The position numbers and the translations under genes were made by a program. This document shows, piece by piece, positions 1 through 64,000 of a stretch of DNA of 64,000 nucleotides. The notes under the pieces were generated by a model. That model did no database searches, was not told where the DNA came from, and saw only the letters and a program-made list of their open reading frames with translations. The DNA is taken from positions 2,046,001 through 2,110,000 of the forward strand of contig MU053758.1 of NCBI GenBank assembly GCA_013239625.1, read 5' to 3'. The stretch is from Lama guanicoe. Its lineage: Eukaryota. How positions within the stretch are numbered: the first letter of the stretch is position 1; each line of letters begins with the position of its first letter.

Positions 1-260
1 AACAGAGGGCATCTAAACAGAGGGGAGGGAACCACCTAGGCCTCTGGGTGATGAGGTCGAGGGCTCGTGGAGGACTGTGGTCACAGAGGCCCCACACTGT
101 GCAATGTGGAAAGCCAGTCAGATGTCGAGAGTTGGGGGCTGGGGCAGGGGCTACTGAGCTCTGTGGCCCCGAGTGAAGGGGCCCAGGCCTAACTTCCCAT
201 GCTGCACCTCAGGCTGGCTCTTCTGAATTCTCAGATGCTTAAAACTGTAGCACCTTCAGA

Positions 261-352
261 GGGGAGGGTATAGCTCAGTGATAGAACACATGCTTGGCAT
301 GTACGAGGTCCTGGGTTCAATCCCCAGTACCTCCACTGAAAAAAAAAAAAAA
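261..352 (+). mobile_element. tRNA-Ala-derived SINE (Vic-1-like, camelid)
   Basis: GGGGAGGGTATAGCTCAGTG...GGGTTCAATCCCCAGTACCTCC plus poly-A. Confidence 0.85.
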
Positions 353-871
353 CCTACAGCATCCTCAGCGAAAGCTCCCCAACAGAGCAACAATTATGAT
401 TCGTATGGCTTGTCAATTCTAATCTAAAAACCCACACAGCAAGCAAAGAGCAGAGACCTCAGTTCCATTATGGCTTTGAACAGGCTCTAGGCCTGGATTG
501 GGTGTGAGAGACCATAAATCACAGGAGATGGCTGCACAGCCACTAAAGGGGCATGTGTGACACTTCTGGCCTTCTTCCTTTCCTCTGGGGACTCTTCTGA
601 TTTTACAAATCGGGGCGCAAGAGTAGAGGCCGTTCAGCAGGACAAGAGGGCCAGGGGAGTTCTGAGGTGCCAGGCCCTGGGGGTTAGGGACTCCACAGGC
701 ACCAACCAGTGCTAGATGTGCCCAGATGGAGATGATGAAGTCCCTCAGGTGGAAACAAGAGCCTGGCATGTGGCAGGTGAGGGATGAGATGGGGAGAGGC
801 AGGTACTGAGTGGCTGGAAAGACGCTGACACAGACGCAAACGGTGGAGCTGCGGCCCAGTTGTGCACTGAC

Positions 872-1032
872 CTCGAGGAAGAAGAGCGCAGCGTTGGAGG
901 TGGGGTGGCCGTTGATGTAGATCCCCGCCAGGATGATGGCTGCCACGAGGAAGACGGCCAACACGATGCCCACGATGGTGCCCAGATGCACAGGGGAGCC
1001 TTTTGTCTTGGGGGACAGGTTGTTCTGAAGGC
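872..1032 (-). CDS. PLXDC1: PLXDC1 exon 13 (transmembrane helix)
   Basis: (G)[62 protein letters not shown]; 161 nt. Confidence 0.95.
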
Positions 1033-1336
1033 CTGTGGGGAGACCGTTAGGTCAGGGTGCAGCTGCAGGGGAGCAGGGAGGGTGGGGCCATGGGGTCCTG
1101 GGTCTGACAAAGTCCCAGAGATGAAAGCCAACAGAACAACCAGGTCTACTTATCAAATCTATGAAAAGGTGGGGTGGGAGTGGGTGGAACCATTATGAGT
1201 GTGACAGTAACACTGTTCTTAGAGCATGTCAGACAGTTTTCCAAAATCACTTAAAAGTTACCCAAATGTCTAATGAGGATCATAAAATTTCTCTCCAATA
1301 ATTTTAAGGGATTTTAAGGAATTCACAAAGGGCATG

Positions 1337-1595
1337 TGATAGTTAAAAGTTTGGGATCTAAAGTCTGGCTGCCTGGGTTCAAATCCAGGCTCTGTTACTT
1401 ACTAGCTGTGTGACCTTGGGCAAATTATTTAACCTCTCTGTGTCTCAGTTATCATTTCTGTAGAACAAGGATAATAACAACATTGTTATTAATATACAAT
1501 AGGGTTATTTTGAGGGTTAAAATGAGATGATTCATGTCAGCCTCTGAGGGTCATGGCTGGTACCTCAGACAACTTCAATAAGTGTTAGCTAATGA
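1337..1595 (+). mobile_element. MIR SINE
   Basis: CTGGGTTCAAATCC...CTAGCTGTGTGACCTTGGGCAAATTATTTAACCTCTCTGTGTCTCAGT core. Confidence 0.8.
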
Positions 1596-3140
1596 TAACA
1601 AAATGACCACATTTTTACCTGTCACTGTCCACTATCAGATTGTGACCTCCTGGAGGGCCAGGACAGTGTCTTATTCATCTCTGTGTCCTCAACTCTTAGG
1701 GAAAAAAAGGCAGATCCATCAGAGGCACTCAATTAAACAAATGAACTTGGTCCTCTGAAGGCTAATAAACCAGCAGACACGCTCTGAGAACATTCCAAGC
1801 ATTTGAAATACATCTGAAGGAGAAGACTGGGTATTTTCCATAGTCTAGCTGGAAGCTCATCCCGTCCGATCCCTTCCTTGTATGGCTGAAGTAATGGAAA
1901 TGCAGAGAAGAGAAGTGATTTGTCCAAGACAAAGTCAGTGCCAGCCACTAAGAAGCCTTCCTTGTTCCTTGAATTGCCTGGGGTGGCTTTTTGCTTCTTC
2001 TCTCTACTTTAAAAGGATGTGGAGATACTGCCGTAGAGAAGACAGATGTGCGTGTAAGCAACAGAAATACTGAATCCTTTTTACATCACTGGTGGGAGGG
2101 ATGGGAGTCAACTGTGGGTGGGGATTTTTAATAAGATGTTGCATGCCTCCCAAATCACTGTGTTCCCCATCTCCTTTTCTCTGCAAGCAGAAAAAGCCTA
2201 GGAGAGAAACCATCCTGGGGCGCTCTTGGGCATGGTTGGTGCCTCTATCTGCCAACAGTTGGGAGAGTTGAGATGACATGCCCCAAGCTGGCCTCTCCTG
2301 ACCTGCAATCAGCTCGCAGCCTTCAGTGACCCCAGTGATCTGATGGTTGGGACTCAGCCTGAGGAGCACATGGTGTGGAGTAAGGGGAACGTGGCCCAGC
2401 TTCCCTGGCTTCCCCTCAGCCCAACAGACACACGTGCACACTCACGCCCGCTCCCACAGAGGAGTGAGGTGGGAGACCCAATCAAACTGCGCTGTATTAA
2501 AAGCCTCTCCTCTCCCAGAGTTGAAAAGCTTTTCCATCTCCCCCTTGCGATGGTTGCACAGGCTCCAGGCAAAGGGCAGGGGAGGTAGGGCCGCCCACGT
2601 CACCACAGAAGAGATAACCCCTCAAGCAGTCCTGGGGGAAGGGGGCCCCACCTTCTGGCGCCCTGTGAAAATTGTGGTGGACAACTTTTGTGTACTTTCT
2701 GCCAACTCAGGTTGGGAATCAAAGGCAAGTTGAGTGAGAGAAGCTGCTTTCCACCACTTACTGACGGGGAGGCCCCGGGGACAGAGGCCATGGGCACAGG
2801 CCCACACTGCCACGCCTGCCCCACCTCAGTGCCCCCTCCTCCTCTGGCTCCTTTCAGGGTAGTGGATATTCCAGAGCAAAGAGGCCAGGTGACCTGCAGG
2901 AGGTTCCCGGTTGAGATGAGAAACGTCTAGGTGTAGATTTTTCCCCTTGTCTAGGGGGTCTATGCCCAGAAGCCCCCTGCCTTCCCCTCAGCAGGAAGTC
3001 TGGGAAGCTCTGGCTGCTATTATCTCTCCCTCCCCAACTCGGAATAAAAGCAAAGAGGCTGAGGGACCACTGCAGCATCTTCCAGGGTGGGTCCAAGGGG
3101 CGGTGGTCTGAGGAGGAGGGGCGGGCAGTTGTGTACTCAC

Positions 3141-3176
3141 CGTCTCCTCCTGCGTAGGGATTCAGCTTGGTGTCAT
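3141..3176 (-). CDS. PLXDC1: PLXDC1 exon 12
   Basis: (D)DTKLNPYAGGD; pyrimidine tract + AAG acceptor, GTGAGT donor; 36 nt. Confidence 0.92.
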
Positions 3177-3562
3177 CTTCAAAGAGAAAGGACAGAAGGC
3201 ACAAGATTAGTGGAATCATGATGGCCTTGGTCACTTTAGGTTTGGATGAAGCTTTAGGGATGTTCAGTCCAACCCTTCATTTTGAAGGTTAGGAAACTGA
3301 AGCACAGAGAGGGGAGGGGACTTAGTCAAAGTCACACAGCAGTGTAAAGGGAGAAGGTCACGGACAAGCCAACCTTCCCTAGTGTTCATTCATTCAACAA
3401 ATATGTACTGAGTGTTTACTATGAGTTGAGCACTGGGAGTAGATGCTGGGGACTCAAGGAGTTAACTGGTCGTGGCGGGGACAGAGGGGTAATTATAATC
3501 CAGCATAATGAAGCTCCAACAGGTGTCACCCAGATAAAGGGAGTCAAGAAGAAGGGATAAGG

Positions 3563-3650
3563 GTGGAGGATATAGCTCAGTGGTAGAGCGCCTGCCTAGT
3601 AAGCAGAGGTCCTGGGTTCAATCCCCAGTACCTCCATTAAAAAGAAAAAA
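3563..3650 (+). mobile_element. Vic-1-like SINE
   Basis: tRNA-Ala-like head, A-rich tail. Confidence 0.8.
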
Positions 3651-4189
3651 GTATACAGTGGTGTATATCAATTATATCCCAATAAAAGTGGAAGAAAACA
3701 ATGATTTAAAAAAAGGAGAAGTGAGATGTGGGACTGGGAACCCTGACAGAGGAAGGAGCCAGACAAAGGCCCAGAGTTAAAGGCAGACAAGGGTTCCATG
3801 TCAGGAGAGTGCTCTCCAGGATGACTGGAGGTGACTGCTTCAAGCAGCAAAACTTTAAACAAATGGAACCTTCCACAGTTTCTGTCTAGCAGCATGCACT
3901 TCATTCCCCTTCTCTTCCGGGACCTCTGCTGATCTCGTCGTTTTCAAGGCTTTTTCTGGCTTCTCTTTGTTCACAGATGTTCAAGGCCCTTCGCAGCTTG
4001 TCCCAATCTTCTTTTCTCCTGTCACTCGCCATGACTCAGCACTGTGACAAGCCACTGAAGGCTCTGCAGACCTTGGAGACCTCGCAGACCTCTGAGCCGC
4101 TGCATATACTGTTCCTCCTACAGGGGATGCCCTTCCTTTCCCTCACTGTTCCTTTTTCAGAAGTCCCACCTCTGAAATGCCCTCTGCAG

Positions 4190-4410
4190 GGATGAGGTTA
4201 GGAAGACACAGGTGAAACAGGGTCTGATCCTGTCTTTTATTAAAATTTTTGATATTTTGTTCATCATGGGGTTTTTGGCATTAATTTTCATTTTTGTAAA
4301 TATTGCATTAAAATATTATTTATCTTGATTATTGCCTTTTCTTTTTTGGTGCCTCCTTAAATTTTACCTGCATTGAGTGCCTCACTTGCCTCACCCTAGT
4401 CCTGGCCCTG
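4190..4410 (-). mobile_element. MER96B-like hAT DNA transposon
   Basis: Ends CTCACTTGCCTCACCCTAGTCCTGGCCCTG with AT-rich interior; related partial copy at ~44680-44830 in the opposite orientation. Confidence 0.6.
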
Positions 4411-5075
4411 GTTCTGTTGCTTCTGGGAGGGCAGATGGGTGGGTCCTCCACTGAGTCCCATTGCGTTTGGTATCTGTTTCTGCAACATCTTGGGTCTCAT
4501 TGTTCCCATAGACTGTGAGCCTCTCAACACCTAACCTCTTCACATCCCAGTGCCTGGACATGGCACCCTGCTCTGTTATACATTGCCAGTAAATCTTCAA
4601 ATATCAGAAAATCACATTAAATAATGGAGAAGAATAAGCCATAAGAAAATGTAAAAATGGTTCCCCATAGAGGAAGGAGGGAATAGGATGGAGGGGAGAA
4701 AACTAGAAACTAAACTTCTTTTAATATTCCTGCTTTTGTAGATTTGACTTTTGAACCATGTTAATTATCATTTAACTGTTACATAATTATAAAAAAGTTA
4801 AATTTAAAAAGCACCCCTAAAAATTCAAAGTGAAACAAAACAAATAGACTTGTAGGCATATAACAGAAAGACCTGTTTTCTTCAGGAATTTCAATACACA
4901 CGGTATTTATATATGCCTCTGAGTCTGTTTCATTACTACAACTTCAAAATGATGAATTGGTTCATCAAAACTGACTAAAGTAACCCTAAACATCATTAGA
5001 CAAATTAACTTTATTGGAATCAAATTGTTCTGAATCTAGACCATTGGAAATCCATTGTAGCCCAGTCTCCATCTA

Positions 5076-5625
5076 CCCTTGGCAGACAAAAGGACACCTA
5101 CAGCCAGTCCCTCCCACAAGGCGACTGAAGGTGACCACGCTGTGCCCACAGCAGCTTTCCTCCCACTCACTGATGGCTGGTTCCCAGCTGCCATCTTGTT
5201 AGGAGTCCACAGAATACAAACCATTCCCTAATGAATGGGGCTGTGGTAGAGTCCCATGGCAACTCACAGGGTGAAGAAATGCGAGCGATGTCTATTGAAT
5301 GAGTCGTCATTCTCTATAGTGAGGGGTCACTTCTTGCTGCTACCGATGTGTTCTGTTCAGCTGCTCATCAGATGAGCCCTTATATTGCTCAGTTATTCCA
5401 GGTCAGCGCCTGTCTGTCCTTATGATAAAATGCACAGGCTGCGTGGCAGCTGCTTGCCGCTCCAAGGTCATTTGGGTTCACTTAAGTGGGTAGCATTTAA
5501 TTGCAAGTGAACAGCTCTGAAACTCCAGCCCCCATACCTCCTGCCCCACTGGCCCTCTCTGCTAGGGGTCCACACACCCTCCAGCAGCCGCTCCCACTAA
5601 CTTCTCAGCTCTCCAACCCTGCCCT
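5076..5625 (+). repeat. Long inverted repeat, left arm (PLXDC1 intron 11)
   Basis: Reverse complement of 14658-15215; 5223-5586 is identical to revcomp 14697-15060 (364 bp) and 5124-5200 identical to revcomp 15084-15160 (77 bp) by manual alignment. Confidence 0.97.
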
Positions 5626-6229
5626 GCAGGTCCCTCTGGCTGTATCCCCTTCATCCACAACATCTTCCTGTACCACGAGATAAACTCTGCCTCCAGCAAG
5701 TCTCCCTGTGTGAGCTATAATCATACAGGCAGGGGATGACTCAAACCTGTCCTGCTAGACACCTCAAGAGATGGGGGTTGGGGAAGGTTCTTATCAAAAC
5801 TTTTTTTCTTACGCAGGTAATCTGACCATCTTTGCCACTTCCTCCAGGACTGGACGGGCATGGAGCCATAATTGTCCTCACTCTAATTAATGTGTTCTGA
5901 TGGGGACTATTACACAGCAAACAGAAGTGACACATTTCTGGGCTGACAGGAGACACACACATGATAAAACTGATGAACAGAATATGCTGCCTCTGTGTAG
6001 GGATGGCCCACCAAGACAGTAACGGGGAGAAAACGAATAATTCCAAGTCAGGTTTTGAATCTGGCCCCCATATGCCATGCTTTCTACACCCACCACAGCC
6101 ACCCTTCTGGTCTATATCCCTGTGGCTCACCCAGACATAAACCCCAAAGGAAAGGCTGGGTTCTGACTTAGGGGAGAGGTGTCTGCAGCCCCCAGCCCAG
6201 CCCTGGGCTCAGAATGTGCCCTGGGTAGC

Positions 6230-6338
6230 GGGGCATATAGCTCAGTGGTAGAGCACATGCTTAGCATGCATGAGGTCCGGGGTTCAATCCCCAGTATCCC
6301 CACCAAAAAAACACAAAAACAACAACAACCAAGAAAGA
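6230..6338 (+). mobile_element. Vic-1-like SINE or tRNA-Ala retrocopy with 19-bp TSD
   Basis: tRNA-Ala(AGC)-like head, A-rich tail; TSD AGAATGTGCCCT(GG/TA)GTAGC at 6211-6229 and 6339-6357. Confidence 0.85.
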
Positions 6339-7890
6339 AGAATGTGCCCTTAGTAGCACTTAGGGTTAACTCAGGGGCCACTGCCAGGGGTTTCTTCCTT
6401 TTAAGTGGAGTTTCCTTTAACCGGAAGGTCAGCTCTGGTCCCCACTATTAACTCCCTGAGGGTAAGGTCTCCTCCTGCTCTTTTTCATGTAATTTATTTA
6501 GTCCCCCACAGCACTGGCACAGACTCTGCTGTCAACCAGCACCTTAAGCAGCTCCTTGTGATTCCTGGACAACTCCAGAGTGATGGGAGCTGTCTGAATC
6601 TGCCTCATTTGTTCACCCTTCACTATTTTTTCCATCTGCTGAATCCACAAAGACCCTTTTCTATTTCTTTCAGCACTGAGAAAGGCAGTGAGGTCAAGGG
6701 GCAAGACTGCTGCTTTTGGAGCCAGAGGAAACCTCACTCCACCTCTTTCTGGCTGTGTGACCCTGGGCAAGCCATTAACCTCTCTGAGCCTTAGCATCTC
6801 CTCCATAAAGTGTGGATCCAGCAGGGTCAACAGATAGGATCTTTAGGAGGACCAGTGAGTATGTTTGCTCTTTCTTTGAACTGTTCACTTCCCTCCAGCC
6901 AGATTCAGGGTTCCTGCTCTGGGTCTCCAGTTCTCCAGGCTGCTTTTAGAAAGGCTGGGGGCACCATGGAAAGAACATTCCACCACTGAGTAACCTATTT
7001 TGCCCCTTATGAGGCCATTTCCTTTTCTCCAAAATGGGATTGTGGATTGTGGCTGAATAATGTTTTAAAATATTAACTTTCTTCTTCTCTCCTTTCCTCT
7101 TTTTAATTTGCCCCTTTCAAGCAGGTAAGTAGCCCAGGGGAGCTGGTAAGAGCCCACAGGTCTTTCAGTCTCAGACTTAGGGCAAGGGGGCCAAAACCTA
7201 GATGCCATCCATGTATTGAAGAAGGATGAGAGAGGAATTTCTCAGAGATAGACAAAGAATCCAAGGGGCCTGTACAGGCTTCCCACAGGGTGGCTGGACC
7301 TCCGGCAGCTTTGACAAGACCCCAGGCCTGGGGATGGCAGAGAAGGCAGGGGACAGCCAGGCCTGAAGAAGCAGAGATGGATCAGCAGCAACCGAAGGTG
7401 GCCAGAGCTGTCCCACCCCACCCTCTGCCCGCTCAACGTCACTGGAGCAGGGAGCCAAGCCCCCGGACATCGGGGTGGAACTCCCCACCATGCCAGCCTG
7501 GTGGGGGATGGAAGCCTGAAGGGAAGTGACAGAAAATGAGGCAATTTCTTTCACTCTCACATCTGAGTGTAGCTACAGGGATGGTAACACCTCACGGGTT
7601 CTCTGAGAATTGCTGTCAAGATGAACTGAGATGCTATGTAAAATGCCTGGCACTGTGCTGAGACATCAGTTTTTCTCTTTGCCACAGTAAGTTCTGTCCC
7701 CAAGCCCTGATGAGGGCATGGAGTCCATTCAGTCTAAACCCGGCTCTGCCTCTCATCAGCAAGTGACCTCTCCTCTTGGCGCCTCAGGTGTGAAAGGATG
7801 GAGCAGTCCTATTCCCTGAGGTCAGGGACAGGGATGCTCCAAGGTGGTGGCTCTTCTCATGGCTTCTCCCCCTCTCCCCCTCCCCCTTAC

Positions 7891-8026
7891 CTTCTGTGGT
7901 GAGGCTGTCGATGAAGAGGGAGGAGGAGGTGGTGGTGAGGTCTCCGTCAAAGGGGCTAGAGGAGCTGTCTGGGGAGGACGAGAACGAGTCCTCATCCTGG
8001 AAGTCTGCACACGTCTTGCCCTCTGC
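7891..8026 (-). CDS. PLXDC1: PLXDC1 exon 11 (acidic Ser/Thr-rich stalk)
   Basis: [54 protein letters not shown]; 136 nt; ends phase 1. Confidence 0.95.
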
Positions 8027-9191
8027 CTGCAAGAGAGACCCAGCGCTGCCCTGGACGGAGGCCTCGCCGGCAGCCACACCACACACAGGAGCACGGTGGG
8101 GGCACTTTCATCCCTCAGCAGCCAGAAGATTTAAGATTCTGGTGTGTGGTCCAAGGGTGGTAATCTAACCAAAGTGGGCCCTGAATGCATTTAAGCTTCC
8201 CACTTCATCCTGAAAGCGTCTTATCTTCCAGGGCAATTTATCTATCAGCTGCTTGGAATCCTTCCCAAAGGAAGCAGCTGAGATGCCAATCTTAAATATT
8301 TAAAGCAAATTTGTACATTCGCTAACAGCCAACGTAGAAGCGGGCTCCTGGACAAGTTTTTTGGTTTTGTTTTTTTGAAACAGACAGTTTACCCAGACTT
8401 ACTGATAAAAACAGGAGGTGGTGAACACACAGCAGTAATTCCGGGGGTTCACATTTAAATGTTGGGCCCAGCACTTTCATTACCTCCCCAGCTGTGAGAT
8501 GCTGGCCAACTCACTAAATCTCTCCGAGCCTCAGATTCCTGTTCTGATCAGCTGAGGCACCGACCCCCAGCTCCTGGGCCCATGTTAGGATTAAATCAGA
8601 GCAAGTGCAGAGCAGCATGCCATGTGCTTGCACTGCAAGAAGGGATGGAGAGAGGAAGAGAGGGGAAAAGGACAGATGGATGACTGTGTCTGTCTGTGTC
8701 AGTATAAGGTGTGAGAATATGATGCTCTCCACCCAAAGTATTGAGCATTCTGGAAAATTCCAGAAGTGAGAAGGAACCTGTATGGGATTCTAAGTGGAGG
8801 ATGTGGGAAACCACCCTCCTCGCTCCCAGAATGACAGCCTTCCTCAATGCTGGCGGGTTGGAGCTAGGTCAGTTGCTTTTTGAACATCACCAGGTGTACA
8901 GCCTCCCAGGAGATCCTGCTATGGCCAAGGCCACATCCGAGGTCCCCTCTGCAAGGACCAAAAGAGTCCCTGGGGAGCAAGACCAAGTCACCAAGAGAAG
9001 TACTTGTCCCAGGGACCCACCAAGCCCTCGAAAACCTCCCACGTTGGCCAACTCGGAGCAGATGGTGGGACCAGCCCCAGGCAGAGGGGAGAATTTCACC
9101 AAGAGCCAAAGACGCCTTGAGAAAAGCTACCAAGTGAGGGGCTACCAGCAGCCTGGCCCTTCCCCACTCCTGGCGCACTGAACCCTCTCAC

Positions 9192-9252
9192 CTCCTGGGC
9201 ACAGCCGTAGGCCAGCCACTCCTGGCGGTAGCGGTCAAAGCCACTGGAGCAT
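9192..9252 (-). CDS. PLXDC1: PLXDC1 exon 10 (PSI domain, C-terminal part)
   Basis: [29 protein letters not shown]; 61 nt. Confidence 0.95.
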
Positions 9253-11341
9253 CTGCAAGGGGAACCAAAAGGCCAGAGGTGTGATGGGTTGACAGAGAAG
9301 CCGTCCCCTCCATTTCCCCCCTTGCAGTAACAGTTCTCTGGTGATAGCAAAGAAGGGGCGAACCTCCCCAAGACCACTAGGCAGGTGCTCCGGCACCAAG
9401 GGGCTGTGGGATCAGGAGTCAGACCCTCCTGCCCCACCTCTACTCCTTCCCCCAAAGGAGGGGAAGCGATTTGTGGCATTCTTCCGAAGCCAGCTCCCCA
9501 GGACCAAGGCCACGTCTGCCCAGGTGTGTGTGTGTAGGGAGCTGACGGACTGCCTGACCTCTAATGACCTTTAAGACGCTCCCTGACTATGGGCAGCCTG
9601 AAATTGCTGAAAATCCAGGGAATTCACACCATGTTTTCATCTAGGTAAAGTCTTGCTCATTTGCCGAGCCCCACTTCTTGGTGGAGGAGCCTAAACTTGG
9701 CACAAGGAGAAGCAATGTGGAAGGTGGGCACCAGCTGATCTGGCCAGCACCTGCTGTGTGACCATTAAAGGGCAGTGAGGGTCTTGCCATAAACTGGAGG
9801 AGATTAAAGACTGGCTGACAAGGGTCCCCCGAGAGGATACTGCAAGGTCAGCTGGGCTGGAAGACGTCAAGTGCTTCCCTAGGGAAGAGGTGCAGGTGTA
9901 AGGATGAACCAGAGAATGTTCTCCACAGCATCATGCTCAACGCTCTGTTCTTCACTCTGTTGCCAGGAGATGCTATCAAGCCCTACTCAAGTGCAGGGAC
10001 GTCTGCATGGGAAGATAGTTTCACGAGCCACCAGTGCTGAAAAGGGAGCCGTGGCTGGTTAACTCTGCACCAGCAACTGCCCGCTCATCTTCCCAAGATC
10101 TGGTGAGGCTGAGGCTTCGAGGCACTGTCAGTCTTTCCTTCTGAAGATGTCCCTGAGCTGCTCCTCCTGCAGTGGGGACAACTGAACGGAACTGAGCTCT
10201 TCCTCTCAGGTCCTCTGTGCCCACTGCTTCAAGGGATGGAGGGTTAGGGGCACTGTTGGGGGATGGGAACTAAAATTTCTTTTAGGCCAAACAGAACTGG
10301 TTCTTTTAAGGATTGAGCCTTCAATGTGGTCTAAGAGCATTACATTCCAAGCCCCAGGCCAACCAACCCAGATGCGAAGGAGAAGGGCATGAGAAATGGC
10401 CATTGTCTGAGCACCTCTGGACGCCACGTGTGGCCCCAGTCACATGCTGCTCCTGAACTATCTCATGGGACTCCCAAAGACACTGCAAAGCAAAGGGATA
10501 GGACCCTCATTTTCTGAGCCAAATCCTGGAGTCAAGGTCACTTGCAGTCTCCGGAGTGGGCCACTGGGGGGCAACGTGGGGTGAGAGGAAGACTCCTGCA
10601 TGATAAATGAAGTAATCAAAATCAGCTCCGGCCCCATCACGGGGAAGCCGAGGACACACGCGGTGGTTGCCAGCAGCTGCTGGTGGGAGAGACCACGGTG
10701 GCCGGCCCACTGCAGCAGCCCTGACCTCTAGCTTTTTAGGAGGCTGGAGTCTGCTCTCGGTTGGAGCTGAGGAGATCTGTCTGGAAGGGGCCTGTGTTGG
10801 GTGAGCCCAGGCCCCCAGACATCCGGGGACAGGATACTCAGCACTGAGTCAGCCTTGCACACTCCCCAGTGGAGCTTCTCTGTTCCGGACCTGACATAAC
10901 CCAGCAAAGGCAGTGTCCACACCCAAGGCCCTGCCCTCCCCATGACCAACCCTCATTAAACTGTCAGGGTTTTCTGGGTTTGGGTGTATGCATTAAGTGG
11001 GGGGTGTATCAAGCCAGGGTTCTGCTTTCATCTGACCCACTTTGCAGTTCTCATGGCTCAGCTGTTGTTGGATGCTGAGTCACGTGGTGGCAGCCAGCCC
11101 AGCATTCCAGGGCTCATCTGAGGTCTTCTGGATTATCTCCCCACCCTCAGACAGTGGCTCTCAAACTTGAAAGTGCCCAAGATGGATCACACCACAAAGC
11201 TCCACGCCAGGAACAACCAAGCTGGGGTCTACCCCGTGTACTCTCTGAGGCTCAGCACCTTTTATGTGAAGGGCCCTAAACACTTTGCAAAAATACCATT
11301 TGGCATTTGAGGAGTTAAAATAACAGGCAAGGGTCAGGGAA

Positions 11342-11485
11342 GGGGGGTGGAGAAGGTAGAGTTCAGTGGTAGAGCTTCTACTTAGCATGCGTGAGGTCCT
11401 GGGTTCAATCCCCAGGACCTCCATTAAAAATAAATAAATAAACCTAATTACCTCTCCCCAAAGTAAAAAACAAATTAAAAATAAA
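11342..11485 (+). mobile_element. Vic-1-like SINE
   Basis: tRNA-like head, AAATAAACCTAATTACCTC tail, flanking AAAATAACAGGCA repeats. Confidence 0.8.
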
Positions 11486-12694
11486 ATAACAGGCACGTTT
11501 CAAAAAATAAAAAACAAAAAACAAAAAACAGGCATGTTCCTCATCCCCATCTCCTCGAATCACATAACCCCAGCCCATTTTACAGAGAAAGCAAACTGAG
11601 GCCCCAAGGAAGCCTGATGAGGGGCCCTTTCTCCTCCTGGCCCACAGCTCTGTCTTGTCTACTGGGCAGGCCTCCTGTAAAGGCAATAGTTTCTATTCCT
11701 GCGTCAGAATATTGGAAAGGTGCAAAAGGAACACTGACAGCTGCAGGATAGCTGCATAGAACTCGAGCCTCTGTAATTTGCAAGTGTCAAGATTATCTTA
11801 AAGGCTCTTGGAGTTTATAAGTCTTTCCACTGTCATGGGACCCCTAGTCCCCAAAGAAATTCTCTTTTTTTCTTTCTGCCATTTATTTATCTTGGACAGG
11901 AGAACAGGGCTCCGATTCTGAATCTAATCTATGAGGACATGATTTCAGAACAGGGAGTGGAAGAGGAGCTGAATTTAAGAAATTTATCCCTGAATCTGAA
12001 TCTCATCCAGAATTTTCCCTGCTTCCAAAACCAAGCAAACACAGCTTTGTAGTTTGCCCCAACTTTCCACAGACGCCTGCAGTTTCCACAACCTTGGGTT
12101 TTTAGGAAACCCTGCTGCAGCCTGACTGAGAAAGATCTTGAGGTGGTGTTCTGGGGTAGTGGGGCTCTGGCCCAGTGGCAGTGGGTCTTTGGATCATCCC
12201 CTGTCTCTGAGCCGGCAGATCTCATGCTTGTTTGTGGATGAGACACCATGTTAAAATGCAGGCTCGTGGGTTTCTCTCCCAGAGATCCTGATGCAGGGGG
12301 CTGGGCCCCAGGAATCTGTATGTTTAATGTGAGCCCGAGCTGATGCTGGGATGCTCCCAACTGTGGACCACTCTTTGGGAAGGCCGGCCCAAGGATGAGC
12401 CAACCCTTCCAGGTGTGAGGAGGGAGCTGCAGTAGCTGGAATTTCCAAATTGTCTTCCAGAAGTCTAGTGTCACCACAGGGTGAAACAAAGTCACCTCGA
12501 TCAGTCACAAGCCTCAGGGAGAAACTCACTTCTGTGATATTCTTGTCCTGAGCATCAGAGTAGCCCTAGCCAGAGATACCTTCATGTAGACAGTGAGGCC
12601 CGAGACAGGGAGCGAGGCCGTGCCACCTCTGCCCCACCCCTCGGCCCCTCGCACAGTCTGCCTGCGGGACCCAGAGGGCAGCCTGGGGACAAAC

Positions 12695-12776
12695 CTCTGG
12701 AGGACGTGGCACCAGCTGCAGTTGAAGGTCAGGTCTGAGGACATGCAGGCGTCACAGCTCCGATGCTGCAGGCAGG
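12695..12776 (-). CDS. PLXDC1: PLXDC1 exon 9 (PSI domain, N-terminal part)
   Basis: (T)[26 protein letters not shown](R); CAG/GTTTGT; 82 nt. Confidence 0.95.
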
Positions 12777-13256
12777 CTGCAAGAGAGAAGAAGGCAGCGG
12801 CCCCTCAGTGTCAGCCCCTCCACAGGCCTCCAGAAAGGTGCTACTTTCCTGAACGCTGGGCCCTTACAGAACTCGGGAGGCCCCGACCAGCAGGGACGGG
12901 ACCCTAGTGGTCATCAGTGCCACGCTCATTTGAGTCTGGCCCTGATTTCTCCAACTCTCCCTCTCCACCCTCCCTTTCTACCCTGTCCTTCCTTTCCTCC
13001 CTTCCTTTTGTCACCAGGAGGTCAGGCCCTGAGCTGGTGCTGGGGATTCAGCAGGAACACCTGGTACCTGCCTTCTTGGGCCTCACAGTCATATGGGGAG
13101 ACAGACACTAAACAGATAATCAAACAAAAATAAGTACATCATTAGCATGGTGATGAGGCATCTGAAGGAAAATTACAGGGCGCCGTAAGCACATTCAAAA
13201 GGATCTCACCTAGTCTGGGAAGTTATACTCCTGGGCCATTGCCTACAACTGCAGCG

Positions 13257-13506
13257 TTGGAAAAGATCTTCTTTTTTTTTAAGGTGAATGCAAGTTTATT
13301 TAGAGAGATACACACTCCATAGACAGAGTGCAGTCTGTCTTACTAGAAGGGAAAATGGCTTACGAGATACACACTCCATAGGCAGAATGTGGGCCATCTC
13401 GGAAAGGTGAGAGGGAGAGAGACTGAGACGTGTCGGGTGTTTAGTTTAAAGCAAAAGTAGATACACACTCCATAGGCAGAGTGCGGACTATTGGAAAGGA
13501 TCTTTT
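13257..13506 (-). mobile_element. L1-retrotransposed LTR-like 3' fragment with poly-A and TSD
   Basis: TSD TTGGAAA(A/G)GATCTT at 13257-13270 and 13491-13504; poly-T 13272-13280; AATAAA (minus strand) 13295-13300; TTTT/AA at 13503-13508. Confidence 0.7.
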
Positions 13507-14194
13507 AAAATTGAGATACATTTGACATATAACATCATGTGAATTTAAGATGTACCACATGTTGATTCTGATACATTTATAGTGCTGTGTGTATGATTGC
13601 CACATCATCGCTAGTTAATGCCTCCATCACTTCACATCATTATCACTTCTTCCAGGGTTGGGAACAATTAAGACTGAGTTTCACAGCAAGTTGAACGTTT
13701 GTATACAGTTGCATTGTCTCCAATCACTGAAAAGGACTTTTTAAGATGTCCTGATTTGACCTCCACTGAGTGCTGGCCAGGAGTGCTCAGTCCCCCTCCT
13801 GAGGACAGTCCATGTGGCAGGACTGCCTGCTCCTGGCCTCTCCAGCTCCTCTCGCCTCCTCCCAGGGAAGTCTGGGTGCTGAGTCTTCGAGGGTAAACCA
13901 GGTGTATGTGATTCTATTCCTTTCTTCTCTCTCTCCTCTTGGAAGTGAGCTCTTCCCCGGGGGTGTGCTGACCTCTCTGCTCATCCAGGCTTAAATCCCC
14001 CCTGGGAAGTGACCTGACCTCTTGGTGCCTCAGTACCTCACTTGTAAAAGAGGGATCAGGATGCTCTGCGGTGGACCTGCTGTGATGAGATACCTAGAGA
14101 GGGTTTATAACAGAGCCAGCCACACGGTGAGCCTACTGGATGCTACCTGTTATCAACTATTGTCCATTTGTTCCCCTCAATATACCTAGCAGGT

Positions 14195-14500
14195 GTTCAT
14201 TCACTCATTCATTCTTCCAACAAACATTTTTTGAGCGTCTCCCCTGATGCTGGAGATGCAGCGTGAACAGGGAAAGACAGAAGCACTGCCCGCATGGGGC
14301 CCACACGCGAGTGGAGGAGACGGCCAACAAGTACACAGACAAATTAATCTACACGAGGGTTCCCAGTGGTGAGAAGGGCTGGGAGAAAAGTAGAGCAGAA
14401 CAGGAAAGTGGCTGACGGTGAGGGGGGTGTCTTATTCAGGGAGGTTGGGAAGGCAGGGACTAAGAGAAGGGAGGAAGCCAGCCGGGCAGCTCTCCTGCAG
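14195..14500 (-). mobile_element. L2 LINE 3' remnant
   Basis: CATTCACTCATTCATTC...CAAACATTTTTTGAGCG 3' end signature. Confidence 0.6.
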
Positions 14501-14657
14501 GAGAAGTCCAAGCAGAAGGACCCCTGCATGGAGAGGCCCGGGAAGGGCACGACCGAGGGATGCTCCCAACAGCAGCCAGAACGCTAATGGGCAGGGCACA
14601 ATGGAGAAGTGGAAGGTAGTAGGCATGGGGAGGAGCGGCAGCTGGGGTCTAGCAGGG

Positions 14658-15215
14658 AGGGCAGAGTCAGAGAGCAGAAAAGTTAGTGGGAGCGGTTGCT
14701 GGAGGGTGTGTGGACCCCTAGCAGAGAGGGCCAGTGGGGCAGGAGGTATGGGGGCTGGAGTTTCAGAGCTGTTCACTTGCAATTAAATGCTACCCACTTA
14801 AGTGAACCCAAATGACCTTGGAGCGGCAAGCAGCTGCCACGCAGCCTGTGCATTTTATCATAAGGACAGACAGGCGCTGACCTGGAATAACTGAGCAATA
14901 TAAGGGCTCATCTGATGAGCAGCTGAACAGAACACATCGGTAGCAGCAAGAAGTGACCCCTCACTATAGAGAATGACGACTCATTCAATAGACATCGCTC
15001 GCATTTCTTCACCCTGTGAGTTGCCATGGGACTCTACCACAGCCCCATTCATTAGGGAATCGGTTTGCATTCCATGGACCTCCAACAAGATGGCAGCTGG
15101 GAACCAGCCATCAGTGAGTGGGAGGAAAGCTGCTGTGGGCACAGCGTGGTCACCTTCAGTTGCCTTGTGGGAGGAACTGGCTGTAGGTGGCACTGTGTCC
15201 TTTTGTCTACCAGGG
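14658..15215 (-). repeat. Long inverted repeat, right arm (PLXDC1 intron 8)
   Basis: Partner of 5076-5625; also visible as identical peptides in ORFs 5501..5683(+) and 14432..14782(-). Confidence 0.97.
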
Positions 15216-17012
15216 CTTTGCAGGCTTTGGAAGGGTGGATGGAAAGCCATCTGCAAGAAATAAGCAGGGACTGGCCCGGCTGGAGAATGAAGAGTTCTGG
15301 CTGTTTTGTTCTCTGGTGCATCCAGAGAGTCTAGAGTAGCGCCCAGCAAGTGGCAGGCAGTTAACAGAATCGATGTATAGTTGCTTTTGTCATCCTCATT
15401 TGACAGAGGAGGAAACTGAGGCTTGGAGAGAGTCCCTGAGCTAAGAGTGGCAGGTCTGGGTTTGGACTAATCTGTCTAAGCCAAGAGCCTGAGTTCTTAG
15501 CCTCAAGATCCCACTGTGGGTTCTACCTCTACCCTAGGCCACCTTTTCACGAGTCTCTTTGAGAAGAGGGACCAGCCAAGAAGTGTGATGGCTTAAAGAT
15601 AGTGCATCCACATCTCTGGAAGAATTTCGGCCAAGTATTCCCCTACCCAAAGGTAAGGGAGAAAGCCTGGGGCTGTAAGATGCAGAGTTTTCTGAGGACA
15701 AAGCTCACCGGCCTCCCAGGAGCTGAGATCACAGCCTTGACAGCACTGCCCCCTTCCCCACATGGGAGCCCCTGACCTGGTCATTCCCAGTGACTCTGGA
15801 GGCCCCTTAAATGACTCCAGTTAAGCTGAAAAAAAACCCTGGGAGCCTCGTGGGGTATTCATAAAACCCACTAACCTTTATTTCTCATCTGCATTTCAGA
15901 TGTCCTGAGTGCTATTAAATGCTCACAAAATTCACTGGAGGAGTGGGAAGTGGCTTAAATGTACAGACAGTGTCCCAGAAATGCGCTCCCAGGATGTTTC
16001 ACTTCTTCCACCCGGGCAGTTAGCCCTGCCCTTGGATGTCCTTGTTCCTAAATGCAGCTTATTCATTCCTGGGACTGAAGGTTGCTCTCACCAGTCCTTG
16101 AGGAAGCCCTTCCTAGAGGGAGAGCAGCTGCAGCGGGGCTGGGGCTGTGACTGCAGAGGTCCTGGCCCTATGACTACGTGTCTGGGATGGTCCTCTTTTC
16201 CAGGGGAGGACACCTGCTGGGACACGGCCTAGCCTTTGAGAAGACCCTTCCTTTCTTCCTCTTCTTTTTTCTCCACCTCCAGTTCCCAGAACCTCCAGGG
16301 ACGAGGAAGCTGGGAGGTGCCATGAAACAGGAGAGAAAATTGAAATTGAAACTCTCTTTAAAAATACAGAAATGGGAGTGCTGTCCTTCCCCTCACCCTC
16401 CCCAGCTGCCCTGGCCACATCCTGAAGAGCATCCCACCCCGATCCCGTGGGGTCCACAGCCCCAGCTGGGGCCTCGGAAACGGTATGTCTTCAACTGCAG
16501 ATGAGTGGGGTGCAGAAGAGGGAAGGGACCCAGCCCCCTGGCTGCTGGCTAAATCCCTTTACTGCCTTCTGCCTAGGGATACCAGCACCACCTCTCCCCT
16601 AAGGAAAACACAATGATGAACTTATGGATCAGTTCAGTTCCTGGATTTTCTTTTCTGGGAGCTCAGGCTAAGTTCCCAGAGGTACCTCTTTCATGGGTTT
16701 CAATTACGTATTAATAACAACAGCTGTCACGTATCAAGCACAAACCACGCCTCAGACCTGCGATGGGCCAACTGGTGTCAGAGCTGCCATTTACATCCTC
16801 ATTTCTACTGCCTGAGGCTGTAACCCTTACTGTAGCCCTAGGAGGGAGGTGGTGTTGGGCCTATGTTACAAATGAGAAAGGGGGCCCCAGAGAAGTTAGG
16901 TGGCCATTCCTAGACAGGGGTCAGCAGAGGGCCTACGAATGGAACTCAGTGTGACACCAAAGCCCTTTCCAGGACAGCGGAATGCCTCCTCCCATCAGAA
17001 GAACAACCCCTA

Positions 17013-17225
<213 letters not shown>

Positions 17226-19730
17226 TTAGTATACAGCCACTGAGGTCAGGAAGTAAACCTATCAACCTGGGATAATGATGTTGAAACCTCGGGGAGATAG
17301 GAGGACAGGGGCTGACCTTGAGAGGAGAGCGTTGTGTTATAAGCAGGTTACAAATGCAGAGGCCCAGCTGTTCCCGGGGTCAGGACACAAGGGATCCCAC
17401 ATTTCCGCATGCCTCTGCACCTTCACAGCTGCTGTTCCCGTGACCCATGATGTTCTTCCATCCGTTCTCTCCTTATCTAGCTCACCCTTCCAGATCCAGC
17501 TCAGGGCCACTTCCTCTGAGAAGCCTCCCTTGACCAGCCGCCTCCTATTCATGCCCTCTTCCCACTGCACTCACCACGTTGTGTGGTCATTAGGGTCAAT
17601 TTGGAGGGTGGGGGCCATTCGACTGTGATCATCTGGTCCTGAACCTGACCCACAGTGAGCCCTCTATAAATGTCTAGAGATGCACAGGCTGACCTTGGAG
17701 AACCTCTCCTTTCCTGGATGAAGGGCAGAGCAAGATTCAGGGCCTGGAACCAGGCCTATGTCCTGCCTCAGTCCCTGCAGAAGCTTCCTACAGGACCTCA
17801 GAGTCAAGAGACCTGAGTTTTGAGTCGAGTTCTGCTCCTAACAAGCTGGATAAACTTCGGGCCTCAGTTTCCTGTCTGAAAAGTGGAAAGACAGAAATAC
17901 TGGATACAACATCCTTGGGAGGAAAAAGCTGGGGTTGTAGATGAAAAGACTTTTCCTAACATGGCAGTCTGAGATACTCTGATATTTCCCACCACATCCC
18001 CACGCCCATCTAAGAACCATGACTTAGGCATCCTTCATTTCCAAAAGGCAGGCAGCCAGCTGCTGAGCTTCGTGAATGAGTTTCCCCATAAGAAGAAAAG
18101 GCCACTCAGTATTTGGTCTGCCCAGCACACCTACTGCCTTCTGGAGACAGAAGGAAGTGCCCCCAGTCTCTTCCTCCATGTGGTCTGTACTGCATCTTCT
18201 TCTATGACCAATCAGAAACCTTCCCTGAGACTTTTTTTACTGTAACAAGGGGGCCCTTTGCACTCCAGTAATGATGCTGAGAAGATGCATGCTCAGATTC
18301 TGTTCCAGCCTCATGGGGAAAGCCAGAGAATGAAGCCACCTTGTGGAGAGAGCTGTACGGAGTACTGATGGCGTTCTAGGCTCTGGAGTCCTGGGACCTG
18401 CCCTGATGCACGTCTTCCCAGTTGTTAGCTCTTTGGTTCTTTGGTCTTTGGGCTACTTCAGTATTTCCAGTGCACCCCTTTTCACTTAAGCTCGTTTCAG
18501 TTTTTGTTTTTTTTTTTTCACTAGAAGCCCAGAGTAGTTGAGGATATAAGTTTCTCACTCAGCTGAAGGTGGTTTGGAGGAAAGTCTCCCAAGGTGGCAG
18601 CAGAACTCAATAGGGACACCCATGAAAGGGAGCGTGTCCTGTGCAGCCACTGGGCACCCCATCCCCCTGCTCCCCATCCTGAGCAAAGAATCTAGGGGAG
18701 CACCCGCTGCTCAAAAGAATATCCCAGCTATGTTCCTATCATTATTTTAGCTTCAATCCTGGAACTGTTCCCTCCTACTGAACCCAGAATTGATCTTCAG
18801 GTGGTCTGACCCCAAAGCACACTCTCTTCCCACCACACCCCACTGTCCTGCTGCAGAGCCTGGGGACACCTCAGCCCCAGAAACTTCGCAAGGGCTGCAG
18901 AATGTCCTTGGAACCTTCTGTTCAGTGAACAGGAAACTGCTCTGGTGCTGGTGGCAGCAAAGCTCCCCCGAAACCAAACAGGAATCTCAGAGTCCTGCAC
19001 TTGAAACGGGAGCACTACCCACTCGCATGTGCGCACGCACGCACGTGAGCACTCACACAGATAAACACACAGGTTTGTTGGTTTGTTGGTTTGCTTTGTT
19101 TTGTTTTAAATACAAGAAAGGCCCCTTGCCAAGCATGGATGGATCTGAAAGAGATTGGGGTGAGGAAGGGCACCTTTCTGTAATTCATCTGCCCAGAAGC
19201 ACTTTTTCAATTCACCCACAGAACCATATATGCTGCAGGGCTTGCCCCATGTGACACCAGCTGCTCTGTGAAGGTGGTCTGGGCTCTGAGTGAGCCTGGG
19301 GGATGTGAGACATTAGGTGTAGGATGGGGAAGTTGCAGCTGCATCCCACCCACAACTCCCAGGTTTCATCTCTCTTATAGAATCACCTCTTTGAGCACCA
19401 CAATGTAATAGGATAAAACAAATGTGAAACTCCAGGACTTCCAAGATGCATGAGGCCATAGGGTCTAGACTCTGAGTAAACATTTCTTCCTTAATCTGCC
19501 TCATCTTTCAAGGCTCAGCTCAAATAGCAGGCCCTCCTTGAGGACATCCCCCACCTTTGGGAGCTGTTAGTGGTCCCTCCTCTGCAGGGTGTGAGCTTCC
19601 CCCAAGGGCAGAGCCACCTAGTTATTCGTCTCTGTCCTCCAGCCCCTCACTCCTGAACAGGGTCTCACGAAAAGACTGTGAATGAATGAATGGCTTACAA
19701 ATAGTCAGGAAAACCTCAGCAACTTATTAT

Positions 19731-20347
19731 TGAGGCGAGAAGCCCCATAAAAAGACAGGCAAGACCCCCAAGCAGGACCACTACTCTCGTGGCACACCAT
19801 TGGGTTCCCTGGCCCAGAGGTTCTATCTCACTTTTTGCCTCTGAAATGGCTTACCCCTAAAATTCTATTGGTTCCCTGAGTCACTTCTGATTGGTTATTT
19901 CCTTCACTCCTGATTGGTTATTACTTTCACTTCTGATTGGTCCACTTCCCTAACTTCTGATTGGTCCATTTGTAGTACTTCATTTGCATAGAGCTCACTC
20001 CTGATTGGTTATTTCTCTCACTCCTGATTGGTCCATTCCCCTCACTCCTGATTGGTTATTTCTCTCACCCCCTGATTTGTCTATTTCTACAAAGCTTGTT
20101 CCTGATTGGTCAACTTCTGTTATACTTTATTTGCATATGATGTTACAAAGTGTAAAACCGGCAGCCTATAAATGCCTGTGTAAACCTACAGACAGGGTTC
20201 AGAGCTTCGAGTGTTAGTTCATCTGGGCTCACTGGCATAATAAACCTGAGTTCTCCAACTCTGAATGCTGCTTGGTCTCTTGCCTGGATGCAGGTTGCTG
20301 TCACAACTGAGTTGTAACACCCAGGTGTAACACATTTTCCTGCAACA
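19731..20347 (+). mobile_element. Solo ERV LTR with tandem CCAAT boxes (boundaries approximate)
   Basis: TG start, 9 ATTGG motifs 19867-20109, TATAAA 20167, AATAAA 20239, ends near ...AACA. Confidence 0.7.
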
Positions 20348-23300
20348 TTTCAACCTCAGGCTGCAGCACAAAGGAAGACCCTTCCTCCCCAGCCCACCAC
20401 AGATTATGGCCTTTCTAAAAAGGGCGGCCCCCGATGGACCACAGAAAGCCAGACCTGCCCTTTCTGAAGTTAGAGTTAAAAACTTTCAGAATTTCTCCAT
20501 CTGCGAGGATGAGAAGGAAGGTGAAATGGGAGGGAAAAGGGAGTCAGGGTTGGGGCAGGAAGAAAGACACAGACTTGTCAAGAGAGCTGATTTCAGGGTT
20601 AGAGATGCACAGATACTGGGGAAGGTGGGGCTCCCAGCAAATTCCACACCAGACTCTAGGCATGGGTTTCCCACCAGCTAGCTGGGAGCAGAGCTGGGGA
20701 TGTGCCTTAAGTGAGGGTGCAGTCAGAGATGGTCAGATGTCCTCTGAAAACCAACACAGCCCTATCAGCAGGGCGGAAGAGGAAAGAGCGTGGGTGAGTA
20801 GAAACAAATTTCTGGTTAAAAAGATTCGCTCACTTTAACTGCCAGCTTGTACTTGTTTAAGTGTATGGTTTGGTAATATTTTTATTCCTCTATAAACAGA
20901 ACCCTTAACATCCCCGCCTGTGTTATTTGCCTTGAGATTATCTTGCCAACATCTGGGGCTCACCCAAGGACAATGACGTCCGTCTGCATGACCAACAGAT
21001 CCCTTCTGGGACCGAGAGGGCGGCCCCAGAGCCACATTTCTGGCAGTTTGAGACGTTCTGTTTTATCTCTGCTTCGACTCACCAAAGATTCGGAAATACT
21101 ACGGTCCAGGCACGGGAAACCCTGCCTTGCCACCAAGAGCTGTTCACAGCTTAAAAGAGAGGTTTGCATGTCCCACTTTGTTTCAATACCAGATACCAGG
21201 GGGACAGGGTCGCTTTGGTCAGAAGAAATCAGAGTGATGGATCCAGCCACAAACTTCCCTCCAAAATGGTGGCTACAATATAAAAAAATAAAAGATGGTG
21301 GTTCAGGAAAAAGTTTTCCTTTACTCATTAAAGTCTTTCTTTGCTCATTTGGTTCTTCTTTTCATAATCATGAACTGAGCCCCAGCAGGGGACCCGAGAG
21401 AGATGAACACAGTCCTGTACTCCAAGAGCTTTCGGCCCAGGAGGGGAGGCAGGAGGGTCCTCCTCAGCACAGAAAGTAGAAAAAGGCAGAGAGAGAAGAG
21501 GAGGGAGTCAAGTAGTACTCAGCGAGCAGAGTAGAGAGAAAAATAGAAAAGTGAAAAAGGGGTGAGAGGGGGTGGGGTTGTGTTGGGGAGAGGAGGGGCC
21601 CCGGAATGGATTAAAAACCTGCAATGAAGAGCAGCACCATAAAAGATCCTTTATTGGGAGCAAGGAGAAGACAAAAAGGGCCAGATCTGGTGACGACACC
21701 CGTGCCTCCCTCCCCCTCCCCCACCAGCCACGCCCTCCCTTGGCTGGTCCTCACTCCTCTGCCGTCAGTTCCGGGGCCTCCCCCCAACCCCTGCCTTGCA
21801 GCCCAGCACTAAGGCACAGCGCAGGCCTCTGCCACATTTCTGTTCTCAAGTCTGGCTTTGAAAGGAAAGAGAAGTTCTGGTAAAGGAGAAGACCCAAGTG
21901 TTAGGGTCATCCAAGCCCATTCTGGGACCAGTCAAGGGGCGCGGCTACTATTTGGAATGAAAATCCCTTATTAATTGATTCCATTAAATCAGAATCACTG
22001 TCAGTTTTGATGTTGGCTACATTAAAGTTGCTTTTATACTGTCTACGAGAGAAAAGGTGTCCTCAACAAATGAACAGAGGAAGTTATATTGATTCCCGAG
22101 GGCCCTTCCAGTCAAATAAAGCCTGTACCAGCGACCCTGCACGTTTGGCATGCCCCTGCAGACAGACGCGGCGAATCATACGTAAAGCTTCTCTCTGCAT
22201 CGAAGCCTACTCTGCAGACTCCCTGCTCCAAAGCCTGTGGAGGGCTTCTATAAGGAAGCAATGGTAGGAGAAACTCTGGCTGTTTGGGGCATTTTCTTCC
22301 CTCAAACCCAGGAATGAGACTGTGCAGAATTCCCTCTGCCCTCAGGCAGGGCTGGGAGGAACCTGTCTGGAGCCTGGGGGAGGAGCTGGTCCCCCAGACA
22401 GTTCAGTGGCTGAGGGATTCTTGAAGAGTGAGGAATAAACTCAGCTCCTCACAGCACCCCAGGCAGGGAGCCAAGCTTGGGTGCCAGGACAGTGACACCA
22501 CCCATTCTGTAGGACAGGTGGGTTGGGATAATGTGAAGATCCACAGTGATGATAGGGTCTGTGGACCAGAGGGCTCTCCCTGAACTTCTATCATGGTTAT
22601 ATGGAATTTTCTGTTATTTGCAGCTCAATCTAATTCAAACTAATTTCCTGCTTGCTGGGTTGAATGTCAGACCAGAGGATTCTGATCTCTTAAGCACATA
22701 AAAGCTATCATTCCCCAAAGCAGAGGATGTAGCCCATTTTAAAACCCACTAAAGGCCATGGATACTGTCCCAGAAAAATGCACACACGTGAATATGCTCC
22801 ACTCGCACCTCAATATTCCTTGCAATGTCTATGCCTGGATCCCCAAGCTAAAAACCTCGGACAAAGAGAGATGCAGTTACCAAAGCACTCACCCCTGAAC
22901 TCAAGGATCAGGTCCTGTTCTCACTTAGGGTCACCAGAGGGTAGAGGACAGGGGCTCTGCTACACCCATTCCATTCAGCCCTCACTCTTCAGTTCTTACT
23001 CATTTTTTCAGCACCTGCCCTGCTACAGGCACTGGGCTAAGTGCTGGGGCCACAAAGAGCCCCCAAGGAGCTTGCAGCTAGCTGTGGAGAGGGCAGATGA
23101 GCAGGCCAGTGTCATGAGTTCTATGTTAAAGCTCTTAACAAAGAGCCAGGGGGATGGAGGAGGAAGCCAGGAATTTTGCCACGTGGAGGAGGCAATATCT
23201 GAGCTGGACCAATGGATGAGTAGGATTCTGCCAAGCGATAACAGGATTGGGGTGGGGGGCTTTTTACACTATGGACTGTGTCACAAAGATGCAGACAGCC

Positions 23301-23399
23301 CTTGGAGTGTTTGGGGAACACAGGGCAGCCCCCGATGGACCACTGCTGCCGGGACAGACAGTGGTAGGTGACAAGAGGGTTTGGAGATGCGGCTACAAA

Positions 23400-23660
23400 G
23401 CTGGGCTGGTAAATATAACTAACACTGCTGTGTGTTATATATGAAGGTTGTTAAGCAAGTAAGTTCTAAGTGTTCTCATCACAAGGCAAAAATCTTTTTA
23501 AAATTTCTTTAATTTTGTATCTGGGATGATGGATGTTCACTAAACTTTGTAATCATTTCATGATATATGTAAGTCAAATCATTATCTGTACACTTTAAGC
23601 TTAAACTTATACAGTGCTGTATGTCAATTATCTCTTAATAAAACTGGAAGGAATAAAAGG
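23400..23660 (+). mobile_element. L1 3' end fragment
   Basis: TGTTCTCATCACAAG...ACAGTGCTGTATGTCAATTATCTCTTAATAAAACTGGA. Confidence 0.7.
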
Positions 23661-24569
23661 AAAGGTGGGCTATTGTCCTTAAAAGCCAAATTAAGGACTT
23701 TGAATTGAGGCTGTAGGCAGTAAGGAGCCAGAGAATGACATGATCATATCTGTCTGGGAGTGACAAGAAGGAATGAGCAGCAGAGGGAAGGAAGACTGGA
23801 CACGGGGCAGTATCTGGGGGTCAGGCTTGGGTTTCGCTCGGCTGGTGGACCCAGCATCTCTGCAAATAACATCTGACGTCACTGAATCTAGCACGTCCCA
23901 CAACAGAGCCCTTGCATCTCCTCCCAGTCTCACAGATCAGGCGTAGCTGCCCTCCTGTTATTTCAGGTGGGCTGTGCTTCCTGCCCCCTTCCTTTACCCC
24001 ACCTCCTCAAATCTCCCTGGCTTGTTCTAAAACAACCTTTCATTCCAGAATCACAGAGGAGCCTCAGATGCAGACACTCTCGGGGGATCTGACTTCCTCT
24101 AATTCACCCTCATTCAACAGCTGGATCCAACACACATTTCCTGAGACTCCGCTGGCCACAGAGCCCTTGAGGGAGGCATAGACTCTGCCCCATGGTGCAG
24201 TAATGCTCAGGGAGGGGAAAGGGCCACTGACGCCAAGAACTGTCCTTCCTGCAAAATAGCCTGGGGTGTGTGCACACAGGGCTGTAGATTTCTGGGGAAC
24301 TGAAAAGGAAAGGATTCACCCTTCTGGGTGGAATGGGAGTAGGTCAGACTTAGAAAGTCTCAATGGTGGACCCCAGGGTTTAAAAAAACAGGAGATCTGG
24401 GTTTCAGTTCTACTGTGTGACCATAAGAAAGTCAGTCCACCTCTCTGAGCCTCTGTGTCCTTATTTGAAAAGGGACAAATGTACAGATTTCATTTACAAT
24501 GTTGTGAGGACATTTACAATGTTGTGAGGATTCACATGGCAGGAACAGAGGGGGAAATGGAGTCTTGCC

Positions 24570-24798
24570 ACAATCACGTGAAAACTCTTGGAAATGGATT
24601 TCCCCCTCATCAATCATTGAGGTGACTGTAACCCTAGCAAACACCTTGAGGGCAGCCTGTGAAAGACTCTGAGCCAGAGAGGACCCAGCTAAGTCATGCT
24701 TTGCTTCCTGATTCACAGAAATCCTGAGATAATATGTTTGTTGTTTTAAGCCTCTAATCTTGGCATAATTTGTTACGTAGCAGTAGCTAACTAATACA
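24570..24798 (+). mobile_element. MaLR (MLT1) LTR 3' portion
   Basis: GACCCAGCTAAG...TGTTGTTTTAAGCC...GTTACGTAGCAGTAGCTAACTAATACA end. Confidence 0.7.
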
Positions 24799-25735
24799 AT
24801 CAGGGTGATAGTGAAACTCTTTAGCAACCAGCTCTGTATGGGCATTAACCAACCAGTCAGAGCAGATGCTGACTGGAGCAATGGGGCAGGGTCTGAGCCA
24901 TTCGCTAGAGCACTGGGAGTTCAGAGGGGGACAGTGAAAGGGTAAGTGAAGTGGTAGAAATTAATCTTATGGAAATAAAGATTACACAGGGACATAAAGG
25001 TACCTATTCACAAGAATATTCACTGCAGTATTATTTGCTGTAGTGAAAGATTAAAACAACTGAAAATTCTATTCCCCAGGGGACTCGTTGAATCAAGGTC
25101 TATCCGTGCAATGCGCTATTGAAAAGAATGAGATTTGTGCTGATGTAGAATGATGGGCAGGATATACTTTGTTCAGGAGCAGAACAGAGGGCATGATACA
25201 CCATCATCTGTGTTAAATATACATACATATACTTACCCAAAGGCTTGTAGCTCTAGAAATAACGTGGTAGCCCTGGCTGCCTCCAGGGAGGGGAATAGGT
25301 GGTGCCGGGGTGGGATGGCACAGGGATCAGGGACAGGAGAGAAACCTAATTTTCCTGTCTCCTGTGATGCCCCTTCTATCATCTGGGGAGGGGAGGCAAT
25401 TATGGTTGTGTTCTGGAAGGACTCATAAACCCTCATTTGGTATCTTTGGAGATTTTTTAAATGGAAGGTGTGCTGAGTGGAAGGGCCCTGGCTCCCCTAC
25501 CCCTCAGTCACTAGAGCAGTGCCTCCTACTGGAGATTTTATTGCAAAAAAGTGGTTCCTCTGCTTTAATGAAGAAAAGTTGGAACTTGCTCTGCCCCCTT
25601 TCTTCCCTCAGTTCCCACTCAGCTCTTCCGTCATCTGTCCACTCCCTGCCACCACCATCACCCCCACCAGCCTGGCTCAATCCGAGCTGAGTCCAACCCC
25701 ATCCAGGGATCTCCGCTGGATCCCTGGAGACTCAC

Positions 25736-25835
25736 CTGGCACGTCCAGGGATGGATTGAGAATCATGAAGGCGTCTGACAGTCCTGCTTTGACGGGGTGC
25801 TGGGATGAGCTGATTTCCAGGACGGACATAGGGAT
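25736..25835 (-). CDS. PLXDC1: PLXDC1 exon 7
   Basis: [42 protein letters not shown]; 100 nt. Confidence 0.95.
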
Positions 25836-26720
25836 CTGCAACGGGAGAAGAGGCTCCGTCTACCCCACTGCCCCGATAATCTTGGGCCAGCCTAAACTTC
25901 CCCTCTGAGCTCCAGACCCATCTGCCCACTTGGTGTTGCCTCTTGGAGAATTCAAAGACATCCCAGACTCCATAGGGCCCCATCCAAATTCCCAGTCTTC
26001 CCACACCATCTCCGAACACATTTCCTTTTTTCTTTTCTCCATCTCTGTGTGTGGCACCTTCATGTAGGCAAGAGGACTGGGAGTCACCCTCGCCCCTCCC
26101 CCAACCCCTTCCTTCATTTCCCTCCTTCTCCAACTAATACATCCCCAATCCTGTTAATTAGCCCGCTAGCTGGCTCCCAAATCCATCCAGTTCTCTCCAT
26201 CGCCCCCCCCCACCCCCCAAGCTGGCATCACCTCTCTCCTCCATCATCTCCCAGCATTCCCTCTGAGCCCCAACCCTCTGTCCTCCACTCTGAAGCCAGA
26301 GTGATTTTTAAAAGGCAAATCCAGTTGTTCCCCTGCCCCGTCTCACCCCCACTCTCCCTACTCCAGCCAGGCTGCCTTCTTTCAGGGCTTTGTCCAACCG
26401 TGCTCTGTCGTGCCACAGAGCCTCTGCATGTGCTTTTCTCGCTCCTGGAACACACCTCACTCTCCTCTTTGCTTCCTTAACTCTCACACATTCTGCAGAT
26501 TTCAGCTCTTTTCCTCGGGAGATCCTCCCCTGGCCCCCATTCAGGTAAAGAGCCCCATGAAAGGCTTTCCTGGCATTTCTGTTTAGGAGCACTTGTCACA
26601 ATGGCAATTATACATTTGTCCCCACAATTACAATGCATCCTCTCCCACCAGACTCTCTCCACCACAGGGGTAGGGCTGGCAAGCATCTTACTACCTGCTG
26701 TTCCCCAGCACCACATCCTA

Positions 26721-26948
<228 letters not shown>

Positions 26949-27345
26949 TCAGGCTGGGCAGAAAGGAACTGCAGGGAGCAGGGTCCTGCAGAAGTGGTGG
27001 CCAAGGTGAATGGGCCACAGGTGGGCTTATTTAGGGATGATGGGGCCAGTTTGCAAACTTGACAGGAGGCAGGAGCTGGGCAGCCCACAAACATCAGTCT
27101 GGCTTCCAAGCTGAAGAGGAACCAGAAGACCCTGCTTCAGCCTCCCCCCAGCCCAGGTGCTATGATTGATCATCTCCAGCCCCAGGCACACTGCTTCTTT
27201 CTGGCCTATCCTCACCCCTTGAGATGAAAAGGAGGAGAAATAGGAGAAACGTCTGTCCTCCTGGGGTAGGAGGTAGATGCTTAAGGGACAACTTGGTGAG
27301 AGTAACAAACAATAAAGGTCTCTAACATTTATTTCACCTCTACTA

Positions 27346-27807
<462 letters not shown>

Positions 27808-28281
27808 TCACATGGTGGACTCTGGGTCTGGCATGTATGGAGCAAAAGGGCCTCAGACCATAGAAGATTCTTCCTGCCCCTCCCACATCTCTCTGTCCCT
27901 TGGAAAGTGTACAGGAATCAAAGATGGGCTCCTCATATCAACAGAAAGCCTGGTTCCAAGATGCAGGTTCTCAGCACAGGCTCCTCTCTCCCACTCGCAT
28001 ACTCAGAAACACAGGGATCACAGGGACTGCTCACACTGGCCTGAGCTGACCCAGAGGGAGACACACACACACACACACAGACAAGCAAGTCAGTCGATGT
28101 AAAGGATGTGGTCTGAAACACTCACTTACTTCCCCACTGAGAGTGGGTCCCAAGAGAGTCAAATGTGGGACCCTCCCCAGTCCATCTATAGAACCCTGTG
28201 TCCAGGGAAACTCCCCACATAGGACCCAAGTTCTGCTTGAAATCCCCAAGCCCTCTCCCAGCCCCACGGACAAGGCCTTAC

Positions 28282-28351
28282 CTCCAGTTGCTATGGTGAT
28301 CTGCCGCAGAGGGTGTCCGTAGAAAGGGAAATCAAAGGACAAGACCACTCT
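28282..28351 (-). CDS. PLXDC1: PLXDC1 exon 4
   Basis: [32 protein letters not shown]; 70 nt. Confidence 0.95.
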
Positions 28352-28629
28352 CTGCAGGGGATGGGAGAGAGTCAGCATGGGCCAACCTGCAGGCCAGGGA
28401 GCTGGGTACCCACACTGCCCCATGCTTGTCTGGACAGGGGACCAAGCATGTCCAGGGCAGGCCCCCAGGACCATAGGTGGGCACCCCAACTCTGGTCAAG
28501 CATCTCAGGACACCCTGACCTTCCCAGACAACAGACCTCAGGCCACAGCCATGCCCACTGACCAGGTGGGGTGGGCTGGCCTCTAGCCCCTCAGCACAGG
28601 GCGGCACTCCCAGGGACTAGGACACTCAC

Positions 28630-28773
28630 CGAAGCCTGCCGGTGGGTGTTGGAGAGGATTCTGTGCACCTTCACTTGGCTCTGGTTGGCTTTGGCAACAT
28701 CCACCCACAGCTCCCAGCTGCGGGGCTCGCTGGGACCATACAGACGGGACACATAGTAGCTGTGGTTGTCTTC
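28630..28773 (-). CDS. PLXDC1: PLXDC1 exon 3
   Basis: [57 protein letters not shown]; 144 nt. Confidence 0.95.
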
Positions 28774-31559
28774 CTGTCATCAACCAAGACAGAGCCCACA
28801 GGAGGCATGAGGGATTGGGGTGCCAGGAACCAGCCTCTGCACCTCCCCAACCCAGACTTCTGGATACAAGAAGTATGGCCCTCCCAGGGTGCTGGACTGT
28901 GGCCCAGAGAGCTGGTTTAGGCCTGGGAGCCCCTTGGCTCCCCTTGGCCTCAGATAGCTCAGCACCTGGCTCCTCCCCATGTCCCCAACAGCTCTAGCCC
29001 CAGCTAAATCCACACGTGTTGTACCCATGCTTGGCCCTGCCATTCCCAGGCAGGCCAGGAGGCTTTTCCTACAGCCCCTGAGCCCTCCCAGAACACACCC
29101 AAGGCAGAGCTCAATCTGGTCATGAGGGAGAAACAGACAGGGCAGCCCCAGACAGAGCCCTTGTCTTCAGGGAGCTCCCAGACTGAGCGGGAGACATAGC
29201 CCCTTACCTGGGGAGTACCCAGTTTAGGGGAGAAAAAAAAACTGGATCTCAGAAGCCACCAGTCTAAAGATGGAGACAGATCCTTGATCTTCAGACATTG
29301 CTAGTCTGATGGAGGGGGTGGGACTTATGCAGATTGAATACACAGACACAGACTCTCAAGCAGACAGATAGGACAGGGTATACTAGTCACTAGAGGGTTA
29401 AGAAAGGGGAGAGAAGCAGCAATGATTGCTTTAAGACATATTTATAAATTCTACTATGTGTCATGTGGGGACAAAATAAAGAACAAGCCAGACCCAGCAG
29501 GCTGAGAGTTAATTCTGTAAAACCTCTCCTGCACACGAGTATTTAGGGCCAGGATTTACAGGAGGCTAGGAAATGGTCAGCAGGAAGAGTGGAAGAGCCA
29601 GGCGAGGAGGCACTGTCTTAGCACTTCAGCCCATCCCGGAGCGCCAGTGTAGGAGGAAAGGAGGCAGAGGGGCAGGTCCACTTGGCTGCTGCCGCAGGAA
29701 TGGGGCCGCTGACCTGTGCAGAGCCCCGGGCGTCGTGGGTCATTAATCAGCCTGTCCAGCGGCAGTGGCTGCAGACACAGCACAGCAGACCATGTTCTCC
29801 CTGCCAACCTGCCAGCTGTCCAACCAGCCTTTGCCCTGGGCTCAGCATGAGTAGGGCCAAGAGATGTCTGCTCTCTCCACCTGCTGGGAGGCAGATTCTG
29901 CTCTTTTGACAAGTAACACACTCTGGGGCCCTGGGGTCGGGGCAGGGCTGGAGGAAGATGAGCAGAAGGAACATTGAGGGCGGGAGCATTTCCCACTGCC
30001 ACTGCCTGGTTCCTCCCCTCCAGCCAATAGACTGCCCGCCCCTCTGCCCATCCTTAGCAGGGACAAACAAATCTAAACAAATCTAAAACACAGATGAGGC
30101 CACAGCCCTCTACTCACAAGCCATCTGGGGCTCCCACTGCCCTCAAGACAAAACTCAAACCTCAGCCTGACATATGAGGTCACACAGGAGGCAAGCCCCA
30201 CCTTCTCTCTCCTCCTGTCCTGAGCCTGTGCATCCTATGTACTCACTCACCAGCCTGGACTCCCCGACAGTCTCAGGCCACCAGTGGTCACACATGACTT
30301 TGCCCACTGACCCTTCTACCTGGGATGACCTTCTTGCTTCTCCCTGGGCAGATTCCTACTTCTTCAATGCCCAGCTTAAACAGCACCTTCTTAGTGGTCT
30401 TTTCCCTGACTTGCCCACTGAGGACCTCCACCATCCTGTACTCAGGGGTACAATTTGTGAGAGTCCCATGGGCCCCAGCTTGGTGGATTTCTGGTTTTAC
30501 TTATGAAGCCACCAGAAGGGGCCACCCTGTGCCACAGCCCTGGGGTACCCATGCCAAGGATGCTTCCTCCCATTGCTGCCTCAGTTGTCTAGCCTGGGGT
30601 CCCAGAAGATGCCCAGAGGAGGAAGCACTGCTCCCTAGTTTGCCCACGGGCACCGGAGCAGCTGGGCTCATGCCTGAGCTCACAGCCTCCCACGAGAAAG
30701 CAGCCCCTTCAGCTTCTGCTTCTCCCTCACTCCCCAGGAGACCAGGTGCCACGTCTTTTCCCCCTGGGTCTCCATCTCTCCTATCTCCACCCATCTCTGC
30801 TGGCGTTTCCACCAAAAGAAAAAAAAACCCAAATAACAACCCCAAAAAATCATGTCCCAAGAAACAATGCCCCTTGCACACCAACTCATGCAAAGAGATG
30901 TGCACAAAGGTGTCCAGGAGAGGAGTCTGATGGCTGCCTGCCTGCTTCCTGGGATTCACAGGATGAGTGGGTTTTATTTCACCTCAAAGCAAAAGCAACA
31001 GTGGGCCCCGACCAACACTGTGCACCTGACAGTCTGTGGGACCCCAAGCCCGAAGCCAGTTTAGGTTCAGTGGCGACCACTGGCCACAGCCACGGCGACA
31101 GCTCACCTTTTCTCCCCATTAGCTCCAAAAAAGAAGCGATTTATTAAAGGGTATCAGTTAGCCTAAACTTTTGCTCGAAGAAAGAATACCAAGCATAGAT
31201 ACAATTCAGCCCATCACTGAAATGTCTACTTCCCGCCCCCACCCAAACTCTGAGCCCTTGACACACAGGGATGGGCAAGGTCACCGCTGTATCCATGGTC
31301 CAAAGTCCCTGAATCCTTGCTGCTTGAGAAGTGTTTGTCGAGATGAGCCGGGGCCTGAGCAGGGAGCCCAGATCCTTCCTTTTTGCCATTTTACAAGGGA
31401 AGAAAGAGGGACCAGTGCCTGGTATGGTCAAAATTTTGGAAGTAAACCTGCTTCCTTAATTCCTGGGCTGTTCTTTTTATGATGTCTTTTTAGGGGAGGG
31501 GAACGTGAATGACTAGCAGAACCAAAGCAGCATCCAGGTGGCACTCTGGTCCTTTTGAT

Positions 31560-32035
31560 AGCACAGAAGGTTTAATTGTGTCCCACATAAAGCTATGTTC
31601 AAGTCCTGACCCCCCAAGTACCTATAAATGTGACCTTATATCGAAACAGAGTCTTTGCAGATGTATTCAAGTTAAAATGAAGTCATACTGGACTAGGATG
31701 GGCCCTAAATCCAATGACAGGTGTCCTTATAAAAGAAAAGAGAGGGAGATTTAGATATAGAGACACAGAAAGGACTCAGGAAAGAAGGCCGTGGGACAGC
31801 AGGGGCAGAGATTGGAGTGATGCAATTTACAAACCAAAAAAATACGAAGGATTGCCAGGGGCCACCAGAAACTAGGAATAGGCAGGGAAGGATTCTTTCC
31901 TAGCCTTCAAGGGCAGCGTGGCCTTGCTGACACCTTGATTCAGACGTCTGGCCTCCAAAACTGCGAGAGAATAAGTTTCTGCTGTTTTACACCACCAAGT
32001 TTGTGGTATTTTGTTATGGTAGCCCTGGGAGACAC
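31560..32035 (+). mobile_element. MaLR MLT1B/C-like LTR
   Basis: AATGTGACCTTA...GGGCCCTAAATCCAATGAC...GGCAGAGATTGGAGTGATGC...CTGGCCTCCAAAACTG...TTTGTTATGGTAGCCC. Confidence 0.8.
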
Positions 32036-33214
32036 ATGGACATAGCTATGTGCTGCTGTGGCTCAAGTGGGGCAACCCTGAGTTGTCTCCCCCTTCCATG
32101 TCACCTCTGGCTTAGAATATTCTGTGGCATCCCAGCTGCACTCAGAATGAAGGCCACACTCTTTACCATGATCTACAAGGCCCTGTGGAGCAAACTCTAG
32201 ACATTGCCTATCCAATATTCATTTGCTCCTCTTTTTTATTAATAGAACATTGATTTTGTAGCAGATAGCAATGTACCCAGCTAAAAAACCTCATTTCCTG
32301 GATGTCTTAAGGTTACCTTGTGACACAGGATGGCTAATGGAATAAACTGAAGGTTCTAGTGGAGCCTTTTGAAAAAGGTCAAATTTGACTGCTTGTCCCT
32401 CTTGTGTTTGCCCTTCTCCTTATTCCTACCTGGAATGCAGATGTGATGACTGGAGCTTCAACAGCCATCTTGTAAGCATAAGGACAAGAGCCATGCCCTT
32501 CGGATGGTGGAGTAAAAAGCTGGACAGAACCGGGTCCCTGGAGGGATGCTTGTTAAGTCCTCAGATTTAGACCTCTGTTATATGCAAACATGAATTCTTC
32601 CTGATGCATGATAGTCTTGCCCCCACCCACCACCTCTGCCTCTCCCCCTGCCCTCTGTGCTCTCAGCCCCTGAAATCACCAACTGCTTGTCTGCCTCAGG
32701 ACCCTGGTACTTTCTGTGCCTCAAAAACCTCTTTCTCATTCAGTTTAGAAGCTGACTCCTCCTAATCCCTCAGGTCTTAGCTCAGTGGTCACTTCTTCAA
32801 GAGAGCCTTCCCGATGCCCCCGTTATACCCTCATCACATCCTGGGCTTCTCCATCTCAATATGCTGCACCTTTGTGATGATTTACTTGACTTTTAGAATT
32901 GTTATTGCCACACCTGCCTTTCCTGTGAGATCATAAGTTCCCCACAGGTAAGGTCAGCCTTTACCTATAGTGTTTAAGCACAGAGTATGTGCTCAATAGG
33001 AGGATATGTTAATAAATGAATGACTTCAAAGCATAACTGTTCCTCATAGTTTGCAGAAGGCCTGTATATCATCATGCATTCTGGTGACCAGGATGGGATG
33101 GTGTTACCAAACAAAGCAGGATGGCAGGTAATGGGGAGCAGGCACTGTCAGGTACAGTGGGAGTCAATACAGCTCCTACCTAGGAACATGAGAAGCCTAT
33201 GTTTATTTATCTAA

Positions 33215-33347
33215 AAAAAATTTTTTGTGTGAGGGAGGTAATTAGGTTTATTTATTTATTTATTTATTTTAATGGAGGTACTGGGGATTGAACCCAGGAC
33301 CTTATGCATGCAAAGTGCCCCTCTACCCTGAGTTATACCCTCCCCCT
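33215..33347 (-). mobile_element. Vic-1-like SINE
   Basis: Reverse-complement head and tail; flanked by GA(A/G)GCCTATGTTTA TSD. Confidence 0.82.
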
Positions 33348-33763
33348 CAGAGGCCTATGTTTAAAGCCATTTCTTGGAGGCTTGGAAAAGGGTCCAATTT
33401 CCATCACCTGATTCCCAGGATTCGCTTGGTGAGTGCGTTCACCAAACCTCCAAGCGCTGGAAATGAGGTCCCTGGACAGAAGCCATGCTCTGCCGTTGTG
33501 AAGCCCAAACAGACGCTATGTCTCTTGCTGCCTCACCTAGAGGCGAAGAGTGGGGCGACTGGGGATGCGTCTCACCAGCCATTGTTCCAAGTCCTCTGTC
33601 CATGAAGGACAGCCCATCACCCCAGCCGAGGAGCCAGGCTGTGTGTTACAGGAAGGATCCTTGGACGGAATCGTCTCATTCTGGGAATTCCCACAGAGCC
33701 CTCCCATGGCACTTCTTCACTGACAGAAAGTCTTCATCTCTGCTGACCCAAGGAGAGTCAGAA

Positions 33764-34238
33764 ATTAAAGGAGCGAACAACAAGGTCTTACTGTAGAGCA
33801 CACGGAACTATATTCAATACCTTGTAATGGCCTATAATGAAAAAGAATATAAAAAGGAATAAATATATGTAAACATATAACTGAATCACTACGCCAGATA
33901 CCAGAAATTAACACAACATTGTAAATCGACTATACTTCAATAAAAAATTAATTCATTAAAAAAATAAAAAGGGATGTGATAACTGTTTAAAAAGAGAGAG
34001 AGACAGGGAAATATACACAAAATGTTATGATAAATCACAGAGAAAAAAATGTGACAATGAGTGTGTATATGTCCATGAATGACTGAAAAATTGTGCTGAA
34101 CACTGGAATTTGACACAACACTCTAAAATGATTATGAATCAATAAAAAATGTAAAAAAAATTAATAAAATTAATTGATATACTTGAAAAAATAAAAAATA
34201 AAAAAATAAAAAGGGAGAGAGAGAGAGATTAAAGGAGC
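33764..34238 (+). mobile_element. Composite of two L1 3' ends within one TSD
   Basis: Two successive L1 3' UTR/poly-A units; outer TSD ATTAAAGGAGC at 33764-33774 and 34228-34238. Confidence 0.7.
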
Positions 34239-36309
34239 TCCTGCCTCTAACCCCTAGGCAGAGATTCTCGCCAATGTGCCAGCAGGTCCCCCAGAGAGCA
34301 CGGGCCTCGGTCCCTGTGGATCCCCTGCTCAGGCCAAGTGGGTGAGGCTGAGGCTCTGCTCCAGGGCCTCAGAAGTGCTGAGTGCAGCTGGCCTGCCAGG
34401 AAAAGGGCTGCCTCATAGGGGCAGTGCCTGCAGAAGCTGCCACACATTTCTAACAAGCCCCAATAGAACACCTCTCCTGGCACGGGGTGACTCTGATTAT
34501 CCCCAGGCCAGTGAAACAGAGCTGTATCCATTCAGAGCCCTGGCCTAGGAGGCTCCATGGTGGTGACTGAGGCCAAACCACAGCCTAGAGATGAGGCGAC
34601 AACTTGGAGCTGGGGTCACTCCAAGGCAGAGCCAAGAACAAAGTCCTCAGAGGTTGGAGGGCGTGGTCCTTGGGAAAATGGGAGGAAAGAGAAGGGAAGC
34701 TAGCATTTGTAGAGCTGCGACAGCTGTGTGAGACAACCTTGGGAGGTGACTGCTAAAATTAGTCCCATTTTATAAGTGGGGAGACTGAGGCCCATGTAAG
34801 TCTCTGAAACTAGGTCAGTCTCGCTCCAAGGCAGCGACTTTCTCTGTCCACTGTTTCTCAGGTCTTTAAGTAACTGCCCCACTGGAAGGTAACTGGGGCT
34901 GCTTATTAGTCATTAGTTAAAATTTCTCCCATCGGAAGAACCAGAGTGGATCCTTTCTGGAGCACAGAGCTGTGGGGCTGTGCCCCGTTCATCTCCCAAC
35001 GCCTGCACCTACCAAGCCCAGGGCTGGCACTTGGAACAAGGTGGGTGTTAGGAACGTGCTTGCTGAATGAGTTCAACCACAAAGTACCCATAACGGATGG
35101 TGCCGGAGGCTGTGCTGAGAATGTACAGTGTGACTCCAACAAGGACAGCATCCTCCCCCATCACTGAGAGCAGGTGACACAAAAGCCACTTGTGAAGGAA
35201 GCAGCTGCCTCCTCTGGGAGCCCAAGTCCATGGAAAGCATTCCCATAGCTGGGACATCTTGCACACAGGACGGCATCTCCAACCCCTAGTCTTCTCTTCC
35301 CGAAAGGCTTGTACCATCAGCTTAGGAGGCCCCTCCAGTCTAAAGACCTGAATTGCTACAGTTGCTGCTTGAAGCACGTCAGTTGGGCTGTATCCCGTCT
35401 GGGGTGGGGCAGAGTAGGAGAAGTCTGAGATGCAGGAAAGGGGAAAGGATAAGAAAAACAGTTCTCTGTCAAAGGAGGAAGAAAGGAAGGAAGGTGGAAG
35501 GGCAGGAGGAAGGAGGAATCAGGAGGCATCTCCTGATTCCTTAAGCTCTTCTCTGAGGAAGTGAAGCTAACAAGGAAGTGCTTTCAGGCCAGGGAAGGGA
35601 AACCCTGGCTCTCCCTGCTCAGTCATGCAGGAAGAGGAAGTCTTCACATGACTGAGAGTCCAGCAGGGCAGCTAGGGTGGAACATGGAGACTCTGGTGAC
35701 ATCTGACATTGTCCTAAGTATGATTGCTGGTCCACAGAAAGGCGAAGGAAGCCAGCCCTCACATGCATCTGGCTTCAATAAATACATGCTGGAAAAGTTA
35801 AAAAAAAGACAGAACTGAGGAGGGCCTGAAAGACAGAGAAGCTAGCCCTGGTTCCCAACAGCTTTCCAGATCTCTATGAGGTTAGGCTGTCCTTTACCTG
35901 CAGCCCTTGGATCCCGTGACAGGTCTCTGCACCCTCACAATAAGCCTTTCCCCTGAGACAGCTTGAATGGCTCCTTGGAACCAAATAAGGCCCTAATGAG
36001 AACACTCTTGCTCACAGGGTGATGAGAGGAAGGCCCTTCAGGGATACCCCAGACAGTTTGTCACCAGCACAGACAGTGAGAATCTGAACGGGAAGAGAGA
36101 AGTGACAAGCCAAATTTCCGGGAGAATTTTCCCTGGCAATATATTGGCCGCCATGATTTTTTTTTCCTACAGAGTCAGTCACCAGTGGCTTCTTGATTGA
36201 CCACTGGGGAAAAGAGTCACTTGGCTTAGACTTCACCAATCTTTTGGGTACTTCCACTGCAGGTCCTTGATCATGCTGCCACTAGCACTGGCAGTTTTGA
36301 TGATGGAGG

Positions 36310-36770
36310 GCCACCCATGGCAGCGACTGATAACTGTCTCCCAGAAACCATTCTCCCCTTCCTCCTTTAGTAGCAGAACCTCCCAGCTTTAGTTAGGCAC
36401 ATGGCCACCCAGCAATGACTACATTTCCCAGCCCTCTTTAAGACTAGGTGTGGTTACCTAACTATGTCTGGCCGATGGAAGATGAGCAAAATGATTGCCC
36501 TCAGTAGGAATTGGCTCTCACCTTGTCCATTGGCTGGGATGCAGATGTAATGGTGGGCGCTGGAACAGCCATTTTGGACCACAACACAGAAGGCACATGC
36601 TGTGGAAGGAACTTGGGTCCCCAACACCACGGAGGCACTACATCAACTCCTGCTTATTTATGATCACACTATTACAAGTGAGAGAAGAATAAACCTCTTT
36701 CGTGTCCAAGTGCTTCGTCAGTTGGACATTTTTTTTAAAACAAGTGAATCTGTATCCTAATTAGTACAAG
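36310..36770 (+). mobile_element. Old MaLR (MLT1J/K-like) LTR
   Basis: ACTACATTTCCCAGCCCTC...CAGCCATTTTGGACCAC...GAGAGAAGAATAAACCTC. Confidence 0.55.
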
Positions 36771-39700
36771 GTCCCCTAAGTGGCCTCCTCAGGCCAGTCA
36801 ATCCAAAGTGCTCTTCACTGTACACCATATAGAGACGTCTCTTAAGAAGGATTTAGAGGTTGTGCCTGGGAGTGAACTTGCCTGACGAGCCCACCCAGTT
36901 CACTGCCCGTCACTGCATTTGACCTGCTGTCCTGCTACCCCAGAGGGAAGCCCTCCCCGCACTGTGGACTGGAGGAAAGACGACATGGTAGGGTGACCTG
37001 ACATTATAAAGGGTCAAGGAGCGTAGCATGAGCCAGACCATCTGGCAAGTCCACCAAAGGGAATTAGGTTTTCTTGAAATGCCTGCAAGAAGCCCCGGTC
37101 AATAATCCACATTCATTCTGGGAGGCAGCATGATGTGCATTTCAAACATTTTTGGCCATGAAATCCTTTCTTCCAATTAATCTTCCACGGAAGCTCGATA
37201 CATAAATCACATCAAAGGCCACTCTGGGGGAAGGAAAGAGAAGGGCCCAGAGCCCTGCCTGCTATGTTACTTCCTTCTCCACCACCCTCCATCCCACAGC
37301 GGCCCATTGAAGCACCTCTGGGAACCCTCAGGGTTCCATGGAGTGTGCAATTTGAAAACTACTGCTCTAGGATCAAGTCCAGGGGCTGTGGAGTTAGACA
37401 GACCCAAGTTCAAAAACTAGCTCCACTTCGTAATAGTTGGTGCCAAACATCCCTCCTATCTCTGAGCATCAGTTGCCCCATTGGTAACCTTTCTCACAGA
37501 GTTCTTGAAAGGCTTAGACAAAACATATCAACATAAAGCTCTTAGCCCAGCACTTGGTCCGCAGTAGGTGTTTGAAAAGTGAGAGCTATCTATGATGATT
37601 CTGTTGGACCCTTCCAGGAAAGGTCTTTGATTGTGGAGGCTGCCTCCTGAAAAACCACCTCCAGCTCCATTTTAAATGCCTGCTGTTACAGTGCCTCTTC
37701 TGCCTCAATTATCTATGCCCGGCACCCACCAGGCACTTCATTTCTGACAGTGGGGCAGCATTTACCTTGGCTGAGCTCAAGACCTTTCTAGACAGGAACT
37801 CTGGCTAAGCTGTCACCATTGGCCTGTCACCTGCCAGCCAACTGGCAGGTGGAAATGCCAGGGCAGGCAATCAAGGGCACCCTGCAGGGCCTGTTGGAGA
37901 GGCCTAGGCAGCCAGGCTGGTCAGGATGGCGCTCCAGGCAGCTGGGTCCAACCCAGGACATGCTGAGGGGATCCCATTCCCTGCCTTCACTGATCCTGGG
38001 GGCAGTACCAGACCAACAAGAATGTTTTCTAGATCCCTGCTACTCAAAGTCTGGTCCAGGGACCAAGAGCATCAGCATCAACTGGGAGCTCACTAGAAAT
38101 GCAGGATCCTGGGCTCAATCCCAAACCTGCTGGACCAAAATCCACATTTGAATAAGCTTCCCAGGGGATTATTTGGCACAGTAAAGTTTGAAAAGTGCTG
38201 ATCAAGAAGCACCCTCTGTCTGGACCAACCTGTTTTTGTCTCTGAGGACTCTGAGGGCAAAAAGACCTGGGTTCTTGTCCTGGCTCTGCCACTCACTAGC
38301 TGTGCAACCTTGAGTAAGCACTTTACCTCTCTGTTCTCAGACAGCATTAGAAACACTTACCTCCTAGGGTAGGTGAGTGGATGACATGTAAGGCCATAGA
38401 GTGAGGCCAGCACTAAGGGAGGGCTCCTTTAACGTGGCCAGTTGTTATAAGTTTCCCTTACCTCACGCATCCACACAATAACCTCCAGCTGCCCTCAGGA
38501 GGTATTTGAGCCTCAGGTTGAAAGAATTCACTCGTCATCACAGAAGTACAGAAAGCAGGTCTCCTGGGCTAACCCAGGAAGGAAGGGACCCAGGCCAGAC
38601 AAAACGGCACTTGTGTGGTGCTGAGGGTCTGGGGTAAAGAGGTGTCAGAGTGAGTAGAGGCTGATCTGAGAAGGTCCTGGGAGTGGGGGTTTGGACCAAG
38701 CTTGGAAAGAGGGTGTGGACAGGTTTTTCTAGACAAAGCATTTTTTTGTATCCCCCACACTTCATGGAAATGGAATAATCATCTCATTCTGACACTGATT
38801 CAATATGTGGGTTTTTGGAGGAGTATCAGCCAGCCAGAGATTTTGACAGCATCAATATATATCACATAACCAGAGAGAATTAGGACAAGGAACAACAGAA
38901 AGAAAAACAGACTCCCCCATCCCTCACTTGGCCCCATTCTGGTATATTTCCTTCTAGTCTTTTTCATATGGATATAATTTCACAGGTTATAATCCTGCTG
39001 ACCATCCAGCTGTGTGGACTGCTTCTGTCATGTTTCATGATACCTAAAGCAGTTTTTGATGTTGAACATGGTCTTTTAGCTGTCATTTGTCATGGCGTCA
39101 TGGCCATCCACTCAGAAGAAAATTCACAGTTTTCTTAACCACCTCCTTACTGTTAGCATTTGGGTAGCTTCCAACTTTTATGCTCTATTTTTAAAATACT
39201 ACTGTGATGAATGTATTGATACACTTTCCATATCTGGATTATTGCCCCTGCTTCAAAGCCTCTGCTACAAATTAGCACTTCTCAAACTTTAATGTGCGTA
39301 CCAATCACCTGGGAATTGATTCTGCAGGTCTAAGGGGTCTGAGATTCTGCATTTCTAACAAGCTCTCACCCATGTTGAGGAATCCTGAGGCTATGAAGCA
39401 TAGTCCCCTGAAACTTCAAAGCCAGGAAATCTTTTGTTGCTGGGATCCCATTTTTGTACTTCCAGCTAAGATCTGAGGCGAAAAGCACTACCTTTTTTCC
39501 CTAGACCTTTCTATTAAATTTTCAACCAATTAGCTCAGCCAAGTTTTATAACAATTCTATGAGGCATTCACAGTCCCACCTTTCAGATGAAGAAACTGAG
39601 GTTCAGAGTGATGATACAGCAAAGATACACACTATCTACCGCACTGGGACCAGAGTAAGATGACTGTCCCCAAGTGCCTGAGACTAAGGAGTTTCCCAGG

Positions 39701-39924
39701 ATGCTGGACATTCAGTGCCCAAATCAGGACCATCCTGGGAAAACCCAGATGACTGGTCACCTTGACCAGAGCTTAATTCAGAGTCAGCTAATGTTTATCA
39801 TTCCCAACCCTGTGTCAGCCTATTTACGTGGATTACTGTACACCACCTTTGCAATTACACTCAGGCCATAGCATCCCCATTTGACAATGAAGAAATGGGC
39901 TCAGAGGGGCTAAGAAACTTGTCC

Positions 39925-40690
39925 AAGACAAAAGGACAAACAACCCAATTTTTTAAATGGGCAAAAGAAAAACAAATGGTCAAAGGACATAAGTAGACAT
40001 TTCTCCAAAGAAGAAATACAAATGGCCAACAAGCACATGAAAAGATGCTCAACATCGTTAGTTACTAGGGAAACACAAAGCGAAACCACAATGAGATACC
40101 AGCTCATACCCACTTAGGATGCTATAATTTTTTATAAAAAAGGGTAAATAACAAGTGTTGGCAAGGATGTGGAGAAATAGGAACCCTCATACATTGCTGG
40201 TGGGAATGTAAAATGGTTCAGTCACTGTGGAAAACAGTTTGGCAGTTGCTCAAAGAATTAAATATAGAAGTACCCTATGACTCAGCAATGCCACTCCTAG
40301 ACATACCCCAAAGAGTTGCAAATAAGTACGCAAACACATAAAGGTATATATGTTCACAGCACCACTGTCCACGATAGCCAAAAGGAGGAAAGAGCCCAAA
40401 TGTCTATCAACAAATGAATAGATGGACTGTGGTATATCCATACAATAGGAAATATTATTCAGCCATAAAATGGATGAATTTTAAGATGTAGAGCACAGAT
40501 TGATGGTTACTAGGGACTGTAGGAGGGTAGAGGATGGGGAGCAACCACCTAAAGGGTCCAGGGTTTCCTTTTGGGGTGGTGACAATGTTTTGGAACTAGA
40601 TACAGGTGATGGTTGCACAACATTGTGGATGTATTAAATGCGCTTCACTTTAAATGGTTAATTTTTTGTTATGTGAATCTCATCTCAACA
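39925..40690 (+). mobile_element. Old L1 (L1M) ORF2 end / 3' UTR fragment
   Basis: AGACATTTCTCCAAAGAAGAAATACAAATGGCCAACAAGCACATGAAAAGATGCTCAACATC...GGTGGGAATGTAAAATGG. Confidence 0.85.
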
Positions 40691-40794
40691 AGAAAGAAAG
40701 AAAACCATCCAATCAACCAATCAGCCTGCGGGAGGAACAGAAAAAAGGGTCAACAAGGGGGACCTGCGTGGGAGCTGGACAGCCTGGGGCTGAG

Positions 40795-40813
40795 CAGCCA
40801 GCAGAGGGCGCTG
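40795..40813 (+). promoter_or_regulatory. Candidate CTCF site
   Basis: CAGCCAGCAGAGGGCGCTG matches the CCASYAGRKGGCRS core. Confidence 0.6.
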
Positions 40814-43569
40814 TGGCGCCCTTACCGCGCCGGGGAGGGGAGACAGCGGGGACTGAGAACCTGTCACTTGCCTGGCGTTTTGCTCTTTAGTCTCAACCCT
40901 GGAAGATCAGTACCCATCCCCCTATTTGGGAAATTTGAAGCTAGTGGGGCTTGAAACGCCAAGTTCAACAGCTGAAGTTTTAAGTGTCCAGCCCAAGGTC
41001 AGCAGCTGGTACATGCCAGACCTGGGGCCAGGACTGCCAGCCTCTTTCCATAGGGCTGAAGACCAGACGCCAGCACTCCACCTCCCACCTCCCTGGACAC
41101 TCATTCCACTCACAAAATCTCTTATCTTCCATCTCTTCAAAATTCAGCTCACGACTTCCCCTCCACCTGCTTCACCCTCCACTCCCAGAAGTCTTCCCCA
41201 CCAGCCTCCTCACCTCATCCCTTCCCCTGAGTGCACTGGCATGGCGGGCTGCTTCCACGAGCCCTGCTTGGATCTCTTCATGCATCCGTGCTATGAGTCT
41301 GTCTGTCCTGTCTCCCCTAGGCCCTTAGGTCTGGGAAGGGGGGCCTTCTCCAGATCTCCTTTTGGGAACTGCCTCCTTTGGGAGGGTGTAGAAACCAGGC
41401 AGTATTGCACACCCTTGTCTGTCTTGCTGCCCAGCTGTCTTGGATGACGTGGTTCCTGCCCCCCTGCAGGATCCCTCAGCATTCCTGAGCCTGCCACCAG
41501 GGTGGACAAGCTGGGAAGTTTTGCTGAGGCCAGAGAGGAGAGGAATTTGAGGAAGCTGGGCCAGGGGGAAGACCAGAGTAGAGGAGGCAAGTCAGAATTT
41601 TCTAGTATGGAGTGAATTTGTTCGATTACAAGTGAAACCTCCAAATCAGAATGCTCTTAAATTTGATTCCTCCCAAATGCTGGCCCATAGGTGAACCACC
41701 AAGAAAAACTTTAACTAGTATTTTGAAATCCTCGGGCCTGAAGACATCCCTCTTCAGCTTCTTGGAGAGTAAATTTTGTACTTTCCAGATTTCTGACTTA
41801 GCACTATGGTTTTCCCCAATCCCTCCCTCCCCTACAAAATTTCCAGTGTCCCCAGGGCCTCAGGATTGGTCTTGGTGGAAAAATCTCTTGGTGGAAAGCT
41901 TGAGTCCAGACAGGAATCCTATTTCTACTGGGATGTGATGGTAGACTGGGCGTGGGAATAAAATCCAAGGAAATGGCTCTGACCAGGGGCCTTGGAGCTG
42001 CCAGCTCACCCTGGGGGCACAGGCCAGACACCTCAAGTCCTCCAAAGCAAGAGGGTCTGAGTTGGAAGGAGTATTTTGGGGAGGTGGCCAGGCAGGTGGT
42101 TCTGGGCAGTGAGGGTGGGGAAGAGGTCTGGGTAGAAGGGACTAGGAAGAAGCGGTTGGGCCAGAGGGGCTGAGAAGGGGAGACAGTCGGAGGGGGCAGG
42201 GCCAGAGAAGGCCTGGGATGGGGCTGGGCAGAGGGCTGAGTTGAGGGAGCTGAGCCAGAGGGAATGAGCCAGAAGGGAAGCCAGGGCCAGGAGGTGGTAC
42301 TGAGGAGCAATGAAGAAGATGACGAGGCTCCAGAGTGGGTGTGTGTAGGGGAGGCAAAGGGGATGGCAGCCCACCTGCCAGGCCCTCAGCCCCTTGACAT
42401 GGCCCCAGAGTAGAGGGAACCAGAGCCTGGTTCCTGTTGGCACAGATTTGACTGTGATGGGGATAAACAGTGGTAATGTTTTCCTGTTGAGAGCTAACGA
42501 AACTTGCTGAAACAGACCAAATCAATCGTGCTGAAGCATCCCCTTCCTGTCACTTTCCTCTCGCTCAGCCCCCTGCCACCAAGATGGGGTTTCCTTTAGC
42601 CAAAGAGACCCCAGCTCTCAGAGACACTGACCAGAGACACAAGAGAAGCCCCTTCACTGGGCACCTGCAGGGGCCGAGGCAGCCCACTGCCCAGGTTAGG
42701 GTGAGCTCACAGCCAGTGGGTGTTGAGGTCTGGTTGTGCTGAAGGGCTCCTGCTCAGTGCAAGGCCTAATGGGTTCAAGGCTGGGTAGGGAGTGGAACAC
42801 AGGCGCCTCTGAGAATTCAGGCACAGGACACCCTACCCACCCCACCAGGCCCCAGTGTGTGCAGACACGATCCAGCGTGTGTAAGCACTGATGCTGTTAT
42901 GTGCGCTGGGTCCTAAGAGAGGACCACTAAGTCCAGAGACTCAGCCCTGGCACAACCTCTTCTCTTCAACAACTCTGTCTTTCAAAGCCTCTGGTGATGG
43001 GGAAATTCCAGCTCCCTTTATTTCTTCAGAGAGGGAGCTCCCACCATGCACCAGACATTGGTGACAAAGTGATAAAATGGTCTTGGGTCTCATGATGCCT
43101 CGGTTCCAGCGGAAGACAGGCGACAAAAACAAATAAATATATAATTCAGTGCAGGAAGGGATATGAGCTTTGGAGAAAAATAATCTATTCTCTGCCCCAG
43201 TCACAGCCCTGCAGCTATTAGAAAGCAGCCACGTCTAGAACCTTCTCTATACCAGGCTAAATATCCTAAACTTCTTCAACCCTTCTGGACTATTCTGGTT
43301 TCTAGACAGCCATCCAAAAAGGGGCATAGGCCCCTCAGCTGTGGTCAGGACCAGAAAAACCGGCAGGCTCCCCCCAAGAGCCCCAACCCTGGTCCCCGGG
43401 TTTTCTGTGGGTTTCCATGCACACAGCTGGCTTTCCCACCTCCGTCCTTGGCAGCCTCTCCACACTCCTGACTCATCCCAGCCCACAGGCATCGAGGAGC
43501 CCCAAGTCTTCCTTATGAACCACTGCTGAGCCACAACCACTGCTGAGCCACGTCTCTCCCACCTACTTT

Positions 43570-43701
43570 GGGGAGGGGAAGGTAATCAGATTTTTTTATT
43601 TACTTACTTTTTTTTTTTAAAGAGGAGATACTGGGGACTGAACCTAGGACCTCATACATGCTAAGCATGCGCTCTACCACTTGGAGCTATACCCTCCCCC
43701 C
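43570..43701 (-). mobile_element. Vic-1-like SINE
   Basis: Reverse-complement head and tail; flanked by TCTCCCACCTA TSD. Confidence 0.82.
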
Positions 43702-43905
43702 TTCTCCCACCTATTTTAAACCGAAGTGCCAGGATTTATGTTGATCTCTGTAGTTTCACCTGGCAGATGAGGTTGACTATCCTTCAGCCTGCCGAGGAGG
43801 CCTTCCTAATCTGACACCTGAACTCTTTTCCAGCTGAGAGAGAAATCTGATCTGGAAGTCTGAAGCTCTCCTGCCAGGGTGGCCTTACTCCATCAATGTG
43901 GACTC

Positions 43906-43993
43906 TTTTTTTTTTTTTTAATAGAGGCACTGGGGATTGAACCCAGGACCTCCTGCATGCCAGGCACACACTCTACCACTGAGCTATGCCCTC
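43906..43993 (-). mobile_element. Vic-1-like SINE (short)
   Basis: Poly-T then reverse-complement tRNA-Ala-like head. Confidence 0.8.
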
Positions 43994-45171
43994 CGCGCCA
44001 CATGGCCTCTTGTGTGGCTGCAGAGCGGGCGTAGAGCCCCTGGGATGGTAGGAGTAGTGTGGTCAAGCCTAAGAAAGCCTCACTGTCTGGTGATAGATTT
44101 GAAAGACCAATTTTTTTGTTTCCTTTTTTTTCCGTTTTTTTAGGTAAATGATTTTAAAACTGGCTTAAAATGTTACAGCTCAGAAGTTCCCATGTGGAGA
44201 TAACCAGCAGGATCCCATGGAGGAACTTGTAAAGAAACAAATCCCCAGGCCCTACCTCCAGTGTTTCTGAACCAGTCAGTCCAGGGTGGAGCTTGAGAAT
44301 GTGTGTTGTTTTTTAAGCTCTGAGGTTACTGAATCCACACTGGCTCTCGATGATCCCCACTGCCCTTTCTGAACACCCACGGGCAATTGCTTCCAGAAGT
44401 CCACATCTCTGTGGCTGTCTTCTGCAGGGTCCTCTCTGCAGGAACGGGGCTACGGCCCTCTGACCAGGGTGTCTGGCCCAAAGCAAATATCAGTTCTTTA
44501 ACTGATGGCTCAACAAAGCTGGGGGCTGGGGAAGGGGTGAGGCTCCAGGTGCTCCCTTACTTGGGGTACCTCTCTTGCTCTGGCCTTCCGTTCCATCATC
44601 CCCTAGGGCTCCTTGGTTCTGCAGGGTGGAGAAGCTAGGGCAGAATGGGCATTGAATGGGGCTGCGTTCTCTAAGGTTCCACCTCAGCGCCAGGATCAGT
44701 GTATAATATTTGAAGTGGCACCAATAAACTCAGTCATCAAGAGAATGTTTTAATGTCCTAGATTTTTAAATCAAAATGCACGCACAAAAATCCATGGCGA
44801 ACAAAATTTTAAATAAAGACAGGATCGGTAATGGTGCCAAGCCATGTCAGGGGCCTGAGGTAAAAGAAAAAATAAGTCACAGAAATGATGCAGAAAGAGA
44901 GTTCAGAGCCTGTATCACCCTGCTCCCTCCCTGCCAGGCTGCAGGCTGACCCTGGTCCCTCTCCCACCCACATTGCTACAGCTCTTGTCCAGAAGTCCCT
45001 CCTGCAGAAGCAGTCACAGCTCTTGCTGGTTTGGGTAACACCCTCCCTGCCGGCTCAGGCTCACCTGTAGAGGTCTGAGCTGCTCCATGCTGCAGCTTTT
45101 CTTAAAGTGCTTCCCCTTCCCCACCCTGCCTACTCCTGTCCTTCCCATATATAATGTCCCTGCATTAAACT

Positions 45172-45254
45172 CAGAAAGGAAGAAAGGGAGAAAGGGAGGA
45201 AGGAAGGAAGGAAGGAAGAGAGAGCGAGAGGGAGAGAGAGAGAGAGAGAGAGAG

Positions 45255-45301
<47 letters not shown>

Positions 45302-45400
45302 GAAAGAGAGAAGAGAGAGAGAAAGAGAGAGAGAAGGAGAGAAAGAAAGAAAGAAAAGAAAGAGAGGAAGGAAGGAAGAAAGAATGAGAAAGAAAGAAAT
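45172..45400 (+). repeat. Compound (GGAA)n/(GA)n/(GAAA)n purine-rich microsatellite
   Basis: Visible directly; ~230 nt of almost pure purine. Confidence 0.95.
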
Positions 45401-46309
45401 GATGCAGGAAAAAATATTAAAAATTCTAAAAATATCCTTAGAGAGAGATGATATTACATCCATGACACAAGAATAATAGGAGAATTTTTAAGAAAATACA
45501 TAATCAGGAGACAATAAATAGCTCTTGGAAATGAAAAAATGATAGAAAAAAATTAGTAACGTTAAGAAAATAAGGTTGAGAACATCTCCCAGAAACTGGA
45601 CCAACAGCAACATGCAAATTAACAAGTAGACGACAGAAAATGCAAAGGGCGGGCAACAGAAGAGAGGGGAACGTTGGGGATCAATCCCTGAGGTGGACAT
45701 TTAATCAAGGGGTCTTGTAGAAAGAAGAGACTGTGTAGAGAGAAGATGATCAAAACAATAAAACAAGATTTTCCAGAACTGGTGAATATGTCTCTGGGTT
45801 GAAACAGTCCATCAAGTGTCCAGCGCAGCGAGAAGGAGCCAGAACAGGCACAATGCAGCACCCTCAGCATGCTGGGGTTAAGGGAACACACTGAAAAGCT
45901 TCCGGGGGCAGGGGGAAAGCAGGTGTCAACAAAGATCGAGCATAAGCATGACATCAAACCTCTCAATGGTGACGTCAGAAGCCAGAGACTGTGTGAGATG
46001 CCTGCAAACTTGTGAAGGAAAACTTTTTAATCTAGAATTCTCCATTCAGCCAAACCATCAATCAAGTGTGAGGATAGCATAAAGGCATTTTCAGTGCAAG
46101 TTCTTAAAAGAATTTTTCTTCTTCTGTAACTTTTCTCAGGAAGCTAAACAAACAAGAGGGTGAAGTGGGAAAGAGAAGACACAGGGTCAGAGAACAGAGT
46201 GCCCAACAAGGAGAGACAAGGGGGTTCCCAGGCGGAGAAGGAGGTCCCAGGATGGCTGTGGGCAGGTGGGCGAGCATCTGGTCCTGGTTGGAGCAGGAGG
46301 ATGGGAGAC

Positions 46310-46462
46310 AGGTTTCGAGTACAGCTCAGTGGTAGAGCACATGCTTAGCAGGCAGGAGGTCCTGGGCTCAATCCTCAGTACCTCCACTTAAAAAACAAAG
46401 AAATCTAATTACCCCCTCCAACAAAAATTAATTTAAAATAATAAAATGAACTTTTTTAAAAA
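46310..46462 (+). mobile_element. Vic-1-like SINE
   Basis: AGCTCAGTGGTAGAGCACATGCTTAGCA head, CTAATTACC tail, GACAGGTTT flanking repeats. Confidence 0.8.
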
Positions 46463-46529
46463 ACTGACAGGTTTGACCACACCAAAAATTATGTTCGAGG
46501 CCAATGGATATATAAGAATATAGGGACAA

Positions 46530-46790
46530 ATTAGCAGTCTGGAATTAGCAGATACAAACTACTACATATAAAATAGATAAACAACAAGGTCCTACACTAT
46601 AGCACAGGGAACTACATTCAAGAGCTTGTAATAATGTATAATGGAAAAGAATATGAAAAAGAATATATATGTATAACTGACTCACTGTGCTGTACACCAG
46701 AAACTAACACAACATTATAAATCAACTACACTTCAATTGAAAATAAATAAGAAGAAAAAAACTAAAATAAACAAATAATTTTTTAAAAGA
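46530..46790 (+). mobile_element. L1 3' end fragment
   Basis: GGAATTAGCAGATACAAACTACTACATATAAAATAGATAAACAACAAGGTCCTAC...TCAACTACACTTCAAT plus A tail. Confidence 0.85.
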
Positions 46791-48118
46791 ATATATAGCC
46801 ATGGTAAGTACAGAAAACTAAGCAAGGGGTGGGGGGACAGGAAAAACAAAAATGATGCAAGAAAGTAAACAATGATGCTATTTTGATTGGATTAGTGGTG
46901 AATAATATTTACATGATTGTAAAGATTAAAAAGCAGAGCATATGGATTTAACAATAATATTAAGAATGCTAAATGATGCTTATGGGCGTATATAAAAGGC
47001 ACATATTCATCTACACAACAGGCAATCAACAGATAATGTCTAAACAGATTTTTTTTAAGAGGCAGCAGTGTAAGCAAATTACTTAGGAATGTGGAGGTAC
47101 CGCCAGGACAAAGGCCCAATGTGGCGCCTTGGGGCGGGGGGCAGGTCTGGTGGTGGGGGGCTGACTGCTGTGTTTTGTTTTCCGATTTTAGCACTATTTG
47201 ACCTTTTGACTCTCTGCATGCACTTCTTTGATTTAAAAATTATTTATTAAAACATAAAGTAAAGAAACGCCAAGAAGCACAACCTCTTGTTGCTTCTCTT
47301 TTCACAGTTTTTCTGCATCCTGAGAATCCACCCACTTCACACACAGGCGCCTACACACACGGCCACGGGCCCACTCACACAGTCACACACACACACACTC
47401 ATCCCAGACACTCAGAAGCAGCCCACAATGACAGGCACACAGGCCAATGTAGTTAATATACAATGACCCTCAGACACCTGATTACAGGTGCTCCCACAGA
47501 CACACAGAGGCCCCCATCAGCCTCCCAGGTGGCTGGCTGGAGGGCGGGGCCGGCACCGCCAGGTCACCACTTCCTCCCACTTCCTCCCTGCGTGGCCACC
47601 CCCAGAGCTGCCCCAGGCAGAGGAGGTTTTCTCCCAGAGAATCACCCTAATTGCCTCCCTACTCAGAGTGCCCTGCCCTGAGCAGCTAGAGCTACTGTGC
47701 CATCAGCCCTTTGGGGACACATTGTCTATAGATGGTGCAGAAATGAGGTAGGGGAGGGGTGGAGTTGGCAGCTGGGTGTGACTAATAACACCACCTTCAT
47801 TCAGGTTTTAGTGGAGGCCCTAAGAAGTGCAAGAGTCCTGTGTCAGGAACCCTGTGGTCATGCTGTGCATCCTTGAGCAAGTCACTTCACCTCTCTGGGT
47901 CCACAAGGAAGTAGGCAGCCTGTGAAGCTCTGAGATGCTGAAATTTTATGACCCAGGCTGGGCCCCACTTTCACCCCTCCCCTGGGATCCCTCTCTTCAT
48001 GCTGATCTCCAGAGCCAGCCCCCAGTGGATACACTTGTGTCTCTGATAAGTGTACCCAGGGCACCTGGGGAGCCCCCACCGCCACTTTCCTCCCCCTCGA
48101 CGTTCCTCCAGCACTCAC

Positions 48119-48297
48119 CACCACCCTGGTCCCGTTATCCGGCAGTGTGTCAATGGCCAGGGTGCCCCCACCCAGGTCCTGGCTCAGCTGAGTTCTGTTC
48201 GGCTCCAACACCTGCCCAGGGCTCTCTCGGGCTCTCCGATTCCAGCCCTGCGTGGTCCCCTTGGCGGCCCATCCAGAGCCTCGGCCTGCATCCTGAC
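48119..48297 (-). CDS. PLXDC1: PLXDC1 exon 2
   Basis: (G)[62 protein letters not shown] acceptor, GTGAGT donor; 179 nt. Confidence 0.95.
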
Positions 48298-48629
48298 CTG
48301 GGAGAAGGGGACAGAAAGCTGAAGCCTGGCAGTCAGAGTGAAGGTCCAGAAGGGGGACCAGCCCTCTTACTCTGCAGAAGCCCTGACCCCAAGCCATCAT
48401 TGACTTTGGAGACACTGGCTCCCAGGGCAGGAGATACCCAGCATGCACTGAACTCCACTCCACGTGCTTTGTACACACACCTTTAGTCCTCACTCCAGCC
48501 CTTCACAGTAGATATGATACTCTCTGTTTTGCAAGCAGGAATCAGCAGCTCATAGAGGTTAAAGAAGATCACACAGTGGGTTAGGGATGGAGATAAGTTT
48601 CAAACCCAGGCTGATCTGCCCCCTAAGGG

Positions 48630-48795
48630 GTGATTCTTCTCAACCTCAGCTGCACACTGGAATCATCTGGGGAGCTTTAAAAATTCCTGATGTCTGGGTT
48701 CCAACCCAGAGATTCTGACATAATTGACCTGTGATGTGGCCTGTGCATTAGGATTCTTAAATGATCCCCAGGGGAGCGTTTGAGAAACTCTGGAC
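48630..48795. mobile_element. MER5-type hAT-Charlie element
   Basis: TTCTCAACCTCAGCTGCACACTGGAATCATCTGGGGAGCTTTAAAAATTCCTGATG...TTTGAGAA; similar copies near 12230-12380, 38035-38200, 57575-57910. Confidence 0.7.
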
Positions 48796-48935
48796 CTAAC
48801 AAGGGCAGACAAGGGTGAGAACAACTGCTCTGGGACATTCCAAACCAGCTCCCTACTTCTCTGCTAGAAATGGCACATAATCTCACCTTCCAGGGGACTC
48901 TATGGACGAGAAGCCAGAGAGCAGATTTCTTTCAG

Positions 48936-49120
48936 TTCAGGGCTTCTCAACCTTGGTACTACTGACATTTTGGACTGGGTAATTCTATGTTGTGGGGGGC
49001 TGTTCTGTGCATCACAGGATTTTTAAGCAGCATCCTGGCCTCTACCCACTAGATGGCCAGTAGCACCTCCTTCATCAGGTTGTGACAGTTGAAGATCTCT
49101 CCACAGTGGGGACCACTGTT
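48936..49120 (+). mobile_element. MER20 DNA transposon
   Basis: TTCTCAACCTTGGTACTACTGACATTTTGGACTGGGTAATTCT...CCTGGCCTCTACCCACTAGATG. Confidence 0.75.
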
Positions 49121-49275
49121 TAGTCTTATCACTACCTTCAAACACCTTGGGCAAGTTACTTTTCCCATAAAACAAGGAGTTTAGACACCATCAAGGGTGG
49201 CAAATAGGTTTCATCTCAAAAACCATCTCCAATCGATTAGTGACAGCCAAGAGGGCTCTAATTAAGAATTCTAGT

Positions 49276-49361
49276 GGGGAGGGAAATAGCTCCATGGAAG
49301 AGTGCATGCTTAGCATGCATGAGGTCCTAGGTTCAATCCCCAGTACCTCCATTAAAAAAAA
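49276..49361 (+). mobile_element. Vic-1-like SINE (short)
   Basis: GGGGAGGGAAATAGCTC...GGTTCAATCCCCAGTACCTCCATTAAAA. Confidence 0.8.
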
Positions 49362-52300
49362 CAATTCTGAGAAAAGGTTGTCAGATAAATTAACAATGCC
49401 TGGGGGAGATCAGTTAGCAATGTCTGTCCCAGCACAGGATGGGAGAGTGTTCCTCACTTAGATGGCCTCTCCAGTTCCCTGTAGGTTGTCAAAGTTTTTT
49501 CTAAATGACACAGAAACCATGCTTTTCCGTTTCAGAAAGATTTATTCCCCCAAAGATAAGTCTTACACCGTCTCTCCAGTTGCCACACCTGCTATGGACG
49601 TGTATGTGGGACACAGATCACCAGATGGGTGGATCTGATAGTCCCTGTGATCTTCATTCATTTCAGGCCTGCTCTGCGTCAGATGCCCTTTTCCACCTCT
49701 GCCTGCCCCACCCACTCCCCAGAGCTCCTGGCTGTAGCCCTCTCTCCTAGAGCATCCGCTAGCAATCTAAGTATATGTCCATCTCCCTGGTAGACTTGAG
49801 ATCCCCCAGGACTCTCCCACCTTCTGCAGATGTGTATCCTCGGGCCCTGGCAAACAGTAGGTGCTCAATCACTGCATAATTGAGACCACGATACTGGAGG
49901 TAACTTGGGAGCCAGCAAGGATAGAGGCTGAGACAAGCCTTGGCCAGGACCAGGCCTGGGGCTGAGGCCAGGACTCCTTGCTGTGGGGCTCTGGTTTGTC
50001 ATTAGACATTTTATCCAATTAAGTCATTCTTGGCTGCTGGTGGCTGCTGGACCCTTGCCGGCCCCCCTTTTCACTTCTCTGCCCCTAATCGCAACCAGAT
50101 GCTCTGGAGAAGATGAGGAGACGGTGGTCTCCCGACCCCTTCCCCAAGATGCCCACTGGCTGAGATGGACCTGAGCCTGGTGCTGGGAAGGCAGCCTGCC
50201 CGTGGCCCAGATCCCAAGCCAGGGCTATCTTGCCTATCTCGGGTGAGGCCTATAGCTGCCTCTGGAGACAGAACTGTTTGTGCTGGGCTTGTCTCCCCAG
50301 CTCCCTGGGTCCTCCTGCAAGCAGCCCTCAGGCCTGGGCAGAAGCCAGAACAGGAAAGGAGTGTGTGCAGAGCAAGTGGAGGAACTCAGCTGGCCCGGAA
50401 AGGGATGCTGGGGATTTACAGGCATCACCGTCCTGCAACGGAGACGGGAGGGTGCCTGGATGGAACAGGTCCCAGCCAGAGATGAGATCAGGGAAGGCAC
50501 ACCTGCCACCCACAAGCTGTGTGACCTTGGACCCATGAGTTTACCTCACTAAGCCTCAGTTTCCTCATCACTAGAATGGGGGTGACAATCATGCCAATGG
50601 CACAGGCCACCCTGAGCATCAGGTAAAAAACCTACACAAAAGAGTTTTATAAATAGGGAAGCTCTGGGCCAGGAGCAGAGGCAAAGAGTTTAGGAAAGAG
50701 AGAGGGGCAAGGGACAGAGAGGGAGGTCACCAAGGACCCTGCCCTACCCCAGCCTAACCCCGAATCTTGCCCGCCCCACTCACACCACATCTGTCTCCCT
50801 GATGCCCCGCCCACTCCCAGTTGGCTGGGACTGGACATCACCCCCGCAGCCTGCAGAAGCAGCCAACACAGCTGGTTGCTCACGTGCATGTGTAGGGACC
50901 CATGTGCACACACACAGCTTGTCCTGGAGGCCTGGGCCCTCCTCCTGTGGGCTCACACACGTTACACACACGTTACCTATCCAACCTGAGGCCACCCCCT
51001 GCTCGACCCTCTGCCTTGCATTAGAGAGTTCCCTCTTGCCATGCCTCTGCATGTGGGTGCACCTGCCTGTGAGTGATGGCAAGCAGCTTCCAGAATACAT
51101 GCAATTCATATATTCATCCACTCAACCGCCCGTGGCCCCAAGTAGCATGCAGTCTGGTGGGACGTCAGGATAGTCAGAATAATAATAAAAATAATAGCTA
51201 ACTTTTAGAGAATGCTGACTCTGTGCTGGCAGTATTCCAAGTGCCCTAAAGTCATTAACTCACTTAATTCCCACAATCACCCCATGAAAGAGGTGCTAGT
51301 TTTTAGACGTGTTATCAACAGGGCAGCTGAGGCACAAGGACATTAAGGAATCTCCCCCAGGTCATACAACGAGTCCATGACAGAATGTGCACTCAGGCAG
51401 GCTGGCTTCAGGCTCTGCTCAGACCACAGAAAGTACAAGCAGAGGAGACGGGCAAAGGCAGGCTGTTCCCTGAGGTGCAGCGGCAGCCCCAGGGCCGGAT
51501 GTTTGAAGCTGCCCTGGCAGACTGTACCCCGCCCCGGGATGCGAGGGGATGGCCCAGTGGTAGTGCCCCAACCCTCTTCACGTGCCACTGTCTGATCCAG
51601 GGCAAAAAGCAACGGGCTGACATAGGAGGCCTGGTCATGCCACCTCCGTGCCTGGGCCAAGCCACCTTCATCCTACCCATCACCTGAGTTTGCCAGTCCA
51701 GCCCCGTGGCCATGGCTCAGTCCCGGCCACCACTGCCTCTTTCCTGATGGCTACTTCAGCTTCCACCCTTAATGCCCTTGGGCTAGTCTCCCACATGCCT
51801 GCCAGAGCATTTTGTCCAGAGGACAAACTTCATTTTATCTCCCTCATGCTTCCCTCTCACCATGACTCCTGGGCTAAAAGCCCAGCTCCTCCATTCAGCA
51901 CCTGAGGCCTTTTGTGACCAGATCCCTGCTGGCTTCTCCAGCCTCCTGTCTCCCTAAAGCTGTCTCCAGGACCATAAATAAATCGCTCTCCTGATGAACT
52001 CCTGTGCATCCTTCAAGTCACATAAGATGTCACTTCTTCCCAGAGTCTCCTCTGACATTCTCCCCTGCCCCCTAAATGCTACCTGCGCAGTCTCAGCCCT
52101 GATGCCAACACAGCAATGCACCCTGTGCAACCACAGGCTCAGATGCCTGATGCAGAGCAAATGCTCATCAAGCAGATGGAAGGACAGAAGGCAGGCACCT
52201 TTAAATGTCTTGAGTATCTGAGACCCACAGGCCTGAGAAGATCCTTCCCTTGGGGCACAGCCTCACCAGAAACCCTCACTGAAGTGTCACACAATAAAAG

Positions 52301-52784
52301 CGCAGATTTGAAATCAGACAAGCTCGTTAATGAACCCTGAATTGACTGCTTACTGACTACAACGTTAGATAAATTGCATAGTCTCGCTAAGCCTCAGTTT
52401 CCCCATCTGTAAAATGGGAATAATAAAACCTACACTTGGCAAGTCAGTTTGAGCATTTAACAAAATAATGTGCACAAACACACCCAGCAAAGCATACCTG
52501 CCTTCCAGGGGTTTCACAAGAGGACTGACTTTCTGAGCGGCCCGGGGAGGGCTCCAGACTCTAAGCTGAAATCCTGCTTCTCAGTTACAAAGCCCCCCAG
52601 CTGTACCCTCTCCCCTCCTGCTGGCAGGCAGGAGCCCACTGAGGACCCTGATCTGGGGAGAGGGAGGGAGGCATGAGGAAGGGACAGGGAGGGATGGCCG
52701 GTAGCTCAAAAGAAAAGTGGAGCCAAAAGGAGAAAAGAAGAATTTGAGTTTCTTTCAAAGGGACAGTCTGGGGTCTGTGATCCC

Positions 52785-53100
52785 CTCTGATTCATTCACT
52801 CATTTAATGCACGTTTATTGAGACCCTGCTGTGTGCCAGGCACAGTGCTGGGCAGCAGCAGTGAACAGGCAGACACAACCCCTGTGCCTATGAAGAGTCT
52901 AGTTGGGAAAGACACACACTAAACAAATGACGTGGCAGATCAGACCAGTGAGACAGGCTATGAAGGAAACACACGGAGGAAAGGGGTGGGGTGGTTGCTA
53001 CACTGGACAGAACCATCAGGGTGAGCCTCTCTGAGAGGTGGGCCTTGAGCTGACTAAGACCTGGATGAAGAGAACTTATTTCCCCGAAGATCCGAGGTGG
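52785..53100 (-). mobile_element. L2 LINE 3' remnant
   Basis: TTCATTCACTCATTTAATGCACGTTTATTGAGACCCTGCTGTGTGCCAGGCACAGTGCTGGG. Confidence 0.7.

Positions 53101-64000: not shown

What the first reader, a model, noticed from the sequence alone, without database searches (positions are those of the whole stretch)
5076..15215. ~550-bp intronic inverted repeat with a 364-bp perfect core brackets PLXDC1 exons 9-11
Seen: 5076-5625 is the reverse complement of 14658-15215, with a 9032-bp spacer. 5223-5586 matches 14697-15060 with no mismatches. The arms lack the poly-A, TSD and recognisable SINE/LINE/LTR hallmarks seen elsewhere in the window, although the inner edge of the right arm lies near L2-like sequence. 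Each arm lies near the middle of its intron (intron 8, 12777-17017; intron 11, 3177-7890), about 1.8-2.3 kb from the flanking splice sites. Inference: the PLXDC1 pre-mRNA can fold into a ~0.5-kb near-perfect duplex that loops out exons 9-11, a candidate dedicated long-range RNA-structure element rather than an incidental pair of inverted SINEs.
Basis: partly seen in the sequence, partly recalled or inferred. Interest (0 to 1): 0.88.

Follow-up and report, generated by a model that had tools for sequence, protein, structure and literature searches.

The report
Non-transposon inverted repeat bracketing PLXDC1 exons
Two oppositely oriented copies of a 550-base stretch of unique DNA sit in the introns on either side of three PLXDC1 exons in a camelid genome; this layout is known to favour circular RNAs and exon skipping, but nothing here shows that it was selected for that purpose.

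Summary
Window 5077-5625 is the reverse complement of 14658-15215: 533 of 558 columns identical, a 9032-bp spacer, and a perfect 364-bp core at 5223-5586 = 14697-15060. The arms are the only two copies found in the 2.05-Gb genome. They have no TSD, terminal inverted repeat or poly-A and no Rfam match.

The gene is PLXDC1 on the minus strand. The arms lie mid-intron in introns 8 and 11. Exons 9-11 total 279 nt, are in frame, and encode the PSI domain plus a linker.

All 18 differences lie at the arm edges. No random placement in 200000 trials gave a 364-bp clean run. The best reading is an old, locus-specific inverted duplication that arm-to-arm gene conversion has partly homogenised.

In the pre-mRNA the arms can form a duplex of about 544 bp (-1165 kcal/mol). 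This is the only reverse-complementary match among introns 7-12. By analogy it should favour back-splicing, exon skipping and ADAR editing.

The claim of a "dedicated RNA element" is therefore untested. I file it as a new member of a known kind, of modest interest.

The parts
5077..5625 (.). Left arm of the inverted repeat, in PLXDC1 intron 11 (the 3' arm in the pre-mRNA)
   Evidence: one of only two genomic copies
14658..15215 (.). Right arm of the inverted repeat, in PLXDC1 intron 8 (the 5' arm in the pre-mRNA)
   Evidence: 96% identical to the left arm genome-wide
5223..5586 (.). Perfect 364-bp core, left copy; candidate gene-conversion tract
   Evidence: no difference in columns 155-518; 0 of 200000 random placements of the differences reach a 364-bp run
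14697..15060 (.). Perfect 364-bp core, right copy
5124..5200 (.). Second perfect run (77 bp) inside the otherwise diverged outer part of the arm
12695..12776 (-). PLXDC1 exon 9 (82 nt), first half of the PSI domain; AG acceptor at 12777-12778, GT donor at 12693-12694
9192..9252 (-). PLXDC1 exon 10 (61 nt), second half of the PSI domain
7891..8026 (-). PLXDC1 exon 11 (136 nt), acidic and Ser-rich linker; GT donor at 7889-7890
17018..17113 (-). PLXDC1 exon 8 (96 nt); its donor starts intron 8
3141..3176 (-). PLXDC1 exon 12 (36 nt); its acceptor ends intron 11

Best explanation
This is a locus-specific inverted segmental duplication of about 550 bp of unique, non-transposon intronic DNA within PLXDC1 of a camelid. 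One copy lies in intron 8 and the other in intron 11.

Origin (inferred): it arose once at the DNA level, most simply by a replication template switch or break repair that copied a nearby segment in reverse orientation. Judged by the 7-15% divergence at the arm edges, this happened tens of millions of years ago.

Later history: the middle of the two copies has since been homogenised by arm-to-arm (non-crossover) gene conversion, leaving perfect tracts of 364 bp and 77 bp between diverged ends.

Consequence: both arms are transcribed in the same pre-mRNA, so they can pair into a duplex of about 544 bp that loops out exons 9-11 (279 nt, in frame, PSI domain plus linker). By analogy with known intronic reverse-complementary matches, I expect ADAR hyper-editing of the arms, some back-splicing of exon 11 to exon 9 (a 279-nt circular RNA), and some exon 8-to-12 skipping that deletes the PSI domain in frame. 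I regard these as by-products of the DNA structure, not as a selected function.

Shown here: the repeat, its copy number, its non-transposon nature, the mosaic identity, the exon structure and the pairing potential. Inferred: the mechanism of origin, the gene conversion, the age, and every RNA-level consequence.
For: - Two copies only in 2.05 Gb; 2 candidates, both scored; 18 candidates, all scored, and only the other arm matches the arm.
- The same tool finds 71-80% identical old repeats at 4300-4425 and 4668-4850 and the SINE at 6227-6320 (828 candidates, 40 scored). A multi-copy family would therefore have been seen.
- No TSD, TIR or A/T run longer than 4. No Rfam family in the arms.
- All 16 mismatches and both indels lie in 5077-5223 and 5587-5625. 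With 18 differences placed at random on 551 columns, the longest clean run averages 101 and reached at most 323 in 200000 trials; the analytic bound for 364 or more is 7e-8.
- The PSI domain falls on residues 303-347 of P0018, which map to exons 9 and 10. The gene is PLXDC1, with best hits in Camelus at 96-98%.
- Predicted duplex: -1165.3 kcal/mol with 544 intermolecular pairs, against -171 and -189 kcal/mol for each arm folded alone.
- It is the only reverse-complementary match at E <= 1e-3 within or between introns 7-12, apart from one 26-nt match.
- Literature: gene conversion holds inverted-repeat arms near identity while inversions stay rare (PMC3723533, abstract read). [quoted passage not shown] Complementary sequences may be non-repetitive, and ADAR1 edits such regions (PMC8391333, passages read).
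Against: - No outgroup or population data exist here, so conversion is inferred from the mosaic pattern alone. Strong purifying selection on both copies of the core would give the same picture, as would a second, more recent copying of the core.
- The perfect core could be partly an assembly effect, if near-identical repeat copies were collapsed into one consensus.
- No RNA evidence of any kind supports a duplex, editing, a circular RNA or skipping.
- Intron 8 may often be spliced out before the downstream arm, about 9.6 kb later, is transcribed. The duplex might then rarely form (reasoning from the layout, not tested).
- The age estimate rests on 16 substitutions and on recalled mammalian substitution rates.
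Confidence: 0.62

Rival explanations
1. The inverted repeat is a selected cis-regulatory RNA element. The duplex is kept because it controls production of a PLXDC1 exon 9-11 circular RNA, or of a PSI-less in-frame isoform.
For: - The duplex is very stable and has no competitor among introns 7-12.
- The enclosed exons form an exact in-frame cassette of 279 nt that holds the whole PSI domain.
- The arms sit mid-intron, clear of the splice sites.
- Reverse-complementary matches are functionally required for some circular RNAs and skipped isoforms (PMC8330042, abstract read).
Against: - There is no RNA evidence and no orthologue evidence.
- Far shorter complementarity is said to suffice for circularisation (30-40 nt, recalled; 13 nt in zip-2 per the PMC8330042 abstract). 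A 364-bp perfect core is therefore not what selection on pairing would require, but it is what gene conversion produces.
- An in-frame total has a chance of about one in three.
- A search for PLXDC1 with circRNA found 13 papers holding both words, none with PLXDC1 in its title (listing only).
Confidence: 0.08
2. Assembly artefact: one arm, or the perfect identity of the core, was created by the assembler and is not present in the animal's DNA.
For: - The assembly is fragmented (55231 contigs), as short-read graph assemblies are. Such assemblies can reuse one consensus for both copies of a near-identical repeat.
- No reads could be laid.
Against: - The arms differ by 16 substitutions and two indels clustered at both ends. 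A falsely duplicated segment would be identical throughout.
- The window has no N, so neither arm abuts a gap.
- Each arm is embedded in about 2 kb of unique intron on both sides.
- 14 DNA runs under 5 organism labels and at least 5 studies hold 0.91-0.95 of the sampled words of 5001-15000. This does not separate the arms.
Confidence: 0.05
3. No gene conversion: the mosaic arose in two steps. Either an old, short duplication had a recent copy of the core pasted over it, or the core is a strongly constrained DNA element, such as an intronic enhancer, that is conserved independently in both copies.
For: - The core reads like unique regulatory-type sequence rather than a repeat.
- CpG observed/expected is slightly higher in the core (0.30) than in intron 11 (0.15) or intron 8 (0.24).
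Against: - Independent conservation of 364 of 364 positions in two paralogous copies would need ultraconservation in both.
- A second copying event that lands exactly in register inside the first is, in effect, a conversion event.
- No CTCF-type motif was found in the arms at up to 1 mismatch to a consensus typed from recall; two sites with 2 mismatches lie in the right arm only.
Confidence: 0.12
4. The arms are two copies of a very low-copy or very old mobile element that the search could not recognise.
For: - The own-genome search skips very common words and scores only the best candidates (tool text).
- No Dfam or RepeatMasker library was available.
Against: - Only 2 candidates existed for the arm query, and both are the arms.
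- Repeats of 71-80% identity are found by the same tool.
- There is no TSD, TIR or poly-A.
- Two old copies of one element would not be 100% identical over 364 bp.
Confidence: 0.05

Closest known systems
Mouse Sry: long locus-specific inverted repeats flanking the exon that is circularised
   Same: Non-transposon, locus-specific inverted duplicates lie on both sides of the exon(s). The precursor is described as forming a stem-loop that brings donor and acceptor together (PMC4288412, passages read).
   Different: The Sry repeats are far longer (over 15 kb by recall, not from a call) and flank a single exon of a single-exon gene. Circular Sry RNA has been observed. Here the arms are 0.55 kb, lie within introns of a 14-exon gene, and no circular RNA has been seen.
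Intronic reverse-complementary matches / complementary sequences that promote back-splicing and exon skipping (IRAlu pairs, MIR pairs at ciRS-7, non-repetitive matches)
   Same: Complementary sequences lie in the two introns flanking the looped exons. Canonical splice sites are present and no within-intron competitor exists. The literature states that such matches may be repetitive or non-repetitive (PMC8391333, passages) and can drive both circular and skipped products (PMC8330042, abstract). MIR-mediated ciRS-7 is known to me from the PMC7371899 listing abstract only.
   Different: Most described cases are transposon-derived and 30-300 nt long with mismatches. This pair is single-locus, 550 nt, with a perfect 364-nt core. 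The defining output, a back-splice junction, was not testable here.
Palindromic segmental duplications kept alike by arm-to-arm gene conversion (human Y and X palindromes)
   Same: Inverted duplicates in cis show tracts of identity attributed to gene conversion. Crossover between the arms would invert the spacer and is rare (PMC3723533, abstract read; PMC8981503 and PMC8600007, listing abstracts only).
   Different: Those arms are tens of kilobases to megabases long, over 99% identical throughout, and carry genes. Here the arms are 0.55 kb, non-coding and autosomal-gene intronic, and only the middle is homogenised. An inversion here would break PLXDC1.
Earlier findings of this scan in other genomes (e1-7512444, e1-7590123)
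   Same: Near-perfect 0.58-kb and 0.88-kb intronic inverted repeats bracket 3 and 5 exons. The follow-up agents read them as the circular-RNA / exon-skipping layout without expression evidence.
   Different: They concern other genes and other organisms. They are unchecked AI notes and I did not test them.

Membership tests
Intronic reverse-complementary matches flanking circularised or skipped exons | Reverse-complementary sequences located in the intron upstream and the intron downstream of the exon block | tested here: met
   Arms lie in intron 8 (14658-15215) and intron 11 (5077-5625); exons 9-11 lie between them
Intronic reverse-complementary matches flanking circularised or skipped exons | Cross-intron pairing is not outcompeted by pairing within a single intron | tested here: met
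   Among introns 7-12 the only opposite-strand matches at E <= 1e-3 are this pair and a 26-nt intron 9 / intron 10 match
Intronic reverse-complementary matches flanking circularised or skipped exons | Canonical acceptor before the first looped exon and canonical donor after the last | tested here: met
   AG before exon 9 and GT after exon 11
Intronic reverse-complementary matches flanking circularised or skipped exons | An observed back-splice junction (exon 11 to exon 9) or a skipped junction (exon 8 to exon 12) in RNA | not testable with these tools
Transposon-derived inverted repeat pair (inverted SINEs, LTRs or DNA-transposon ends) | Membership of a multi-copy family in the same genome | tested here: not met
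   Two copies only, while neighbouring old repeats and SINEs give tens to hundreds of candidates
Transposon-derived inverted repeat pair (inverted SINEs, LTRs or DNA-transposon ends) | Insertion hallmarks: target-site duplication, poly-A tail or terminal inverted repeats | tested here: not met
   No shared word of 6 nt or more in the 40-nt flanks, no TIR, and the longest A or T run is 4
Inverted segmental duplication homogenised by gene conversion | Two copies in cis in inverted orientation, with identity tracts far longer than a random spread of the differences allows | tested here: met
   A 364-bp and a 77-bp perfect run; 0 of 200000 permutations reach 364
Inverted segmental duplication homogenised by gene conversion | Phylogenetic or population evidence that variants moved from one arm to the other | not testable with these tools
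   No orthologous or population sequences could be reached (searches found nothing usable)
ADAR-edited long intramolecular dsRNA | Clustered A-to-G differences between RNA reads and the genome in the arms | not testable with these tools
   No reads could be laid

The most novel reading that the evidence does not exclude
A camelid-lineage inverted duplication of unique intronic DNA has been recruited as a splicing switch. Kept pairing-competent by recurrent gene conversion, it loops out the exact in-frame PSI-domain cassette of PLXDC1 (exons 9-11, 279 nt). The result would be a lineage-specific circular RNA and/or a PSI-less receptor isoform. The same arms would also make the gene prone to recurrent inversion alleles that knock it out.
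Probability: 0.08. Interest if true: 0.55.

Novelty: new member of a known kind. Interest (0 to 1): 0.3.

Why it matters
If the duplex forms in vivo, this would be a clean natural test case. It is a non-transposon, single-locus pair with no competing complementary sequence in the neighbouring introns, so any exon 9-11 circular RNA, PSI-less isoform or editing cluster in camelid PLXDC1 could be attributed to it directly.

At the DNA level it illustrates gene conversion acting on very short (0.55 kb) inverted duplicates. It also predicts rare inversion alleles that would disrupt PLXDC1.

As it stands, it is an ordinary structural feature of a known class without functional evidence.

Tried and rejected
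- **Laying reads.** The cap is 1, so there is no read-level test of the arms, of back-splicing or of editing. I did not resend.
- **Sequencing runs.** The look-up of sequencing runs listed 14 DNA runs holding 0.91-0.95 of the words and RNA runs holding 0.27-0.28, 0.14 and less. None was laid, and the words do not separate the two arms. They are no evidence for expression of the duplex or for presence of both arms.
- **Orthologues.** A 23-nt core word gave 0 hits in metagenome contigs. A 45-aa exon query was too short for the search for related loci. A 199-aa part of P0049 gave one locus, L003, at 47% identity over a PSI-like stretch, which is not an orthologue. The genome search holds no relatives of this genome.
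- **Junction ORF.** A chance ORF spanning the right arm / flank junction gave 68 candidates and none significant. Non-coding ORFs seem not to be in that collection.
- **Earlier findings.** Searches by place (near) and by sequence returned nothing.
- **Rfam.** Nothing in the arms. The hits elsewhere are tRNA-like SINEs and sub-threshold matches.
- **CTCF.** A CTCF-type motif recalled from memory had no site at 1 mismatch or fewer. I dropped the idea of a convergent CTCF pair.
- **Edge mismatches as an editing footprint.** 15 of the 16 mismatches are transitions, but they run in both directions. Rejected.
- **Literature.** PLXDC1 with circRNA gave 13 papers, none about a PLXDC1 circular RNA by title (listing only). 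Two searches for camelid circRNA work returned tea-plant papers and unrelated camelid papers.
- **Large transposon with long terminal repeats.** Rejected because the spacer carries conserved PLXDC1 exons in the correct order and orientation.
Full report
**Observation.**
- The repeat finder reports arms 5218-5625 / 14658-15065 (408 nt, 98% complementary, 9032 nt apart) and 5085-5222 / 15062-15199 (138 nt, 91%).
- Gapped BLASTN and a Smith-Waterman alignment with 300-nt flanks merge these into one alignment, 5077-5625 against the reverse complement of 15215-14658. It has 533 of 558 columns identical, 16 mismatches, an 8-bp indel and a 1-bp indel.
- The perfect core is exactly 5223-5586 = 14697-15060, 364 bp.
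- The window holds no N.
- By eye, homology may continue about 14 bp beyond the outer edge across a 19-bp insertion in the right arm. The local alignment did not extend over it.

**Gene context.**
- A 54-aa exon translation (872-1033, minus strand) finds plexin domain-containing protein 1 in 147 proteins at E <= 0.001. The best hits are Camelus dromedarius (98%) and Camelus ferus (96%). The gene is PLXDC1 in a camelid, which agrees with earlier notes on this genome.
- tblastn of a 500-aa PLXDC1 (P0018) onto the window places 13 coding exons on the minus strand.
- Reading the splice sites gives exon 8 at 17018-17113, exon 9 at 12695-12776 (82 nt), exon 10 at 9192-9252 (61 nt), exon 11 at 7891-8026 (136 nt) and exon 12 at 3141-3176 (36 nt). 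All have AG/GT boundaries.
The arms lie 1802, 1881, 2265 and 1900 nt from the four splice sites.
- Exons 9-11 total 279 nt, so skipping them keeps the reading frame.
- Pfam places the PSI domain at residues 303-347 of P0018. These map to exons 9 and 10. Exon 11 encodes an acidic, serine-rich linker.

**What the arms are.** They are not a recognisable mobile element.
- A search of the animal's own 2.05-Gb assembly with the left arm found two candidates, the arms themselves.
- A 2-kb query around the right arm produced 18 candidates, all scored. Only the left arm matches the arm.
- The tool is sensitive enough. The same kind of query finds old repeats of 71-80% identity at 4300-4425 and 4668-4850, a tRNA-derived SINE at 6227-6320 with 828 candidates, and a short repeat at 15376-15435.
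- The inner flank of the left arm, 5626-6200, is unique.
- Neither arm has a target-site duplication, terminal inverted repeats or an A/T run longer than 4.
- Rfam has no match in the arms.

**The mosaic pattern.**
- All differences lie at the ends. There are 10 mismatches and both indels in 5077-5223, and 6 mismatches in 5587-5625. Perfect runs of 77 bp (5124-5200) and 364 bp lie between.
- When 18 difference events are placed at random on 551 columns, the longest clean run averages 101 and never exceeded 323 in 200000 trials. An analytic bound for 364 or more is 7e-8.
- The two copies therefore have at least two histories: old edges and a young or homogenised middle. The standard explanation for inverted duplicates in cis is non-crossover gene conversion, as in the sex-chromosome palindromes, where conversion is frequent and inversion rare (PMC3723533, abstract read).
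- Edge divergence is 16 of 185 sites (8.6%), or 16 of 108 (15%) if the 77-bp run is also treated as converted. With mammalian substitution rates recalled from memory (about 1-2.2e-9 per site per year), this puts the original duplication at very roughly 20-80 million years. This is an inference from few sites.
- I cannot tell which arm is the parent.
- Origin by replication template switching or break repair is inferred from the short distance and inverted orientation only.

**Artefact check.**
- A falsely duplicated segment would be identical along its whole length. It would not be diverged at both ends with two indels. Neither arm touches a gap.
- What could be artefactual is the perfection of the core, because graph assemblers can give both copies of a near-identical repeat one consensus.
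- Fourteen DNA runs under five organism labels hold 0.91-0.95 of the sampled words of 5001-15000. Read-level confirmation is therefore missing.

**RNA-level potential.**
- Both arms are transcribed within the PLXDC1 pre-mRNA.
- ViennaRNA predicts a bimolecular structure of -1165.3 kcal/mol with 544 intermolecular pairs, against -171 and -189 kcal/mol for the arms folded alone.
- Among introns 7-12 this is the only opposite-strand match at E <= 1e-3, other than one 26-nt match between introns 9 and 10. The duplex has no competitor.
- This is the layout known to favour back-splicing and exon skipping:
  - Reverse-complementary matches are required for both products in zip-2 (PMC8330042, abstract read).
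  - Complementary sequences may be Alu-type or non-repetitive, and ADAR1 edits such regions and counteracts circularisation (PMC8391333, passages read).
  - The classic locus-specific case is mouse Sry (PMC4288412, passages read).
- The expected outputs here are ADAR editing of the arms, a 279-nt exon 9-11 circular RNA, and an in-frame exon 8-to-12 isoform lacking the PSI domain.
- None of these was observed. The downstream arm is made about 9.6 kb after the upstream one, so intron 8 may often be removed first.

**Verdict on the interpretation.**
- The claim that this is a dedicated RNA-structure element rather than an incidental repeat is not supported by anything I could measure.
- 'Not a SINE pair' does not make it dedicated. 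The perfect core is what DNA-level conversion produces, and it is much more than circularisation needs.
- Similar non-transposon intronic inverted repeats around exon blocks have been noted in two other genomes of this scan (unchecked). The class is not unique to this locus.
- I rate it as a new member of a known kind, interest 0.3.
- The boldest reading not excluded is a camelid-specific splicing switch for the PSI cassette, maintained by conversion. I give it about 8%.

**What led nowhere.** These are listed under Tried and rejected:
- two metagenome scans and one failed query;
- a junction-ORF protein search;
- Rfam;
- a CTCF motif scan;
- literature searches for a PLXDC1 or camelid circular RNA.

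Noticed in passing
window 260-353, 6227-6320, 11348-11441, 46311-46404, 49276-49369 (+); 43906-44006 (inverted): A tRNA-derived SINE family. Five direct copies are 74-100% alike to the reference copy, and there are inverted partners around 43.6-44.0 kb. Rfam scores 3566-3636 and 6231-6302 as tRNA, and 11343-11426 gives a sub-threshold tmRNA match in the same clan. The family has hundreds of candidates in the genome. The inverted SINE pairs span 2-43 kb and could pair across other PLXDC1 introns.
   Followed up: partly
window 3141-3176 (-): Exon 12 is a 36-nt micro-exon encoding 12 residues. These residues are absent from the pig PLXDC1 sequence P0019 but present in P0018, P0049 and P0033. This suggests alternative use of the exon.
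   Followed up: no
window 707-1033 (-): The Camelus ferus model P0003 (532 aa) matches 109 residues continuously from the transmembrane exon into what other PLXDC1 proteins treat as intron. The cause is either a read-through gene model or an alternative terminal exon.
   Followed up: no
window 5077-5625 vs 14658-15215: 15 of the 16 mismatches between the arms are transitions, running in both directions. One is at a CpG, at 5122-5123.
   Followed up: partly
window 15216-15243: Just outside the right arm there is a 19-bp stretch with an internal 'CAAAGCC' duplication. Beyond it, about 13 nt again resemble the left arm's outer flank at 5066-5079. The original duplication may have been slightly longer.
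   Followed up: partly
window 4300-4425 and 4668-4850; 15376-15435: Old interspersed repeats of 71-86% identity to many genomic copies lie 0.2-0.8 kb outside the left arm. A short repeated fragment of 31-53 nt lies 0.16 kb outside the right arm. The families were not identified.
   Followed up: no
L003 10001-10069: A 408-kb metagenome contig encodes a stretch 47% identical to the PSI part of PLXDC1. It is probably a PSI domain of an unrelated eukaryotic gene.
   Followed up: no

Follow-up and report, generated by a model that had tools for sequence, protein, structure and literature searches.

An inverted repeat in introns 8 and 11 of Lama guanicoe PLXDC1 brackets an exon block that carries the PSI domain

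Two long complementary arms lie in the introns flanking exons 9–11 of PLXDC1 (TEM7), raising the question of whether pairing between them serves to remove these exons under control, or whether the arms have been kept alike at the DNA level and pairing gives by-products only. The window analysed is a 64,000-nt stretch of the guanaco genome (contig MU053758.1), in which PLXDC1 exons 1–13 join to a stop-free reading frame of 461 residues. The product is identical to a Camelus ferus PLXDC1 model at 407 of 413 aligned residues, and is 92–94% identical to the porpoise, serow, pig and donkey proteins. The exons in and around the bracketed block are as follows.

17018–17113, minus strand: PLXDC1 exon 8, 96 nt, in phase 1 at both ends; supplies the donor (5′ side) of the proposed skip
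12695–12776, minus strand: PLXDC1 exon 9, 82 nt; encodes the N-terminal part of the PSI domain and five cysteines
9192–9252, minus strand: PLXDC1 exon 10, 61 nt; encodes the C-terminal part of the PSI domain and two cysteines
7891–8026, minus strand: PLXDC1 exon 11, 136 nt; last cysteine and Ser/Thr-rich stalk
3141–3176, minus strand: PLXDC1 exon 12, 36 nt, in phase 1 at both ends; supplies the acceptor (3′ side) of the proposed skip
872–1032, minus strand: PLXDC1 exon 13, 161 nt; carries a hydrophobic transmembrane stretch

Exons 9, 10 and 11 have AG/GT ends and total 279 nt, and every splice site of exons 8–12 is canonical, with pyrimidine-rich acceptors. Only one of the seven combinations of exons 9, 10 and 11 is frame-neutral, namely all three together, and a join of exon 8 to exon 12 (phase 1 on both sides) forms the codon A|AT (Asn), after which exon 12 is read in frame. 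The original prediction, that the 279-nt block is an in-frame cassette of which no single exon or adjacent pair is frame-neutral, is thus borne out by the exon lengths and phases. Such a property is common in this gene: of the ten three-exon blocks that can be drawn from successive PLXDC1 exons in the window, six are frame-neutral, and 31 of 78 intron pairs there share a phase. The arms are far beyond chance; the in-frame property of the exon 9–11 block is not.

All eight cysteines of exons 1–13 fall within the block, the eighth being contributed by exon 11. The Pfam PSI domain (PF01437) covers residues 304–348 of the porpoise orthologue, i.e. exons 9–10, with profile scores of 28.8 bits for Camelus dromedarius and 29.0 bits for the porpoise (cut-off 23.1), and it finds no match in two PLXDC1 models that lack exon 9. 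The scan was run on orthologous proteins, and the assignment in the window rests on these; it agrees with the earlier reading of the cysteine-rich segment as the PSI domain. PLXDC1 domain D (residues 293–359) is reported to be required for oligomerization and domain B for binding of PEDF, in a model where PEDF activates the receptor through dissociation of the oligomer (PMC4303762).

The repeat consists of two arms, each with a central core.

14658–15215, no strand assigned: intron-8 arm of the inverted repeat, 558 nt
14697–15060, no strand assigned: core of the intron-8 arm, 364 nt, exact reverse complement of 5223–5586
5077–5625, no strand assigned: intron-11 arm of the inverted repeat, 549 nt
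5223–5586, no strand assigned: core of the intron-11 arm, 364 nt

The arms are 95.5% identical over 558 columns, bracket exons 9–11 from introns 8 and 11, and are the sole inverted pair longer than 200 nt within the window; they lie in inverted orientation with 9,032 nt between them. All differences fall outside two perfect blocks of 364 nt and 77 nt, and the patches around these blocks differ by ~10–25%. One edge has four substitutions and an 8-nt indel in 47 nt, the other has three substitutions and three indels in ~22 nt, and an inner patch has six substitutions in 39 nt. When 17–25 differences are scattered evenly, none of 20,000 trials per setting contains a run of 364 nt (the longest is 291). 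Arm and core each have two matches in the 2.05-Gb genome, also at E ≤ 10, a count that does not by itself prove that the sequence is rare, and an Rfam search of the arms gives no match at E ≤ 1. A pair of transposons of the Alu or SINE type was rejected given these results; the arms may derive from an ancient decayed element. Where the arms differ by a transition, the sense RNA would pair as G-U and not A-C in nine of 12 cases (one-sided P 0.07), or in 7 of 10 when CA/TG pairs are counted once (P 0.17). Neither skew is significant, and it is a weak hint of RNA-level selection on the arms. A transcription-linked A-to-G bias is expected to yield the same skew.

Parts of both arms resemble exons that are annotated in other mammals.

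15154–15225, minus strand: candidate exon-like segment in the end and flank of the intron-8 arm, 72 nt, matching an in-frame extra exon of vampire bat RefSeq isoforms
5145–5254, minus strand: exon-like part of the intron-11 arm, matching arm-derived exons after exon 11 in donkey and langur isoforms

In vampire bat isoforms X1, X2, X4 and X5, 24 extra residues sit between exons 8 and 9 and match the outer end and flank of the intron-8 arm with a score of 92, reached by none of 200 shuffles (maximum 52). The donor GT of this segment is retained in the window and the vampire bat acceptor is absent; an upstream AG would define a candidate 97-nt exon (15250–15154) containing a stop codon. The intron-11 arm matches donkey isoform X3 (score 107; ~5254–5171, with a donor-like site retained in the window) and langur isoform X4 (score 88; 5228–5145), with 0 of 200 shuffles reaching either score. 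In addition, an open reading frame of record P0294 extends over the core and the inner flanking part of the intron-11 copy, showing indels and an amino-acid identity of 56.6%. The core thus changes from genome to genome, whereas the two copies in the camelid are the same. Gene-model peptides place an intron-8 copy in the bat (outer end only) and an intron-11 copy in donkey, langur and P0294; both arms together were not found in any one other species among the peptides compared. Of the intron-8 arm, the bat match reaches just the outer ~60 nt, and it shares ~9 nt with the region known for the intron-11 copy in other mammals. Extra peptides of mole-rat, armadillo and a secreted-type form have no arm match above shuffles. 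Two metagenome contig scans, one with exon 10 and one with an arm motif, found nothing. A horseshoe bat model that departs from the usual exon series after exon 8 continues into intron-8 sequence lying upstream of the arm, and is uninformative on the repeat. An unrelated repetitive protein (P0296) matched the arm region at E ~5e-4, so matches of such strength are not relied on.

Skipped and circular forms were sought among 412 proteins. A ranking of 24 sequencing runs by shared words gave 14 runs with at least half of the words, all DNA or of unknown kind, and RNA runs at shares of 0.08–0.29; such shares carry no weight for the skip or the circle. The protein searches used exon 2 (106 matches among 206 candidates), the C-terminal 245 residues of the porpoise protein (lengths 134–429; best 120 of 239 matches) and the exon 9–11 peptide (lengths 51–163; 20 matches among 22 candidates), and three cluster look-ups listed no more than 15 members of any cluster, although clusters had up to 232. 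Requiring at least 0.8 of the self-score on exon 8 and at least 0.75 on exon 13 leaves 157 proteins; among the 255 dropped are PLXDC2, fish and most bird forms, fragments, and unrelated members of the clusters. A join of exon 8 to exon 12 or to exon 13 is absent from the 412, including the 157 with exon 8 and an in-frame exon 13; two Camelus gene models represent the camelids in this comparison. Exon 12 is skipped in frame in 23 of the 157, exon 9 is skipped in 11 of the 224 proteins having exon 8, and exons 9 and 10 are retained in 156 of the 157. Two isoforms of 407 residues (capuchin and marmoset) have the length predicted for the skip and in fact skip exons 9, 12 and 13. The peptide expected from back-splicing of exon 11 to exon 9 occurs neither in the 412 proteins nor in the 20 exon 9–11 peptide matches, a weak test since circles are rarely assembled or called as genes.

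The explanation that we favor, at a probability of roughly 60%, is an old two-copy inverted repeat that has been re-homogenised by gene conversion, with pairing giving by-products only, full-length PLXDC1 as the main form and no regulated switch; as part of this whole, the in-frame fit of exons 9–11 would be a coincidence of PLXDC1 intron phases. An ancient inverted duplication of intron sequence, confined to the PLXDC1 locus, would have been followed by conversion between copies 9 kb apart that re-made the arm middles identical. A perfect 364-nt core amid diverged edges, together with arm sequence in the same introns elsewhere, fits such a conversion-maintained old repeat, whose age would be at least tens of millions of years and which probably predates the bat/horse/camel split. 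In the pre-mRNA the arms could pair into a duplex of ~550 bp, only where intron 8 is still unspliced once intron 11 has been made. The duplex would be expected to attract ADAR editing and to mask splice-like sites within the arms, with low levels of the exon 9–11 circle and of exon 8-to-12 mRNA, and full-length PLXDC1 would remain the chief product. Besides the weak G-U skew and the origin alternatives below, two points weigh against this explanation. The support from other mammals consists of gene-model peptides, and a 297-bp perfect pair is reported to exceed an Alu pair in causing skipping in Tbxt (PMC10901737), such that skipping here could be more than minor.

That the core is an assembly artefact, a single consensus built from the reads of two copies that are in truth less alike, is very improbable: the assembly is fragmented (55,231 contigs) and the exact identity spans a length near that of a short-read fragment, but the assembly does separate the two copies by their differences on either side of the core and in the stretch separating the 77-nt from the 364-nt block, both arms sit in unique flanks, and the window contains no N. 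Such an artefact would in any case alter the identity figure and not the existence of the repeat. A younger composite origin is a minority reading with more to recommend it, in which an ancestral intron 11 held the inner 500 nt and intron 8 the outer 50–60 nt, and a template switch or inversion in the camel lineage duplicated both; it is compatible with any RNA outcome. The peptides are consistent with this, since equivalents of 5124–5625 are in intron 11 of other mammals and those of ~5077–5132 in bat intron 8, and the shortness of the bat match and of its overlap makes it possible. However, both edges and the inner patch are diverged, showing that the repeat is not recent and that conversion is still needed, and a jaguarundi gene model fails at exactly the bracketed exons. 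This RefSeq model (P0079), the single one of the 157 proteins that lacks exons 9–11, with a filler that matches the intron just before exon 12 only weakly (score 42, shuffle maximum 41), also bears on a third account, that recombination between the arms inverts the 9-kb segment, placing exons 9–11 on the wrong strand and forcing exon 8 to splice to exon 12. Since exon 8 to exon 12 keeps the reading frame, such an allele would encode a receptor lacking the PSI domain and would not be a null. Inversions between inverted repeats are recurrent in humans (PMC3961182), the perfect cores are suitably placed for it in inverted orientation, and repeated inversion and re-inversion would homogenise the core too. 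Nonetheless, inversion is quite unlikely: the window carries exons 9–11 in normal orientation, 156 of the 157 proteins retain exons 9 and 10, and the jaguarundi model may stem from an assembly gap or mis-join. In the literature searched, no paper combines PLXDC1, inversion and inverted repeats, and a structural variant reported at pig PLXDC1 is a 16-kb duplication and not an inversion (PMC11075355).

At the RNA level, the original prediction was that arm pairing loops out exons 9–11 and could switch production to a membrane-anchored PLXDC1 lacking the PSI domain. Its arithmetic, its domain assignment and its premise that intronic complementary regions can promote skipping all stand, the last upheld by TBXT as a precedent for pair-driven skipping (PMC10901737) and by the lower inclusion of looped-out exons genome-wide (PMC8052449); the cassette and the switch are without positive support. 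The arm duplex has a predicted energy of −1165 kcal/mol, and closing the stem would shorten the path from the exon 8 donor to the exon 12 acceptor from 13,841 to 3,702 nt, a distance shorter than intron 8 (4,241 nt). The skip would remove every cysteine of exons 1–13 and leave none unpaired, and would retain the PEDF-binding domain while losing the self-association domain. Against this, the 8-to-12 join is in none of the 157 proteins even though the exon 12 skip and the out-of-frame exon 9 skip are recorded, six of ten blocks are frame-neutral anyway, the splice sites of exons 8–12 are all canonical, and those human named isoforms compared that have no membrane form terminate via other exons after exon 9. 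The arms sit 1.8–2.3 kb from all splice sites, and a further 7.15 kb of transcription beyond the exon 9 acceptor is needed until the second arm emerges, such that pairing competes with intron 8 removal. A frequent, controlled skip yielding a functional receptor is unlikely; with thin camelid isoform sampling, and proteins rather than reads, it is unsupported yet not refuted. It is similarly improbable that the chief product of pairing is a 279-nt circular RNA in which the exon 11 donor is back-spliced to the exon 9 acceptor. Long reverse-complementary matches in introns flank the block, conserved pairings are enriched outside circRNAs (PMC8052449), and with the stem closed the back-splice path is 4,146 nt. 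The circle could be translated endlessly into PSI repeats, as one frame is stop-free with a single ATG per turn, a property arising from the same phase coincidence as the in-frame skip. But the arms are 1.9 and 2.3 kb away from the circle's splice sites, the back-splice peptide is absent from the proteins, and no PLXDC1 circle is named in the titles or opening parts of the abstracts of 12 papers on PLXDC1 and circRNAs.

The most far-reaching combination of these ideas is a long shot: an old placental repeat, matched by conversion, would make exons 9–11 removable by pairing or by 9-kb inversion, giving both an in-frame, non-self-associating PEDF receptor and an endless-frame circle, and the jaguarundi reference may be inverted. 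Were the skip or the inversion real, PLXDC1 would lose the domain that holds the oligomer and keep the one that binds PEDF, and the PSI-less receptor might signal without ligand or serve as a decoy; as PEDF acts by oligomer dissociation in the published model, such a form would be a natural test of it (PMC4303762). Even without a skip, PLXDC1 offers a compact natural example of a near-perfect inverted repeat with two copies contained in a single gene, permitting a direct test of whether a stem with arms 9 kb apart and ~2 kb from splice sites yields skipping, circles, editing or nothing, and informing how gene conversion maintains a short intronic repeat.

No literature on a PLXDC1 intron repeat was found in a search whose scope left out most subscription papers, and on present evidence the repeat is a new example of known layouts, with no function shown. 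Known isoforms of PLXDC1/TEM7 (human UniProt 2 and 3, 'tumor endothelial marker 7-intracellular' and RefSeq X forms) show that splicing across exons 8–13 has many minor variants, some of which lose the PSI domain or the membrane anchor. Those compared, which do not include human X3, X4 and X11, end after exon 9, skip exon 8, 9, 10 or 12, or use arm-derived exons, and none among them is a membrane-anchored PSI-less form made by the 8-to-12 join. The repeat resembles the AluY–AluSx1 pair around TBXT exon 6 and the engineered pairs of mouse Tbxt in that an inverted pair lies in introns flanking coding sequence; in that system non-Alu sequence suffices, with inverted non-Alu pairs of 220–297 bp causing exon skipping in mouse Tbxt, and higher identity gives more skipping (PMC10901737). 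In TBXT a single exon is looped out by a pair 1,448 bp apart and skipping is shown by deletion and knock-in (PMC10901737), whereas in PLXDC1 three exons lie within 9,032 nt between arms of a two-copy sequence, and no skipped product was found. Complementary intron regions outside an exon block are likewise a feature of circRNA-flanking matches and of conserved long-range pairings (PCCRs), which have been associated with reduced exon inclusion, with circRNAs and A-to-I editing, and with the blocking of cryptic splice sites (PMC8052449). PCCRs are conserved in sequence across species (PMC8052449), while the PLXDC1 core drifts, with 56.6% amino-acid identity in a non-coding frame. Gene conversion keeps alike the arms of primate X palindromes and of the FLNA-EMD repeats, which match better within a genome than between species, as may also hold for PLXDC1; a coding spacer and scope for recurrent inversion are features in common (PMC8327919). 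Their arms are long and X-linked and flank or hold whole genes (PMC8327919), whereas those of PLXDC1 are 0.55 kb and sit inside a single gene, one in each of two introns, on either side of three internal exons.

The best-supported finding at the PLXDC1 locus is an old inverted repeat, located in introns 8 and 11, with a core that has probably undergone conversion. Its two arms are:

14658–15215: intron-8 arm, inverted repeat (inverted pair with the intron-11 arm)
5077–5625: intron-11 arm, inverted repeat (inverted pair with the intron-8 arm)

The arms are 95.5% identical over 558 columns, are separated by a spacer of 9,032 nt, and constitute the sole inverted pair longer than 200 nt in the 64-kb window. 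Searching the genome (2.05 Gb in 55,231 contigs) gives two matches for the arm and two for the core (14697–15060 and 5223–5586), and an Rfam search with the arm gives no match. The differences between the arms are unevenly placed, with identical blocks lying between diverged patches; from the outside inwards these are:

47 nt, outermost patch: four substitutions and an 8-nt indel
77 nt, second block: identical
~22 nt, third patch: three substitutions and three single-base indels
364 nt, fourth block (core): identical
39 nt, innermost patch: six substitutions

When 17, 19 or 25 differences are scattered at random over the 558 columns, a run of 364 arises in none of 20,000 trials for each number. 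Gene conversion, here presumably between old copies, typically leaves such a mosaic of identical and diverged stretches. That the perfect core is an assembly artefact is highly improbable, and an artefactual core would leave the existence of the inverted repeat untouched. Of 12 transitions between the arms, 9 favour G-U pairing, a skew that is not significant (P 0.07).

Exons 1–13 of PLXDC1 are within the window on the minus strand and encode 461 residues free of stops, identical to the Camelus ferus model at 407 of 413 aligned residues and to the Camelus dromedarius model at 340 of 349; these departures from the two Camelus proteins point to a New World camelid. The exon numbering is that of the original prediction and agrees with counting from exon 1 at 55833. 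Between the arms are:

12776–12695, minus strand: exon 9, 82 nt, canonical ends, five cysteines
9252–9192, minus strand: exon 10, 61 nt, canonical ends, two cysteines
8026–7891, minus strand: exon 11, 136 nt, canonical ends, one cysteine

The original prediction described these exons as an in-frame cassette containing the whole PSI domain, and its account of sizes, phases and PSI content is accurate. Removing exons 9–11 together leaves the frame intact, which none of the other six combinations of the three exons does, and an exon 8-to-12 join creates the codon A|AT (Asn) with the reading frame kept onward. The PSI domain, as mapped in orthologues, lies in exons 9–10 and all eight cysteines of exons 1–13 fall in exons 9–11, so a skip would take the domain out cleanly. 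The in-frame fit is a common property in PLXDC1: in the part of the gene within the window, phase 1 accounts for 7 of 13 introns, the phases agree in 31 of 78 intron pairs, and 6 of 10 blocks of three exons could be lost without a frameshift.

Several other features are present. An array at 19881–20088 in intron 7 contains nine copies of a 23-nt unit with a minus-strand CCAAT box, and we take it to resemble an LTR enhancer array. Upstream of PLXDC1 are two tRNA-Cys (GCA) genes (58066–58138 and 58757–58828), identical over 72 nt. Minus-strand exon-like frames at ~62200–64000 resemble an ADP-ribosylation factor-like GTPase, and ARL5C-named proteins occur in PLXDC1 protein clusters, which fits a neighbouring gene. 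FBXO47, ARL5C and CACNB1 proteins are mixed into some of these clusters, whose sizes therefore overstate the number of PLXDC1 sequences.

The protein sample comprises 412 sequences and covers some members of the protein clusters (human X3, X4 and X11 not among them); exon 8 is present in 224, and 157 have both exon 8 and an in-frame exon 13. Exons 9–12 are all present in 131 of the 157. The commonest in-frame variant of the region lacks exon 12 alone (3176–3141, 36 nt; 23 proteins), two aberrant models are without exon 11 or exons 11–12, and a single jaguarundi model (P0079) lacks exons 9–11. Exon 9 (12776–12695) is skipped alone and out of frame in 11 of the 224 (macaques, capuchin, marmoset and grey seal), so minor forms do get captured; in two New World monkeys this is combined with loss of exons 12–13, the frame is regained in exon 14, and the product has neither PSI domain nor membrane anchor. 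Two 407-residue isoforms considered as exon 9–11 skip products were a false lead. A search for proteins of 134–429 residues, which leaves out full-length forms, has no skip form among the best 120 of 239 matches, down to 183 bits; a mammalian skip form is estimated to score well over this value. With only two Camelus models in the sample, skipping restricted to this family would go unnoticed. Of the proposal that arm pairing could yield a PSI-less isoform, the in-frame join and the removal of the domain hold; no direct exon 8-to-12 or 8-to-13 join is found among the 157 proteins. That the block is a cassette is possible, yet finds no support.

The predicted energy of the arm duplex is −1165 kcal/mol for the sense strand and −1145 for the antisense, and the distances from the arms to the four splice sites involved are 1,803, 1,882, 2,266 and 1,901 nt. 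With the stem closed, the exon 8-to-12 path is 3,702 nt long and back-splicing would span 4,146 nt, compared to 4,241 nt for intron 8. The start of the second arm is 7,151 nt beyond the exon 9 acceptor. Transcription proceeds at 2–3 kb per minute; the second arm would be reached a few minutes after this acceptor, and intron 8 with its arm can be spliced out meanwhile, so only a minority of transcripts is expected to pair. Stem formation would be limited to those retaining intron 8 until the second arm is made. By analogy with the systems described in PMC10901737 and PMC8052449, this minority would be expected to undergo ADAR editing and to yield some exon 9–11 circle and some skipped mRNA. The arms bear splice-like sites in use in other mammals, with two of their donors preserved in the window, and pairing might, speculatively, hide such sites. 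A candidate 97-nt exon, 15250–15154, overlaps the outer edge of the intron-8 arm; it has a pyrimidine-rich acceptor, the vampire bat's donor and a stop 14 codons past exon 8.

A regulated exon 9–11 cassette has precedent and its product makes sense, and we nevertheless consider it doubtful given the absence of the join from the proteins; as stated in PMC4303762, domain D (including the plexin homology domain) is required for PLXDC1 oligomerization and domain B binds PEDF. An exon 9–11 circle as the main product, with a stop-free frame and one ATG, is just as doubtful, and the proteins searched contain no back-splice peptide. Inversion of the segment between the arms would impose the identical in-frame loss at the DNA level and is quite improbable; its sole hint is P0079, which lacks exactly exons 9–11, has exon 8 linked to exon 12 by 29 filler residues, and may be an assembly fault. 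The missing exons may stem from an inversion or from the jaguarundi assembly itself, through a hole or a mis-join at a similar repeat.

Among the titles and abstract openings listed for PLXDC1 with inversions, A-to-I editing, circRNA or exon skipping, none concerns this inverted repeat, and no paper was found that combines PLXDC1, inversion and inverted repeat. The structural variant described for pig PLXDC1 in PMC11075355 is a 16-kb duplication. PLXDC1 is absent from five supplementary files of PMC8052449; other circRNA, editing or inversion catalogues may list the locus.

Arm-derived sequences in other mammals were compared as exons and peptides in gene models; scans of metagenome contigs for exon 10 and for an arm motif gave no match. 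In four vampire bat isoforms, exons 8 and 9 are separated by 24 additional residues matching 15235–15158, a stretch that takes in flank belonging to the intron-8 copy alone, and the insert length places the bat donor at a GT preserved in the window at 15153. Donkey X3 has a frame-shifting exon between exons 11 and 12, and langur X4 a terminal exon past exon 11, both matching the arm. The bat, donkey and langur scores are 92, 107 and 88 (maxima of 52, 55 and 49 respectively in 200 shuffles each). A 193-residue ORF (P0294) passes through the core and on into the flank at the inner side of the intron-11 copy; aligned over 122 columns, with indels, it is 56.6% identical. By these matches the intron-11 copy is common to a horse relative and a primate, and a bat has the outer end of the one in intron 8; the core varies between genomes whereas the two camelid copies are identical. 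In the diverged patch at 5201–5223/15061–15083, the donkey and langur intron-11 copies are nearer the camelid intron-8 arm than the intron-11 arm at most sites, whereas at one site two ORFs agree with the camelid's own intron-11 arm; this could be chance or arm-to-arm exchange.

A younger composite duplication is possible, since the bat match is only ~60 nt and overlaps the part documented for intron 11 by ~9 nt, and both arms are seen in no one other species among the gene-model peptides examined; such an origin, compatible with any RNA or DNA outcome, is rather unlikely. The simplest reading of the sequences is that the arms are an old repeat under concerted evolution, for which the palindromes of the X chromosome and the repeats at FLNA-EMD, as described in PMC8327919, would be the parallels.
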